Source of the DNA: Rickettsiales bacterium
GTDB taxonomy: Bacteria > Pseudomonadota > Alphaproteobacteria > Rickettsiales > UBA3002
Direction: 5' to 3'
Assembly: GCA_022763105.1 (NCBI GenBank)
Contig: JALEGK010000019.1
Location: 357 to 64,356 of the forward strand
Length of the DNA stretch: 64,000 nucleotides
Below, in pieces: positions 1-64,000 of the stretch. How positions within the stretch are numbered: the stretch's first letter is position 1; each line of letters opens with the position of its first letter. The notes under the pieces were generated by a model, which was given only the letters and a program-made list of their open reading frames with translations, made no database searches and was not told the origin of the DNA. Position numbers and translations under genes: made by a program.

Positions 1-2
1 TG

Positions 3-557
3 AAGCCTAAATTCGGACTATTCTTCTCTCGTCACTCGATTGCTGAGCATGAAGTGCTTGATGGCGTCCAGCAGGTAATTGCATCGGGCAGCTTGGTTCC
101 CATTGCAGTCATCAATGCTGTTGGGCACATGGATGAAAGCTATGTGATCGATTATGTCGATAAAGAATTTTGTATGCGGCTGAATAGCCAAGGCTATCGC
201 ATTTTAGTGGTTGGTAATGCCACGCTTCATCATCGAATTGGTCAGAGCCAAGACCATCAGATGCTGGGCGGTTCTATTACAACGACGAATCATGGGGCTT
301 ATCGGCGTTATTACATTGCTCGCAACCGTATGCGTACCATGCTTCGCTATGGTCTTCGGTCTCCAAGCTTTTTTAACTATGAGCTACTATCACTTGGCTA
401 TGAGCTGTTTCGCGTGATTGGGTTTGAATCACAGCGCGGACCTAAATTGGTTGCGATGGCACGCGGAATATGGGATGCGTTATGTGGCGTTAGCGGTTAT
501 GCCCGCTATGCGGCTTACAAACACAATACTGCATCACCTGTGAAGGATCATGGATAA
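3..557 (+). CDS. Glycosyltransferase family 2 (WbbL/rhamnosyltransferase-like), 3' part only; 5' end lies outside the window
   Basis: The frame is open from nt 3 to TAA 555-557. The peptide ...VIDYVDKEFCMRLNSQGYRILVVGNATLHHRIGQ... resembles the C-terminal half of GT2 rhamnosyltransferases. Recognised by eye only. Confidence 0.5.
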   Translation, partial: KPKFGLFFSRHSIAEHEVLDGVQQVIASGSLVPIAVINAVGHMDESYVIDYVDKEFCMRLNSQGYRILVVGNATLHHRIGQSQDHQMLGGSITTTNHGAYRRYYIARNRMRTMLRYGLRSPSFFNYELLSLGYELFRVIGFESQRGPKLVAMARGIWDALCGVSGYARYAAYKHNTASPVKDHG

Positions 558-1827
558 TCTTCCCCAACTCGATCAAAGTGTCGATCTCGTTCAGAAGTTT
601 GTTGAAACGCATATTCTAACAACGGCCAGCGTTGTGCAGATGGGGTGGTTTATTGCTGCTTTAGCCATTAGCTTCCTTATTGCTAAGCGTGCGCAAAAGC
701 CATTCTCTCGCGCGTTTGAAGGCTTTAAGCATTCGAGCTGGAAAACCCTATACCGTGCGATTGAAGCGATTTTAGTGCCACTCTTTTTAATGGTGCTACT
801 GCTACCTTTACCACTGATTGCTGACATGCAGGAGCTTGATAGTCGCGCGACTTCCGTTGTGCTGAACCTGCTTGGCGCGTGGGTCATTATCCGATTCCTG
901 TCTGCATTTATTGAATATACTGGCTTAGCGCGTGCCTTAGCGATTTTCATTTGGTGTATTGCCGCACTCAGAAGTGTGGATTTATTAGAGCCATTCATCA
1001 ATCAACTTGATGGCTTTGGCTTTATGTTAGGAGAGACACGTATTTCTCCGCTTACCATCCTAAAAGGCTTACTCACCTTTGGTGTCATGCTCTGGTTTGC
1101 CGGATTGCTGGCACGTATTAGTGAACGTCAGATTTCGCAAATTTCACAGATTACGCCATCTTTGCGTGTCTTGATCGGCAAGATCATCCGTACCTTCTTG
1201 ATTATCTTTGCCGTTATTATTGGCCTGAATACGCTTGGTATCGATTTAACCTCACTCGCCGTCTTCTCTGGTGCGATTGGTGTTGGTATCGGTTTTGGTT
1301 TACAAAAAGTCGTCTCGAATTTTGTTAGCGGTATTATTCTGCTCATTGACCGCTCGATTAAACCGGGCGATGTGATTGCCATTGATCAGACATATGGCTG
1401 GGTGAACAAGCTAAGCGCACGCCATGCATCGGTGATTACGCGTGATGGTAAAGAGCATCTGATTCCGAACGAATTGCTGATTACCGAGCGTGTAGAAAAC
1501 TGGTCTTATAGTGATAAGAATGTACGGCTGAAAATTCCGGTGGGTGTCTCTTATAATTGCAACCCGCATGAATGCCTGAAGCTGTTGCTTGAAGCGGCTG
1601 ACGAGACCCCTCGAATTTTGAGTTACCCAAAACCGAATGCTTTGGTGATGGGTTTTGGCGATAGCTCGGTTGATTTGGAATTGCGTGCGTGGATCAATGA
1701 CCCCGCCAATGGTGTGAGTAATATCACCAGTGAATTATTGCTGAATATCTGGGACAAGTTTCAAGAGCACAATGTTGAGATTCCATTCCCTCAGCGGGAT
1801 GTGCATATCAAATCTGGTTCTAGCTAA
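550..1827 (+). CDS. MscS-family mechanosensitive ion channel
   Basis: 425-aa ORF with several N-terminal TM helices followed by GLQKVVSNFVSGIILLIDRSIKPGDVI, the MscS TM3/beta-domain signature. The ATG overlaps the upstream stop by 8 nt. Confidence 0.85.
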   Translation: MDNLPQLDQSVDLVQKFVETHILTTASVVQMGWFIAALAISFLIAKRAQKPFSRAFEGFKHSSWKTLYRAIEAILVPLFLMVLLLPLPLIADMQELDSRATSVVLNLLGAWVIIRFLSAFIEYTGLARALAIFIWCIAALRSVDLLEPFINQLDGFGFMLGETRISPLTILKGLLTFGVMLWFAGLLARISERQISQISQITPSLRVLIGKIIRTFLIIFAVIIGLNTLGIDLTSLAVFSGAIGVGIGFGLQKVVSNFVSGIILLIDRSIKPGDVIAIDQTYGWVNKLSARHASVITRDGKEHLIPNELLITERVENWSYSDKNVRLKIPVGVSYNCNPHECLKLLLEAADETPRILSYPKPNALVMGFGDSSVDLELRAWINDPANGVSNITSELLLNIWDKFQEHNVEIPFPQRDVHIKSGSS

Positions 1828-1835
1828 TAGATACC

Positions 1836-3350
1836 TCAGGGGCCGAGCGCATGGCTGGCCGTATAGGCATTTCGGTATACCTGTTCGATTGGCCGGCTTA
1901 GGACGGCATCCTCCAATTCTTTACCTTCTAATTGCCCGTCATTGAGTGGCAGAATATGTAACCAGCATTGCGACTCATTGGTTGGTTTCGATTTCAAGTC
2001 GGGATCAGAGCGAATATGAAGCTTGCCACTAATATCTCTTAACTGCTCATCACCTGAATAACGGTTATTGTAAAGACCGTGTAGCGCCTCTGCGAAGAAT
2101 GTCCGCAATACCGGCACTTCTTCAGAACGGAAATTCTTTTGGATGTATTCTTCATCCATTTCCATAACGAATACTTCTTTTACATCACGCTTATTATACG
2201 CATTCCCAAGCGCCTGCGATTCTGCCAGAGGTCTGCTCGACAAGCCTTCAACATCGGCATGGATACCCGCATAGACGCGCCCGTCCGCACGCACCACCAA
2301 CACCGCCTTAATTTTGTGGACCTTGCCTTGAGACAAGGCATCCTGATGTTCCACGCAGGTGTTCTTGATCATATTGCTTAGATATTTATTCACGCGCTCT
2401 AATGTGTAGCCGTTTTTTCCATCACCTAGATCTTCTAGTAACGGCACGCGCGCTGTATCGCCGCGCCCTAAGATGTCTCGAATTTCATTGGCGCTTCCTT
2501 TTTGTACGGCTAGCGGCTTGGGAAGCTCGCCATCGCGCATGTAATCTAGGCCTCGGCGTATCACTTGCTGCCAGTGCTGTCCGTCATATTCACCGTGACG
2601 TTTCATACCAATTTTATAGGTTGGACTAAGATTGCTCATCTCCATAGCAAAGGCTTTGCCTTCTTCACCATCGGCAGAAATATCCGCACGCACTTCATCA
2701 GACCGGTCTACAAGATCCATCTGCGCTTCTTTTCCGGGGCCGTATTTTTCGGGTAAGTAAGGTACAGAAACAAACACCGCGTTACTATTGATGAAGCGAT
2801 CATTGGTTAACTCCTCACGACAGGTGCCGCATGGCAGCGCATGTGCTCCTTCGGGGCCCTTTCTATCCATCGTGATATAGGTTTTGGTTACTTTAAATTG
2901 GTCAACTCCGACATTGCCTTTGAGCATGGCTATGCCATTTGCTTCTGCACAAAAGCGTTGCGTTGCCGATCTTGGGTCTGCATTCACCGTAATGTACATG
3001 CGATGTCGAGGGTTTTGCTTGTCACGCATGTCAGTAATAATATGCGCGGCGGCTGTTTTGGTTTGGCTTCTGTCATCATAGCCCATTGGGATTTTGTAAT
3101 AGAGCGCCTTGAGCGCTACATTCAGCTCATCTTGTTTCGAAAGATGAAGCTCATCTAGCGTCGCTTCTGTTAGATTTTCATTGTCATTATCCGAGAAATC
3201 TTGCGCATCGGGATTGGCTCGCTGCCCACGGAAGAAACGCACCTGCCAGCCATCGGTATAGATGTGAATTGGTTGCGACTGGTCACCCTCAGATGGGGTG
3301 AATGTGTCTACAAACCGAAGCGCTTCACCATGATATATTTTGTTTGCCAT
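1836..3350 (-). CDS. Tandem cytidine-deaminase-fold protein (one intact zinc site, one degenerate repeat); substrate unknown
   Basis: 504 aa. Residues 134-136 CAE and 173-177 PCGTC form the [HC]AE...PCxxC zinc/catalytic signature of the CDA superfamily. A second CDA-like segment (..VRADGRVYAGIHADVEGLSSRPLAESQALGNA..) has no Cys ligands. Confidence 0.55.
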   Translation of the reverse strand: MANKIYHGEALRFVDTFTPSEGDQSQPIHIYTDGWQVRFFRGQRANPDAQDFSDNDNENLTEATLDELHLSKQDELNVALKALYYKIPMGYDDRSQTKTAAAHIITDMRDKQNPRHRMYITVNADPRSATQRFCAEANGIAMLKGNVGVDQFKVTKTYITMDRKGPEGAHALPCGTCREELTNDRFINSNAVFVSVPYLPEKYGPGKEAQMDLVDRSDEVRADISADGEEGKAFAMEMSNLSPTYKIGMKRHGEYDGQHWQQVIRRGLDYMRDGELPKPLAVQKGSANEIRDILGRGDTARVPLLEDLGDGKNGYTLERVNKYLSNMIKNTCVEHQDALSQGKVHKIKAVLVVRADGRVYAGIHADVEGLSSRPLAESQALGNAYNKRDVKEVFVMEMDEEYIQKNFRSEEVPVLRTFFAEALHGLYNNRYSGDEQLRDISGKLHIRSDPDLKSKPTNESQCWLHILPLNDGQLEGKELEDAVLSRPIEQVYRNAYTASHALGP

Positions 3351-3448
3351 AATTATCCCGTGCCTTTAACACATGCTAATATTAAAGCACTGAGATAACG
3401 TTATAAATAGCTGTTTTAAAACTTCATCCAGCTGTCATATATGCGTGA

Positions 3449-6187
3449 TTAGGGCAGCATGCTTTTAAGCTCGTATAAGAGCTCAAGCGCTTGTTTTGGC
3501 GTCATATCATCAACAGAAGATTCTTTTATTTTTTCTTCTATTTCAGAAGGTTCCGCATCGGCAACAGAATTGCTTTGCTGGAAGAGTGGCAACATATCGG
3601 TGGTTTCGGACAATATTTTAGCCTCATTACCTGATTCGAGCGTTTTTAACAGATGTTTGGCCCGATTCGTGACATCGGCAGGCAATCCGGCTAATTGGGC
3701 TACATGAATGCCGTAAGAGCGGTCTGCAGCACCTTGCGCCACTTGATGGAGGAACACGACCTCGCCCTTCCATTCTTTGACCTGCATGCGATAGCTTGAA
3801 AGCGCAGCCAGCTCTTCTGAAAGTGCGGTTAGCTCATGATAATGGGTGGCAAATAGCCCACGACATTGGATGCTATTATGCAAATATTCAACCACGGCCC
3901 ATGCGATAGACAAGCCGTCATGGGTTGCGGTTCCTCGGCCAATTTCATCTAAAATCACCAATGATTTTGGCGTCGATTGATTGAGAATCGTCGCCGTCTC
4001 GACCATTTCCACCATAAAGGTAGAACGTCCGCGCGCGAGGTCATCAGCAGCCCCCACACGGCTGAATAGGCGGTCGATGATGCCGATTTGTGCCTCATCT
4101 GCTGGCACATAGCTTCCCATTTGCGCGAGGATCGCAATCAGCGCATTCTGACGCAGAAAGGTACTTTTACCTGCCATATTCGGGCCGGTAAGCAGCCACA
4201 GTTTTTGGTTTTCTGATAGATCGCAATCATTACCAATAAATCGCTCTGACTGGGTACGTACCGCCTGCTCTACCACCGGATGGCGACCATTCTTGATGTT
4301 AAACACATTTGAATCATCGACTTGCGGGCAGCAATAATTTTCTGATTCTGCCAACTGGGCAAGCGCGCAAATCACATCGCAATTGGCAAGCGCCCGTGCG
4401 GCTTTGGTAATTTCGTCTGCCTGTGATTTAATGCGTTCTAGTAATTCCTCAAATAGCTGAAGCTCTAGCTGCAAAGATTTATCCGCAGCTTCATGAATTT
4501 TACGTGCGACATCGTTTAACTCGGTGGTGGTGTAGCGCAAATTATTGGCGAGCGTTTGGCGATGAATGAAGAATTCAGGCACCTTGCTTTCATGACTTGC
4601 TGTCACGTCGATGAAATAACCCAACACGTTATTGAATTTGATTTTCAGCGTGCTAATGCCGGTATCATCGGCATAACGCTTTTGCATGGTCGCGATGATC
4701 TGTTTCGATTCATCACGTAGGTTACGTAACTCATCGAGGTCTGCGCGGTAGTCTTTGCGGATAAACCCGCCGTCACGCGCCATCAGCGGCAATTCATCTG
4801 CCAGTGCGGCTTTGAGCGTATCAATCAGCGCCTCATGGTTGGCGAATTCTTCGATCCAGCCATTCACTGATGCCGGAACGGAAGCCGCAAAATCTGGATC
4901 TTGCTGCTGATTTTGAATCAGGGATTTAATCTGAACGGCTTGGGCTAGCCCTTTGCCAATCGCCTGCATATCTCGCGGGCCGCCCCGCCCTAAGCACAGA
5001 CGTGATAGAGCGCGCTCTATATCGGGTGTTTCCGATAAGCATTCGGTAATTGAGTTATGCAGCGAAGAATGGCCTAAGCACCATGCAATCCCCGCTTGGC
5101 GTTCCTTGATGAGTGCGAGATGACATAATGGAGCCATCAGCCAATTGGCTATCAGGCGGCCTCCGGCAGAGGTTTTGGTGCGATCGATGACGCTCAGCAA
5201 GCTACCACGTCTTGTGCCGGATAGCGTGCTGACCAATTCAAGGTTGCGTCTGGTCGCCGCATCGATGACCATTGCATTAGCGGCCTGCTCTTTGGTTGGG
5301 ATATCTAGACGTGGCAAACTATCGATCTGGGTGAGTTTGACATATTCGATCAGCGCACCACATGCCGCAATGTCGGATGCGGTGTAATCGCCTAACCCTT
5401 CGAGCGAGAATACCCCGAAGAAACTTTTGAACGAATGTTCAGTTTTATTGAGAGAGAATTGGCTGTGAGGCTGTATATTCAACAGGTCTGTGTATTCTTG
5501 TGTAATGCCAGAACAACGTGCATCTTCCAATATGGCATCGGAAATGAGCAACTCTTTCGGCTCGATTCGCGCGATCTCAGCCATGAGCTGTTCTGGCGCG
5601 CTATCGCTCACATAGAATGCGCCTGTAGAGATATCGAGCCACGCAATCGACCAACAGCCTTTTGCTTCTGCAATTGCAGCAAGATAATGCGCACGGTCTG
5701 GTGCTAGCAAAGCATCTTCTGTGATGGTGCCAGGCGTGACAATGCGCACAACATCGCGGTGCACTACCGCCTTGTGCCCTGCCCGTTTCTTCGCTTCTTC
5801 TGGTGTTTCGAGCTGCTCGCAAATCGCCACTGTGCGCCCCGATGCGATGAGTTTTTGCAAGTACATTTCATGTGAATGCACAGGCACGCCGCACATTGGG
5901 ATGTCTTCGCCGCCATGTTTTCCACGTTTTGTCAGTGCGATATCGAGGATTTCAGCGGCGTCTTCGGCATCTTCAAAGAATAGCTCGTAAAAGTCTCCCA
6001 TGCGGTAGAAAAGCAAGGCTTCTTCGTGGTTTAGCTTGATTTGAAGAAATTGCTTCATTGCCGGGGTGGCGTCGTCAAGCGAACGTGATGATGCTGTAGC
6101 CCTAGGATTTCCTTGCATTTTTGCTGCGCTGCAACGTGCGTTTTCGCTTTGCATTTCGTTTTCTGTAGCTATAGTCGTCGCTTTCAA
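3449..6187 (-). CDS. mutS: DNA mismatch repair protein MutS
   Basis: Contains FYRMGDFYELF, Walker A GPNMAGKST, STFMVEM and DEIGRGT, plus a C-terminal MLPLFQQ clamp-binding-like motif. The start is uncertain: TTG 6187 (maximal ORF), ATG 6154 or ATG 6121. Confidence 0.95.
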   Translation of the reverse strand: MKATTIATENEMQSENARCSAAKMQGNPRATASSRSLDDATPAMKQFLQIKLNHEEALLFYRMGDFYELFFEDAEDAAEILDIALTKRGKHGGEDIPMCGVPVHSHEMYLQKLIASGRTVAICEQLETPEEAKKRAGHKAVVHRDVVRIVTPGTITEDALLAPDRAHYLAAIAEAKGCWSIAWLDISTGAFYVSDSAPEQLMAEIARIEPKELLISDAILEDARCSGITQEYTDLLNIQPHSQFSLNKTEHSFKSFFGVFSLEGLGDYTASDIAACGALIEYVKLTQIDSLPRLDIPTKEQAANAMVIDAATRRNLELVSTLSGTRRGSLLSVIDRTKTSAGGRLIANWLMAPLCHLALIKERQAGIAWCLGHSSLHNSITECLSETPDIERALSRLCLGRGGPRDMQAIGKGLAQAVQIKSLIQNQQQDPDFAASVPASVNGWIEEFANHEALIDTLKAALADELPLMARDGGFIRKDYRADLDELRNLRDESKQIIATMQKRYADDTGISTLKIKFNNVLGYFIDVTASHESKVPEFFIHRQTLANNLRYTTTELNDVARKIHEAADKSLQLELQLFEELLERIKSQADEITKAARALANCDVICALAQLAESENYCCPQVDDSNVFNIKNGRHPVVEQAVRTQSERFIGNDCDLSENQKLWLLTGPNMAGKSTFLRQNALIAILAQMGSYVPADEAQIGIIDRLFSRVGAADDLARGRSTFMVEMVETATILNQSTPKSLVILDEIGRGTATHDGLSIAWAVVEYLHNSIQCRGLFATHYHELTALSEELAALSSYRMQVKEWKGEVVFLHQVAQGAADRSYGIHVAQLAGLPADVTNRAKHLLKTLESGNEAKILSETTDMLPLFQQSNSVADAEPSEIEEKIKESSVDDMTPKQALELLYELKSMLP

Positions 6188-6241
6188 AGTGGCCTCTATC
6201 GTGGGAATAGCGGGTATTTAATAAAGGATACGGGACAGGAA

Positions 6242-8749
6242 ATGAGTAGAGAAAAAGTAACAGATGTGAATATTAAAATCACCGATGATGATGCGCTGTA
6301 TTTCCACAGCAAGGGTCAGCCGGGAAAATTGGCGATCAAGGCAACTAAGCCTCTCTTAACCCAACGTGATTTGTCACTAGGCTATTCGCCGGGTGTTGCT
6401 GTCCCTTGTGAGCGCATCGCGAAAGACGAAGATGCGGCTTATGATTACACCGCAAAAGGTAACTTTGTTGCTGTTATCTCTAACGGTACTGCGGTGCTCG
6501 GCCTTGGTAAACTTGGCGCACTGGCTTCTAAACCCGTCATGGAAGGTAAAGCGATTCTGTTTAAGCGCTTTGCGGATATTGATGGGATTGACGTGGAAGT
6601 TGATACCACGGATGCCGACGAATTTATCAATGCCGTCAAGCTTATCTCTCCTACTTATGGTGGTATTAACCTAGAGGACATCGCTGCTCCTGATTGCTTT
6701 ATCATTGAGCAGAAGCTGAAAGAACTGTGCGATATACCTGTATTCCACGACGATCAGCACGGTACCGCGATTATTGCTGCTGCGGGTATTATCAATGCGG
6801 CTGACATTACGGGCCGTAAAATTTCAGACCTTAAAGTGGTGGTGAATGGTGCTGGCGCTGCGGGTATGTCTTGCCTAGAGCTACTGAAGACCATGGGTGT
6901 GAAGCATCAGAATGTGTTCTTGTGTGACCGCAGCGGTGTTGTTTATGAAGGCCGTACCGAGTCGATGAACCAATGGAAATCTAAGCACGCGGTTAAAACC
7001 AAAAAGCGCAGCCTGCTTGATGCTATGACTGGTGCAGACGTATTCTTGGGTCTATCGGTTGCGGGTGCCGTTGATAAGAAAATGGTGAAAGCGATGGCGA
7101 AGAATCCGATTATCTTCGCGATGGCAAACCCAACCCCAGAGATTATGCCAGAAGAAATTCTGGAAGTGCGCAAAGACGCGATCATCGCGACGGGACGTTC
7201 TGATTATCCGAACCAAGTGAATAATGTGATGGGTTTCCCATACATTTTCCGTGGCGCTTTGGATGTACGCGCAAAAGAAATCAACGAAGAGATGAAACTA
7301 GCGGCGGCTGAAGCACTTGCCATGCTAGCGCGTGAAGATGTGCCAGAAGAAGTATCTGCTGCTTATTCAGGACGTGAGCTTAAATATGGTCCGGGCTATA
7401 TTATTCCTGCACCGTTTGACCCTCGTCTTATTACCACGGTTCCGGTTGCAGTGGCAGAAGCCGCTATGGAAACTGGCGTGGCTCGTAAACCAATTCAGGA
7501 TTTCGAGGCATATAAACAAGAGCTATCGGCTCGTCTAGACCCGACAGCGAACAGCCTGAATCAAATCTTCGATAAGGTAAAAGCGAATCCACAACGCATT
7601 ATCTTTGCAGAGGGTGAAGAAGAGAAGACCATTCGCGCGGCGATTCACTGGCGCGATAATGGTTACGGACAGCCAATTCTGGTTGGTCGTGCGGATCGCA
7701 TTCATTCGACCATGCGTCAGATTGGCTTGAAGAAAACTGAAGATGTTGAGATTGCTAACGCCGCTGTTAGCCCACATGTACAAGAGTATATCGACTTCCT
7801 GTATGACAAGCTTCAGCGTCAGGGTTTCATCTACCGTGATATCGTTCGTATGGTGAAGAATGATCGTAACATCTTTGCGTCATGTATGCTTGCTTGCGGT
7901 CATGGTGATGCGATGATTACCGGTCTAACCCGTGGCTATAACCGTGCGCTAGAGAATGTCTGCCGTGCGATTGGCCCTAAGGATGGTGAGAACCCGTTTG
8001 CCACGACCATGATGGTGTCTAAGCACCGTACTGTGTTTATTTCCGATGTGGCTGTACAAGAGCTACCAAGCGCTGAAGAGCTGGCTGATATTGCAGAACA
8101 AACCGCGATGAAGGCGAAGCAGATGGGCCACGAGCCTCGCGTCGCGTTCTTGTCTTACTCTAACTTCGGTAACCCGATGAAAGAGAAGTCTCAGCGTGTA
8201 CGTGATGCGGTTAAGGTGATGGAAGGTCGCAATGTCGACTTTGAATTCGACGGTGAAATGGCCGCTGATGTAGCGCTCAATAAAGAGCTATTATCACTTT
8301 ACCCATTCTGCCGCTTAAGCGAGCCAGCAAACGTACTCGTTATGCCTGCGCTTCACTCTGCTCACATTGCTTCTCGTCTTCTTACTGAATTGAGTGACGG
8401 TGTGAATATCGGCCCAATCCTATGTGGTCTAGAGAAGCCGGTACAGATTGTTCAGATGGATGCATCTGTGGCTGATATCATTAACTTAGCAGCCATTGCA
8501 TCGATTGATGCGATTGATAAAAAAGGCCCAGTGCCACAACCTAGCGCAAAACGCAATAAGCCTAAGGCTGGCACGAAGACAGCTCGAAGCAAAACGCAAA
8601 AACGTCCGGTAAAGAAAGCTGCGACAACAAAAGCGACTGCTACAAAAACGAAGAAGTCTTCTGCCAAAAAAGCGACTGCTAAAAAAGCCCCAGCAAAGAA
8701 GAAAGCGCCGGCTAAGAAAGCATCTGCCGCTAAAAAAAAGGCTAGTTAA
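6242..8749 (+). CDS. maeB: NADP-dependent malic enzyme (malic enzyme plus PTA-like domain) with a Lys/Ala-rich C-terminal tail
   Basis: Starts MSREKVTD... after GGACAGGAA. Has malic-enzyme N-terminal and NAD(P) domains (VVNGAGAAG) and a long phosphate-acetyltransferase-like C-terminal domain. ATG 6242 is preferred over the ORF-track start 6113, which overlaps mutS. Confidence 0.9.
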   Translation: MSREKVTDVNIKITDDDALYFHSKGQPGKLAIKATKPLLTQRDLSLGYSPGVAVPCERIAKDEDAAYDYTAKGNFVAVISNGTAVLGLGKLGALASKPVMEGKAILFKRFADIDGIDVEVDTTDADEFINAVKLISPTYGGINLEDIAAPDCFIIEQKLKELCDIPVFHDDQHGTAIIAAAGIINAADITGRKISDLKVVVNGAGAAGMSCLELLKTMGVKHQNVFLCDRSGVVYEGRTESMNQWKSKHAVKTKKRSLLDAMTGADVFLGLSVAGAVDKKMVKAMAKNPIIFAMANPTPEIMPEEILEVRKDAIIATGRSDYPNQVNNVMGFPYIFRGALDVRAKEINEEMKLAAAEALAMLAREDVPEEVSAAYSGRELKYGPGYIIPAPFDPRLITTVPVAVAEAAMETGVARKPIQDFEAYKQELSARLDPTANSLNQIFDKVKANPQRIIFAEGEEEKTIRAAIHWRDNGYGQPILVGRADRIHSTMRQIGLKKTEDVEIANAAVSPHVQEYIDFLYDKLQRQGFIYRDIVRMVKNDRNIFASCMLACGHGDAMITGLTRGYNRALENVCRAIGPKDGENPFATTMMVSKHRTVFISDVAVQELPSAEELADIAEQTAMKAKQMGHEPRVAFLSYSNFGNPMKEKSQRVRDAVKVMEGRNVDFEFDGEMAADVALNKELLSLYPFCRLSEPANVLVMPALHSAHIASRLLTELSDGVNIGPILCGLEKPVQIVQMDASVADIINLAAIASIDAIDKKGPVPQPSAKRNKPKAGTKTARSKTQKRPVKKAATTKATATKTKKSSAKKATAKKAPAKKKAPAKKASAAKKKAS

Positions 8750-8770
8750 GCCTTAGTCAATTATTTGGGA

Positions 8771-9469
8771 TTAGTTAGAGGCCTGGTTGAGTTTTTCCTC
8801 ATACCAGGTCTCTCCGATCTCGATTTTCTCGCGACCTTTAGAGACACGCCAGTCATTGCTATCACGCAAACTATAGATGCATCCACAATATTGCTGCGCA
8901 TAGAAACTCTCGCGTTTGGCAATGTCATACATGCGGGCACCGCCGCCATTTTTGCGCCAATTATAGGTCCAGTATTCCACACCATCATAATGCTCGGCTG
9001 CTCTGATGCCGCAATCATTGATCTGGTCCATATTCTTCCAACGAGAAATACCCAGCGATGAAGTAATAATCGGGAAGCCATTCTCGTGTGCATAAAGAGC
9101 GGTACGCTCGAAGCGCATGTCAAAGCACATGGTACAACGCACACCGCGCTCTGGCTCGTGCTCCATGCCTTTGGCACGTGAGAACCAGTTTTGCACATCA
9201 TAATCTGCATCGATGAAGGGAATACCCATTTTCTCTGCGAAGCGAATATTCTCTTCCTTGCGAATGTTATATTCTTTGAGCGGATGAATATTGGGATTGT
9301 AGAAGAATATATGCAGATCAATGCCGTTGGCTAGCATCTGCTCCATCAGCTCGCCCGCACAAGGCGCACAGCATGAATGCATGAGGACCTTATTCTCGCC
9401 ATTTGGCGGAGTCAGGTCGATATGCTTGGCGACTTCCATTGCGCCATCTTGCTGTAGAGTCATAGTCAT
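8771..9469 (-). CDS. queH: Epoxyqueuosine reductase QueH (DUF208)
   Basis: Contains [17 protein letters not shown] and QQYCGCIYS, the cysteine pattern and length typical of QueH. Confidence 0.8.
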
Positions 9470-9508
9470 GTGGTGGGTTATGCGGGAAATTTAGTGTAAA
9501 ATCAAGTG

Positions 9509-12500
9509 TTAGGTAACTGACGCAACCGCTTTGTCTTTTTCTACTTCTACTTTTGCCACTTGCTGCGTTTCAACAGCGCCAGCCGCTTCCTTACCGTCAG
9601 TTTCCGTACCGGCATTTTTTAGTGCCTGACCAGCATCTGCGGTTTGTAGTTTTGGATCTTTAGCACCGTCTTTACCGTTATTATCATTGGTGGCTATCTG
9701 TCTCGCATCTTGTGCAACCACACCATCAGCCACCGCTTTTTTACCTAACGCTTGCAGTTTCTCATCTTCTGTCAACGGTGCTTGAGTCGCAACAATATGC
9801 CCCGTTACCGTTACTGCTGTTCTCTTTGTTTCGCCAACGCTACCAGTACCTAGCTCAGCTTTTTCTAGCTCTTTTGCTCTTTCCTGCTCGATGCGCTCCA
9901 TCTCAGCCTTGGTTTCTTTCGCTGCCTGTTTCAGATAATAACCTGTCACCAGCGTCTGATTACCGTTCGCCTGCTTAATCAATGTTTTCGCAAATAAATA
10001 TTGTTCAGCTAATTGCTTGTCACCCTCTTGAATGGCTTTTGGGTCGCTGCCAGTAAAGCGCTCATACGCCGCTTTTGCTTCGGCATAATTTCCTAGCTTT
10101 TGCTCTAATCGCGGTGCTGATTTCGCGTCTACAGGTACATCAACAGCAAGTTTCGTAGCATCTAAATCGCCATACATGCCGAACCAATCTTTTTCGGTTC
10201 TACCTTGTAAAACCTCAAGGTTAGGCTCAATTCTCTCTTGTTTAACCTGCTGCGCCACTACTTTTGCCAAATTAGTATAGAATTGATCAGCGTCCATTTC
10301 TTGACTTAGTGCGCTGTCCATCGCAGGAACTTGTATACCATACTCTTCTTGTAATTTTCCTAGGATCATCGAATCAATTGCCTTGGTCACATGCGCGCTA
10401 GATAAAGCTTTCAGGCGCTCTAAATCTACTCCATTCAGTTCAGAGTCTGCGGAAAGTTTGCCAAACACTGAGTCCATCAGGCGCTCTTTCGTGCCATCTA
10501 CTACCTTTTTGTTTCTCTCGAATGCCTCACCTTTCAGCTTCGCAATCGTCTCTGGCATAATGAGTGGGTTTTTTTCTCTTAATTTATCGATTGCAGCGAT
10601 TTGAGGATTAGAACGACCAAATGCTTCTGGATTTTTCAGGAAACTAATAGAAGCGGCATCCACAAATGCCATCCTTTTAATTTCATCTGTACTCAATTCC
10701 GTATCTTCCATAATGAACGTGTAGTCCATGAGTAATTCTTTATTGAGCGTTTCGAGCTCTGATTTAATAATATCCTGATATTGTGCACTCAGTTCATCTG
10801 GCGCATATTTTACGAATACTGCCTTAGCTTCTCTTAGTTTTGCATCAACAATCATTGGGCTGAGAGGGTTGCCATCTTTTTCTGCGGCACGAATATTTTC
10901 CATTAATTCTTGTAATGCCACACGCTGAGGTCTGATGTGGGAATATCTCTCCATGTGGTCAGGGTTCATTGGGTCATAATCGATCAGAGATAGTTGTAAC
11001 TGCATTCCAGCGATCTGGCGGATGCTTTCATTTTCACTACCCAACCCTGTAACGACGTCTTTGAACGTTTGGATGCGCTCATCTTTTTGCTCTGACGTAA
11101 GAGTTGTTTGCACAAAGGGTCTATTACGCTCAATATCGACCAATTTACCCATGTATGCACGCGTCGCATCATCTAACGCTAATTGCGCATCGGCTCCAGG
11201 CTTCTTCGTACCGGTTGCTTTACTCAGCGCTGCACGTTTTTCATCGGTCAGAAGAAGATTAAGCTCCTGCAACTTAGCCAGACGTGCATTAATCACATCT
11301 TCGTGTGTTGCTTGCACCTTAATATCACCAAATTCTTTGCCTTCTGCCTTTGCTTTTTCTTGTGCTTTTTTTGTCAATTCTTCACTTAGAGTATTAGTAT
11401 CGATCGCAAAAATCTCGTTGGTAATACCCCAGCCGAGTTCTTTATCCTGCTGCATAGCAATGGTGAAGCGTTCCATCTTAGCTCTGAGCTGGATGTACTG
11501 ACCGTAAATAGCCAAATCACCATTGAGTGATGGATCTGCATAATCAAATCTGCTCGTTTTACGCAGAACAAAATTTCGTCTATCACCGCCATCAATCAAG
11601 TCTATCTGATACTCTTGAAGCTGTCGCTCTACTATCGCGCCATACTCACGACTTAATGGATCTGCAGCTTTGAGTTCTGCCTCTAGCTTAGCATCCACTA
11701 ATTCCAAGTCTTTCATGATATTGGCTGCCAGCACTGGATTATTGATAGCAATAAACTGCAAGGTTTCAATTTTTGAACGGGCACTGTTGATGATTTGAGT
11801 GAAATCACTTGTCTCTCCTCTAGCAACCCCCAACAATTGCTGATCGGTAATTTTCATTTCAGGGTTTCTGGAGCGATCAAGCAGCAATGCCGCCATAGCT
11901 GTGTTCGGCTTAATAATACCTAGAGACTCTGCGCGGAAGTTCTTAAGGTCACGCAGTGCTTGCAGCTCTTCAACTTGCGCTTTTAAGGTTTCTGAAGTGC
12001 TATCATCGACCCATTCTATAGACTTTTTATGAAGCAACGCATCAAGTTTACTCTTAAAATCGGTTAGGCCCTGTTCTTTACCAACCGCAGCTAGTTCTTG
12101 AGCATATTTTTGATTAACCAGCTCTTCTCGTTGCGCAATCAAGCTGGTTAATTCATCAGAGAGCACCTGCCCCTGACCCAGTTCTTTACTCACATCTTGC
12201 TTAGGATCAAAGGTCGTGTTGACACTACCGCGATTCGTTTGATCAACCGTTCCCATTAGCATCTGCATACCCGCAACAGATTCTGCTTCTAACCTTGCAA
12301 TCTCTTGACGGTATTTTAGAATATCTGGGCTTTCCCACGGATTAGCTTCGATTTTCTCTTCATCATATTTCGCTTTTAGCTTCTGAAGCTCTGCACGCAT
12401 TTCAGCTTTTTTCTGATCAATCTGAACGCCATTTTCGAGCATTTGTATCAGCACTGCATCGCCGATAACTTTGCGATCTTTATCGGTCAGCTTTTTAGGG

Positions 12501-15256
12501 TCATACGACTCGCGATATGCTTCACTTAATTCGCCTTGAACTTTTGCTGGTAGTGCTTTGATTATTTGCGGATCAAGCTTTACAGCAAAATCCGGCCGCA
12601 TAGTCGCACCAATAAATTTTCTGGCGACCATCTCAGCGCCAATGTCAGATTTAAGGGTATTGCCTTTGTCATCAGTGAGAAGGAATTTTTTGTCTTTCAT
12701 GAATTGGATGCGCTCATCTAAAGATTCTTTCGACACCAATTCAGTCAGAAGGTGGCCACCATATTCTTTATCCATTGCCATGCCGGTAAGCATCGATCTA
12801 AATGCGGGTGTCGCCGCATTAAGTTTACCCAACTCATAGGCTGCGACTTTTCCTCGTAATTCTGCTGTTTCTGGTCCTTCGGGCTTCCAGGTGAGGTCTT
12901 CTAAAGCGCGCTTATACTCTGCTTCATTCGCGAAGGTATTTGGTAGATTATTGAAATCTAAATCTGCAAGCGCTGTGAAGATAGGAGCTCTGATCGTTTC
13001 CCAATTTAGATTATCATCTCGAAGTTTATCAATATCGATTGGTGGCTCAAGCGACTTAAGATAAGATTTTAGCGCTGCAGCGTTTTGAGGTGCCATACCT
13101 TCCAACTGACGAATCACACCTTGCTTTGAGTCTACATTGATGCGGCGCATCTCTCTTTGATGCTCTGGTGATGATATGAGAAAATTGATTTGGTCTTTTA
13201 CGGTCGTGTCGTTAGGCGTTCGGCCAACACGTTTGTCGGATAGAATTTTTGCCAACTCATCTGTCATTACACCGTTGGTTAGTTTTAAATAACGCTCTAC
13301 AGCCGGGCCATAAGTCTCGTTTGCTATCGCTTCGTTTCGTTGATAATGCTTGGCTTGAACCGTACCCTCTACCATCCGTGCATTTAGCTCTGCCGCCAAT
13401 TCAGGGTCTCTCTTTAACAACTCCACTTGCTTAGCAATTTCTGCTTTAAACGTATTTAAATCGCCCTTTTGAAGATCTGTAATCAGCGCATCAACATTTG
13501 CTCTTTCGCCTTGCTTACCAATTTTATGCATCATATACATTTGAGCATCTTTGTTTTCTCTAATGTATTTGGCTAACTCTTGTAATTGAGGGTTCTTATT
13601 CTTCTCTCCCGTTATATCCATAATAGTTAGAAGCGCATCCAATCGGTCTTTTGGGGTGTGCTGGTTAGGTGTTTTCTCAGCTATCTCTAACGCTTTATCG
13701 GCAACTGCTTTACCAAATGCCTTCAAAGGCCCTCGGCCAGCAATATCCATGCCTGCGAATTTTGAAGCCATTTCGTTTCTGCCTTCAAATATATCATAGG
13801 CAAAAAGCATCTGACGCTCACCGGAGGTTAGTTCCCCACGTTCTTTTCCACGCAATTGCTCAATGTATTTTAAATTGTGCGCCAACAATTCTGTCGCATT
13901 CATCGCTTTAGTGGAGATTGCATTGGCTTGGTCATTCGTTGTTTTTTCTGCATAGCCTTCAGGCTTAGGGCCGTTACCTTGTAAGTAGAGGCGATACGCG
14001 TCTAATTCAGCACGAACATCTTCTGGAAGCTTCGCAAATAGCGATGGATCCTTCTTCAGATCCTCTAGAGATAAACCACCTTTCTCTAACGCTTGTGTAA
14101 TAGACTTCATTACGCCTGGAGATGCATGTAGATCTCTAAATTCTTTCAGATCTTTATATCGCTCATCCGTAGGGAACAAAATTCCGCGGTAGAACACACC
14201 AGCACTTAAATGGCTGTATGTTTGCGCTGTTCTATCAAAACCTCTCAGTGCTGCTTGATCACCAGGGTTTTGTTGTAATGCTTTGAATGACTTGATTAAC
14301 CCATCATTACTTAAAGCGTTCGTGAAGTTAGTTTTCAATAAATGTTCGATGCGTGTGCGTGCCGGGTGATTTGGATTGCGCTCAATGAATTGCTCCAGCT
14401 CGCGTCTAAATTCAGCCGCTTTAGCTTTTTGAGCATCAGAATGTGGGTTTTGCTCAATTGTTTTTAGGTCGGCTTTAACACGACTGTTTCCAGCCATACC
14501 GCGCGCTGTTTTATCTACAACCACTCCGCCTAGCTGAGGATCATCTTTCATCAGCTTATCTAGGTCAGGATCAGTCGTAATAGTTTGTGAAATACGTCTT
14601 TGATCATCACGGGTTGTAATGGTTTGACCCGTTGTTCTATTGATATCTTCTAAACGGCCTGAAATGAGACGACGCATTTCGTCACCATCCAGCGTGTTAC
14701 CCTGACGCTCATAGATGTTGTTCATCTCGCGAACAAATTCATACTGCTCGTAATCTTGGTAGATACCAATCTTTGCATCGCCGATATCTAAGCCAACTTC
14801 GTGGTTAGCCGCAGAGATGGCCGCATCGGCACCAACTTTAATTCCCCTGATAGCCTCTAGCGCCGCAGCTGTCGTCATTCTTCCAGATTGTAACTGTTGA
14901 ATAATTCCATGCGCTTCACGGATGCGCTCCATCAACTCGCCTACTGCCGCATGTGATGGTTCACCAATACCGCCTAGCTCAGCTTGTACTCTTCTGATCT
15001 CACTCTGAAGCTCAGAGATAACCCCTTTAGCCTGCTCAATCCCTTCCAGAGCCGCATTGCTCGTATCAAACGAAGCCTGCTCCTCTAAGCTTGTTTTTTG
15101 TTTTTCTGCAAATTGATTGATATCTTCCAGAGAACGGCTAAGTGAATAGAAACGCAGGAGCGCTTCTTTTTGATCAGACGTAATTTGCTTATCCAGCTTA
15201 CCCTCATCCATCAGGTACTGAATAAAACCTAGTCCATCTTTTTCGTATTTCGACAT
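9509..15256 (-). CDS. Giant (1915 aa) hypothetical protein, predicted soluble and largely helical; function unknown
   Basis: Uninterrupted 5.7-kb ORF with an AGAGGAAAG RBS before the ATG. It is K/E/D/L/A-rich. No TM segment, signal peptide, P-loop or obvious tandem repeat was seen by eye. Confidence 0.85.
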   Translation of the reverse strand: MSKYEKDGLGFIQYLMDEGKLDKQITSDQKEALLRFYSLSRSLEDINQFAEKQKTSLEEQASFDTSNAALEGIEQAKGVISELQSEIRRVQAELGGIGEPSHAAVGELMERIREAHGIIQQLQSGRMTTAAALEAIRGIKVGADAAISAANHEVGLDIGDAKIGIYQDYEQYEFVREMNNIYERQGNTLDGDEMRRLISGRLEDINRTTGQTITTRDDQRRISQTITTDPDLDKLMKDDPQLGGVVVDKTARGMAGNSRVKADLKTIEQNPHSDAQKAKAAEFRRELEQFIERNPNHPARTRIEHLLKTNFTNALSNDGLIKSFKALQQNPGDQAALRGFDRTAQTYSHLSAGVFYRGILFPTDERYKDLKEFRDLHASPGVMKSITQALEKGGLSLEDLKKDPSLFAKLPEDVRAELDAYRLYLQGNGPKPEGYAEKTTNDQANAISTKAMNATELLAHNLKYIEQLRGKERGELTSGERQMLFAYDIFEGRNEMASKFAGMDIAGRGPLKAFGKAVADKALEIAEKTPNQHTPKDRLDALLTIMDITGEKNKNPQLQELAKYIRENKDAQMYMMHKIGKQGERANVDALITDLQKGDLNTFKAEIAKQVELLKRDPELAAELNARMVEGTVQAKHYQRNEAIANETYGPAVERYLKLTNGVMTDELAKILSDKRVGRTPNDTTVKDQINFLISSPEHQREMRRINVDSKQGVIRQLEGMAPQNAAALKSYLKSLEPPIDIDKLRDDNLNWETIRAPIFTALADLDFNNLPNTFANEAEYKRALEDLTWKPEGPETAELRGKVAAYELGKLNAATPAFRSMLTGMAMDKEYGGHLLTELVSKESLDERIQFMKDKKFLLTDDKGNTLKSDIGAEMVARKFIGATMRPDFAVKLDPQIIKALPAKVQGELSEAYRESYDPKKLTDKDRKVIGDAVLIQMLENGVQIDQKKAEMRAELQKLKAKYDEEKIEANPWESPDILKYRQEIARLEAESVAGMQMLMGTVDQTNRGSVNTTFDPKQDVSKELGQGQVLSDELTSLIAQREELVNQKYAQELAAVGKEQGLTDFKSKLDALLHKKSIEWVDDSTSETLKAQVEELQALRDLKNFRAESLGIIKPNTAMAALLLDRSRNPEMKITDQQLLGVARGETSDFTQIINSARSKIETLQFIAINNPVLAANIMKDLELVDAKLEAELKAADPLSREYGAIVERQLQEYQIDLIDGGDRRNFVLRKTSRFDYADPSLNGDLAIYGQYIQLRAKMERFTIAMQQDKELGWGITNEIFAIDTNTLSEELTKKAQEKAKAEGKEFGDIKVQATHEDVINARLAKLQELNLLLTDEKRAALSKATGTKKPGADAQLALDDATRAYMGKLVDIERNRPFVQTTLTSEQKDERIQTFKDVVTGLGSENESIRQIAGMQLQLSLIDYDPMNPDHMERYSHIRPQRVALQELMENIRAAEKDGNPLSPMIVDAKLREAKAVFVKYAPDELSAQYQDIIKSELETLNKELLMDYTFIMEDTELSTDEIKRMAFVDAASISFLKNPEAFGRSNPQIAAIDKLREKNPLIMPETIAKLKGEAFERNKKVVDGTKERLMDSVFGKLSADSELNGVDLERLKALSSAHVTKAIDSMILGKLQEEYGIQVPAMDSALSQEMDADQFYTNLAKVVAQQVKQERIEPNLEVLQGRTEKDWFGMYGDLDATKLAVDVPVDAKSAPRLEQKLGNYAEAKAAYERFTGSDPKAIQEGDKQLAEQYLFAKTLIKQANGNQTLVTGYYLKQAAKETKAEMERIEQERAKELEKAELGTGSVGETKRTAVTVTGHIVATQAPLTEDEKLQALGKKAVADGVVAQDARQIATNDNNGKDGAKDPKLQTADAGQALKNAGTETDGKEAAGAVETQQVAKVEVEKDKAVASVT

Positions 15257-15369
15257 TCACTTTCCTCTGGATACACTTATCCCTACTATGGACTATAGCA
15301 GTGATATGTTACGATTGTATTACAAGAGGGCAGAAATATTTGAAAAATAAGAAAAAAACCGCTTTTTCG

Positions 15370-15385
15370 TTAACCTTTTGTTAAC
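15370..15385. promoter_or_regulatory. CtrA-type box TTAA-N7-TTAAC (TTAACCTTTTGTTAAC)
   Basis: Exact match to TTAA-N7-TTAAC, 114-129 nt upstream of the start codon of the giant ORF. Confidence 0.45.
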
Positions 15386-15409
15386 TTTTACGCGCTGCAA
15401 CATGGCCTG

Positions 15410-15424
15410 TTAAGAAAAATTTAA
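15410..15424. promoter_or_regulatory. Second CtrA-type box TTAA-N7-TTAA (TTAAGAAAAATTTAA)
   Basis: Exact TTAA-N7-TTAA, 40 bp from the first box, in the same 250-bp intergenic region. Confidence 0.4.
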
Positions 15425-15506
15425 TAAACAGACGTTTCAATCACTTAGTTTTGCTAGCCGAAAAAATCGAATCGCATGGGCTACGATACAAGCGATATTT
15501 TGTTAA

Positions 15507-17660
15507 CTATAATCGCTCAACATTGTTTACCAGATTTTGGCCGCGCATGGTCGCGATAATATTATCGAGATGGCGTGCATTTCGCACCTCAATATCGAGC
15601 AATAATTCGAAGAAATCATTCGAGCGGTTGATGATTTTCATATTGTTGATATTGCCCTCTTCCTTGGCAATGATATTAGCAATCGTTGCGAGCGCTGCTC
15701 GCTGGTGTGACAGCACCGCTTTGATTCGCCCAACATGCAGATCATCGTGATTGCTGGAATGATCCCACGCAATATCAATCCATTTCTCAGGTGAGTCCGA
15801 GTAATTCTCGAGCGTTTCACAATCCATCGTGTGTACGGTAATGCCCTTACCAGTCGCCACGATGCCCACAATTTTATCGCCGGGAATCGGGTGACAACAC
15901 CCTGCATAGTGAATTGCCATACCCGGTATAAGCCCTTTGATCGGCATGGCGTGCTTTTCGTCACGCGTTGCTTTCTTACGGAATTTTGCGAGTGAGAATG
16001 GGTTTTTAAAGCCAGCCTTCTCAGAACGTTGTGTATGAAAGACCGCATCAAAGACCTGATTGCGGTTGATAATCCCCTCGCCCACTTCGGCGTATAAATC
16101 ATCGACCGTTTTCTTTTGAAAGATGCCCAATGCTGGCTCTAACATTTTGTCTTTCAAATCCTCGCCTTCTTGTTTGAAGGTTTTGGTTAGAATGGCCTTA
16201 CCAAGATTGACATACTCGCTGCGCTGCTGAGAACGGATAAAGCGACGAATTTCTGAGCGCGCCTTACCGGTGACCACAAACCGCTCCCATGTTGGCGACG
16301 GGGTTTGGTTCTTCGCGGTAATGATCTCAACCTGATCACCATTCTTGAGTTGGTATTTGAGCGGTACAATCCGGTTATTGACCTTTGCGCCTACGCAACG
16401 GAACCCCACCTCAGAGTGGACTGCGAAGGCAAAGTCTACAGGTGTGGAGCTGCGCGGCAGTGCGATGATGTCCCCTTTGGGTGAGAAGCAGAACACCTGA
16501 TCGTGGAACATTTCCATTTTGGTGTTCTCTAAAAACTCTTCTGTTCCTTCTGACTGATCGAGGATATCCACCAGTTCGCGAATCCAGCGGTAATGCTTGG
16601 TGTCGAAATCATCCGCGTTCTTTTTCTGCTTATAAGACCAGTGGGCTGCGACACCATATTCAGCGATCTCATGCATATCATGGGTACGAATCTGAATTTC
16701 GATTCGCTGCTGATTCGGCCCGATCACCGAGGTATGAATCGATTGATAGCCGTTGATCTTAGGGGTTGAGATATAGTCTTTAAATCGCCCCGGAATGGTG
16801 TGGTATTTCTCGTGAATAACACCAAGCGCCTGATAGCATTCCGGGATGGTGTCCACAATCACACGGAAGGCAACAATGTCACTCAGCTCTTCGAAGGTGA
16901 CGTTCTTGCTCTCCATTTTGCGCCAGATGGAGTATGGCTTTTTCTCGCGGCCAATCACTTCCGCCGATAAAACGCCCGCACTATGCATCATCTTGGCGAT
17001 CTGGTCGCCCGCTTTTTTCACTTTGGTTTTATCTTTGCGGCGCAAGTAATCGAGTCGGTTGATAATCGATTCGCGTGCATCAGGAAATAGCTCACGGAAT
17101 GCGAGGTCTTGCAGCTCCTCTTTCATGCGGCGCATGCCAATGCGCTCTGCGAGTGAGGCGTAGATATCGAGTGTCTCACGTGCGATGCGCGCACGTTTTT
17201 CAGGCTTTTTGATGTAGTGCAACGTTTCCATATTGTGCAAACGGTCCGCCAGCTTTACGAGCAGGACTCGTAAATCTTCAGACATTGCCACCAGTAATTT
17301 ACGGAAATTCTCTACCTGTTTCGTCGATTCGGATTTGATCTCTAAGCGATTCAGCTTTGTCACACCATCGACTAGCTGCATGACCTCATCGCCGAATAAA
17401 TCTTTGATTTCATCAAGCGTTGCATCGGTATCTTCGACTGTGTCGTGCAACAATGCTGTGATGACAGTTTTTTCATCTAGGCGGTAACGGGTGAGTTTAT
17501 ATGCCACCTCAACAGGGTGCGAAATATACGGATCGCCGGAAGCACGCATTTGCGAACCGTGTTTTTGCATGGCATATACATAGGCGCGGTTGATAGCATC
17601 TTCGTCAACGCTTGGGGCGTATTCTTTTATTGCTTCAACCAGCTCCATCTGGCGAATCAT
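15507..17660 (-). CDS. spoT: Bifunctional (p)ppGpp synthetase/hydrolase (RSH family)
   Basis: Has an HD hydrolase motif (HPVEVA...LLHDTVEDT), a synthetase domain, and TGS and ACT-like C-terminal parts. It lies downstream of rpoZ, as in many bacteria. Confidence 0.93.
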   Translation of the reverse strand: MIRQMELVEAIKEYAPSVDEDAINRAYVYAMQKHGSQMRASGDPYISHPVEVAYKLTRYRLDEKTVITALLHDTVEDTDATLDEIKDLFGDEVMQLVDGVTKLNRLEIKSESTKQVENFRKLLVAMSEDLRVLLVKLADRLHNMETLHYIKKPEKRARIARETLDIYASLAERIGMRRMKEELQDLAFRELFPDARESIINRLDYLRRKDKTKVKKAGDQIAKMMHSAGVLSAEVIGREKKPYSIWRKMESKNVTFEELSDIVAFRVIVDTIPECYQALGVIHEKYHTIPGRFKDYISTPKINGYQSIHTSVIGPNQQRIEIQIRTHDMHEIAEYGVAAHWSYKQKKNADDFDTKHYRWIRELVDILDQSEGTEEFLENTKMEMFHDQVFCFSPKGDIIALPRSSTPVDFAFAVHSEVGFRCVGAKVNNRIVPLKYQLKNGDQVEIITAKNQTPSPTWERFVVTGKARSEIRRFIRSQQRSEYVNLGKAILTKTFKQEGEDLKDKMLEPALGIFQKKTVDDLYAEVGEGIINRNQVFDAVFHTQRSEKAGFKNPFSLAKFRKKATRDEKHAMPIKGLIPGMAIHYAGCCHPIPGDKIVGIVATGKGITVHTMDCETLENYSDSPEKWIDIAWDHSSNHDDLHVGRIKAVLSHQRAALATIANIIAKEEGNINNMKIINRSNDFFELLLDIEVRNARHLDNIIATMRGQNLVNNVERL

Positions 17661-17723
17661 AGCTTTACTCTCCTCTCACCAATATAGGTGAAAAGATGCA
17701 TAAATAAAATGAAGAGATGGGTT

Positions 17724-18110
17724 TTAGTCGTCTACTTCGACATTATCTTCGATGAAAGACATACCGCCAGAGTAATTCGTACCAAATGGATCTTGCTCCA
17801 GGAATGAGCCAGTATCTTCGAATAGGCCGCCTTCTTCGTCAGAAAGGGCTGATTCGTTGTCGATACGATCATTTTTGTCGAATTCGTATTGCTTCTGGTA
17901 GCTCTGGACGATCTCTTCCTGAACGAGTTCGCGATCAATGGTCTCATCAGCGATTTCACGTAGTGACACAACCGCATCTTTATCGTTATCGCGCTCTACC
18001 GTTAAAGGCGAACCGGATGCGATCTGCTTCGCGCGTTGAGCGGCGGTAATCACCAGATCAAAGCGGTTCGGGATGTTTACAATGCAGTCTTCTACCGTTA
18101 CGCGTGCCAT
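17724..18110 (-). CDS. rpoZ: DNA-directed RNA polymerase subunit omega
   Basis: Starts [30 protein letters not shown], with an acidic C-terminal extension. Confidence 0.9.
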
Positions 18111-18250
18111 AGTTGCTCCATATTCAAGCGGTTTGTGAACGCGCTATTTAGTCGATTTTAAGCCTTAAAGGCAAGTAAAAATAACGTTTTTTCTGGAAAA
18201 ACTTGTGAGGCTTCGTTAGATTCCGCATCAAGTATGAGGTAAGGTTACGA

Positions 18251-19177
18251 ATGGCAGAGATACACCCACTCAAAAAAGACACTGATAGCAAGCTTGCTAA
18301 GCCTGATTGGATTCGGGTTAAAGCCCCTGTATCAAAGGGTTACACCGAAACGCGCGATTTGATGCGCGAGAAAAAGCTGCATACGGTATGCGAAGAAGCT
18401 GCCTGCCCTAACATTGGCGAATGTTGGGAGCAAGGCCATGCGACCGTCATGATTTTGGGTGATACCTGCACCCGTGCCTGCGCCTTTTGTAATGTTAAAA
18501 CCGGCGTTCCAATGAGTGTTGACACCGACGAGCCACGCCATCTGGCAGAAGCGGTTGGTTCGCTGAATCTCAAGCATGTTGTTATCACCTCGGTGGATCG
18601 TGATGATTTAGAAGATGGTGGCGCGAATCAATTTGCGCAATGTATTGAATATCTGCGCATGACTGCGCCTGATACGACCGTTGAAATTCTTACCCCTGAT
18701 TTTCAAAAGAAACCAGGTGCGATTGAGATTATCGTGAAGTCGAAACCAGATGTGTTCAACCACAATATAGAGACCGTGCCGCGCTTATATCGTGAGATTC
18801 GCCCCGGTGCGCGTTATTTCCATTCGCTGTCCATTCTTCAACGTGTGAAAGAGCTGGATCCATCAAGCTTCACCAAATCTGGCCTGATGGTTGGGTTGGG
18901 TGAGACGAAGGAAGAAGTGATTCAGGTCATGGATGATCTGCGTGCAGCGGATGTTGATTTCATCACGATTGGTCAATATTTGCAGCCAACTCCGCGTCAT
19001 GCGGCTGTTGATCGCTATGTTACTCCAGATGAATTCCGCTATTATGAGCGCATGGCTCGTGCAAAAGGTTTTCTGCAGGTGGCCTCTTCTCCACTAACCC
19101 GTTCGTCGTATCATGCGGGTGATGATTTCGTGGAAATGCGCAAAAACCGACTGGAAAAATTAGCGAACGAATCCTAA
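18251..19177 (+). CDS. lipA: Lipoyl synthase
   Basis: Contains [12 protein letters not shown] and the radical-SAM motif CTRACAFC. Confidence 0.95.
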
Positions 19178-19635
19178 TGCCAGCCCATCAGGAAACCTCG
19201 TCCTTTCCCTTTCAAACACAGCAGCTTTACGAGCTAGTAGAGGATGTTGAGAAATACCCTGAATTTCTGCCGTGGTGCCGTGCTGCGCGTATTTTAGAGC
19301 GCACCGATAATGTGTTTACCGCCGAGCTGGTCATTAGCTTTAAGGGTTTTTCTGAGAATTATACTTCGCAGGTGATTTGCCATGCGCCGCGTGGCCCACA
19401 TGAGCCGTGCCGTATCGATGTCGGGCTGGTGCGTGGTCCGTTTCATCACCTCACCAATCACTGGATTTTTGAGCCAGATGGTGAAGGCAGCACCATTCAT
19501 TTCTCGGTTGATTTTGCCTTTAAATCGAAAATTCTTGATAAGCTGATTGGATCACTATTCACCAAAGCCACACACAAAATGGTCGAGGCATTTAGTCAAC
19601 GTGCGTATGATTTATATGGTTCTAGTGAATCGTAG
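19177..19635 (+). CDS. SRPBCC/START-fold protein (RatA/Coq10-like)
   Basis: 152 aa with ...YPEFLPWC... The ATG overlaps the lipA TAA (TAATG). Confidence 0.75.
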   Translation: MPAHQETSSFPFQTQQLYELVEDVEKYPEFLPWCRAARILERTDNVFTAELVISFKGFSENYTSQVICHAPRGPHEPCRIDVGLVRGPFHHLTNHWIFEPDGEGSTIHFSVDFAFKSKILDKLIGSLFTKATHKMVEAFSQRAYDLYGSSES

Positions 19636-20104
19636 GTTTAAAGTTTTCTGTTAGAAGCTCTCTGCGCTGTTCGCGAATATTATCACGCCAATCGGTGCGT
19701 CTATTGTCTGCATTTTGTTCTCTTAACTCGTGCACTTCATTGCGAAGTTCGGTAATGGCTGATGCCAAATCGACATCTTTTTCGGTTTCCCGATTCTTCT
19801 CCACCAAATGGGCCTCGACTTTATCACGCACCATAGCGACTTCTTCATCGAGCGAGAGCGCCTGAAACCCTGCTGTGACTGCTGCCAGAACCGTCATGAC
19901 AAAACCACCAATGATGGGCAGACCAATACCAGTACCTGCTGTGATCAACATGCCTGCATGTACGGCAAGGCCAATGGTGACAGCGGTTGCGGCCGCTGCG
20001 GCTGCCGTCCAGAAATAAGACCAATGGGTTTTCGTCTCCGCCTCTTGGCGCAGCACTTCCATTTCTGGGTCTGATTCATTCTTATATGGTCTACGTCCAA
20101 ACAT
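19622..20104 (-). CDS. Hypothetical membrane protein (two Gly/Ala-rich TM helices plus a C-terminal coiled coil)
   Basis: 160-aa ORF with hydrophobic stretches WSYFWTAAAAAATAVTIGLAV and LPIIGGFVMTVLAAVTAGF, followed by a charged helical tail. Its 3' end overlaps the ratA-like gene by 14 nt. Confidence 0.5.
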   Translation of the reverse strand: MFGRRPYKNESDPEMEVLRQEAETKTHWSYFWTAAAAAATAVTIGLAVHAGMLITAGTGIGLPIIGGFVMTVLAAVTAGFQALSLDEEVAMVRDKVEAHLVEKNRETEKDVDLASAITELRNEVHELREQNADNRRTDWRDNIREQRRELLTENFKPTIH

Positions 20105-20182
20105 ACTACTATTCCTTAGTATCTATTATACGCAGGAAATCGCCAAAAAGTGTTAAAATTCAATGACAATGGCTGAATATAG

Positions 20183-20248
20183 AGGCGTTCGCTTGACTTC
20201 TACCCCTCTTGATATATGAATTCAGTCCCTTTTTGCGGACAGATGGCC
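20183..20248 (+). repeat. Direct repeat copy 1: duplicated tRNA-Ser promoter plus the first 12 nt of the tRNA
   Basis: 63 of 66 positions are identical to 20351-20416, at an offset of 168 bp. Confidence 0.9.
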
Positions 20249-20339
20249 CGGTAGAAGCGTTCAAGCGCCACGAGGGCTTGCGTCGCTTCGCTCCTTATTT
20301 GTCGAAGGCGCACCGAAGCACGCGTTTTACGCGTGTTCG
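20237..20339 (+). pseudogene. Truncated, rearranged tRNA-Ser-derived element (5' acceptor and D-arm pieces, remodelled anticodon hairpin, no T-arm or 3' end)
   Basis: GGACAGATGGCC, then a roughly 53-nt insert, then GTCGAAGGCGCAC, then CCGAAGCACGCGTTTTACGCGTGTTCGG. This shares blocks with the genuine tRNA-Ser downstream. Confidence 0.45.
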
Positions 20340-20350
20340 GGATATATAAT

Positions 20351-20416
20351 AGGCGTGCGCTTGACTTCTCCCCCTCTTGATATATGAATTCATTCCCTTT
20401 TTGCGGACAGATGGCC
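20351..20416 (+). repeat. Direct repeat copy 2 (functional tRNA-Ser promoter and 5' end)
   Basis: See copy 1. Confidence 0.9.
20361..20389 (+). promoter_or_regulatory. Putative sigma70-type promoter of tRNA-Ser (TTGACT ... TATGAA/ATGAAT)
   Basis: TTGACT at 20361-20366 and an AT-rich -10-like element 16-17 nt downstream. The mature tRNA 5' end is at 20405. The same element is duplicated at 20193. Confidence 0.4.
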
Positions 20417-20495
20417 GAGTGGTCGAAGGCGCACGCCTGGAACGCGTGTAGGCGGTGACCCCGTCTCGAGGGTTCGAATCCCTCTCTGTCCGCCA
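20405..20495 (+). tRNA. tRNA-Ser (anticodon GGA), class II with a long variable arm and encoded CCA
   Basis: Hand-folded: acceptor GGACAGA/TCTGTCC, anticodon stem CACGC/GCGTG with loop CTGGAAC, T-arm GAGGG-TTCGAAT-CCCTC. Confidence 0.93.
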
Positions 20496-20581
20496 TTCCT
20501 TCCAAACATCTAAATGCTTGCACTTTTGAAGTGCTTGAATTATCTGCATTACCCTCTGAGCACAACATTATGGAGGAAAGA

Positions 20582-20983
20582 ATGAGTTTAGCTAAAGAAT
20601 TTAAAGAATTTGCCATGCGTGGCAATGTGGTCGATATGGCCGTTGGTATCATCATCGGTGCTGCATTTGGTAAGATTGTCGCCTCATTGGTTAAAGATGT
20701 GGTGATGCCAGTTGTTGGTATGCTGGCGGGCGGTATTGATTTTACCGATATGAAATATGATCTGGTAGCGGCAAAAGAAGGCATGGATGCCGTCACCATC
20801 AATTACGGTATGTTCATTCAGACCACTTTCGACTTCGTCATCGTTGCATTCGCCATCTTCATGATGATTAAGGGCATGAATTCACTGAAGCGTAAGGAAG
20901 AAGAAGCACCGGCAGAGCCAGCAGCTCCACCACGCGAGGAAGTCTTGCTTGAAGAAATTCGCGATCTTCTCGCGAAGAAGTAG
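20582..20983 (+). CDS. mscL: Large-conductance mechanosensitive channel
   Basis: Starts [33 protein letters not shown], with a GGAGGAAAG RBS. ATG 20582 is preferred over the longer ORF-track start. Confidence 0.93.
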
Positions 20984-20997
20984 GGTTAACAATATTG

Positions 20998-21036
20998 CTG
21001 ACGCCGCTAAGTGATTAGTGGCGTCGGTATTTTATG
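20998..21036 (+). terminator. Putative intrinsic terminator after mscL
   Basis: 8-bp stem CTGACGCC/GGCGTCGG (one G-U pair), 14-nt loop, then TATTTTAT. Confidence 0.5.
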
Positions 21037-21045
21037 TTATAGAAA

Positions 21046-22209
21046 TTATTGCTGAACAGCCGGAGAGGCCTCTTGTTTTGCTTTGGCTAATGCAGCTAAC
21101 ATGGCGGCGCCATCTGCATCTTCTGCGACGGTTATACCATCCATATCTTTGATATCGACGACATTGTCGTTATTGATATCTAACGCTGCGAGCAACTCGA
21201 CATTACGTGCCTGTTGATCATTTCCTGAAATACTAATACCGGAGGCAATCTCACCACCTTCAGCTAATAGTTTTCCTAATGCGCGGCCAAGTTTTAGCTT
21301 TTCCGTTGGTCCGTTTTCATCAAACAAACCGCCTTCTCCTCTGGTCCATTCCTGAGGTGGCACATCTTTTCCTGACACTTCTTGATCTAAACTCAAGATA
21401 GGCTGACCATCAGGTCCGATCACTGCCTCGCCACGCTTAGCACGCTCCATAAGCAGTTTGTTGGTATCGACATAAGCTACGATACGACGCGCATCAATTT
21501 CTTTTACGCGTGCCAAGTTACTGCCGTTACCTTCTGAGATAATGTATTTTCCGGTTTTTTCATTGTAGCCAATAATAGTGACGACGTGACATCCGCTAGC
21601 ACCAGCACCTGGAAGTGCTGCTACACATGGGAAATCAAAATCTTTGGGTGGAGCTCCATCTGCTCGCGCATCATATTTTGCAGCATAATCAGTAAATGAA
21701 CGTGCCCATAATGGGTTATTCTGCATGAAGAGCTGACCACCAAAAACACGCTCTGCGCACATATGAGTGTAACCACCACACCATGCAAGGCTGCCAGCAC
21801 CTGAAATCTGGCCAATTTGGCTTCTATTTTCATGGAAGCCTTGGCTACCCATGCGTTCTAGGAAATTTTTCCAGCGGTCACCGTAGGTTTCGCCTTCTAT
21901 TTCTTTCGTGTAAGCGGCGGCAACATCAGTACCTTCAAACTTATCAAGATCCGGTAAAAAGCCCTGACCTTTTTTGACACCAACATTTCCAACGCCACCA
22001 AAATTAGAGAAATATTGGCCTCTCAAACCGCCAGAAAATACTCTCTCGAATCCTTCACCGTAAATGGCGATCAACGCATCACGAATATGCTCGTATGCCT
22101 TACGTTCTTCATCTTCCGATGGGGCTTTTTTGAGATAACGTAATGTCTCTTCGCGCTCGGCATTGAGCAGCGCTACATCATATTCATCTTGTTTCGTTTT
22201 ATCGGCCAT
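21046..22209 (-). CDS. CHAP/NlpC-P60-like cysteine peptidase/amidase domain protein with a C-terminal EF-hand/dockerin-like loop; no signal peptide
   Basis: Cys motif SLAWCGGYTH, His motif GCHVVTIIGY and polar motif ISEGNGSN occur in the order expected for a papain-like CHAP fold. DINNDNVVDIKD fits a Ca-binding loop. Confidence 0.5.
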   Translation of the reverse strand: MADKTKQDEYDVALLNAEREETLRYLKKAPSEDEERKAYEHIRDALIAIYGEGFERVFSGGLRGQYFSNFGGVGNVGVKKGQGFLPDLDKFEGTDVAAAYTKEIEGETYGDRWKNFLERMGSQGFHENRSQIGQISGAGSLAWCGGYTHMCAERVFGGQLFMQNNPLWARSFTDYAAKYDARADGAPPKDFDFPCVAALPGAGASGCHVVTIIGYNEKTGKYIISEGNGSNLARVKEIDARRIVAYVDTNKLLMERAKRGEAVIGPDGQPILSLDQEVSGKDVPPQEWTRGEGGLFDENGPTEKLKLGRALGKLLAEGGEIASGISISGNDQQARNVELLAALDINNDNVVDIKDMDGITVAEDADGAAMLAALAKAKQEASPAVQQ

Positions 22210-22268
22210 AACAACTAAATTAGTTAGTATTTCGTAGTATCATCATACGTGAATCATGTTCCAATTAC

Positions 22269-22296
22269 ATGACACTGACATGACAGTTTGATGACA
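22269..22296. promoter_or_regulatory. Three ATGACA hexamers phased at exactly 11 bp, upstream of the CHAP-like gene
   Basis: ATGACA occurs at 22269, 22280 and 22291, 60-87 nt upstream of the start at 22209. Confidence 0.35.
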
Positions 22297-22328
22297 ATAG
22301 AGGGTTTTTTCGTTAAAAAACGAGAAGC

Positions 22329-24266
22329 TTAGTTGGTTTGATTGGCGGCAACGTCAGAGGCAGCATCGATACCGATTGCCTTCATAGCAGCGCGTTTGAT
22401 TGCTTCGGCGCTCAAGCCTGCTTCTTCGTACATTTCTTCAGGTTTTGCCTGATTTTGGAACGTATCTGGCAGACATAGCACGCGTAGCTTCGCGGCTTTT
22501 ACTTCTGCATCGTAATCAAGCAGCCCTTCATTGGTTGCCCACTCCATGACATGAGAGCCAAAGCCACCGCTTGCGCCCTCTTCTACCGTTAGGACCACCT
22601 CGTGGGTTTGTAGTAGATTCTTGATCAGATCGGTATCGAGTGGTTTAGCAAATCGTGCATCGGCTACCGTGCATGAAAGTCCTGAAGCATCAAGTGCTTG
22701 TGCGGCAATTTCACATTCTTGCAGACGACCACCGAAGTTGAGAAGTGCGACTTTGCTGCCTTGCTTTACAATGCGGCCTTTACCGATTTCCAGCGGTAGC
22801 GGGTTCGCATCAATTTCTACGCCGACACCATTGCCCCTTGGGAAGCGGAAGGCGATTGGGCCGTGATGATAATTTGCCGCGGTTACGGTCATGCGAGCCA
22901 GCTCGGCTTCATCTCCGGCTGCCATAACGACCATGTTTGGCAGTGCCGTTAAATAGCCAATATCGAAAGCGCCTGCGTGGGTCGAGCCATCGGCACCGAC
23001 AAGACCAGCGCGGTCGATTGCAAAACGTACCGGTAAATTCTGAATGGCAACGTCATGCACAACTTGGTCGTAGGCGCGTTGCAGAAAAGTAGAATAGATC
23101 GCGCAGAATGGCTTATAGCCCTCTGCTGCTAGTCCTGCTGCAAAGGTCACGGCATGTTGTTCGGCTATGCCGACATCGTAGGTGCGGTCTGGGAATGCCT
23201 CACCGAATGCATCAATACCCGTGCCAGATGGCATGGCTGCGGTGATGCCGATGATTTTATCATCTTGCTCCGCGGCTTTGATGAGTTGATCAGCGAACAC
23301 TTTGGTATAGCTTGGCGCGGCTGGCTTGCTTTTTTGTTGTGCGCCAGTGATCACATCGAATTTACTAACCCCGTGATATTTATCGTCTGACTCTTCTGCC
23401 GGGCCATAACCATGGCCTTTGCGGGTAACTACATGGATGAGTACCGGCCCACTATCGCGCTCATCGCGGACATTACGCAGCACAGGCAGCAGATGATCGA
23501 GATTGTGGCCGTCTACCGGGCCAACATAATAAAAGCCCAGCGCTTCAAACATGGTGCCGCCCGTTGCTATGGTACGCGCATGCTGTTCGACCGACTTTGC
23601 CGCACGCGCCAGAGGCTCTGGGAATTTCTCGGCGACCATCTTGGCGACATGGCGCAGTGAATGGTATGAATGGCCCGAAATCAGGCGAGCTAAATAGGCA
23701 CTCAACGCACCGGTTGGTGGTGCAATCGACATATCATTATCATTGAGAATCACAATAAGGCGTTTACCGAGCGCACCGGCATTATTCATCGCTTCATAGG
23801 CCATGCCTGCACTCATCGCGCCATCGCCGATAACGGCGATCACATCATTGTCTTCGCCTTTATAATCGCGTGCGGTTGCCATACCAAGTGCCGCAGAGAT
23901 AGAGGTAGAGCTGTGGCCTGCGCCAAAGACATCATATTCGCTCTCTGAGCGTTTACAAAAGCCCGATAGGCCGTCTTTCTGACGAATCGTATCCATACGG
24001 TCGCGGCGGCCTGTGAGAATCTTGTGCGGATATGCCTGATGGCCGACATCCCAGATGACTTTATCTTTTGGAGTGTCGAACACGTGATGCAGCGCTACGG
24101 TTAGCTCGACCACGCCCAAGCCAGCACCTAAATGCCCGCCCGTTTTAGAGACGACCGATACCAATTCATGACGCACCTCATCGGCGAGCTGCTTTAGCTC
24201 GTCATCCGACAATTGCTTCATATCAGCAGGTGCATGCACCTGATCAAGTAACGGTGTCTGTGTCAT
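22329..24266 (-). CDS. dxs: 1-deoxy-D-xylulose-5-phosphate synthase
   Basis: Contains [14 protein letters not shown] and the TPP-binding motif [18 protein letters not shown]. 645 aa. Confidence 0.95.
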
Positions 24267-24271
24267 AATGT

Positions 24272-24973
24272 TTAGCTAAGCGTGCCGAATAGATCTTCAA
24301 TATCCATTTGGCGGGTATCATCCGCTTTTTTCGCTTTCTTACCTGCTTTTGCAGGCGTTGCTGTTACTGGCTCTTCGCTGTTAACCACACGAATTGGCTG
24401 CAAATGCTGCTCGACAAACGCACGGCATTCTGCAGCTAAATCTTCGCGGTCCACGGTTTTTGGAGCCATTAAATAGCTCAGCCATAGGCCACGCACCATG
24501 GCGTGAAGCTGGCGAGCAAATAAATCTGCGCTATAGCCTTCTGGGTTTAGATTATTCCATAGGGCTGCGATAATCTGCTGAAGCTTGCTGTCGCTCTCAT
24601 CAATACGTTGACGATAGGCATCGTGGCTAGCCGCATGTCCCCAGAATGCAGAAAGGACATTCAGACGTTTTGGTGAGCAGACTTTACGGTCAAACAAAGC
24701 ATTGATCAGCGCATCAAGTTGCGCGCGCGTATCATTTTCTTTCTCTAAGGCACTGATCCAAATTGCTTCCACATCATCTAGCAGAGAGCTTAGTACGTCG
24801 CGCATCATCATTTCTTTAGATTGGAAATAGAAATTGATAATGCCGCGGGACATTCCGGCACCCTTCGAGATATGGGTGATGGTCGTTTCGGTCAAACCAC
24901 GTTTGGCAATAGAGTCAATGGTGGCGTTAATGAGCTGCTGCTTGCGCTTATCTTTCACATTTGTACGTGGCAT
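24272..24973 (-). CDS. TetR-family transcriptional regulator with a Lys/Ala-rich, then acidic, C-terminal tail
   Basis: N-terminal HTH ...[43 protein letters not shown] 24973 follows AAGGA; the ORF track extends to TTG 25006. The stop is 5 nt before the dxs start. Confidence 0.8.
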
Positions 24974-25100
24974 GCCGATATCCTTATTTCGTTGTTGGTT
25001 TAGCAATAGCGGGTTGAAGTCGTGACATCAAGTGAAAAGCCACCACTATGCATATCGCTTTTTTTTGTTATATATCAGAAGGATTTATGTGAACGAATAT

Positions 25101-25979
25101 TCATTCACTTGCTGACTGTTTAACAGAATCGAGGGCAAAAGACTCCGTCTGGTTGCAAAATTGACAAGTCACGCCAATCTCGCCATCTACGGCCATTTCC
25201 TCCAGCGCGCTGGCTTGCATGGTCTTTAGCGTATTCTCGATTTTCTCGCGCGAGCAGCGGCACCCATCGATCATTGGGTGTTCGTCATACACCCACACAC
25301 CATCTTCGTGATACAGGCGATGCAGCAAATCGCTGGTTGAAAGCGTTGTTGTCAGCAATTCTTGGTCTTGCAGGGTGGATAGCAATGCTTTTGCACGCGG
25401 CCATGCATCTTCATCCGCCTCTTTCTCATCAGGCATTTTCTCGATGTAAATACCGCTGGCAAGCCACCCTTGATAGTCAGAATCAGCGCCTGAAAGCTTA
25501 CCCACAGCGCAATGTAGCTGAATATCAAGCTGTTGGGATTGACTGAAATAGAGCTGCACGGCTTCTGGAATTGAATTGCCTTCAAGCGGCACTACCCCTT
25601 GGTAGCGCTGCGCGCCCTCGCCCGGATCAAGCGTGATTGCCAGATAACCTTCACCAAATAATGATGGCAGGTCGCTTTCAGCTTGGCTTACTGCTTCTTC
25701 ATCAAACTGCGCATAGCCGCGCAATGCGCCACCGTAAGCCGCATCGACAACCAGCAATGAAATAGCGCCTTTGCTTTGCACCTGAATGGTGAAGACGCCG
25801 TCTTGCTTGAGATTAGACGCCAGAATAGCCGCTACCACCAATGTCTCAGCTAGGGTGGATGAGACAAGATCAGGGTATTGATGCCGCGATAGGATATTGT
25901 CGACCACTTGGCCCAAACGCACACAGCGTCCGCGAACCGGCGCATTATTCAGCATAAAAGGTGTGAGCGAGTCGAGCAT
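25101..25979 (-). CDS. hslO: Redox-regulated chaperone Hsp33
   Basis: C-terminal zinc centre CRCSREK...CQFCN. 292 aa. Confidence 0.88.
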   Translation of the reverse strand: MLDSLTPFMLNNAPVRGRCVRLGQVVDNILSRHQYPDLVSSTLAETLVVAAILASNLKQDGVFTIQVQSKGAISLLVVDAAYGGALRGYAQFDEEAVSQAESDLPSLFGEGYLAITLDPGEGAQRYQGVVPLEGNSIPEAVQLYFSQSQQLDIQLHCAVGKLSGADSDYQGWLASGIYIEKMPDEKEADEDAWPRAKALLSTLQDQELLTTTLSTSDLLHRLYHEDGVWVYDEHPMIDGCRCSREKIENTLKTMQASALEEMAVDGEIGVTCQFCNQTESFALDSVKQSASE

Positions 25980-25982
25980 GAT

Positions 25983-26879
25983 CTAGACGTGATTCAGGCT
26001 CCAAAGCAGAATCGCTTTTTGTACATGCAGGCGATTCTCTGCTTCGTCAAACACAACAGATTGCGGGCCATCAAGCACCGCATCGGTTACTTCATCACCA
26101 CGGTGAGCAGGCAAGCAATGCATGAAGATGGCGCTGTCTTTTGCAAGGCTCATCAAGTCTTGATTCACCTGCAAATCAACAAAGCTTTGTCTGCGCGCTA
26201 ATGTATCGTCATCACCCATTGATACCCATGTATCGGTCACCACGACATCTACGTCGCGTACGGCTTCTTGCGGGGTATCGCAGAAGATGATGTTGTCATG
26301 ATCGTCATATCTCAGCTTAGGCTCGAAATTAGATGGGGTAATGACGCGAAGCGTGAAGTTGAGCTGTATCGCAGCTTCCATCCAGCTATGGCACATATTA
26401 TTGCCATCCCCTACCCACACAACGGTCTTACCTTCGATACCGCCTAGATGCTCTTTCATGGTCATCAGATCTGCCATGAGCTGACATGGGTGATGCATAT
26501 CGGTGAGTCCGTTAATGACAGGGATAGAGGCGTATTGCGCCAGCTCTTCAATGGTGGAATGCGAATTCGCACGAAGCATAAGTGCGTGCACATAGCGCGA
26601 AAGCACTTGCGCCGTATCTGCTACGGTTTCGCCGCGTCCCAATTGCAGATCATTTTTTTGCAAGACCATGGCGTCACCACCTAACTCGCGCATCGCGACA
26701 TCGAAAGAAACACGCGTGCGGGTTGATGGTTTTTCAAAAATCATCGCAAGCGTTTTGCCTTTTAAGGTATCGCGCAATGTACCTTCGCGGCGCTCTTGCT
26801 TGAGCTGAATAGCCAGATCCAGCATGGCTGTCAGTGCCGCAGCAGGTTGATCGATCAGATTGAGGAAATGATTACTCAT
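25983..26879 (-). CDS. argF: Ornithine carbamoyltransferase
   Basis: Contains STRTRVSFDVAM, HPCQ and HCLPAHRGDEV. ATG 26879 overlaps the argD stop (ATGA); the ORF-track N-terminal extension is rejected. Confidence 0.93.
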   Translation of the reverse strand: MSNHFLNLIDQPAAALTAMLDLAIQLKQERREGTLRDTLKGKTLAMIFEKPSTRTRVSFDVAMRELGGDAMVLQKNDLQLGRGETVADTAQVLSRYVHALMLRANSHSTIEELAQYASIPVINGLTDMHHPCQLMADLMTMKEHLGGIEGKTVVWVGDGNNMCHSWMEAAIQLNFTLRVITPSNFEPKLRYDDHDNIIFCDTPQEAVRDVDVVVTDTWVSMGDDDTLARRQSFVDLQVNQDLMSLAKDSAIFMHCLPAHRGDEVTDAVLDGPQSVVFDEAENRLHVQKAILLWSLNHV

Positions 26880-28087
26880 GAGGCTTCTCTTTCTGTTTGC
26901 ATCTGTTGGATGAGCGTTTCTTTGAATAGATCGCACGCTTTGATCACCTCTTCTTCGGTGATGATGAGTGGCGGAATCATACGCAACACGTTGCCATAAG
27001 CAGGTGCCAGCAACAAGCCGTTTAAGCGCAGGCTTTCGGCAAACGCACGTGCATCCGCTTTCATTTTAATACCGATCATCAGGCCGATACCTCGCACCTC
27101 GTCAATGAGAGTTGGGAATTCTTGGCGCAGGGCTTCGAGGCGTTGCACCAAAATACTGCCCGATAGATTGACCTGATCGAAAAAGCTATCTTCCAGCATC
27201 ACATCGAGCACAGCATTTCCGACGGCCATTGCGAGTGGGTTTGATCCGTAGGTAGAGCCGTGACAACCTGGCGTCATAGCGTTTGCAACTTTGGTGTTCA
27301 CAATCGTGGCGCCTAGCGGGAAGCCATTGCCGATTCCTTTGGCGCAGGCGACAATATCTGGTGTGACATCGAACAGTTGATGGATAAACAGCGCGCCAGA
27401 GCGACCATAACCACATTGCACTTCGTCGAAGAATAGCAACAACCCTTGATCATCACAGAGCTTGCGTAATGCTTGCAAGAATTCTTTATCGGCGACATGG
27501 ACACCGCCCTCACCTTGAATCGGCTCGATCAGGATGCCTGCTGTCTGATCGGTGATGGCGGCTTTGACCGCCTCGATGTCATTGAATGGGACATGATCGA
27601 AACCATCTAGTAATGGCTCGAAGCCTTCGCGTGCAATCTCGTTACCGCCTGCTGAAATACAGGTGATAGAGCGGCCATGAAAACCATTCTCGAACGTGAT
27701 GATGCGGTTACGCTTTGGCTCGCCATTGGCGTAATGGTAGCGACGCATGAATTTGATGCCGGATTCTACGGCTTCCGCACCCGAGCATGAGAAGAACACG
27801 CTATCGAGGTTGCATTGAGCAACAAGCCGTTCTGAGAAATCGAGTAGTTGGTCGTTTTTGTAGTTATTGGAGCAATGCCAGAGCAAATCAGCCTGATCTT
27901 TGAGCGCTGCCACAACCTTGGGATGGCAATGGCCCAGCGCATTCACCGCAATACCTGATGCGCAATCGAGATAGGCTTTGCCGGTGTCATCATAGAGGTA
28001 AACGCCCTCGCCTCGCACCATGGTGATATCGGCGCGGCGATAAACCGGCATATAAGATGTAACACTCGTTTCCAATAGCATACCCAA
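26876..28087 (-). CDS. argD: Acetylornithine aminotransferase (class III PLP aminotransferase)
   Basis: Has the typical class III layout and the Lys region DIVACAKGIGNGFPLGA. Sits in the conserved argD-argF-hslO order. Confidence 0.88.
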   Translation of the reverse strand: MGMLLETSVTSYMPVYRRADITMVRGEGVYLYDDTGKAYLDCASGIAVNALGHCHPKVVAALKDQADLLWHCSNNYKNDQLLDFSERLVAQCNLDSVFFSCSGAEAVESGIKFMRRYHYANGEPKRNRIITFENGFHGRSITCISAGGNEIAREGFEPLLDGFDHVPFNDIEAVKAAITDQTAGILIEPIQGEGGVHVADKEFLQALRKLCDDQGLLLFFDEVQCGYGRSGALFIHQLFDVTPDIVACAKGIGNGFPLGATIVNTKVANAMTPGCHGSTYGSNPLAMAVGNAVLDVMLEDSFFDQVNLSGSILVQRLEALRQEFPTLIDEVRGIGLMIGIKMKADARAFAESLRLNGLLLAPAYGNVLRMIPPLIITEEEVIKACDLFKETLIQQMQTEREAS

Positions 28088-28143
28088 TATTCAAAGAGGG
28101 GGGAGTATCGGGTTTGGCGGGGCAGAAGTCAACCGTGCAATGC

Positions 28144-28911
28144 TTAGGTTTTTAATCGCCAGCCTTTTGCGAGTAGCTGTTGTGTGATGGCCCAAAGCAC
28201 CACATCAATAACGACCAAAACCACAACGCCCGTCTCGATATCGCCGTCACTATAGCCCGTCATCGCGTAGCGGAAGCCATCAATCATGTAAAAGAACGGG
28301 TTAGCGAAGCTGATATGCTGCCAAAATTCAGGTAGGAAATTGATGGAATAGAAGGTCCCCGACAAGAATGCCAGCGGGGTAATGATATAGTTGGTGATGG
28401 CGGCTAGCTGGTCAAAGCTTTGCGACCAAATCCCTGTCAGCATGCCTATCAACGCCATCATAATACTGGCTGAAACAGAGAAAAAGATGAGCAAGCCCCA
28501 ATCATGCACCCCGATAGGCACAAAGGCGGCCATCGCGAATATCACGACAATACCTACAAAAATACCGCGCGTCACTCCGCCCATCGTCATGCTGAAGGTC
28601 ATTTCAGCGGGGCTGATTGGAGGCATGAGCAGGTCAATAATAACGCCCTGAATCTTCTGTAGCATAAGGGATGATGAGGCGTTGGCGAAGGCGTTCTGTA
28701 CAATCGCCATCATGATCAGACCGGGCGTAATGAACACCTCATACTCCATGCCACCAATTTCACGCCCCTGACGGCCAAGCGCCAAAACCAAAACGGCCAG
28801 AAATAAGAGGTTGGTAACAACGGGTGCGATCAGCGTCTGGTTCCAGACCTTTAAGAATCGCCATACTTCACGTTTATAGAGGGTGTGCACCCCAATCCAA
28901 TTGATGTCCAT
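28144..28911 (-). CDS. ABC-2 type transporter permease (no adjacent ATPase)
   Basis: 255 aa with six hydrophobic segments and an N-terminus MDINWIGVHTLYKREVWRFLKVWNQTLIAP typical of ABC-2/YadH-like permeases. Confidence 0.75.
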   Translation of the reverse strand: MDINWIGVHTLYKREVWRFLKVWNQTLIAPVVTNLLFLAVLVLALGRQGREIGGMEYEVFITPGLIMMAIVQNAFANASSSLMLQKIQGVIIDLLMPPISPAEMTFSMTMGGVTRGIFVGIVVIFAMAAFVPIGVHDWGLLIFFSVSASIMMALIGMLTGIWSQSFDQLAAITNYIITPLAFLSGTFYSINFLPEFWQHISFANPFFYMIDGFRYAMTGYSDGDIETGVVVLVVIDVVLWAITQQLLAKGWRLKT

Positions 28912-28941
28912 GTGACATACATAAGCTTGCCAAGGCTAAAA

Positions 28942-29628
28942 TCAACCTAAGAAGCTGTAGCGTGGGGCATCACCGGTAAAATTGTAGTAATTAGCGGTGT
29001 AAATACCCGCTGCGCGTGCAGTGAGTGTATCTGGCAATGTGTCTATCGGACTAAATGCGGATGGCTGAGGTGAGCCGCCATCATCCTGATTTACACGTTG
29101 TCTGACCGGCTCGATGATATTGCCCTCAGCATCCAGATCGAAATCATATTCCGGTAGCTCTTCGACTTCCGTACTTTCATATTGCTGTGGCTGAACACGG
29201 CCTAATATCTCACGGATATCGGTTTGGCTTAAGCGAGCACGACGTTGCGCTTGTGGCGTTAGTGAAGCGTCATCAAGTAATTCTTTATTGCCAAATATCG
29301 CGGCTTGCGCGGATGGCGAAAGCCCTAGTTGTGGCGGTAGGAATGCACCCAGACTCTCGGGCTTGGCAGGTGTTGGTGGAGCCTGCGTGATTCTTGCCTG
29401 ATTGAGCAGATCATTGGCATCTTGTGCCAAGCGCTGTTGGGCGTGGACTTGTTTATCCGCCTGATTACTTTTGCGGACGGCTTCATCTAGATTGAGGTTT
29501 GCTTCACGCGCACTACGCTCGCGAGACAGGCGTATTTGCTCTGCAGCGGAAGAGATATCTTTGTCAGCGAATGATACAGCGAGAATGCTGTTCATGCTGT
29601 TATAGTCTGCGCGGCCTACTTGCACCAC
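28942..29628 (-). CDS. Hypothetical protein (Gln/Ala/Pro-rich, no TM segment)
   Basis: 228-aa ORF with AAGGAGAG just upstream of tandem GTG codons. The start is ambiguous and no motif was recognised. Confidence 0.45.
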   Translation of the reverse strand: MVQVGRADYNSMNSILAVSFADKDISSAAEQIRLSRERSAREANLNLDEAVRKSNQADKQVHAQQRLAQDANDLLNQARITQAPPTPAKPESLGAFLPPQLGLSPSAQAAIFGNKELLDDASLTPQAQRRARLSQTDIREILGRVQPQQYESTEVEELPEYDFDLDAEGNIIEPVRQRVNQDDGGSPQPSAFSPIDTLPDTLTARAAGIYTANYYNFTGDAPRYSFLG

Positions 29629-29859
29629 ACTCTCCTTATACTTACCGTCGTCTAGTCGTCTTACATATTCGACCTTGTTTTATTGGACTCTTTTATAAGC
29701 CTTTTTTGCAGGTAAGCAACCAAATTTATTTATAAATATCAGCACATTCGTTCAGAAAACATACAGAATCAAATAAATACAATTTGGAAAGTAATGCAAA
29801 TATAGCATGTGTCAGCCAGTACGGCAAACATTTAGCTCATGTATTGAATAAGTATAGAA

Positions 29860-30261
29860 TTAGTGAAGCGATCCAGGGGATACGTTCAACAAGCCGATAG
29901 CTGCGGTGAGAATTGCACCAATTGTCAGCAACATACCGATCACACGCACGACTTGAGGTTTGCCTTTATTGAGCATGCAAATCGCATGTAAAACGCGGCC
30001 AGCAAGAAGTGCAGAACAAATACCATGCAGCATTTGCACGTTGGCTTCTTGTAGCTCTAGCATGAATGCCAGTAGTAGCGTGAGCGGAACAAATTCTGCG
30101 AAATTGGCATGTGCTCTGATACGGTATTGTAGCCCTTCGTGACCACCATCTCCCAGTGGCGCTTTGTTCTTAAAGCGTCCCTGAATGACGATAAAGGTCA
30201 TCAGCACGTAGATAATGGCGAAGACGGCAGCATATACCGGAACAGTCATGAACATAAGCAT
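29860..30261 (-). CDS. MAPEG-family membrane protein
   Basis: 133 aa with four TM segments and ...RIRAHANFAEFVPL..., typical of bacterial MAPEG proteins. Confidence 0.65.
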   Translation of the reverse strand: MLMFMTVPVYAAVFAIIYVLMTFIVIQGRFKNKAPLGDGGHEGLQYRIRAHANFAEFVPLTLLLAFMLELQEANVQMLHGICSALLAGRVLHAICMLNKGKPQVVRVIGMLLTIGAILTAAIGLLNVSPGSLH

Positions 30262-30274
30262 CTCACTTCTAAAT

Positions 30275-30307
30275 CAAAAAGCCCGACCAAATCATTTAGC
30301 CGGGCTC
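30275..30307 (-). terminator. Intrinsic terminator after the BI-1 family gene
   Basis: On the minus strand: AGCCCG...CGGGCT stem followed by TTTTTGATTT. Confidence 0.55.
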
Positions 30308-30332
30308 TTTGTTTGTCAAATGTTTTCAATGA

Positions 30333-31091
30333 TTAACGGCGTTCACCGAATAAACGCAGCAACATGATAAACAAATTGATGAAATCAAGATACAGACTAA
30401 GCGCGCCCATAATCGCAGATTTCTGAGCTGCTTCGGCATGGCCTGCATATTGGTAATACATCGCTTTGATTTTTTGCGTATCGTAAGCGATTAAGCCCAC
30501 AAATAGCAGCACACCAATCACAGATACGGCGAAATAAAGCGCTGAACTTTGTAAGAAGATATTCACCAAAGACGCGATGATAATACCAAATACGCCCATC
30601 ATCAGGAATGAGCCGAACTTGGTTAGATCGCGGTTAGTGGTATATCCATATAGGCTCATCGCGCCGAACGTACCGGCAGTGATGAAGAATACGCGAGTAA
30701 TGCTGGTGCCAGTATATAGTGCGAACACATAATAAAGTGATAGCCCCATAAGCACTGAGAAGCCCCAGAACCACGCTTTTGCTGCGCCAATGGACATGCT
30801 GCCCATCTTTGCACCCAAAAAGAACACAACACCTAGCGGTGCTAGCATGACCACCCATGAAAGCGGTGATTGACCAATGCTACCATCAGCTCTTTGGGTG
30901 AGCATCATCGATAGGAATGCCTCCGAGCCAGACGCGAAATAAGCCACTAAGCCCGTAATGATCAGGGCGCTAGCCATGTAGTTATACACCTGCAGCATGT
31001 AACTGCGCAGGCCTTCATCGTACTCTACGGCCTGCGATTGCGCTCCCGCATTGGAAGACATTTGTTCAGGCTGACGATCAAAAATACTCAT
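30333..31091 (-). CDS. Bax inhibitor-1/YccA family membrane protein
   Basis: 252 aa with seven TM segments, ...AYDTQKIK... and a basic C-terminus. Confidence 0.85.
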   Translation of the reverse strand: MSIFDRQPEQMSSNAGAQSQAVEYDEGLRSYMLQVYNYMASALIITGLVAYFASGSEAFLSMMLTQRADGSIGQSPLSWVVMLAPLGVVFFLGAKMGSMSIGAAKAWFWGFSVLMGLSLYYVFALYTGTSITRVFFITAGTFGAMSLYGYTTNRDLTKFGSFLMMGVFGIIIASLVNIFLQSSALYFAVSVIGVLLFVGLIAYDTQKIKAMYYQYAGHAEAAQKSAIMGALSLYLDFINLFIMLLRLFGERR

Positions 31092-31313
31092 TTAGTTCCT
31101 CCTTTAGGAATAATTACCCAGTAATTATATCGGCTACTAGGCGCTAATTTCAAGTGTAACCGGATGAAATTTGGTAAACATCCACTATTTACTTGCATAA
31201 GAACGCCAACCTTATTATAACCACGCCTCCGAATCAAGCGACCGGGCCGGGATATCCCATGTATTGGCATGCCTTGGTAGCTGTGTTTAAGAACCTGAAT
31301 ATAGGAGAGAAAA

Positions 31314-31514
31314 ATGCCAAAGATGAAAAGTAAAAGCGGTGCTAAGAAGCGCTTCTCTTTTACCGGCACTGGTAAGATTAAGGCCAATCAGGCTGGAAAA
31401 AGCCACGGCATGGTAAAACGTTCTAAGAAATTTATTCGCAATCAACGTGGTACCACCACTCTGTGTGATGCAGATGCGAACATTGTTAAAAAATTCCTTC
31501 CATATGGACGCTAG
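31314..31514 (+). CDS. rpmI: 50S ribosomal protein L35
   Basis: Starts [14 protein letters not shown]. Confidence 0.95.
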
Positions 31515-31524
31515 GAGATAAGAC

Positions 31525-31890
31525 ATGGCACACGTTAAAAGAGGTGTGACGGCCAAAAAACGTCATAAGAAAATTTTAAGCATGGCAAAAGGCTATCGCG
31601 GCCGTTCTAAGAACTGTTACCGCGTTGCTGTTCAGTCTGTTGAAAAAGGTCTGCAGTACGCCTATCGCGATCGTAAAGTACGTAAGCGCGAATTCCGTCG
31701 TCTGTGGATTCAACGTATCAATGCAGCTGCACGTCAGCACAGCATGAGCTACTCTCAGTTTATTAGCGGTCTCGCTAAAGCTGGTGTTGATGTAGATCGT
31801 AAAGTGCTTGCTGAAATCGCTGTACATGAGCCAGCTGCGTTTAAAGCGCTGGTTGATCAGTCTCAGGCAGGTCTGAAAAAAGCCGCATAA
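31525..31890 (+). CDS. rplT: 50S ribosomal protein L20
   Basis: [18 protein letters not shown]...[11 protein letters not shown]. Confidence 0.95.
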
Positions 31891-31899
31891 GGCTGTTTC

Positions 31900-32973
31900 A
31901 TGACCGCACTGGAACAACTCGAAGCTGAAGCTAAGGAAACCATCGCAGGCGCATCTGATTTAAAGGCGCTTGATGATGTGCGCGTGTCGCTACTTGGTAA
32001 AAAAGGTACCATTACCGAACAGCTCAAGGCGTTGGGCCAGGCCAGTATTGAAGAAAAGAAAACCAAGGGTAAGGCGCTCAATCAGCTTAAGCAGGCTTTG
32101 GTCTTAAGCATCGAGGAGCGCCACGCCGAACTTCACCGCGCATCAATCAATCAACGTTTAGAGACCGAGCGTGTTGACGTGAGCCTACCGGCACGTGAGC
32201 AAGTGAAGGGCTCGATTCATCCGATCACTCAGGTGATGGAGGAAATGACCACGATTTTTGCGGATTTGGGTTTCAGTGTGGCTGAAGGTCCGGACATTGA
32301 AGATGATTTTCATAATTTCACCGCGCTGAATATTCCGCCATCTCACCCTGCCCGCCAGATGCATGATACCTTCTATCTGCAGGGCAAAGACGAAAAAGGC
32401 GACCCAAAGGTACTGCGTACTCATACTTCACCGGTACAAATCCGTACCATGCTAGAGCAAGAACCGCCGATTCGTATTATCGCGCCCGGCGCGACCTATC
32501 GCTGCGATTCAGATATGACCCACACGCCGATGTTCCATCAGGTGGAAGGGTTGGTGATTGATAAGAATATCCATTTTGGTCACCTCAAAGGCATTTTGCG
32601 TCAATTTGTTGAAGCGTTCTTTGGTAAAGAGAATGTACCGATGCGTTTCCGCCCAAGCTTCTTCCCATTCACCGAGCCTTCGGCTGAGGTGGATATTGGC
32701 TGCAAGAAAGGCCGTGAAGAATTGGTGATTGGTGAAGGCGATGATTGGTTAGAGATTCTGGGTTGCGGTATGGTGCACCCGAATGTGCTGCGCAATTGTA
32801 ACCTTGATCCAGAAGAGTGGCAGGGCTTTGCGTTTGGTATGGGTGTTGAGCGTCTGGCGATGCTGAAATATAACATCCCTGATCTACGTACCTTCTTTGA
32901 TTCAGACCAGCGTTGGCTATCGCATTACGGGTTCGATGCGCTGGATATACCAAGCCTGGTAAAAGGTATTTAG
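31900..32973 (+). CDS. pheS: Phenylalanine--tRNA ligase alpha subunit
   Basis: Contains [11 protein letters not shown] and the class II motifs [16 protein letters not shown] and [13 protein letters not shown]. Confidence 0.95.
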
Positions 32974-34647
32974 TTACTTGCCATTGATGTGGTGCACGAG
33001 CACATCGAGCACTGGCTTCTTCCCAAACTCATCACGAATAATACGACGAATCGTCGAGCGGATTTTTTCATCCAGCATGCGGGCTTTGCCAAGCTTATAG
33101 ACATTGGCGACGGCTTCTTGAATTTCTTCCTGAAGCTGCTCGATCACTTCCATATCTTCTTTCGGGTCTAGTACGCCTAGACCAGAGATCTGAGGCAGTT
33201 TGACGCACTCACCCTTTTTATTATCGATAAGCACGGATGCGACAATACAGCCATCATCGCGCAATTTGCGACGCATACGGATGATTGGTGAGTCTGCATC
33301 GACAATCGATTTTCCATCGAGCGCCATATAGCCCCAATCAACCGAACCGATAATACCGGCCTCGCCTTTTTCTAACTGAATGACGGCACCGTTTGTTGCT
33401 TCAACCGCTTCAGGAACTTGCAGTGATTTCGTCAGTTTTGCGTGTTCGTGAATGTGGCGTGCCTCACCATGCACCGGCACAGAGATGGCGGGACGCACCA
33501 ACTGATACATCGTTTCTAATTCTGCGCGGCATGGATGACCCGATACATGGATCATCGCATCCTGATCGCCGATAATTTCTAACCCCAACTGTGTCAGCTT
33601 ATTCTGAATCCAATTGATCTTCGTCTCATTACCCGGAATCACGCGCGATGAGAACACCACCGTATCGCCCGGACTCAAGCGGATGGACGGATGGTCGTTG
33701 CGTGCAATCTTAGCAAGTGCCGAGCGCCCTTCCCCTTGGCAACCTGTCGCGATGATCAGGATTTTATCGCGCGGTATGTCCATCGCATCTTTTTCTGTCA
33801 GAAACTCTGGCACATCTTGCAGATAACCACTCTCTTTAGCGGCAGATGTAATACGCCATAATGAGCGGCCAGCGAGCGCAATGGAGCGCCCCGCTTCTAG
33901 CCCCGCATAGATAATCGATTCTAAGCGCGCCACGTTAGATGCAAACGTACTAACAATCACACGCTGCTCGCATCCGGCGATCACATCATTTAGATGTTGG
34001 CGCACATGTGATTCTGAACCAGATTCACCTTCCACCATGACATTGGTGGAGTCGCAGACCATGGCGAGCACGCCTTCGTCTCCGTATTTCGCGAGCGTTT
34101 CTTTATCCGATTTCGGGCCGACGAGCGGGTCAAAATCCATTTTCCAGTCACCCGTATGCATGATCACGCCTTTGTCGGTGCGAATCGCAATCGCATGCAT
34201 TTCAGGAATAGAATGCGTGAGTGGAATCATCTCTAATTCAAACGGCCATAGATGAACATTCTGCTCGGATGAGACTTCATGCACCTCTACCTTAGAGCTG
34301 ATACCCTCCTCTTGCAGCTTTGGCTTGAGCACGGCGGCGGTAAAGGGCGTGGCGTAGACAGGACATTGCAGTTCGTTCCACAAATAGCCGACCGCACCTA
34401 AATGATCTTCATGCGCATGGGTTAGCACAAGACCCAACAAATTCTCTTTATGCTCTAAAATGAAATCGATGTTGGGTAACATCACATCGATGCCGGGCAT
34501 GTAATCATCGGCGAAGCCAATGCCTAAATCAACCATCAGCCATTTGCCGCGATACTGATAGAGGTTTAGGTTCATGCCAATTTCGTTTGAGCCGCCAAGC
34601 GGTACAAACAAAAGCTTATCTTGGAGTTTGGTGAAGTTAATGCTCAT
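32974..34647 (-). CDS. rnj: Ribonuclease J (metallo-beta-lactamase/beta-CASP)
   Basis: Contains LTHAHEDHLGA. 557 aa. Confidence 0.88.
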   Translation of the reverse strand: MSINFTKLQDKLLFVPLGGSNEIGMNLNLYQYRGKWLMVDLGIGFADDYMPGIDVMLPNIDFILEHKENLLGLVLTHAHEDHLGAVGYLWNELQCPVYATPFTAAVLKPKLQEEGISSKVEVHEVSSEQNVHLWPFELEMIPLTHSIPEMHAIAIRTDKGVIMHTGDWKMDFDPLVGPKSDKETLAKYGDEGVLAMVCDSTNVMVEGESGSESHVRQHLNDVIAGCEQRVIVSTFASNVARLESIIYAGLEAGRSIALAGRSLWRITSAAKESGYLQDVPEFLTEKDAMDIPRDKILIIATGCQGEGRSALAKIARNDHPSIRLSPGDTVVFSSRVIPGNETKINWIQNKLTQLGLEIIGDQDAMIHVSGHPCRAELETMYQLVRPAISVPVHGEARHIHEHAKLTKSLQVPEAVEATNGAVIQLEKGEAGIIGSVDWGYMALDGKSIVDADSPIIRMRRKLRDDGCIVASVLIDNKKGECVKLPQISGLGVLDPKEDMEVIEQLQEEIQEAVANVYKLGKARMLDEKIRSTIRRIIRDEFGKKPVLDVLVHHINGK

Positions 34648-35417
34648 GCGGCCTGCTGTAAGTTGTAAATCAATTGTAAGCCGCGAACGGTCAGGTGATC
34701 GTCGACACGGTCGATGGCGTCGGTGTTTTTGGCGTATAGGCTCGCTAAGCCGCCCGTAGCGATTACGACCGGGTTGCCATTCATCTCGGACTTCATGCGG
34801 CTTATAATGCCTTCGATGAGTCCTAGATAGCCATAATAAATACCCGACTGCATGGCGCCCGTTGTGTTGGTGCCAATCGTTTTTTCCGGTTGGGTAATCG
34901 CAACGCCATGAAGTTTTGCAGCGGCTGCTGTTAGCGCATCGAGTGAGACATTCACACCCGGAGCAATCACACCGCCAATATAGCTACCCTCTTCGCTGAT
35001 CGCATCGAAGGTGGTGGCAGTACCAAAATCAATGATGATAAGCGCTTGTTCGTACTGCGTCCAAGCGGCATAGGCATTGACCAGTCGGTCTGCACCCAAT
35101 TCTTGCGGGTTATCTAGCTTGACCGGCATGTTGATAGGCAGCGTATCGCGCCCGACAGTGTAGAGATTGCAAGAGAGGTATTTCTCGCAAAGCAGGCGAA
35201 TCGGAAAATTCGTATCTGGCACAACCGAGGAGAGGATAGCCGCTCCTATCGTATGCATATCGACTTTCGCTTGCTCTAATAGCGGCGATAATAGCGCAGC
35301 ATATTCATCTTCGGTACGTTGTGGGTCAGTGGCTAAGCGCCAGACATGCTCAGGCTTTTCATCGCAAAGAGAGAACACCGTGTGGGTGTTGCCCACATCA
35401 ATGGCTAACAGCTTCAA
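34644..35417 (-). CDS. coaX: Type III pantothenate kinase
   Basis: Starts MKLLAIDVGNTHT. 257 aa. Has 4-nt overlaps with both neighbours. Confidence 0.9.
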   Translation of the reverse strand: MKLLAIDVGNTHTVFSLCDEKPEHVWRLATDPQRTEDEYAALLSPLLEQAKVDMHTIGAAILSSVVPDTNFPIRLLCEKYLSCNLYTVGRDTLPINMPVKLDNPQELGADRLVNAYAAWTQYEQALIIIDFGTATTFDAISEEGSYIGGVIAPGVNVSLDALTAAAAKLHGVAITQPEKTIGTNTTGAMQSGIYYGYLGLIEGIISRMKSEMNGNPVVIATGGLASLYAKNTDAIDRVDDHLTVRGLQLIYNLQQAA

Positions 35418-36214
35418 GAGGCAACCTCGCCATTATCGTTACGATCACTAAAGATCACGTCGCCTGCAGAAATCGGCTTCACGGAACCATCTGGCACTGC
35501 CAGAAGCAAGCGCCCGCATTCATCGATGCCTTGGAAATTTCCTGAGAAATGATCATTGCCGACAGCAACCTCTGTAGGGTTGCCCAGCTTATAGGCATGG
35601 TCAATCCATTTACGGCGAATCGGGTCGAACCCTTCGTCACACCACAGATCGTAGGCGTGAATGAAATTATAGACGAAGCGAGAGAGCACGATTTTTGCGC
35701 TGACGATCTCTACACCTGTTTGACGCAGGCAGGTTGCAGGGAATGAGGTGTCTTCCGGATAGCTATCGATATTGATGCCAACTCCTACGGCTACCCATGT
35801 TTGTTCTTCGCCCATCTCATTGAGTGTGCTGAATGACTCCAGCAGAATGCCGCCGAGTTTTTTGCCATCATACAAGACATCGTTCGGCCATTTGCATTGA
35901 ATGAGACCATCATCGGGAATGATAGGGTCAACGGTATTGGCAACGGCTACAGACGCCACAAACGATAATTGAGAACATTGCAGCAAGTCGCAATTTGGGC
36001 TGAGCAGAATGGTGACAAATAGATTGCCTTCATGCGACACCCATTCGCGCCCCATGCGTCCTTTACCAGACGTTTGTCGTTTCGCCCAGATCACTGCACC
36101 GTGAGCCGCGCCGCCATCAGCTAGGCGCTTTGCCTCTTCATTGGTGCTGTCTAGCACGTCATAAGATAAGAGGTGATAGTCTTCTAGTAAGTTATTTCTT
36201 AATTGTTGCGTCAT
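35414..36214 (-). CDS. birA: Biotin--[acetyl-CoA-carboxylase] ligase (no N-terminal HTH)
   Basis: Biotin-binding loop KRQTSGKGRMGREW. 266 aa. Confidence 0.85.
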   Translation of the reverse strand: MTQQLRNNLLEDYHLLSYDVLDSTNEEAKRLADGGAAHGAVIWAKRQTSGKGRMGREWVSHEGNLFVTILLSPNCDLLQCSQLSFVASVAVANTVDPIIPDDGLIQCKWPNDVLYDGKKLGGILLESFSTLNEMGEEQTWVAVGVGINIDSYPEDTSFPATCLRQTGVEIVSAKIVLSRFVYNFIHAYDLWCDEGFDPIRRKWIDHAYKLGNPTEVAVGNDHFSGNFQGIDECGRLLLAVPDGSVKPISAGDVIFSDRNDNGEVAS

Positions 36215-36220
36215 GCGATC

Positions 36221-37669
36221 CTACAGGATTAGCGCTTTTGCCGCTTCTCCAGCTATTTTTACCAATGGTGTCGGCATTAAAAAGAAGCCAACGGTGATGA
36301 TAGCGCATACACATAAGACGAACCGAACCCCAAATGATTCAAAGCGATCAAACGTGTCCTTCTGCTCGTCAAAATACATGACTTTCACCACTTTGAGGTA
36401 ATAATAGGCCGCAACCACGCTGGAAAGCAAGCCAATGATCACCAAACTGTATAGTTCTGCCTCAATTGCGCTCAAGAAAACGTACATTTTACCGAAAAAT
36501 CCGGCAAGTGGTGGAATTCCTGCCATTGAGAACATCATCAACGCCATAAAGAGAGCAAGCTTTGGAGAGGTCTTAGACAGCCCGCCCAAATCTTCAATCT
36601 GCTCAACATTTTTGCCATTACGTTTCATCAGGCAAACAAAGCCAAAGGCTCCCAGACTCATGAACAGATAGAGCGATAGATAGATAAGCATAGCCTTAAT
36701 ACCCGACTCTGCGCCGACCGCAATACCAATCAATGCATAGCCGACATGACCGATGGAGCTGTAAGCCAAAAGACGCTTGATGTTCGTTTGGCGAAGTGCG
36801 CCGAAGGCACCAATGATCATGGATGCGATGGAGACAAAAATGAGGATCTGCTGCCAATGTTCGAACAACATATGGAATGGTTGTAGCAAGAATCGTCCAA
36901 ACACGCAGAGCGCTGCAATTTTTGGTACAACCGCAAAAAAGGTCACGACTGGCGTCGGTGCGCCTTCATACACATCTGGTGTCCACATATGGAACGGCAC
37001 GGCAGATACTTTAAAGCAGAAACCAACGATGACCATAACCAGACCAACAATAAGGCCGTAGCTGACAGGTTGATCGACATAGGCGCTGAAGAAATGCGCG
37101 AGCGATGCAAAGTTGGTCGTGCCAGAGAATCCGTAGACTAGTGACGCGCCAAACAACATCATGCCGGATGCGAGTGAGCCAAGAATAAAGTATTTCAGTC
37201 CTGCTTCTGATGAGCGTGTATTATCGCGATCAATTGCGGTCATGACATAAAGCGCCAAACTACCCAGCTCTAAGCCCATATAAAGCGATAGCAAATCATC
37301 GGCAGAGACCATAAGCATCATGCCGGTGGTGGCAAGTAGCAGAAGCACTGGATATTCGAACCGTTTATTCTCTTCTTCCCTGAGCCACAGCATACTGATC
37401 AGCAGCGCCATGAGTGCGCCGACAAGCATAAGGATTTTGCTATATTGCGTGAAATAGTCAGAACGGAACAAACCTTCAAAGACAATCACCTGATCTTTTG
37501 GCTGTACGGTGATGAGGTAGGCAGCAGCAGCCAAAGCAAGAACAGAGAATAGCGTTGCCATTAACGTGACTTGGTTGCCTCTGAATGCGCCGGCCATGAG
37601 GACAATAATGGCAACGGCCAGTAACAATAATTCTGGTGAAAGTGGCACTAACTCGGCTACGTCAAACAT
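36221..37669 (-). CDS. nuoN: NADH-quinone oxidoreductase subunit N
   Basis: 482-aa polytopic antiporter-like protein, last gene of the nuo order. Confidence 0.9.
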   Translation of the reverse strand: MFDVAELVPLSPELLLLAVAIIVLMAGAFRGNQVTLMATLFSVLALAAAAYLITVQPKDQVIVFEGLFRSDYFTQYSKILMLVGALMALLISMLWLREEENKRFEYPVLLLLATTGMMLMVSADDLLSLYMGLELGSLALYVMTAIDRDNTRSSEAGLKYFILGSLASGMMLFGASLVYGFSGTTNFASLAHFFSAYVDQPVSYGLIVGLVMVIVGFCFKVSAVPFHMWTPDVYEGAPTPVVTFFAVVPKIAALCVFGRFLLQPFHMLFEHWQQILIFVSIASMIIGAFGALRQTNIKRLLAYSSIGHVGYALIGIAVGAESGIKAMLIYLSLYLFMSLGAFGFVCLMKRNGKNVEQIEDLGGLSKTSPKLALFMALMMFSMAGIPPLAGFFGKMYVFLSAIEAELYSLVIIGLLSSVVAAYYYLKVVKVMYFDEQKDTFDRFESFGVRFVLCVCAIITVGFFLMPTPLVKIAGEAAKALIL

Positions 37670-39309
37670 TAGTGAGCCTCCTTCTGTTTTACTTCAATTT
37701 CGTCAGAGGGCAACTCTGCTGGCAATGCCTCATCGATCGATAGCTCAGATTCAGCACCAACCTTCTCTTCCATATCCGCCTCCGATGTATCGATGGTTTC
37801 AATCAACTCATCAGAGCTTTTTGCATGCCCTGATACAGAGACTTGGCTCATCAGATGGGTGACGGAAGGATGTAGCGTGCTTAGCACTGGCTTAGGATAA
37901 ACACCAATGAGAATGGTCATAACGATGATTGGCGCAAAGATAATCAACTCGCGCTTGCTCACATCGGGCAGTTTTTTCAAATCGCGTTTGGTTAGCTCAC
38001 CAAAGCACACACGGCGGTATAACCACAGCATATAGGCTGCGCCTAAAATCAAACCGGTTGCCGCAAAGAAGGCCGCCCACTGACTCGCTTGGAATGCACC
38101 GACCAGCACCATCATTTCGCCAACAAAGCCAGCGGTGCCCGGCAGGCCAACCGATGCCATGGTGAAGATCATGAAGATGGCAGCATAGATCGGCATGTTA
38201 TGCACCAAACCGCCATAGCGATTGATTTCGCGCGTGTGCAGGCGGTCATAGACAACACCAACACATAAGAACAACGCACCAGAGATGAGACCGTGGCTAA
38301 TCATCTGGAAAATCGCGCCCTCAATACCTTGCTGGTTGAAGGAGAAAATACCCAACGTGACAAAGCCCATATGTGCCACCGATGAGTAGGCAATCAGCTT
38401 TTTCATATCTTCCTGCATGAGTGCGACGAGCGAGGTATAGACCACAGCAATACAGCTAAGCACAAAGATCAGATCGGCGAAGTGATGCGAGGCTTCTGGC
38501 AACATAGGGAGCGAGAAACGAAGGAAGCCATAGGCACCCATTTTCAGCAGAATACCCGCCAGAATCACCGAGCCCGCTGTTGGTGCTTGTACGTGTGCAT
38601 CGGGCAACCAAGTATGCACCGGCCACATTGGCACTTTCACGGCGAATGATGCAAGCATCGCCAGCCATAGCCATTGCTGCACGCTTAGCGTTAGCGTTGG
38701 AGCTAAGTTCATTAGCTCTGGAATGCTGGTGGTACCAAAGGTGAAGTACAGATACAGCAGCGCGGCCAAGAATAGGACCGAACCGGCAAGTGTGTAGAGG
38801 AAGAATTTATACGACGCATAAACACGACGGTCGCCGCCCCAAATACCGATGATCAAGAACATCGGAATCAACATGCCTTCGAAGAAGAGATAGAACAGCA
38901 CCATATCGAGCGCGCAGAACACGCCGATGACCATGGCCTCTAGCACCAAAAATGCCATCATATATTCACGGATGCGCTTCGTAATCGCTTCCCAACTACA
39001 TAGAATACAAATCGGCATCAGGAAGGTGGTCAGCAAAATCATGAAGAGCGAGATGCCATCAATACCGAGCAGGAAATTGATGTTATAGCCATCAAACCAC
39101 GGCGCGCGCTCCATGAATTGGAATGCGTGTGTACTGCCATCAAAATGACGCCATACGATAAGCGATGCGATGAAGGTCACTACTGTCGTCCACAGAGCGG
39201 CATGCTTGGCATTACTATTGCCCTGCTCATCGTTTTTGACGAATAGCGCAATCACCAGCGCTCCAACGAGTGGTAATGCAATCAGGATGGAGAGGATATG
39301 CATGGTCAT
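37669..39309 (-). CDS. nuoM: NADH-quinone oxidoreductase subunit M (with an acidic C-terminal extension)
   Basis: 546-aa antiporter-like protein, identified by position and by motifs such as [23 protein letters not shown]. Confidence 0.92.
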
Positions 39310-41264
39310 GATGCACCTCCAATCTGGAATAAGAATAACCAGCTTAGCAAGGCAACGAGTCCTAACAGCATGGCAAAGGCATAATGATAGACGAAACCAG
39401 TTTGCAGATTGCTAACCATTTTACCGACACGATCAGATAACCACGCCGCACCATTTGGTCCTAAGCCATCGATGACTTTGGTGTCCCAGAATTTCCAGAG
39501 ATACAGACCTTTTTTCTGAGCAGGTTTGACGAATAGGAAGTCATACAACTCATCGAAATACCATTTATTGAGCATGAATTTATACACCCATGAGAAGCTC
39601 TTAGCGCATTTGGCAGGAAGGTTGGTCTTTTTCATATAGGCGACGTAAGCCGCAAAGATACCAAGTAGCGCGACCACGATTGGTAAATACATTACCCATT
39701 TAGGTACATGATGCGCCTCTTCTAGGATAGGATGATCACCACCAGCGACCGGAATCGCCGCGCCCCAGAAGGCATCATTCGGTGCGACCATACCGATTTT
39801 ATAGCCATATGCACCTGCTCCCAATGCGCCAATAGCCAGCACGACGAGAGGTAACAGCATGACACGTGGTGATTCATGGATGTGCGACATCACTTCTTGT
39901 GATGCGCGTGGGCGACCATGGAAGGTCATAAAGATCAGACGCCATGAGTAGAACGCCGTCATGATGGCTGCGCCAATACCAAGCCAGAAGGCAATCTCGC
40001 CTTGTTGAGTGTGGGCTGCGTACGCGACTTCTAAGATAATATCTTTTGAGTAGTAACCCGCAAAGAATGGCAAGCCAGCAAGCGCTAACGATCCAATCCA
40101 CATAAATGCATAGGTATATGGAATCTCTTTCCAGATGCCACCCATCTTGCGCATATCTTGCTCATTCGACATGGCATGGATGACTGAGCCAGCACCAAGG
40201 AACAGCAGTGCCTTGAAAAATGCGTGCGTCATGAGGTGGAAGATCGCCGCCTGATAGGCGCCTACGCCACAAGCAAAGAACATATAGCCCAGTTGCGAAC
40301 AGGTAGAATAGGCAATCACGCGTTTAATATCGTTTTGTACCATACCTACGGTAGCCGCAAAGAAAGCGGTTGCTGCACCCACTAAGGTAACAACCATGAG
40401 TGCGGTTGGCGCCAACTCCATCATTGGAGAGATACGTGCAACCATGAATACGCCAGCCGTTACCATGGTAGCTGCGTGGATAAGAGCCGAAACTGGTGTT
40501 GGGCCTTCCATCGCATCGGGTAGCCATGTGTGAAGTAGCAGTTGTGCCGATTTACCCATCGCACCGACAAAGAGCAGGATACAGATGATATCCATCGTAT
40601 TGATCTGCCAATTCAAGAAGGTCATCATCGTATCGGCGTGAGTTGCTGCGGCGGCAAATACGGCGTCAAACTGGACAGTACCAAATACGGCGAAAACCGC
40701 CATGATACCAAGCGCAAAGCCAAAGTCACCGACACGGTTAACGATGAATGCTTTCATTGATGCTTCATTGGCGGAATCTTTTTGGAACCAGAAGCCAATG
40801 AGCAGGTATGAGCAAAGCCCTACCCCTTCCCATCCGAAGAAGAGCTGGACGAAATTATCTGCCGTCACCAACATCAACATGCAGAAGGTGAAGAGTGACA
40901 GATAGCACATGAAGCGCGGCTTGTGCGCATCGTGGCTCATATAGCCGATGGAATAGACATGCACGACAGCCGAGACGACCGTTACCACGACAAACATGAC
41001 GGCGGTTAGCGCATCAACACGTAATGCCCAGTCAATGGCGAATTGGCCGGAATGAATCCACGGCAGCAAGGTCACCGTTTCGGTGGTTTGGTTGAGCGCC
41101 ACGGCGTCGAAGATAATAAGCGACAGAATCGCGCTGACAATCATGCCACCCGCGGTGATGTATTGCGCGGTCGTATCAGCAATACGGCGTACCGATAGCC
41201 CGACAAACATCGCGCTGAGCAGCGGAATAAAGACTAGGGCTACAATCATTTCACTCAACGACAT
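39306..41264 (-). CDS. nuoL: NADH-quinone oxidoreductase subunit L
   Basis: 652 aa with [26 protein letters not shown] and a C-terminal lateral-helix region. Confidence 0.93.
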
Positions 41265-41267
41265 GCC

Positions 41268-41594
41268 TTACCCCTTCATCATGTTAACGTCTTCAACACT
41301 GATTGAGCCGCGATTACGGTAATACACAACCAATATTGCTAAGCCGATGGCTGCTTCTGCAGCGGCAACGGTTAGGATGAGAATTGAGAAAATCTGGCCG
41401 GTCAGATCGCCTAAATGCACCGAGAATGCAACCAGATTGATATTTACAGAAAGCAGAATCAACTCGATCGACATAAGGATGACGATGATATTTTTACGAT
41501 TCAGGAAGATGCCGCACACGCCCATAACAAATAGCAGCGTCGATAAGACGAGATAATGCATGAGGGTGATAGAGCCAAAGAGAACTTGTTCCAT
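41268..41594 (-). CDS. nuoK: NADH-quinone oxidoreductase subunit K
   Basis: 108 aa, three TM segments, ...[13 protein letters not shown]... Confidence 0.92.
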
Positions 41595-41596
41595 GT

Positions 41597-42220
41597 CTAC
41601 GCCCCCTGTCCTGTTGGCACATCAACCAATTCGACCGAATCTTTACGTTTGCGCGATACCTGCTTGCCAATACGTTGGCGTCTCACACCCGGGCGATGAC
41701 GCAGGGTAAGCACAATTGCCCCTATCATGGCAACCAGCAATACCAATCCTGATAGCTGAAACAGATACGCGTAATGGGTGTAGAGCACGTTACCAATTGC
41801 ATGGGTGTTAGAGATGGCTTGAGGCGATGGGATTGGCATCGCTGGCTCAAGCGTGGATGAAGGCGCTAGCAGCGACGAATAAAGCAGCGCGCCAATTTCA
41901 ACGAACAATACAAGTGCGATCAGTAAGCCGATAGGCAGATATTCCAGAAACCCTGCACGGAGTTTTTCGTAATTGATGTTGAGCATCATCACGACAAATA
42001 AGAACAGCACAGCAACCGCGCCGACATAGACGATCACAAGCGTCATTGCCAAATATTCGGCGCCCAATAGCACAAACAAGCCCGCGGCATTAAAGAATGT
42101 CAGGATGAGGAAGAAGACAGAGTGAACCGAGTTTTTGACCGACACCACCATGGCGGCTGACGAGATCAGCACGGCGGCGAACAGATAAAAGACGGCACTT
42201 GCTACATCTAATGATTCCAT
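41597..42220 (-). CDS. nuoJ: NADH-quinone oxidoreductase subunit J
   Basis: 207-aa membrane protein, identified by position in the operon. Confidence 0.88.
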
Positions 42221-42355
42221 GAATCACGCTCTCTCTTTATCGTTTGCACAGTGTTAGTGGACTCCACTCACCTTGTGCAGTGTTAACCTTTATTCATAGC
42301 GATTATTCACAGGCGTTTGTTTGTTTTTGTTGTTGTGAAGCCACGCTTCACTTGC

Positions 42356-42844
42356 CTAGCGGTATGGTGCATCGGCCACCAGATTCTGAGCAATCTCATA
42401 CTCCCACCGGTCACCGTTAGCTAATAATTTGTCTTTATTGTAGTAAAGCTCTTCGCGCGTCTCTGCGGCGTATTCAAAATTTGGACCCTCAACAATGGCA
42501 TCCACGGGGCACGCTTCTTGGCAGAAGCCGCAATAGATGCATTTGGTCATATCGATATCGTAGCGGGTGGTACGGCGCGAGCCGTCGGCACGCTCTTCCG
42601 CTTCAATGGTGATGGCTTGCGCAGGACAAATTGCTTCGCATAGCTTACAGGCAATGCAGCGCTCTTCGCCGTTTGCGTAGCGTCGCAGCGCATGTTCGCC
42701 ACGAAAACGTGGGCTAAGCGGGCCCTTCTCGTATGGGTAATTGATCGTCACCTTTGGTTTAAAGATGTATTTAAACGTCAACCACATGCCGCTTAGCAAT
42801 TCGCTAAGCAGTAAGGCGCGGGTTGTACGGGCAAGCATCGTCAT
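42356..42844 (-). CDS. nuoI: NADH-quinone oxidoreductase subunit I
   Basis: Two 4Fe-4S motifs, [12 protein letters not shown] and [12 protein letters not shown]. Confidence 0.95.
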
Positions 42845-42852
42845 AGCATCTC

Positions 42853-43905
42853 CTACGATGGTAAACCGTCTGTATAGACCAGATAGCCAGAGATCACGGC
42901 GACCCAGATCAGTGAAAATGGTAAAAAGACTTTCCAGCCCAAGCGCATCAGCTGATCATAGCGATAGCGTGGGAAGGTGGCGCGCACCCACAGGAACACG
43001 AATAGCAGCGCTGATGTTTTGAGTGCAAACCAGATGACACCGGGCACAAAATTCAGTGATTCGATTGGCGCATGCCAACCGCCTAGGAATAAAATCACGG
43101 TCATGCCGCACATCAGAATCATGTTCGCATATTCACCGAGGAAGAAGAGCGCAAACGTCATGGATGAATATTCAACGTTATAGCCCGCTACCAACTCACC
43201 TTCTGCTTCGGGTAAATCGAATGGCAAGCGGTTGGTTTCGGCTAGTGCCGAGATAAAGAAGATCACAAACATTGGCAGTAATGGTGAGAATACGTACCAA
43301 TGCGCAACACCGCCAGATTGAGCGCGGACAATATCGCCTAGGTTTAACGAGCCGACATATAGCAGTACCGTTACAATGACAAAGCCGATGGAGACTTCAT
43401 AGGAGATCATCTGCGCGGCAGAGCGAATCGCGCCTAAGAATGCATATTTCGAGTTACTCGCCCAACCCGACATGATGATACCGTAAACACCAAGCGATGA
43501 GATTGCGAAGAGATAGAGCACGCCGACATTGATATCGGCAATAACAAACTCGCTGGACACCGGAATGACGGCCCAGCCCAATAGCGCAAGCATAAAGGTA
43601 ATCATCGGTGCGAGCACGAATACCAGCACGTTGGCTTGCGATGGAATGATCGTCTCTTTTAGGAATAATTTCAGGCCATCTGCCATTGGTTGCAGCAGGC
43701 CAAATGGACCAACCACGTTGGGGCCTTTACGCATCTGCATGGCGGCAATGACTTTGCGCTCAGCATAGGTTAGATACGCCACCGCAATCAGAAGCGGTAC
43801 GGTTACCAACAAAATGCTTCCTAGCACTTCAAGCAACGGCAGAATATTTGCTTCGAAAAACTTATACTGCTCGATGGTCAGTTGGGTAGCCAGCCATTCT
43901 AACAT
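42853..43905 (-). CDS. nuoH: NADH-quinone oxidoreductase subunit H
   Basis: 350-aa polytopic protein with ...[26 protein letters not shown]... Confidence 0.95.
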
Positions 43906-45977
43906 TATGCGGCCTCCTTCTGATCATGGCCCATTTCAGCACGTGCTTTGGTGCATTGTGCCATCGTTTCCGAGGCACGGCTGATCGGATCGGTCATGTA
44001 GAAATTATAGATGGTAGGCTCGAAGCCTTCCTTCGTGATCTTGAAGGTTTTTGGCTGCTTAGACGCTTTCTTCCACGCGGTTTTCTGTACCACATCAAGC
44101 TCAGCTAATACTGGTGCCTGTGTCGCGACATGCTGGCGCAATTCGGTTAGTGAATTATATGGCAAGGTGCATTCGAGATGCTCTGACAATGCACGGATGA
44201 TCGCCCAATCTTCTTTGGCTTCCCCCTTTGGGAATACGCATGGAAATGCGCGCTGTGGGCGTCCTTCGGTATTTACGTAAACCGCATCTTTCTCGGTATA
44301 GGCCGCGCCGGGCAGAATCACATCGGCGCGGTGTGCACCGATATCGCCGTGATGGCCCTGATAGATAATGAAGGAATCGCCGAAGTAAGACATATCGATT
44401 TCATCGACACCTAACAGATACAGCACTTCGATTTGTTTTTGCTGAATGTCTTCGATGAAGGTCGCGACACCATCGGATGCTTTCTTAGGCACAAAGCCAA
44501 TATCCAAGCCGCCAACGCGCGCAGCCGCATAATGCAGCATGTTAAAGCCGTTCCAATCATCGCGGATGACGTTGCAATTCTCTGCAATCGCTTTCGCAGC
44601 CGATAGAATGGAGTTGCCATCTTGGCGAGCGGTTGCCGCAGAACCGATGATGACGAGCGGATTCTTCGCATCTTTTAATTTCTTCGCAACCGGATGATCG
44701 CCGGTAAAGATCTTATTCAAAATCGTTGGCTCATTTCCTAGCTCTTCGACCGGATAGGTCAGATCAGCGGGGATACCGACATTGAAGAATTCCGCACCAT
44801 TTTTAATGTATGCACGGCGTAGGCGCGCATTGATAATTGGCGCTTCTTCGCGTGGGTTGGTGCCGATAAACAGCACAACATCTGCTTCTGATAGCTGAGA
44901 AAGCGGCGTATTCATGATGTATGACGCGCGGTCTGATGCATCGATCTTCGCGCCATCTTGACGGCAATCAACACGCTCTGAACCGAGCGCGGCCATTAGC
45001 TCTTTCAGCGCCATCATGCTTTCTACATCGGCCAGATTACCAGCCAGAGCGGCCATCTGGTCACCCTCTAGGCCCTTCACTTTGGCTGCAATCGCATCGA
45101 ATGCTTCTGCCCAAGAAGCAGGCTTTAGCTTGCCATCAATGCGTACATACGGGCGGTCTAGGCGTTGGTTTTTCAGGCCATCGCAGGCATAACGGGTTTT
45201 ATCGGAAACCCATTCCTCATTCACTTCATCATTCGCGCGTGGCATAACACGAAGCACCGCCTCGCCGCGTGAATCGACACGGATATTACTGCCCACCGCA
45301 TCCATCACATCGATGGTTTCAGTTTTCTTTAGCTCCCACGGGCGCGAAACAAAGGCATAAGGCTTGCTGGTGAGTGCACCGACTGGGCAAAGGTCAATGA
45401 CATTGGCAGACATTTCAGATGCCAAGGTTTTCTCAAGATAGGTGGTAATCTGCGTTTCTTCGCCGCGGTAAATCGCGCCCAAATCCGGCACACCGGCAAT
45501 ATCTTCAGCGAAACGCACGCAACGGGTACAGTGAATACAACGCGTCATATGGGTTTTAATCAGCGGGCCCATATGTTTGTCTTCAACGGCACGCTTATGT
45601 TCGGTATAGCGCGAGGTGCCAGAGCCATAAAAGACGGCTTGGTCTTGCAGGTCACACTCACCGCCCTGATCGCAGATTGGGCAATCAAGCGGGTGGTTGA
45701 TGAGCAAAAATTCCATCACGCCTTCGCGTGCTTTTTTCACCATTTCACTTTTGGTAGAAATCTCTTGGCCATCCATAGCTGGCAGCGCGCAAGATGCTTG
45801 CGGCTTTGGTGGCCCTGGCTTGGCTTCTACCAAGCACATGCGGCAGTTACCCGCAATTTCCAGCTTTTCATGATAGCAAAAACGTGGAATTTCGATGCCG
45901 TACATATCGGCAACCTGAATGACGCTCATTCCGGCTTCAAATTCGTATTCCACTCCATCAATTTTCAACGTTGGCAT
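43905..45977 (-). CDS. nuoG: NADH-quinone oxidoreductase subunit G
   Basis: N-terminal 2Fe-2S and 4Fe-4S motifs: [28 protein letters not shown] and [11 protein letters not shown]. Confidence 0.95.
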
Positions 45978-45985
45978 AGGTCTCT

Positions 45986-46225
45986 CTACTTTTCAGCCTC
46001 GATTTTTTTATCTCTTATCTTTTTTAGAACCTCGTGCATATGCATCTCACTGAAGATTCTAAATATAATATAAGGTATGACAGCAGCCGATAATGCAATT
46101 GCTGCAGCCGCAGCCTGTTGGGGGGCGCTTTTAGCAGCGCTCAAATCCATTACCAAACCGCACCCAGAAATTAGAGCAAAACACACGGCAGTAATTGCAG
46201 CTAATTTAATAAAAAATTCCATCAC
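45986..46225 (-). CDS. Small hydrophobic protein inserted between nuoF and nuoG (unknown function)
   Basis: 79 aa. The ATG overlaps the nuoF stop (ATGA). Has two hydrophobic segments, a lipobox-like ALISGC and a basic C-terminus. Confidence 0.55.
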
Positions 46226-47496
46226 GCAGCTTTCTTATAGGCTTTGATACGCGCTTCCATCTCTGGGCGGAAATGGCGGATAAGGCCTTGTACTGGCCAA
46301 GCCGCTGCATCTCCGAGTGCACAGATGGTGTGCCCTTCGATTCGGCGCGTGATATCTTCGAGTTGATCGATTTCTTCTAGTGTTGCGTTGCCATCGACCA
46401 TGCGCTTCATGACGCGGGCAAGCCAGCCCGTGCCTTCGCGGCATGGGGTGCATTGACCGCACGATTCATGCATATAAAAGGCCGATAGGCGCGCAATCGC
46501 TTTGACGATATCGGTTGATTTATCCATAACAATCACAGCTGCGGTACCAAGGCCCGACTGCACGGCGCGCAGCGAGTCAAAATCCATCAGCACATCGTCG
46601 CAAATATCTTTTGGAAGCACGGGCACGGATGAACCACCCGGAATGACCGCGAGCAGATTATCCCATCCGCCGCGTACGCCGCCGCAATGCTTCTCTAGCA
46701 GCTCGCGCAGCGGAATGCCCATTTCTTCTTCGACATTACATGGCTGCTCGACATGGCCTGAAATACAGAAAAGCTTCGTGCCGGTATTATTCTCGCGGCC
46801 AAGACCTGCGAACCAGCCAGAACCACGGCGCAGAATTTCTGGCACCACGGCAATCGACTCAACATTGTTTACGGTTGTTGGGCAACCCCAGACACCGCAT
46901 GCCGCAGGGAATGGCGGCTTAAGGCGTGGTTGGCCTTTTTTACCTTCCAGCGATTCGATCAGCGCGGTTTCTTCGCCGCAGATATACGCGCCGGAACCAC
47001 GATGCACATAAACATCGAAATCATAGCCAGACTTACAGGCATTTTTGCCCAGATAGCCTTTGGCGTAGGCTTCTTCGATAGCATGATCCAGTCGATCTGC
47101 TTCGACTTCAAACTCACCGCGAATATAAATGTAAGCGGCCACAGCACCGATTGCGAAGCCACCAATTAAGCAGCCCTCGATAAGTTTGTGCGGATCATTA
47201 CGCATGATCTCGCGGTCTTTGCAGGTACCCGGCTCGCCCTCATCGGCATTGACCACCAGATAAGCTGGGCGGCCATCGGATTCCTTCGGCATGAAGGACC
47301 ATTTCATCCCCGTTGAGAAGCCCGCGCCGCCACGACCACGCAGGCCGGATGCTTTCACTTCTTCGACGATATTTTCGCGCCCCATGGCGAGCAGCTTTTT
47401 TGTGCCAGACCAATCGCCACGCTTTTCGGCGCCTTTGAGCTGCCAATCTTCAAAGCCATACAGGTTGGTGAATATGCGATCTTTATCTTGTAACAT
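46222..47496 (-). CDS. nuoF: NADH-quinone oxidoreductase subunit F
   Basis: Contains [30 protein letters not shown] and [12 protein letters not shown]. Confidence 0.96.
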
Positions 47497-47498
47497 CC

Positions 47499-48149
47499 TT
47501 ACCCCGCCTTCTTCATGGCTTCCCAGCCTTTTTTCTGTTCTTCCAGCGTTGTCGGGCCGGTAAATGGCTCAGACGCGTTACGGCCAGCCTGAGAGCCGAC
47601 TTTTGGCATTTCGTCTTTCTTCAGCATCTTGAGAAGCTTGCGGGTGCTGTTGTAATCGAGGTCTTCGAAGAAACGATCCCAATCTGGCGTGGTGATTTCA
47701 ATCATTGGCGCGTTACAGCATGCGCCCAAACATTCCACTTCCGTCAGACCGAATTTACCGTCTTTGGTGACTTCACCAAATTCAACATTCAGCTCATCCT
47801 TGCAGGCTTTCACCACATCATCGGAACCACGTAGCCAGCAAGGTGTGGTGGTGCAGACCTGCACATGATACTGCCCCATCGGCGCGAGGTTATACATGGT
47901 ATAGAAGGTCGCGACCTCATAGACGCGGATGAATGGCATATTGAGCATGGTCGCAATGGTTTCGACCGCGGCGCGTGGTACCCAGCCATCGTTCTGGCGC
48001 TGTGCAAGCGTGAGCAGCGGCATGACCGCGCTTTGCTGACGCCCTTCTGGATATTTGGCGATATGTTTATTCGCCTCTTCCAGATTTTCTGGCGTGAACT
48101 CAAAGCTCAGCGGTTGTAATTCATCTGGTGCAGGTTGTCTGGCAGCCAT
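47499..48149 (-). CDS. nuoE: NADH-quinone oxidoreductase subunit E
   Basis: 2Fe-2S ligands in [11 protein letters not shown]...[10 protein letters not shown]. Confidence 0.93.
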
Positions 48150-49330
48150 TAGCGGTCAATCTCCCCAAATACGATATCTAATGTACCAATGATCGCGCTG
48201 ACATCAGCGAGCATGTGGCCTTTACTAATAAAGTCTAATCCTTGCAGATGCGCATATCCCGGCGCGCGGATTTTGCAGCGATATGGACGGTTGGTGTCAT
48301 CTGCCACTAAGAACACGCCGAACTCACCTTTTGGTGCTTCAACTGCGGTGTAGGTTTCACCCGCAGGCACATGATAGCCCTCTGAATAGAGTTTGAAGTG
48401 GTGGATGAGCGCTTCCATTGAGTGTTTCATGAGATCGCGACGTGGTGGCGCGACTTTCGGATCGTCAGTGAGGACTTCACCACCCGGCAATTTCTCGATG
48501 CATTGCTTGATCATGCTGACACTTTGGCGCATCTCTTCGATACGGCAGAGGTAGCGATCATAGCAGTCACCGTTTTTACCAACTGGAATCTGGAATTCTA
48601 ACTCGTCATAAATTTCATATGGTCGGGATTTACGCAGATCCCATGCGACACCTGAGCCACGAAGCATTGGACCAGTAAAGCCCCACGCCTGCGCTTCTAC
48701 GGCACTTACTACACCTACATCGACGGTACGCTGTTTCCAGATACGGTTTTCAGTCAGCAGGCCTTCGACATCATCGATGATAGGCAAAAATCCATCGCAG
48801 AAGGCTGCGATCTCAGCGTCCATACCCGCTGGGATATCTTGGTGGATACCACCCGGGCGAACATACGCAGAGTGGAAGCGAGCACCGGATGCGCGCTCAT
48901 AGAATTCCATCATTTTCTCGCGCTCTTCAAACATCCAAAGCAGCGGTGTCGTCGCGCCAATATCGATGGCTTGTGTTGTCACATTCATGATGTGGTTGAG
49001 CAGGCGCGTCATTTCCAGGAAAATGACTCGGAGATATTTCGCGCGAGCAGGGATTTCGCAACCAAGCAACTTCTCTACGGCTAGCGAGTAGCAATGCTCC
49101 AGCGCCATTGGCGAGACATAATCCAAGCGGTCAAAATAAGGCAGCGCCTGAAGATAGGTTTTATGCTCGATGAGTTTTTCAGTACCACGATGCAGCAGAC
49201 CAATATGCGGGTCTGCACGTTCTACCACCTCGCCGTCCATTTCCAACACCAATCGGAGCACGCCGTGGGCTGCTGGGTGTTGCGGGCCAAAGTTAAGCGT
49301 TAGATTCTTAATATCGACTTCGTTACTCAC
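48149..49330 (-). CDS. nuoD: NADH-quinone oxidoreductase subunit D
   Basis: Contains [15 protein letters not shown] and ends IVFGEIDR. Confidence 0.96.
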
Positions 49331-49345
49331 GTTTTACCTACTGTG

Positions 49346-49894
49346 TCATTGTCTTAACAGTGTGGGAACACACTGGCGAATATATTGGTTTCGTTGGCCT
49401 ACAAAGCGTGCTGGATTATGACCAGCCGCAATATACGCATCATCGAAACGTTTTGCACATATTTCTTGTGCTTTTTTCAGTCTTTGTTTCTTCTGTTCTA
49501 CTAATCGTTCTTGAAGCTGGCGGCTGCGCAACGCTTCTAATTGTCTTTGCTCTTCCATACGCTTTTCTGCCTCGCCCGGCGCTTCGACATATTGCAGGCT
49601 GTAAACGCCATACAGAACCGCGCAGGCCGTTAATATAACGTAGCCCCTGGCGAGTGGCGTCAGCGAGAAATTGCTTACATTGTATGCGGAAATCCATATG
49701 GCTTTGAGCGTCATTGCGATATGGACCAACACGAAGAAATACAGCGGAATCGCGATGAATGGAATCAGGTTGGCGAGGCCAAATGCCAGCACAGCGAGCG
49801 CGAAGCTGCTCACTAGGTGAAACAGACAAAACACCTTCCAGAGCGGGGCTGTGCCCGACCATATTTCCACTAGAAATGCTTTGAACTCCGACAT
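49346..49894 (-). CDS. Membrane protein inserted between nuoC and nuoD (three TM segments, a coiled segment and a two-Cys C-terminal module); unknown function
   Basis: 182-aa ORF whose hydrophobic frame is preferred over the overlapping Arg-rich 152-aa frame. Its C-terminal 37 aa align without gaps to the C-terminus of the upstream ORF. Confidence 0.6.
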   Translation of the reverse strand: MSEFKAFLVEIWSGTAPLWKVFCLFHLVSSFALAVLAFGLANLIPFIAIPLYFFVLVHIAMTLKAIWISAYNVSNFSLTPLARGYVILTACAVLYGVYSLQYVEAPGEAEKRMEEQRQLEALRSRQLQERLVEQKKQRLKKAQEICAKRFDDAYIAAGHNPARFVGQRNQYIRQCVPTLLRQ

Positions 49895-49902
49895 TCACGC
49901 TT

Positions 49903-51249
49903 TTACTGACCCTTCAAATATTCCACACATTTGCTGACATAGGCCTTGCGGCGATCTGGATAATCATCCGGATTAAAGCCACCTGCGCGATATTCAGCTT
50001 CAAAATTCGCACGGCAACGCCCTTCTTCAGGTGATGATACTGGCTCAGGCATTGGCTGTGGCGCACTCATTGGTGGCAATTCTTCTGGTGCGGATGGCGC
50101 GATTGGCGCTGCATCTATCATAGGGTCCGCATCCATTGGTGGGGCCATCATGTCTGTTGGCTCGCCCATTGGAGGCGTCATTGGAGGCTCCATGGCATCA
50201 GCAGGTGCTGGCATACCATCACCTTTTAAAATCATCACATCTTCTGATGGTGCAGGTGGAATAGCCGGCGTGCCAAAGGTTGGGGTTGGAGTTGTTTCTG
50301 GCGCATCTGATCCGCCTGTTAAGAAAATAACCGCAGCCAGAATCAATGCGATTAAAACGACTGCCAGAATAATATATTTTTTGTAGGACTTTGCCGGAAC
50401 ATCAGCTTCGAATAATTCCTGTGGCTGCTCTTCATCTGTATGCATTTCCTGACGTAGTTGATGCGTAACATCATTCGCAAACGGATCAGAAGGTTGCTGG
50501 AAGTTTTCTGAATAGGGATCTGATGTATCCCCGCTTGATGGAAGCGGTGGTGGTGGCGTTGCAGCCGCTGTATCCGCACCGGTAGCCGAAGCCATTTCAT
50601 TATCATCGAATGGGCTATCGAACGGGCTGCCATAGTCACCAGATGAAGCCGGGGTGTCTGATGGCGTTGTTGTTGAAGTATCTTGCCAATCAGAACCCGA
50701 AGACGAGCTGTCTGCATCCGCAGAACCAAAGCCATAATCAGCATCACCAAAACCATCAGATGGAGGGGGTGTTGGCGCGTCTGGCGCATCGCTTGGCGGT
50801 GGAGGTGGTGGAGGTGCGTCTGGCACTTCATCCAGCGAGCCAAACCCACCCGGGTCATCACTGGGCGATGGGTTATATTCGTTACTATATGGGTCCATTG
50901 ACGCTGCTACAGATGCTGTGGTTGATTCTGAAGGTGGCGGAGATGGCGGAGGAGCTGGTGGCGCGTCCGGCACGTAATCACCTTGCGTTTGAGAAGATGC
51001 GCTATAATCATCCCCAACATCATCTACTGGAGGTGGTGGCGGCGGCGGTGGCGCATCGGGAACCGCATCCAGAGGGTCTGGGTCTGAAGGTGATTCTGCT
51101 GGCTGATCTGCCTTCATATCTTCTTCAGTAAAGGGACCGCTTGCGAATGGGCTGCTGACATCATCTGAGTCATCCTCAAAAGAGGTCGCATCATTCATCT
51201 CATCTTCCGAGAATGGATTGGCAAATGGGTCCTTGTCTGAATCTGTCAC
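49903..51249 (-). CDS. Acidic proline-rich single-pass membrane protein inserted between nuoC and nuoD; unknown function
   Basis: 448 aa. The GTG start overlaps the nuoC stop (GTGA). One TM segment ([24 protein letters not shown]) and the shared two-Cys C-terminal module. Confidence 0.6.
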
Positions 51250-51860
51250 GCTGCGCTTTCTCCTGCTTTTTCATCCCCAGGAAGAACATATTCTTCCGGC
51301 CCCTCCCAAGGGCTCAGGTAATCAAATTGGCGGAATGCCTGCGGTAATTTTACTGGCTCATACACGACACGTTTTTGCACTTCGTCATAGCGCATCTCGA
51401 CATACCCGGTAAGCGGGAAATCTTTGCGTTGCGGATGACCGTCGAAACCGTAATCGGTAAGGATACGGCGCAAATCCGGATTGTTCGCGAAGAAGACGCC
51501 ATACATGTCCCACACTTCACGCTCGAACCAACCGGCTGCCGGATAGACTGAGACCACTGACGGCACTGCCGTTGCTTCATCGGTGAAGACTTTAACGCGA
51601 ATACGTTGATTGAGGCTGGTGCTGAGCAGTTGATAGACCACTTCAAAACGCTCGGCACGTTCTGGGTAATCCACACCGCACACATCGATCAGCATTTTGA
51701 ACTGGCTGTTCGCATCATCTTGCAAGAAAGACAGTACATGCACCACTTTGTCGCGCGCCGCATGAATGCATAGCTCGTCATTATCGACATGGAAATCGAC
51801 CACGTCGGTTTTCAGTTGTTGTGCGATATACTCGCCTAATTCCTGTAGCGACTCTTTCAT
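51246..51860 (-). CDS. nuoC: NADH-quinone oxidoreductase subunit C
   Basis: 204 aa with ...[11 protein letters not shown]...[11 protein letters not shown]... Confidence 0.94.
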
Positions 51861-51862
51861 GG

Positions 51863-52408
51863 CTAGACTCTCGTTATCGTTCCGGTACGGCGGATTTTCT
51901 TTTGTAGCTGCAAAATGCCATACATCAGCGCTTCTGCTGTTGGCGGGCAGCCCGGCACATAGACATCAACCGGCACAATGCGGTCACATCCACGCACGAC
52001 TGAATAAGAATAATGATAGTAACCGCCACCATTCGCACAGCTACCCATAGAGATCACATAGCGAGGCTCTGCCATTTGGTCGTACACTTTGCGAAGTGCT
52101 GGCGCCATTTTGTTACACAGCGTGCCTGCGACAATCATCACGTCAGATTGACGAGGTGATGGGCGGAAAACCAAACCCAATCGGTCCATGTCATAGCGCG
52201 CTGCTGCAGCGTGCATCATCTCTACCGCGCAGCATGCCAGACCAAATGTCATCGGCCAAAGCGATCCTGTACGCGCCCAATTCACGACCTTATCGAGGTT
52301 AGCGACAATAAAGCCCTTATCGTTAAACTCATCGGTCACATTCTTCAGGAAGGCATCCTGATCAGCGCCCGGCGCAATAGCTTTTGAATTGGTAATGATT
52401 TGTGACAT
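51863..52408 (-). CDS. nuoB: NADH-quinone oxidoreductase subunit B
   Basis: Contains LACCAVEMM and GCPP, the N2 cluster ligands. Confidence 0.96.
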
Positions 52409-52412
52409 GTTT

Positions 52413-52796
52413 CTACTCCCAGTCTAACGCACCTTTTCTCCATTCGTAAATGAAGCCGATGGTTAGAATCCCTAGAAAGATCATCATTGACCAAAAACCG
52501 AACAATCCGGTTTCTGCGAGCGAAATAGACCAAGGGAATAAAAACGCCACCTCAAGGTCGAAGATGATGAATAAAATTGCGACAAGATAAAAGCGCACAT
52601 CGAACTCACCGCGCGCATCGCCAAATGGCTCAAAACCGCACTCGTATGGTGAGAGTTTCTCATTGTCTGGTTTCGCGCGGGAAATCAGCATTGGCAGCAC
52701 GACCATAACGGTCGCCATGACTGTGGCAATGCCCAGAAAAATGATGATTGGAAAATATGAAGCGACAACTTGTTGCATGGCAATCTCTAATGACAA
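52413..52796 (-). CDS. nuoA: NADH-quinone oxidoreductase subunit A
   Basis: 127 aa, three TM segments, ...[32 protein letters not shown]... Confidence 0.94.
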
Positions 52797-52860
52797 TCAG
52801 TTATACTGAAACTGTTACGGAGTTAAAAGGAAAAGTTGGGCGTATGTCTATGTATTTTCT

Positions 52861-52890
52861 GCCCTCTGTGCACGACACAGACGGCTTTTT
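52861..52890 (+). terminator. Terminator-shaped hairpin oriented on the plus strand, in the nuoA upstream region
   Basis: Stem GCCCTCTGTG/CACAGACGGC (one mismatch), loop CACGA, then TTTTT. No plus-strand gene lies upstream of it. Confidence 0.3.
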
Positions 52891-52932
52891 GGAAAGTGTG
52901 ATATTTATTGATGGCTAGGTAAATTTAGCCCT

Positions 52933-52993
52933 AGAAACACTTAAGCCCAGCCCCTTTTAGGGAGCTGGGCTTAAGTGGCGCGAGTGACGAGAC
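52933..52993 (-). repeat. Distal copy of a perfect 61-bp direct repeat (last 18 nt of tRNA-Asp, terminator hairpin and 7 further nt)
   Basis: Identical by eye to 53097-53157, at an offset of 164 bp. Confidence 0.9.
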
Positions 52994-53096
52994 GTACTCA
53001 CTGCGCGCTAACGCGCTTGCTGCGTAGCAAATTCTAAACTCACTTTGTTCGTTAAGAGTATTGTCGAACTCGACTCGTTCTCGTCCGCCACCATCC

Positions 53097-53157
53097 AGAA
53101 ACACTTAAGCCCAGCCCCTTTTAGGGAGCTGGGCTTAAGTGGCGCGAGTGACGAGAC
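53097..53157 (-). repeat. Proximal copy of the 61-bp direct repeat (part of the functional tRNA-Asp 3' end and its terminator)
   Basis: See the distal copy. Confidence 0.9.
53104..53139 (-). terminator. Hairpin immediately 3' of tRNA-Asp
   Basis: CTTAAGCCCAGC...GCTGGGCTTAAG, a 12-bp perfect stem that can be extended, followed on the minus strand by TGTTTCT. A second identical hairpin lies at 52940-52975. Confidence 0.55.
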
Positions 53158-53216
53158 TCGAACTCGCGGCCTCCGCCGTGACAGGGCGGCGCTCTAACCA
53201 ACTGAGCTACACCCGC
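53140..53216 (-). tRNA. tRNA-Asp (anticodon GTC), CCA encoded
   Basis: Hand-folded: GCGGGTG TA GCTC AGTTGGTTA GAGC G CCGCC CTGTCAC GGCGG AGGCC GCGAG TTCGAGT CTCGT CACTCGC G CCA. Confidence 0.93.
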
Positions 53217-53290
53217 GCAATAAGGTCGTTTTAGATGCCAGAGTTTTCTAACGCTGTAAAGTGTTTTTAGACCACTTTATAGCAACTCTA

Positions 53291-53366
53291 TGGTGGGCGA
53301 TGACAGGCTCGAACTGCCGACCCTCTCGGTGTAAACGAGATGCTCTACCAACTGAGCTAATCGCCC
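53291..53366 (-). tRNA. tRNA-Val (anticodon TAC), CCA encoded
   Basis: GGGCGATTAGCTCAGTTGGTAGAGCATCTCGTTTACACCGAGAGGGTCGGCAGTTCGAGCCTGTCATCGCCCACCA. Confidence 0.93.
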
Positions 53367-53388
53367 GACCTAAAACGAGAGGCATCCG

Positions 53389-53433
53389 TATAAAGACAAA
53401 CGGCGCAGAGTGCAAGTGCATTCTACGCCGTTT
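53389..53433 (-). terminator. Putative terminator after hup
   Basis: 8-bp stem AAACGGCG/CGCCGTTT with a 20-nt loop, and T-rich flanks on both strands. Confidence 0.45.
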
Positions 53434-53460
53434 TAGTATTTTTAGGGTAAAAAGTGCGAG

Positions 53461-53748
53461 TTACGCAGCTTTCTTACCGTTCACCAGATCTTTAAGACCT
53501 TTACCTGGCTTGAACTTAGGTTGCTTAGAAGCAGCAATCTTGATCACGTCACCGGTACGTGGGTTGCGGCCTTCGGTAGCTTTACGCTTAACAACAGAGA
53601 AGGTACCGAAACCAACTAGACGTACGTCCTGGCCTTTTTTCAAAGATTTTTCGATTGCTTCAATGAATGCATCTACAGCTTCAGATGCTTTAGCTTTGGT
53701 TAGGTCTGCTTTCTTTGCGACTTCTGCGATCAGTTCGTTCTTATTCAT
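53461..53748 (-). CDS. hup: HU-family DNA-binding protein
   Basis: MNKNELIAEVAKK...GFGTFSVVKRKATEGRNPRTGDVIKIAASKQPKFKPGK. ATG 53748 follows GGAGAC. Confidence 0.93.
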   Translation of the reverse strand: MNKNELIAEVAKKADLTKAKASEAVDAFIEAIEKSLKKGQDVRLVGFGTFSVVKRKATEGRNPRTGDVIKIAASKQPKFKPGKGLKDLVNGKKAA

Positions 53749-53872
53749 GATCAAGTCTCCTTACGAGATGAAAGTTAAAATGTGTGACGAAATTTCGTCG
53801 AAACCAAGGGTACCTGCGGTACATCCGAGAACGACCTAAACACTATTAAAAATGTTTGTAAATAGTTTTTCG

Positions 53873-53914
53873 AAAAAAAATTCGCTGAAAGCCAGAGTGA
53901 GTGCCGCTTTCAGC
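53873..53914 (-). terminator. Intrinsic terminator after map
   Basis: On the minus strand: GCTGAAAG...CTTTCAGC 8-bp stem followed by GAATTTTTTTT. Confidence 0.6.
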
Positions 53915-53980
53915 ACGAGCGTTCAGTCATAATTCACTTCAACAGATGAAGATTAGCTTCTGAAAATACTCAATAAAAAA

Positions 53981-54781
53981 TTACGCAGAAGCTGAAAATG
54001 GCGGGAAATGTAGGCCTCTTGGTGATTCGGTAAAGATATCAACACCGCTAGCCGTTACCCCACAAGAATGCTCGAATTGACACGACAATGAGCGGTCTTT
54101 TGTCGTTACCGTCCAGCCATCATGCTTACTTAATTTGGTGCCCGCCTTGCCTGCATTGACCATCGGCTCGACCGTGAAGAACATTCCCTCTTCAATGAGC
54201 GTGCCCTCACCCGGTGTGCCGTAATGCAAAATGTTTGGTGCATCGTGGAAGACTTTGCCCAAGCCGTGACCGCAATATTCACGCACGATGGAATAGCCAT
54301 AGCTCTCGGCATATTCCTGAATTGCATGGCCGATATCGCCGGTAGTATTTCCCGGCTTGACCATTTCGATGCCTTTCATCATGGCATCGTAGGTTACTTG
54401 CGTTAAGCGCTTCGCTTTAATCGGTGGCTCACCAACCCAGAACATACGGCTGGTATCGCCGTGCCATCCATCGACAATCACGGTGACATCAATGTTCACA
54501 ACATCGCCGTCTTTGAGTTCCTTATCATCCGGTATGCCGTGACAGACGACGTGGTTGATAGAGGTACAAATGGATTTAGGGAAACCGCGATAATTAAGCG
54601 GGGCCGGAATCGCGCCCTCTTCTATAATGCGGTTATGCGCATATTCATTGATCGCATCGGTTGTAATGCCGGGCACAACACGTTCGGTAATTTCATCGAG
54701 TATCGTTGCTGCCAGTGTCCCTGCCTTTTTCATAGAGGCATAGTCTTCTGGTTTGTGGATTGTAATTTCGCGAGTATCCAT
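53981..54781 (-). CDS. map: Methionine aminopeptidase, type I
   Basis: Contains VCHGIPD, DVVNIDVT and the metal ligands in HGLG...FTVEPM...EH. ATG 54781 is preferred over the 22-aa longer ORF. Confidence 0.92.
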   Translation of the reverse strand: MDTREITIHKPEDYASMKKAGTLAATILDEITERVVPGITTDAINEYAHNRIIEEGAIPAPLNYRGFPKSICTSINHVVCHGIPDDKELKDGDVVNIDVTVIVDGWHGDTSRMFWVGEPPIKAKRLTQVTYDAMMKGIEMVKPGNTTGDIGHAIQEYAESYGYSIVREYCGHGLGKVFHDAPNILHYGTPGEGTLIEEGMFFTVEPMVNAGKAGTKLSKHDGWTVTTKDRSLSCQFEHSCGVTASGVDIFTESPRGLHFPPFSASA

Positions 54782-54880
54782 AAAACTTTGTTTCTTCTTT
54801 CTTCGAGCATTGCCCTTCGTTTGAAATGACACTATATAAAGACTCATCCGCGCAACAAGTAAAAATCACAGAGGGGCTTC

Positions 54881-55645
54881 ATGTCAGGTCATACAACCGC
54901 ATGTCTGATTATAATCGGCAACGAAATTTTGTCAGGGCGTACGAAAGACAAAAATTTGGCGCATTTGGGTGAAGAACTCAATAAAATGGGTATCCGCTTG
55001 ATGGAAGGCCGTGTCATTCCCGATGTGGCTGAAACAATTGTTGCGACGCTCAATGAATGCCGCGCCAAATTCACCTATGTGTTTACTACGGGTGGTATTG
55101 GCCCAACCCATGATGACATTACCACTGTTTGTGTAGCACAGGCTTTTGGTGTGAAGGTGATTCGTCATCCTGAAGCGGAGCGTCGATTGCTTGCGCATTA
55201 CAAGCCTGAAGACGTCAATGAAGCGCGCATGAAAATGGCGGACGTTCCCGATGGAGCGACGTTGATTGACAACCCCGTGAGTGCGGCTCCGGGCTATCGC
55301 ATTGGTAATGTATTTGTGATGGCGGGAGTGCCGCGCATTATGCATGCCATGCTCGATTTTTGTAAGAATCAGCTAGAAGGCGGTGAGCCGGTTAAAAGCA
55401 ATGTGCTGGATGTTGAAATGGCCGAAGGCAATATTGCTGACAAGCTTGGCTTCATTCAGGAGAAGTTCTCAGATGTCGAGATTGGTATCTATCCGAAAAT
55501 ACGCAATGGCAAACTAGCTTCCACGATTGTTCTACGCTGTGCCGATGCGCGCATGCTTATGGATGCAACAGATGCAACCGAAGCCATGCTATCTGATTTA
55601 GGTGCAGAAATTAGTGATCGCGAATTAGAAGCGGAAGCGCGCTAA
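54881..55645 (+). CDS. CinA-N/MoCF-type molybdopterin-binding domain protein
   Basis: Contains IIGNEILSGRTKDKNLAHLGEEL and TTGGIGPTHDDIT. Confidence 0.75.
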   Translation: MSGHTTACLIIIGNEILSGRTKDKNLAHLGEELNKMGIRLMEGRVIPDVAETIVATLNECRAKFTYVFTTGGIGPTHDDITTVCVAQAFGVKVIRHPEAERRLLAHYKPEDVNEARMKMADVPDGATLIDNPVSAAPGYRIGNVFVMAGVPRIMHAMLDFCKNQLEGGEPVKSNVLDVEMAEGNIADKLGFIQEKFSDVEIGIYPKIRNGKLASTIVLRCADARMLMDATDATEAMLSDLGAEISDRELEAEAR

Positions 55646-56290
55646 GAATTCAATATTGTGCGAGAGGGTTTCCAGCTCAACCTTTTGGTTGAGTGCATTG
55701 TTAAACTCTGGATCGCTTGAGCCGAACAAACGGTAACCTACCCCCCAATCACTATTAGGTAATGATGCAGGCGAGTAATAGATACCCGTCATTAGCTGAT
55801 AAGCGAAGTTGAAATCTTGGTCATCGACTGCGAAGTTCGAGCTATCGAAATCATACAATACCATGCCCATACCACCACCAATGTATGGCGTAAAACGACC
55901 GCCGGTTGGAATGTCGTAATACATGTTAGCCATGTAAGCCTGACCTTTGAGCGAGCCATCTAGATTCGCAAATCCCGTGCTGGTCTGTAGCTGGTCAAAA
56001 TTATAATTACGATAGGTGTATTCAAATTCGAAGCGGGTATTATCGAAGAAATTACCGTTATAGCCTGGGCGGTAACCGACACCAATCCCCCATGAAGTAT
56101 CAGTCTCGAATGAAATCTCACCACCATTTGCGCCGCCAATTTTTACATCGGCATCGTCAACATAGCTGATTTCGCCGTGAATCGAGACGAACCAGTTGGG
56201 ATATTGTTTGTTAGGGTAATAAGCGTAAGATGCGTTGCTCAGCGCTGCTAGCGCAGTCGTCAGGCACGCAATTAGTATTGATTTTTTCAA
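55625..56290 (-). CDS. Outer-membrane beta-barrel protein (small OMP, Omp25/OmpW-like class)
   Basis: Signal peptide MKKSILIACLTTALAALSNASYA (TTG start after GGAGG), alternating aromatic strands and a terminal ...ARFRF. Confidence 0.7.
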   Translation of the reverse strand: MKKSILIACLTTALAALSNASYAYYPNKQYPNWFVSIHGEISYVDDADVKIGGANGGEISFETDTSWGIGVGYRPGYNGNFFDNTRFEFEYTYRNYNFDQLQTSTGFANLDGSLKGQAYMANMYYDIPTGGRFTPYIGGGMGMVLYDFDSSNFAVDDQDFNFAYQLMTGIYYSPASLPNSDWGVGYRLFGSSDPEFNNALNQKVELETLSHNIEFLARFRF

Positions 56291-56477
56291 GGCAACCTCC
56301 AAAAGCTACATCTACGCTTATCTCAATATCATGTGTTAATTGCAACTGTGCCGTATAGATGTTGTGGATGATAGTGTGGCGGTTATGCAATAGTCTGTCA
56401 CACTGCACTACTTGAGGATTGCCTATCTAGAATTCAACGGGATATAATGTGCGTCCCATACTGTGAAGGAGACGCCC

Positions 56478-57407
56478 ATGACGCATGAATCACAAGAAGC
56501 TTTAGCCACCGCATTACTCGACAGACTTTGGGCTGAGTATATTGAGCGTGTTGAATACGCTAAACAGTATGTTGATCTTGTGAATGCAAATGGCGGTACG
56601 GTATTAAATGATCACATTGCGCTGCGCACTTTCAATACCGATACAGGCGGACAGCCCGCTGGTGCGGCTGGTCTGTCACGCATTATTGAGCCGCTGGGTT
56701 ACACACGCAAAACGCAATATGACTTTCCGAGCAAACATTTGACTGCATGGCACTGGGAGCATCGTAATCCTCGCCTGCCGAAAATTTTTATTAGCCAGCT
56801 AGAAGTGGAAGCGTTGGCTGTTGGTGCGGAAGAAGCGGTGATCAATAGTGTGAAAGACACGCCAGACCCACTCAGCGCAGAAGCGGCAGAATATTTAAAA
56901 CGTGTGGCGCATGATGAAACGTTAGAGAAAGATGATTTAGAAGAAGCTGCCGAATTGCTAGCTTCTGTATTCACACGTCCTTGGGATGCACCAAAGAAAT
57001 CGCTAATTGAACCGCTCAATGATGTCTCGCAATATGCGGCGTGGACGTTGCTTCACGGTAATTCGGTGAATCACTTTACTGCCTTCATCAATCACCAGAA
57101 TGTGGATGCATGGCCGGATATTGAGGCGACCGTTGCTGCATTGCTAGATGCGGGTGTACCAATGAAAGACCATATTGAAGGTGAGCCAGGCAGTAAGCTG
57201 CGTCAATCATCGACCAAGGCAGTGGATTGTTTCTGTGATGTCATGAACGACAAAGGCAAGATCATGCAAATGAACTGGACCTATGCCTATTATGAGTTCG
57301 CCGAGCGCGGTACCGTTGAAGATGAAGATGGCAATAAGATCGAGTTCACCGGATTTTTGGGTGAGCAAGCCACCAATCTATTTGAGATGACGCGCAAGCA
57401 TGGCTGA
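56478..57407 (+). CDS. DUF1338-family 2-oxoadipate dioxygenase/decarboxylase (HglS-like)
   Basis: Contains LNDHIALRTF and is about 310 aa. ATG 56478 follows AAGGAGA. Overlaps the FAD oxidase gene by 8 nt. Confidence 0.6.
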   Translation: MTHESQEALATALLDRLWAEYIERVEYAKQYVDLVNANGGTVLNDHIALRTFNTDTGGQPAGAAGLSRIIEPLGYTRKTQYDFPSKHLTAWHWEHRNPRLPKIFISQLEVEALAVGAEEAVINSVKDTPDPLSAEAAEYLKRVAHDETLEKDDLEEAAELLASVFTRPWDAPKKSLIEPLNDVSQYAAWTLLHGNSVNHFTAFINHQNVDAWPDIEATVAALLDAGVPMKDHIEGEPGSKLRQSSTKAVDCFCDVMNDKGKIMQMNWTYAYYEFAERGTVEDEDGNKIEFTGFLGEQATNLFEMTRKHG

Positions 57408-58827
57408 GCCGATTGCAGCGAAACATATTGATGCGTTAAAAGACCTGCTGGGTGCAGGCAATTTCCTTGATGAATCTGATGATATGACGGCTTACGTTAT
57501 GCCGTGGCGTGGTGAAGCAAAAGGTCATAGCCCACTGATTGCGCAACCCACATCGGTAGAGCAACTGCAAGAGCTAGTTCGATACTGTGCAAAACACTCT
57601 ATTGCGATGGTGCCGCAAGGTGGGAATACTGGCTTGGTATATGGCGCGATGCCTCAAGGTGAGATTGTCGTATCACTCTCTAGGTTGCGCGCGATTCGTC
57701 GTGTTGATTTAACCGATAATGCGATCTGTGTAGAGGCAGGCGTATTGCTTGCCGAAGTACAGGAGCGCGCCAAAGCCGATGATCGGATTTTTCCGCTTAG
57801 CATGGCATCGGAAGGTAGCGCACAAATTGGCGGTGTGGCTGCTACCAATGCGGGTGGCACGGCCGTGATCAAATATGGCAATATGCGTGATTTGGTATTG
57901 GGGCTAGAGGTCGTGTTGCCTAATGGTGATTTGATCTGTCAGTTATCGCCTCTACCTAAAGACAATGCAGGCTTTGATGTGAAGCAGCTCTTTATTGGAT
58001 CTGAGGGCTGCTTGGGGTTCATCACCGCTCTGACTCTTAAACTCTTCCCTGCCCCCAAATCGACTTCCACAAGCATGCTGGCCGTTGGCTCAACGCAAGC
58101 AGCGAGTGAAACCTATAAACATCTGAAGCAATCATTGGGTGAGAGCATCGTCGCATTTGAGATGATCTCATCGAATGCCATGCAGGTGGTGAATGAGCAG
58201 ATTGATGATCATCACAATCCTTTTGATGGCAGTCACGCCTATTACTTGCTGGTTGAGGTCGAGAGCACGCTCGCTGATTATCCGTTACGCACCGCATTTG
58301 AGAATGCATTAGCGAGCTTGTTTGAATCGGGACAAGTTGAGGATGCAATTATTGCCGAATCGAGCGAGCAAGCGCGCAAATTATGGTCTATTCGCGAGCA
58401 TGTCTCTGAAGCGGCACGCAAAAGCGGCAAGGGGTTGCATTACGATATTGCCGTGCCCAGCTCCCAGATTGGTTATTTTATCGAGCAGACCAACCCATTA
58501 GTAGCCGATGCGTACCCGAATGTGCGTACCATCGATTTTGGGCATTATGGTGATGGCAATATTCATTATAACCAGTATTTCCCGAATGATATTGATGCAT
58601 CTACCCTGCCCGCTATCCGCGACACTCTGGATAAAATTATCTACGATCAATGTTTATCACTGGGCGGTACCATTAGTGCTGAGCATGGCGTTGGATTAGA
58701 TCGGCAGAAGCCATTTTATGATTATAACTCTGATGCTTCCATTGCCCTTATGCGCTCGGTTAAAGCGGCCATTGACCCGCAAAACCTGATGAATCCTGGC
58801 AAAGTGCTCCACAGTAAAAGCGCTTAA
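57400..58827 (+). CDS. FAD-linked oxidase (GlcD / D-2-hydroxyacid dehydrogenase family)
   Basis: FAD-binding PCMH-type N-terminus (VPQGGNTGLVYGAMP), C-terminal SAEHGVG. 475 aa. Confidence 0.8.
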   Translation: MAEPIAAKHIDALKDLLGAGNFLDESDDMTAYVMPWRGEAKGHSPLIAQPTSVEQLQELVRYCAKHSIAMVPQGGNTGLVYGAMPQGEIVVSLSRLRAIRRVDLTDNAICVEAGVLLAEVQERAKADDRIFPLSMASEGSAQIGGVAATNAGGTAVIKYGNMRDLVLGLEVVLPNGDLICQLSPLPKDNAGFDVKQLFIGSEGCLGFITALTLKLFPAPKSTSTSMLAVGSTQAASETYKHLKQSLGESIVAFEMISSNAMQVVNEQIDDHHNPFDGSHAYYLLVEVESTLADYPLRTAFENALASLFESGQVEDAIIAESSEQARKLWSIREHVSEAARKSGKGLHYDIAVPSSQIGYFIEQTNPLVADAYPNVRTIDFGHYGDGNIHYNQYFPNDIDASTLPAIRDTLDKIIYDQCLSLGGTISAEHGVGLDRQKPFYDYNSDASIALMRSVKAAIDPQNLMNPGKVLHSKSA

Positions 58828-58904
58828 GCGCATCAGCTATGCATATGGGCGGTTTTTTCGTGGCATTCACGGACACACTTTGCTAAAAGCCATCTTTAGG
58901 GTTT

Positions 58905-58991
58905 GCCCACGTGGCGGAATTGGTAGACGCTGCGGACTTAAAATCCGTTGACCGCAAGGTCGTGCCGGTTCAAGTCCGGCCGTGGGTACCA
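58905..58991 (+). tRNA. tRNA-Leu (anticodon TAA), class II, CCA encoded
   Basis: GCCCACG...CGTGGGT acceptor (G1-U72), anticodon loop CTTAAAA, long variable arm, T-arm GCCGG-TTCAAGT-CCGGC. Confidence 0.92.
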
Positions 58992-59017
58992 TCATACAAC
59001 CTTGATTCTGAGGGGTT

Positions 59018-59911
59018 ATGCGTTCTTATTCTATTGCTGTTCTCGCCCATGGCCACGCTGATGATGAGCATCTGCTGGAAAGTATTGCTCAGTTTCGTCA
59101 ACAAATCCCTTTCGCTTCCATTTATTGGTATGGCGAAGGTTTAGACGATAGCAAAAAACTAGCACTGCAAAAGCTAGATGTGACGATTCGTCATGATGAA
59201 AGCGCGACGGCATTTAAAACCATTCGCCGTATGTTTACCGAAGTCGATGCGGATGTGTTTGTCTATGTTGGCAATCCTGATTATCCGGCAGACCTTGCTT
59301 CCAGCATGATTCATACGCTGGTTGAGACGCGCAAAGACATGGTCTCGGCCGTTAACCCTAAGCTTGGCGGCCCGCTACAGAATGATTACATAAAAATGTG
59401 TAATGGTCTGTTTGGTCGTGAGCTGATTTGTCCGCTTTCGGATTACCGTGTGTTTTCACGCCGCTTTGTAAAGTCATTTGCTGCGTTTGAGCGCGGCTTC
59501 CCAATCGAGCTGGAATGGAGCATGCACGCGCTTGAGCTAGATATTCCGCTAGCTGAGATGGCGATTGAAGATGCACATCATGAAAAGCTTCGCGCACCAG
59601 ATATTTATAAGCCAACACGCAGACGCCATAACCTCACACGTTTGATTATGAATCTGCAAGCGCGTCCGCTGAAATGGTTTGGTTTGCTAACCGGTTTATT
59701 TGGTGTCGCTTTCACTTTCTATGAGGTGAGCTATATTCTCAGCTTCTTAGAAATCGCCCATATTATCCCCAATGGATGGGCCCTTGCTGGGGCTGTTTGC
59801 TTTGCCATTTTGGCTATTTTATCAGGCATTAGCGGCCTTTTACTACACACCCAATCACATGAACGGCGCGAATTAAAACGCTTGCATTTCCAGCAGCACA
59901 GCACATTGTAG
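59018..59911 (+). CDS. GT2-like glycosyltransferase with two C-terminal TM helices (GtrB/ArnC-like architecture)
   Basis: Starts YSIAVLAHGHADDE, has a DxD-like VDADVF and C-terminal hydrophobic segments. Divergent, so the call is tentative. Confidence 0.5.
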   Translation: MRSYSIAVLAHGHADDEHLLESIAQFRQQIPFASIYWYGEGLDDSKKLALQKLDVTIRHDESATAFKTIRRMFTEVDADVFVYVGNPDYPADLASSMIHTLVETRKDMVSAVNPKLGGPLQNDYIKMCNGLFGRELICPLSDYRVFSRRFVKSFAAFERGFPIELEWSMHALELDIPLAEMAIEDAHHEKLRAPDIYKPTRRRHNLTRLIMNLQARPLKWFGLLTGLFGVAFTFYEVSYILSFLEIAHIIPNGWALAGAVCFAILAILSGISGLLLHTQSHERRELKRLHFQQHSTL

Positions 59912-59915
59912 TCTC

Positions 59916-61106
59916 ATGCAGATTATCGTTTTAGGTATGCACCGATCCGGCACATCAACTGTGACCCGGCTGATCAACATGATGGGCGCTCATGTTGGCG
60001 AAGAGGACGAGCTGATTGGTCAGAATGAGGAAAACCCTAAAGGTTTTTGGGAGCGCAAAGACGTTATTGCGCTGAATGATCAGATTCTGCACGCACACAA
60101 AGCGTCATGGAATAATCTCACCCATTGGACGCATCTGGCAGATAAAGAGGTCGGCTTCCCTAATGATGAGCTGAGAGCTGAATGTGATTACATCATCGCG
60201 CATTTAAATAAGCATCAGCATTGGGTGATTAAAGACCCGCGCCTATGCCAGACATTGCCAATGTGGATGACAGAGCTGCAACGCCCGATTTTGGTCCATG
60301 TGCATCGCGATCCGATGGAAATCGCCATGTCGCTTCATAAGCGTAACGGCATTCTTCTCCAACATGGATTGATGCTGTGGCAATATTCTGCCAGTGCGGT
60401 CTTAAACCTTATGCAGCATCATGCGGTCATTCATGTGCATTACAAAGACGTGCTAGAGAAGCCGATGGAGACGACTCAGTTCCTCTTTGATGCCATTGTT
60501 AAGCAACATCAGGCCAATTACGATCAGGAAGATGCGAAACACAAAATTCTGTATGGCGAAGATGCTCCTGATGAAGAAGCGCATTTAGCTGAAATGGCGC
60601 CAGAGCATGCACTTGAGATGCCACGCGAAAATGATGTGCTTGGTTTTATTGAGCCGTCCTTATATCGCTCAAAAGCAGATGAGATTGATAGCGATCAGAT
60701 TATGACGGTGAAGCAGAAAGCATTGCTTGAGGCGATTGAATCTCAACAGGCGATAGAGTCAGTGCAAGCAATTGCACCGCTTGCTGCAGAGCTGATGCAG
60801 GAGTCTCAGGAGAAGCTCCGCCTGAAGCATATTAACAGCCAAATGCAGGATAATTATACCCGCTCGATGACAACGATTAAAGAGCAGGAAATGCGCATTA
60901 AAGAGCTATGGGGTGATTTGAACGCGGCAAACTTAAATACCGAGCGTTTGCAGACCATTTATGATGAGCAATGCCGTATCAATGCCGAGCTGCGCACGCA
61001 AATCAGCATACTCGGCTCTCATTCGGATGAGTTAAAGAAGATCAAATCCAGCAAGCTATGGCGTATCCGCAATTTGATATTGCGTCAAACTAGCCCTCGT
61101 GAATAA
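59916..61106 (+). CDS. Sulfotransferase-domain protein with a C-terminal coiled coil and a basic amphipathic end
   Basis: 5'-PSB-like loop LGMHRSGTSTV, 3'-PB-like VHVHRDPMEIAMS, heptad-rich residues about 270-380, and terminal KLWRIRNLILRQ. Confidence 0.65.
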   Translation: MQIIVLGMHRSGTSTVTRLINMMGAHVGEEDELIGQNEENPKGFWERKDVIALNDQILHAHKASWNNLTHWTHLADKEVGFPNDELRAECDYIIAHLNKHQHWVIKDPRLCQTLPMWMTELQRPILVHVHRDPMEIAMSLHKRNGILLQHGLMLWQYSASAVLNLMQHHAVIHVHYKDVLEKPMETTQFLFDAIVKQHQANYDQEDAKHKILYGEDAPDEEAHLAEMAPEHALEMPRENDVLGFIEPSLYRSKADEIDSDQIMTVKQKALLEAIESQQAIESVQAIAPLAAELMQESQEKLRLKHINSQMQDNYTRSMTTIKEQEMRIKELWGDLNAANLNTERLQTIYDEQCRINAELRTQISILGSHSDELKKIKSSKLWRIRNLILRQTSPRE

Positions 61107-61782
61107 AGGCGCCCATTTGTAGGTTGCGCGGGTGACCCCAATCACCGTGAATCTGGAAACGCCACGGCATATCTTTCGCACAATACTCAAAATCTTCCTG
61201 AGAATAATGATACGGATCTTTGATGTCGTAGGTGACCACATCATTGCTGATCGAATCATCTGCAGGATGTACTAATGGCTGCGTGATATCGTGGTGATCT
61301 GGGCAATGCGAGAATGATGCGTAGAAGACGCCACCCGGCATCATATGTGGGTGCAGCTTGCTTAGACAATGACGGATATGGTTCATCGGTAAGTGCGTAA
61401 ACACAGACTGCGCCATCGCAACATCGATTTTGGTGTCATTTAGATATGAAAAATCAAACTCAGCGGTCGCGTTGAGGTGAGAGCGTGGTAGACGCTCGCG
61501 CTGACGGTCGGTCAGCTCTTTATTATAGCCCGCATCGAGCAAATCTTCGCTGATATCAACGCCGTAATAATTACCAGAATCCAGGTAATCGACAACCATG
61601 CGGCCCAGACGCAGTGCGCCACAGCCAATATCCAGCAGTTTTTGGTGCTGTTGCAGTCCTTGTGACTTCAAAAACTCAAGCTGCATTTCGCCCAGCTCAT
61701 CCCAGAAACCGCCAACAACATCGCGGTGAGAGCCTGAGAGAATCTTGGTTTTCAGATCATCTGCGTAATACGGACTTGGCAT
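61090..61782 (-). CDS. Class I SAM-dependent methyltransferase
   Basis: Motif I LLDIGCGALRLG. ATG 61782 follows AAGGAGA. The 3' end overlaps the sulfotransferase gene by 17 nt (convergent). Confidence 0.75.
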   Translation of the reverse strand: MPSPYYADDLKTKILSGSHRDVVGGFWDELGEMQLEFLKSQGLQQHQKLLDIGCGALRLGRMVVDYLDSGNYYGVDISEDLLDAGYNKELTDRQRERLPRSHLNATAEFDFSYLNDTKIDVAMAQSVFTHLPMNHIRHCLSKLHPHMMPGGVFYASFSHCPDHHDITQPLVHPADDSISNDVVTYDIKDPYHYSQEDFEYCAKDMPWRFQIHGDWGHPRNLQMGAFIHEG

Positions 61783-61842
61783 GGATATCTCCTTGTTTTT
61801 CTGCAATCCAAAGCGGATGATTAGCAAAGACGCGGGCTTTTG

Positions 61843-63132
61843 TCACGATTTCAATTCACATGACACATTAAGGTCAATATTACCCGCTGGCTCAATGGCT
61901 TGCGGCTCGCGGTCGTCCACAACTTTGAACTGAAGCGCATCGACGATGCGATGGACGAATATATCCTCGTCACCCTCTAGCTTGGTCGTGCCGCAATTTA
62001 AGAAGTAATGTCCCGGTCTGAGCGAGCAATCAAAGCTAAAGCATACTTCGACGGTTTCGTCGGCTTTCGCTTCGTGTTTTTGTTCGGCCAATTCCAGCGC
62101 GACTGCCCCACCGAGATTGATGCCGCGTTTGGTTTTAATCAGCATGCCGTATTTAGGGTGAGTTGCAGGCTCTGTGTAATTCACCGTATAGCGGAACTGA
62201 TAGCGCTCGCCTGTTTGAAGCATGGTTACCGGTTGACCAGATGTATCACATAGATGTGGATTGCTAATGGTTCCGCCATGTTCTTCATACTCAATGCGGC
62301 TTTCGGTTGGCAGCGCATCAGGTGCGGATTCCTGCTTGTCATCTACTGCTGTTAATTGGCCTTTCTTGAGCGCTTCACGAATCGCCGGGCGCTTCTCGCG
62401 AGCGGCATAGATTAAGCGCTGATAGCCGGCGATGACTTCTTTTGGCTCGCCATCGCAAATGAATTCGCCTTCATCGATCATGATAGCGCGGTCGCACAGC
62501 TCAATGACGCTTTGTGCCGCATGCGAGACAAATAAAATACTGGTGCCCTGCTCTTGTAATTCTTTGATGCGGGCAAAGCATTTACGCTGAAAGCCTTCAT
62601 CACCAACTGCTAGCGCTTCATCGATGACGAGAATGTCAGGCTTGACGGATACGGCAACCGAGAATGCCAAACGCACATACATGCCGCTGGAATAGGTTTT
62701 TACGGGCTGTTCCAAGTAATGTTCTTCAAGCCCAGAGAAATTCACAATCGCGTCATATTCGCGATCAATTTCGTCTTGTGAGAGGCCCAAGATTGCCGCG
62801 TTCATATAGATATTATCGCGTCCTGAGAATTCAGGATTAAAGCCAGCGCCTAGCTCTAATAATGCGGAGATTCTTCCCTGAACTTCAACCGAACCGCTGG
62901 TAGGGGCAAGGGTTTTGCAGACCATTTGTAGCAGTGTCGATTTACCCGAACCGTTACGCCCAACGATACCGACCGTCTCGCCTTTATTGACGATGAGATC
63001 AAGTGGTTTGAGCGCTTCGTGATTACGGAAATATTTGCGGCGACCGCGCCATAGCAATTGCTTCAACCGGTCTTCGGGTCGATTATAGATGCGATAGGTC
63101 TTTGAAACCCCACTCAGACGTATCACAGCCAT
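61843..63132 (-). CDS. Polysaccharide-export ABC transporter ATP-binding protein (Wzt/TagH-like) with a C-terminal extension
   Basis: Walker A GRNGSGKST, signature YSSGM, Walker B ILVIDEA, plus a roughly 180-aa beta-rich C-terminal domain as in Wzt carbohydrate-binding domains. Confidence 0.8.
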   Translation of the reverse strand: MAVIRLSGVSKTYRIYNRPEDRLKQLLWRGRRKYFRNHEALKPLDLIVNKGETVGIVGRNGSGKSTLLQMVCKTLAPTSGSVEVQGRISALLELGAGFNPEFSGRDNIYMNAAILGLSQDEIDREYDAIVNFSGLEEHYLEQPVKTYSSGMYVRLAFSVAVSVKPDILVIDEALAVGDEGFQRKCFARIKELQEQGTSILFVSHAAQSVIELCDRAIMIDEGEFICDGEPKEVIAGYQRLIYAAREKRPAIREALKKGQLTAVDDKQESAPDALPTESRIEYEEHGGTISNPHLCDTSGQPVTMLQTGERYQFRYTVNYTEPATHPKYGMLIKTKRGINLGGAVALELAEQKHEAKADETVEVCFSFDCSLRPGHYFLNCGTTKLEGDEDIFVHRIVDALQFKVVDDREPQAIEPAGNIDLNVSCELKS

Positions 63133-63150
63133 ATGTTTGCTCTTGCTAGA

Positions 63151-63987
63151 TTACTCTGCGCTGACCTTACGTTTGATATCACGCAGGCGACGGAACTGGG
63201 CAAGCTGCTCGGTGACAACTTTTGCCTTGATAGGGTCCATTTGCGCTAAGATTGGTGCGACTTTACGTGCAGACATTTTATCGACGACTTGCAGTAGAAT
63301 GGTCATTTCAAGCTCATCGAAAATCTGTGCGGCATCTTTTGCCTTCATATTCTCGTAGATTTTCACCAAGCCCTGAACCTTGCGCTTCTCTTCCTGACTG
63401 TATTCTTTCAGCAGATCTTGCACTTCGCCTTTGATTTGCTTGATCTCATTGATCTTATCATTGATACGCAGTTCGGTTGCCTGAAGCAGCTTGTCTTTAA
63501 GGTCAATTTCGCGCGAGCGTTTTTCGATCTCTTCGCGGCGCTCAGAAAGGCTTTGCAAAATATCCAGCTCGATTTGGCTGTATTCTTTTTTGCGCTCTTT
63601 AACCGATAAGCCCGGCTCGTTATTTAGCTTTGCCAACTCAACATCGTCAGGTGATTCTTCGCCCTCTTTTTTGGCGTCTTTATCTTCCTCATCACCTTCT
63701 TTTTCGGCATCTTCTTCAGCCATCTCTTTTTTGTCTTCAGATTCTTCTGTCTTCTCTTCGGCTGCTTGTGCCTCAGGGATATTCCAGACTTCACCCAGCT
63801 CTACACTACCCTGATACAAATCAGCGATTTTTACGATGAGCATCAGTCCCATCATCGACATGGTAAGCGGTAACAGTCTAAAGCGTGAAGGTGACGCTTT
63901 AGGTGGCTGATAGACATTCTCGGATGGGCTCGATAAGGCAGGCTTAATCGATCCTATAGATTGTGATTCGGTCTTTCGATCATTCAT
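63151..63987 (-). CDS. MotE-like / MgtE_N-domain protein (N-terminal TM segment, acidic coiled coil)
   Basis: The C-terminal ...KDAAQIFDELEMTILLQVVDKMSARKVAPILAQMDPIKAKVVTEQL resembles the MgtE_N/MotE domain. Confidence 0.5.
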   Translation of the reverse strand: MNDRKTESQSIGSIKPALSSPSENVYQPPKASPSRFRLLPLTMSMMGLMLIVKIADLYQGSVELGEVWNIPEAQAAEEKTEESEDKKEMAEEDAEKEGDEEDKDAKKEGEESPDDVELAKLNNEPGLSVKERKKEYSQIELDILQSLSERREEIEKRSREIDLKDKLLQATELRINDKINEIKQIKGEVQDLLKEYSQEEKRKVQGLVKIYENMKAKDAAQIFDELEMTILLQVVDKMSARKVAPILAQMDPIKAKVVTEQLAQFRRLRDIKRKVSAE

Positions 63988-64000
63988 ACTTTCTCACCAC

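Follow-up and report, generated by a model that had tools for sequence, protein, structure and literature searches.

A rare two-cysteine module at the C-termini of two predicted membrane proteins encoded between nuoC and nuoD in a Rickettsiales bacterium

Organisation of the nuoC-nuoD region

Two open reading frames of 448 and 182 codons, referred to here as ORF448 and ORF182, lie between nuoC and nuoD of the complex I operon in the 64-kb stretch of Rickettsiales DNA chosen for this analysis (hereafter the window). The genes, the segments of the two predicted proteins and the associated signals are as follows.

51246..51860, minus strand: nuoC (204 aa), upstream neighbour, from the ORF list; its TGA stop is overlapped by the GTG of ORF448
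51259..51264, minus strand: Shine-Dalgarno-like AGGAGA within the 3' end of nuoC, 9 nt 5' of the ORF448 GTG, read from the sequence
51249..49903, minus strand: ORF448 (448 aa), in the nuoC-nuoD gap
50377..51249, minus strand: ORF448 residues 1-291, acidic, Pro-rich and of low complexity, with runs of Pro and recurring D/S-P-F motifs; predicted to be cytoplasmic and disordered
50308..50376, minus strand: ORF448 residues 292-314, predicted single transmembrane (TM) helix, N-in/C-out, with an uncharged core and a mean Kyte-Doolittle hydropathy of 2.63
50017..50307, minus strand: ORF448 residues 315-411, Pro/Met/Ala-rich acidic linker, predicted to be periplasmic
49906..50016, minus strand: ORF448 residues 412-448, CX28C module (49.3 bits, pLDDT 96.5)
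49894..49346, minus strand: ORF182 (182 aa), between ORF448 and nuoD
49589..49894, minus strand: ORF182 residues 1-102, amphipathic N-terminal helix and three TM helices
49460..49588, minus strand: ORF182 residues 103-145, highly charged E/R/K/Q-rich linker, predicted to be a long helix running into helix A of the module
49349..49459, minus strand: ORF182 residues 146-182, CX28C module CAKRFDDAYIAAGHNPARFVGQRNQYIRQCVPTLLRQ (42.3 bits)
48149..49330, minus strand: nuoD (393 aa), downstream neighbour with a GTG start, from the ORF list

NuoC of the window is 60-73% identical to the NuoC proteins of 80 alphaproteobacterial loci, and NuoD is 76-88% identical to those of the other module-bearing loci. 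The GTGA overlap described in an earlier note on this DNA is present, the GTG start of ORF448 occupying 51249..51247 and the TGA stop of nuoC 51248..51246, and the stop codon of ORF182 does lie 15 nt from the nuoD GTG. Codon log-likelihood is positive solely in the annotated frame of both ORFs. GC3 is 0.37 in ORF448, which is largely of low complexity, as against 0.53-0.60 in the nuo genes, and the only DNA tandem repeats in this ORF are trivial ones of 6-12 nt in its Pro/Gly-rich part. A search of the coding strand from nuoC to nuoD found no promoter- or terminator-like site. Since the two genes lie within the operon, with overlapping stop and start codons and no such internal signals, they are probably co-expressed with complex I, as the same note had supposed on the basis of the sequence.

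Two types of membrane anchor recur with the module in other organisms, namely a domain of three TM helices as in ORF182, which is the commonest anchor among the module carriers, and a single TM helix that follows a disordered cytoplasmic tail as in ORF448. In the AlphaFold2 model of ORF182, helices are predicted at residues 2-13, 18-43, 45-72 and 78-102 with pLDDT >90, and residues 108-156 form one unbroken helix. The 3-TM anchor represents an undescribed family of ~110-125 aa, for which a profile search (A1) returned 28 members with the motifs WRGxxPLWKVFWLWG ... VWRCAxN ... WGxxAR (consensus W-R-G-x-x-K-L-W-K-V-F-W ... W-R-C-A-x-N). ORF182 aligns with this family over the full N-terminal domain, with G14, L18, K20, F22 and N72 present and with W23 and the R-C dipeptide absent (VFCLFH; WISAYN for WRCAFN); the conserved R-C has also been lost in its orthologue P0042 (WICSGN). 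The alignment suggests that the N-terminal domain of ORF182 is a divergent member of the WKVFW/WRCAxN family, to which ORF448 does not belong. Most members of the family are free of the module and encoded outside nuo operons, whereas ORF182 carries the module within one. The long spacers that connect anchor and module vary from member to member and reach up to ~170 residues; that of ORF182 is one charged helix, that of ORF448 is rich in Pro, and those of the relatives are disordered and either acidic or rich in Met/Gln.

The shared CX28C module and its relatives

The earlier note had reported that the last 37 residues of the two proteins align without gaps at 13 identical positions; a recount gave the same figure, with the identities at C1, F5, Y9, A11, G13, N15, P16, R23, Y26, C30, V31, L34 and Q37. 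BLASTP of full-length ORF448 against ORF182 returned a segment with 11/31 identical residues (E=6e-5 for the single comparison), and only this C-terminal segment was aligned, in agreement with the view that the remaining parts are unrelated to each other. A hidden Markov model (HMM) was trained on 42 instances of the module, all of them from other organisms so that the window sequences played no part, and E-values refer to a search of the window and all the fetched loci translated in six frames. This model scored the ORF448 module with E=4e-13 and the ORF182 module with E=6e-11 (bit scores as listed above), and found no third copy in the 64-kb window. Because a model free of the window sequences recognises both, the likeness of the two modules reflects homology and not chance. 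Each of them is nearer to modules found elsewhere than to the other (35%).

When 1.84 billion representative proteins were searched exhaustively with hmmsearch, 37 reached E<=1e-3. Of these, 35 are true members, whereas P0051, which is repetitive ('IPACAGMTD'), and P0062, with its four repeats ending in GWxDQCT, were set aside. The pair therefore does not stand alone, and the proposal that the shared segment is a conserved unit holds on the strength of these members and the HMM scores. By comparison, a word-indexed search of 5.8 billion proteins with ORF182 alone matched only ORF182 itself. The gathered module instances number 44, tandem copies included, and both Cys residues are invariant in all 43 that were aligned, these being the sole invariant residues of the module; in the window they are C146/C175 of ORF182 and C412/C441 of ORF448. 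The module comprises ~37 residues with the consensus C-x3-[FML]-x3-[AY]-x3-[GN]-x-[DN]-P-x2-Y-x6-[YW]-[LIV]-x2-C, is nearly always C-terminal and occurs in one to three copies per protein. Its core signature, which both window modules carry, consists of a hydrophobic residue at 5, A/Y at 9, G/N at 13, D/N-P at 15-16, Y/F at 19, Y/W at 26 and L/I/V at 27.

In comparisons between orthologues the module is the best conserved segment. ORF182 and P0042 are 54% identical over the module, 25% over the linker and 37% over the TM region, and ORF448 and P0041/P0050 are 43-48% identical over the module, 30-34% over the linker and 5-8% over the N-terminal region. The identity of the ORF448 module to those of P0033, P0035, P0041, P0043 and P0050 ranges from 43 to 48%. 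Two further tails, a CX28C tail with little other likeness at locus L002 and a CX36C tail at L004, do not score with the module profile and are possibly degenerate relatives.

The statement that this is not a described domain was upheld by searches of Pfam 2025, NCBIfam 2026 and the PDB sequences and by Foldseek against the PDB. Pfam and NCBIfam scans of both ORFs, 16 relatives and the cargo of the gap gave, for the module and the anchor, sub-threshold noise only. Profiles of 4 and 43 module sequences found no PDB sequence at E<0.1, the best matches being a P450 and an ETO entry (E 0.29 and 0.56) that are regarded as chance hits, and Foldseek, run against the PDB with either the complete ORF182 model or the isolated module, had no match below E=5 and listed neither a CHCH protein nor a chain of complex I. 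None of the four methods pointed to homology with any core subunit, supernumerary subunit or assembly protein of complex I that has been described. The CX28C module is thus a real, rare and undescribed protein domain family, and new database entries could be proposed for both it and the 3-TM anchor.

When the structure of the module alone was predicted, as the earlier note had suggested, AlphaFold2 returned a helix-turn-helix hairpin with the two Cys facing each other, and did so from a shallow alignment with the very high confidence listed above for ORF448; full-length ORF182 reached a pLDDT of 95.6. In ORF182, helix A is predicted to end at residue 156, the turn to span 157-164 and helix B 165-181, and each Cys lies ~10 residues from the turn in the AlphaFold2 hairpins. 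The conserved positions fall where an a/d-like core pattern would place them in a two-helix hairpin, and the Asp/Asn, Gln and Tyr side chains around the turn are conserved as well. The module always follows the last TM helix of an anchor predicted to be N-in. ORF448 has three K/R residues right before its TM helix (KSYKK) and none after it, a bias resembling that of four other single-TM members; members of this type have 3-5 K/R ahead of the helix and 0-2 behind. The K/R totals for 28 members of the 3-TM type are 108 in the N-terminus, 14 between TM1 and TM2, 86 in the TM2-TM3 loop and 33 in the 15 residues past TM3. Positive-inside counts for both architectures thus agree with the periplasmic location proposed earlier for the modules of both ORFs. 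Cys residues of the predicted extracytoplasmic tails are always paired, at spacings of 25-29 and mostly 28 residues. We infer from sequence and models that the hairpin would be exported to the periplasm and held by one disulfide joining its two Cys, a bond supported by the invariance of the Cys, their pairing in the tails and the geometry of the hairpin.

Genomic context and alternative explanations

Tabulation of the genomic neighbourhoods, which the earlier note had proposed, placed a gene for a module protein in the nuoC-nuoD gap in 10 of the 13 contexts examined. All the nuo-linked loci belong to one alphaproteobacterial clade, whose metagenome-assembled genomes are labelled 'Rickettsiales bacterium', 'Alphaproteobacteria bacterium UBA6178/UBA6149/UBA998' or 'Azospirillaceae', and the count therefore largely reflects vertical inheritance and not independent associations. 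Stop and start codons overlap at four junctions besides the one in the window, with TAATG and ATGA in L093, L086 and L090. The module protein of L093 is the sole insert within nuoA-G and overlaps both neighbours, L085 has the same tandem pair upstream of nuoD, and in L090, the single match to a degenerate 90-nt DNA pattern over metagenome contigs, the gene is directly upstream of nuoD. The module is kept at this junction despite exchange of the anchor between the 3-TM and 1-TM types. Seven members of the clade (L005, L010, L052, L045, L015, L080 and L001) have no module in the gap, and these lineages may encode it elsewhere in the genome. The gap also holds unrelated cargo, such as glyoxalase, GNAT and DUF4160/DUF2442 proteins and, outside the clade, a GIY-YIG protein in L058. 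Two members on short contigs lie away from nuo genes, one after RNase HII (L087) and the other before a Dam-type methyltransferase (L091), which is too little to make a case for an rnhB/methyltransferase neighbourhood shared by the members away from nuo. Degraded versions seem to be present in L001, as a 56-aa ORF, and in L085, as a copy with a frameshift.

The reading that we favour, with a probability of roughly 45%, is that ORF448 and ORF182 are ancient paralogous carriers of a co-expressed binding or tether module displayed in the periplasm, and that they have been inherited as an insertion within the nuo operon of a single alphaproteobacterial clade. Both proteins would be translated, by coupling, from the polycistronic nuo mRNA, and their supply would therefore follow the expression of complex I. 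The hairpin may serve as a non-catalytic binding module held off the membrane on its spacer, the whole acting like a small inner-membrane-anchored periplasmic tether and not as a fixed, obligatory part of complex I. The link of the module proteins to complex I is one of synteny only, and a partner other than complex I, be it a different membrane complex or some component of the envelope or periplasm, is somewhat more likely than complex I itself.

Several observations touch on this reading. Ancient paralogy is in keeping with the closer likeness of the window modules to outside modules and with the tandem pair in L085. An autonomous tether is in keeping with the varied spacers, the one to three module copies, the losses from the gap, the unrelated cargo, the members away from nuo and the module-free 3-TM family outside nuo operons, as well as with what is described for Paracoccus complex I (PMC11522691) and for Urf1 (PMC13066640). 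On the other side, tightly coupled genes within an operon are often functionally linked to it, and L093 has the module protein as its only nuoA-G insert, overlapping both neighbours. The retention of the module through anchor exchange could mean selection for co-production with complex I, and the charged helix of ORF182 could rest on the surface of the membrane and not project from it.

A possibility that we rate below the favoured reading, though still as a serious one, is that the proteins assist the assembly of complex I or are supernumerary subunits of it that are specific to this lineage, the anchor packing on the membrane arm and the predicted disulfide-stapled hairpin, with the helix before it lying on the surface, binding the periplasmic face of NuoL/M/N/H/J/K/A. 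By analogy they would then be functional counterparts of the CX9C subunits NDUFA8, NDUFS5, NDUFB7 and NDUFB10 on the intermembrane-space face of mitochondrial complex I. The prevalence of the nuoC-nuoD location (10/13), the codon overlaps with nuoC and/or nuoD and the retention of the module down to 76% NuoD identity and across anchor types all fit such a role, and so do the disulfide-stabilised hairpins that CX9C subunits supply on the outer face in mitochondria (PMC8762328) and the extended loops by which Paracoccus offsets the absence of these subunits (PMC11522691). However, the 10/13 figure comes from a single clade with largely vertical inheritance, seven of its members have no module at this site, the variable copy number and spacers of up to ~170 residues fit a fixed docking site poorly, and the same gap accommodates unrelated cargo. 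Moreover, no known product of an alphaproteobacterial nuo URF is a complex I subunit (PMC11522691, PMC13066640), and the module has neither sequence nor fold likeness to CHCH proteins. The bolder proposition that the CX28C proteins are true periplasmic supernumerary subunits bracing the P-side of the membrane arm in a clade of uncultured Alphaproteobacteria, as an independent bacterial counterpart of the CX9C subunits, is improbable in our estimate.

The remaining explanations concern the cysteines and the reality of the genes. A periplasmic thiol redox sensor or relay, or a metal site, near the respiratory chain would account for the two Cys being the only invariant residues, for the probable co-expression with a redox enzyme and for the conserved Asp/Asn, Gln and Tyr around the turn. 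Yet a CX28C pair across a hairpin is a typical structural staple and not a CXXC-type redox motif, the conserved positions trace the hairpin core, there are no His/Met clusters or other conserved ligands, and no similarity to thioredoxin-like, Dsb or metallochaperone families is seen, all of which makes a functional Cys pair very unlikely. That the ORFs are spurious, or decaying remnants of an insertion whose common C-terminus is a chance likeness or a functionless relic, might be argued from the low GC3 and mostly low-complexity sequence of ORF448, the failure of the word-indexed search to find a close homologue of ORF182 and the apparently degraded versions in L001 and L085. Against this stand the frame-specific coding potential, the Cys spacing kept by 35 homologues, the better conservation of the module than of its flanks, the very high AlphaFold2 confidence and the length of the open frames together with their coupling to both neighbours, and the idea is hardly credible.

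Comparison with known systems

Extra reading frames in the complex I operons of Alphaproteobacteria have been known for some thirty years and are mostly unexplained. The best characterised of them is Urf1 of the Rhodobacterales, encoded between nuoE and nuoF; its N-terminal fragment occurs as protein-3h/protein-O in the LH1-RC photosynthetic complex and not in complex I (PMC13066640). ORF448 and ORF182 resemble Urf1 as non-nuo genes embedded in a complex I operon, and probably co-transcribed with it, whose products begin with TM helices and end in a small, compact domain beyond a long linker. They differ in lying between nuoC and nuoD, in having three TM helices (ORF182) or one (ORF448) in place of a U-shaped TM pair with a surface helix, and in their C-terminal domain, a CX28C hairpin of 37 residues whose predicted location is the periplasm; they show no sequence similarity to Urf1. 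A Foldseek search with the ORF182 model gave no significant match in a PDB copy with entries to April 2026, which may not include the protein-O entry 8YZ2. The different junction, the different TM count and the Foldseek result set the two proteins apart from Urf1, protein-3h and protein-O.

Spacers of the two kinds seen here have a parallel in TonB and TolA, which are inner-membrane-anchored tethers that span the periplasm by a spacer, Pro-rich or helical, and end in a small domain. ORF448 is similar in its N-in single TM helix, Pro-rich spacer predicted to be periplasmic and small C-terminal domain, and ORF182 in its long charged helical spacer, whereas the module is far smaller and, as predicted, dependent on a disulfide. 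The proteins are not TonB or TolA themselves, as they have no TonB_C/TolA Pfam domain and their neighbours are nuo genes only, with no ExbBD/TolQR genes among them.

The twin-CX9C (CHCH) accessory subunits of mitochondrial complex I, NDUFA8, NDUFS5, NDUFB7 and NDUFB10 (PMC8762328), offer a parallel on the side of complex I, being small helix-turn-helix proteins with interhelix disulfides on the P side of the membrane, as the module is predicted to be, and the genes described here are also linked to complex I. Unlike CHCH subunits, which have two CX9C motifs and two disulfides, are soluble and are imported through MIA40, the module has one Cys per helix in a CX28C arrangement and is anchored to the membrane through a long spacer, and its link to complex I is one of synteny. 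The CX28C spacing and the absence of any CHCH protein among the PDB sequence and Foldseek results rule out CHCH identity. Complex I of Paracoccus has no periplasmic accessory subunit, and extended loops compensate for the absence of the CX9C subunits (PMC11522691).

The two genes present a testable anatomy, which combines a rare, undescribed domain of the disulfide type, predicted to be periplasmic, with two alternative anchors, the nuoC-nuoD position and translational coupling. If the module proteins bind complex I, they would constitute the first P-side accessory subunit of bacterial complex I and, in relatives of the ancestor of mitochondria, a convergent equivalent of the CX9C subunits. 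If they do not, the nuo operon would be an expression platform for unrelated membrane proteins, as it is for Urf1 in LH1-RC.

Two membrane-protein genes within the nuo operon

Within the complete nuo operon of the window, two open reading frames for membrane proteins, ORF448 and ORF182 (448 and 182 aa), are located between the complex I genes nuoC and nuoD:

52796..52413, minus strand: nuoA, from which the operon extends to nuoN (about 37669..36221, minus)
51860..51246, minus strand: nuoC
51249..49903, minus strand: ORF448
49894..49346, minus strand: ORF182
49330..48149, minus strand: nuoD

The arrangement described in the earlier note was confirmed from the sequence, with the TGA stop of nuoC and the GTG start of ORF448 overlapping as GTGA and 15 nt separating the end of ORF182 from the GTG of nuoD. 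An AGGAGA hexamer lies 9 nt upstream of the ORF448 GTG, and a search of the coding strand of the nuoC-nuoD interval for promoter- or terminator-like sites found none. Co-transcription and translational coupling of the two ORFs with the complex I genes are thus well-supported predictions. The codon-usage log-likelihood of both ORFs is positive in the annotated frame only; the GC3 of ORF448 (0.37) is odd against that of the nuo genes (0.53-0.60). Residues 1-291 of ORF448 (50377-51249, minus) are predicted to be cytoplasmic, are extremely acidic and Pro-rich, and contain three similar 10-residue tracts and repeated D/S/N-P-F motifs.

A small 79-aa ORF is also inserted between nuoF and nuoG (45986-46225, minus), with a 4-nt overlap at the nuoF stop and 8 nt between its end and nuoG. 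It has two predicted hydrophobic helices, a K/E-rich tail, a low GC3 (0.35) and no Pfam family; it is absent from the related loci L093 and L090, and L081 carries a different 193-aa ORF there. Genes for tRNA-Asp (GTC), tRNA-Val (TAC) and an HU-type DNA-binding protein (53140-53366, 53461-53754, minus) lie just upstream of nuoA, the HU-then-nuoA order being common to the window and L081.

The shared C-terminal module and its anchors

The earlier note had reported that the two proteins end in a similar 37-residue module with two Cys. A recount agrees with its gapless alignment and 13/37 identities, and in a full-length BLASTP comparison the C-terminal segment is the sole match (E=6e-5), the remainder of the two proteins being unrelated. 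ORF182 as the sole query against a word-indexed protein database found no relatives. In a scan of NuoC relatives with one genome per species (80 loci), a large nuoC-nuoD gap was seen in a few loci, and these held related ORFs; one of the loci, L003, encodes a 235-aa protein with an ORF182-like N-terminal membrane domain and the tail CGEKFDSVYAEQGFDPVEYPEERASYVDACV, and a profile of the ORF182/L003-type proteins identified P0005 (187 aa), of the same architecture.

The profile search proposed earlier was performed with a four-sequence module profile, exhaustively against 1.84 billion representative proteins, and yielded 37 matches at E<=1e-3, 35 of them true members, so that homologues exist beyond the window pair. 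A weak match, P0062 (235 aa), was rejected as belonging to a different repeat family, having in common with the module only a Y/W-x-x-x-C ending; it consists of four tandem repeats of ~50 residues (W-S-L-E-A-C-L-K-D-A-S-Q-Y-Q-H ... N-G-W-L-D-Q-C-T), with two Cys per repeat. Among the members the module is almost always C-terminal, and in ten proteins it occurs in two or three tandem copies. Its two Cys never vary, nor does the 28-residue spacing between them (CX28C); P16 and Y/F19 are nearly invariant, and conservation is strong at positions 5, 9, 13, 15, 26 and 27. An HMM built from non-window instances only scores the ORF448 and ORF182 modules at 49.3 and 42.3 bits, and finds no further copy in the window or in unrelated loci.

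Most members use an N-terminal anchor of three transmembrane (TM) helices with the consensus W-R-G-E-x-K-L-W-K-V-F-W ... W-R-C-A-F-N ... W-G-Y-x-x-R, of which ORF182 and its orthologue P0042 (39% overall identity) are divergent versions. ORF448, P0035, P0041, P0045 and P0050 have instead a single TM helix, preceded by a low-complexity cytoplasmic N-terminus and followed by a Pro-rich linker; the 15 residues directly before the TM helix of ORF448 resemble SPFTAEQLRQHL at the equivalent place in P0050. In the orthologue comparisons of both ORFs, no segment is better conserved than the module. The ORF182 module is 54% identical to that of P0042 and 35% to that of ORF448, which in turn is 40-48% identical to those of P0033, P0035, P0041, P0043 and P0050. 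L085 has two module genes upstream of nuoD, the first for a 3-TM protein whose module is ORF448-like and the second for the ORF182 orthologue. Since the window modules are closer to outside modules than to each other and L085 carries such a tandem pair, the duplication is old and the window is not alone in having the pair.

The profile that identified P0005 also showed that the anchor occurs without the module in a larger, widespread family (P0006-P0028, about 110-125 aa) with nearly invariant WKVFW and WRCAxN motifs, the Cys of the latter being predicted on the cytoplasmic face. Its members are found in unrelated neighbourhoods outside nuo operons (L083:5001-5351, L084:5001-5378), one adjoining a nitrate reductase and MFS transporters and another a SLAC1-type channel.

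Genomic contexts and the nuoC-nuoD junction

Tabulation of the module genes, as the earlier note had suggested, placed 10 of 13 contexts in the nuoC-nuoD gap, two outside nuo (L087 and L091, both of the 'AQNQAY' subfamily and on short contigs), the P0045 contig being counted without placement.

Genomic contexts of module proteins (L-numbers, loci from other genomes or metagenomes; P-numbers, proteins from database searches)
Window: nuoC-ORF448-ORF182-nuoD
L003: module protein within the nuoC-nuoD gap
L004: divergent CX36C variant in the nuoC-nuoD gap
L081/L082: nuoC-GNAT-P0005-nuoD
L085: tandem pair before nuoD
L086: P0041 immediately after nuoC
L088/L089: nuoC-GNAT-P0036-126 aa-nuoD
L090: module immediately before nuoD
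L092: nuoC-GNAT-P0054
L093: module protein as the sole insert in nuoA-G
L087:1245-1829: module protein after RNase HII, outside nuo
L091:59-790: module protein before a Dam-type (MethyltransfD12) methyltransferase, outside nuo

Stop/start overlaps occur in L093 (TAATG and ATGA), L086 (ATGA) and L090 (TAATG).

When all loci were sorted by NuoD identity to the window NuoD, an insert was found in the gap of 13/14 full-length loci at >=73% identity (hereafter the clade), and nuoC and nuoD were adjacent in nearly all loci at <=72.6%. About half of the clade loci carry module proteins in the gap. Other contents of the gap are a single-TM remnant of 56 aa (L001), the 3-TM anchor without a module (L080), a glyoxalase (L010, L052), a GNAT acetyltransferase (L045; alongside module proteins in L081, L088 and L092), a DUF4160/DUF2442 pair (L004), DUF2442 alone (L015) or nothing (L005); outside the clade, L058 has a GIY-YIG gene. 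Example coordinates are L010:6606-7019, L045:5240-5773, L058:1196-1564 and L004:2625-3149. The junction is an insertion hot spot among loci with NuoD >=73% identical to that of the window and, because inserts are concentrated in this group, the nuo-linked module loci are not independent.

Relatives carry further non-nuo ORFs at other nuo junctions, all absent from the window. L081 (7741-8109, 8729-9496, 11065-11646) has three, located at the nuoD-nuoE (122 aa), nuoE-nuoF (255 aa, a PdaC/DUF3298 protein) and nuoF-nuoG (193 aa) junctions, and L090 (10190-10999) has one of 269 aa at the nuoE-nuoF junction.

Predicted topology, possible roles and known families

The AlphaFold2 model of ORF182 (33-sequence alignment, mean pLDDT 95.6) has an N-terminal amphipathic helix, three TM helices and one continuous 49-residue helix (108-156), whose highly charged E/R/K/Q stalk runs into module helix A, followed by a turn (157-164) on the conserved G-x-N-P and helix B (165-181). 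C146 and C175, each ~10 residues from the turn, would lie opposite each other in the antiparallel hairpin. The ORF448 module modelled alone with AlphaFold2 adopts the same fold (pLDDT 96.5). By positive-inside counts, the cytoplasmic parts are the N-terminus and TM2-TM3 loop in the 3-TM anchor and the N-terminus in the single-TM type, so that a periplasmic module is predicted for both architectures, as the earlier note had proposed. Beyond the last TM helix, every complete member has its Cys in pairs with a spacing of 25-29 residues, mostly 28, three apparent exceptions being two missed TM3 helices and one fragmentary sequence. One structural disulfide per module is predicted, which would fit this pairing and the hairpin geometry. 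Thus, N-in membrane-anchored proteins predicted to display a helical hairpin in the periplasm are well supported, and the hairpin is probably disulfide-stapled.

That ORF448 and ORF182 are real, selected genes is well supported, and spurious ORFs are highly improbable. The reading ranked first, tentatively and with a probability of about 45%, is that the proteins act autonomously, though co-expressed with complex I, as periplasmic tethers or binding proteins, the hairpin serving as a binding module that would be held off the membrane on a spacer. ORF182 has as its spacer a single charged helix (about 38 residues) and ORF448 a Pro-rich stretch (about 97 residues); in relatives, acidic or disordered spacers reach about 170 residues. 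Proteins carry one to three copies of the module, and losses of the module have occurred repeatedly in the clade. Spacers so variable in type and length fit a tethered module better than a subunit docked at one fixed position on complex I, whose periplasmic face is flat, and the copy number and repeated losses likewise favour a tether over a docked subunit. A true accessory subunit or assembly factor of complex I, ranked second, is possible though less probable, and the non-independence of the nuo-linked loci also weighs against a subunit; high interest would attach to the proteins only if the association proves real. A redox or metal role of the module is unlikely, well below either of these, and a share of the probability was given to none of the readings.

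Searches of Pfam (2025) and NCBIfam (2026) returned no model for either the module or the 3-TM anchor, those of the PDB found neither a sequence nor a fold match, and all family proteins are named 'hypothetical protein'; the earlier view that the module is not a described domain therefore holds. The hairpin works like the disulfide-stapled helix-turn-helix of CHCH proteins, its own disulfide being predicted, but it has one CX28C pair in place of twin CX9C motifs and falls outside the CHCH definition. The four accessory subunits of Paracoccus complex I are all on the hydrophilic arm, with no periplasmic accessory subunit (PMC11522691). The module and the 3-TM anchor are undescribed, and the genes belong to a long-known class, the unidentified reading frames (URFs) of alphaproteobacterial nuo operons, in which a membrane-protein URF is a known kind. 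Urf1 (protein-3h), the sole nuo URF with a known fate, differs from ORF448 and ORF182 in junction, fold and sequence, and its product was found in LH1-RC, another membrane complex (PMC13066640).
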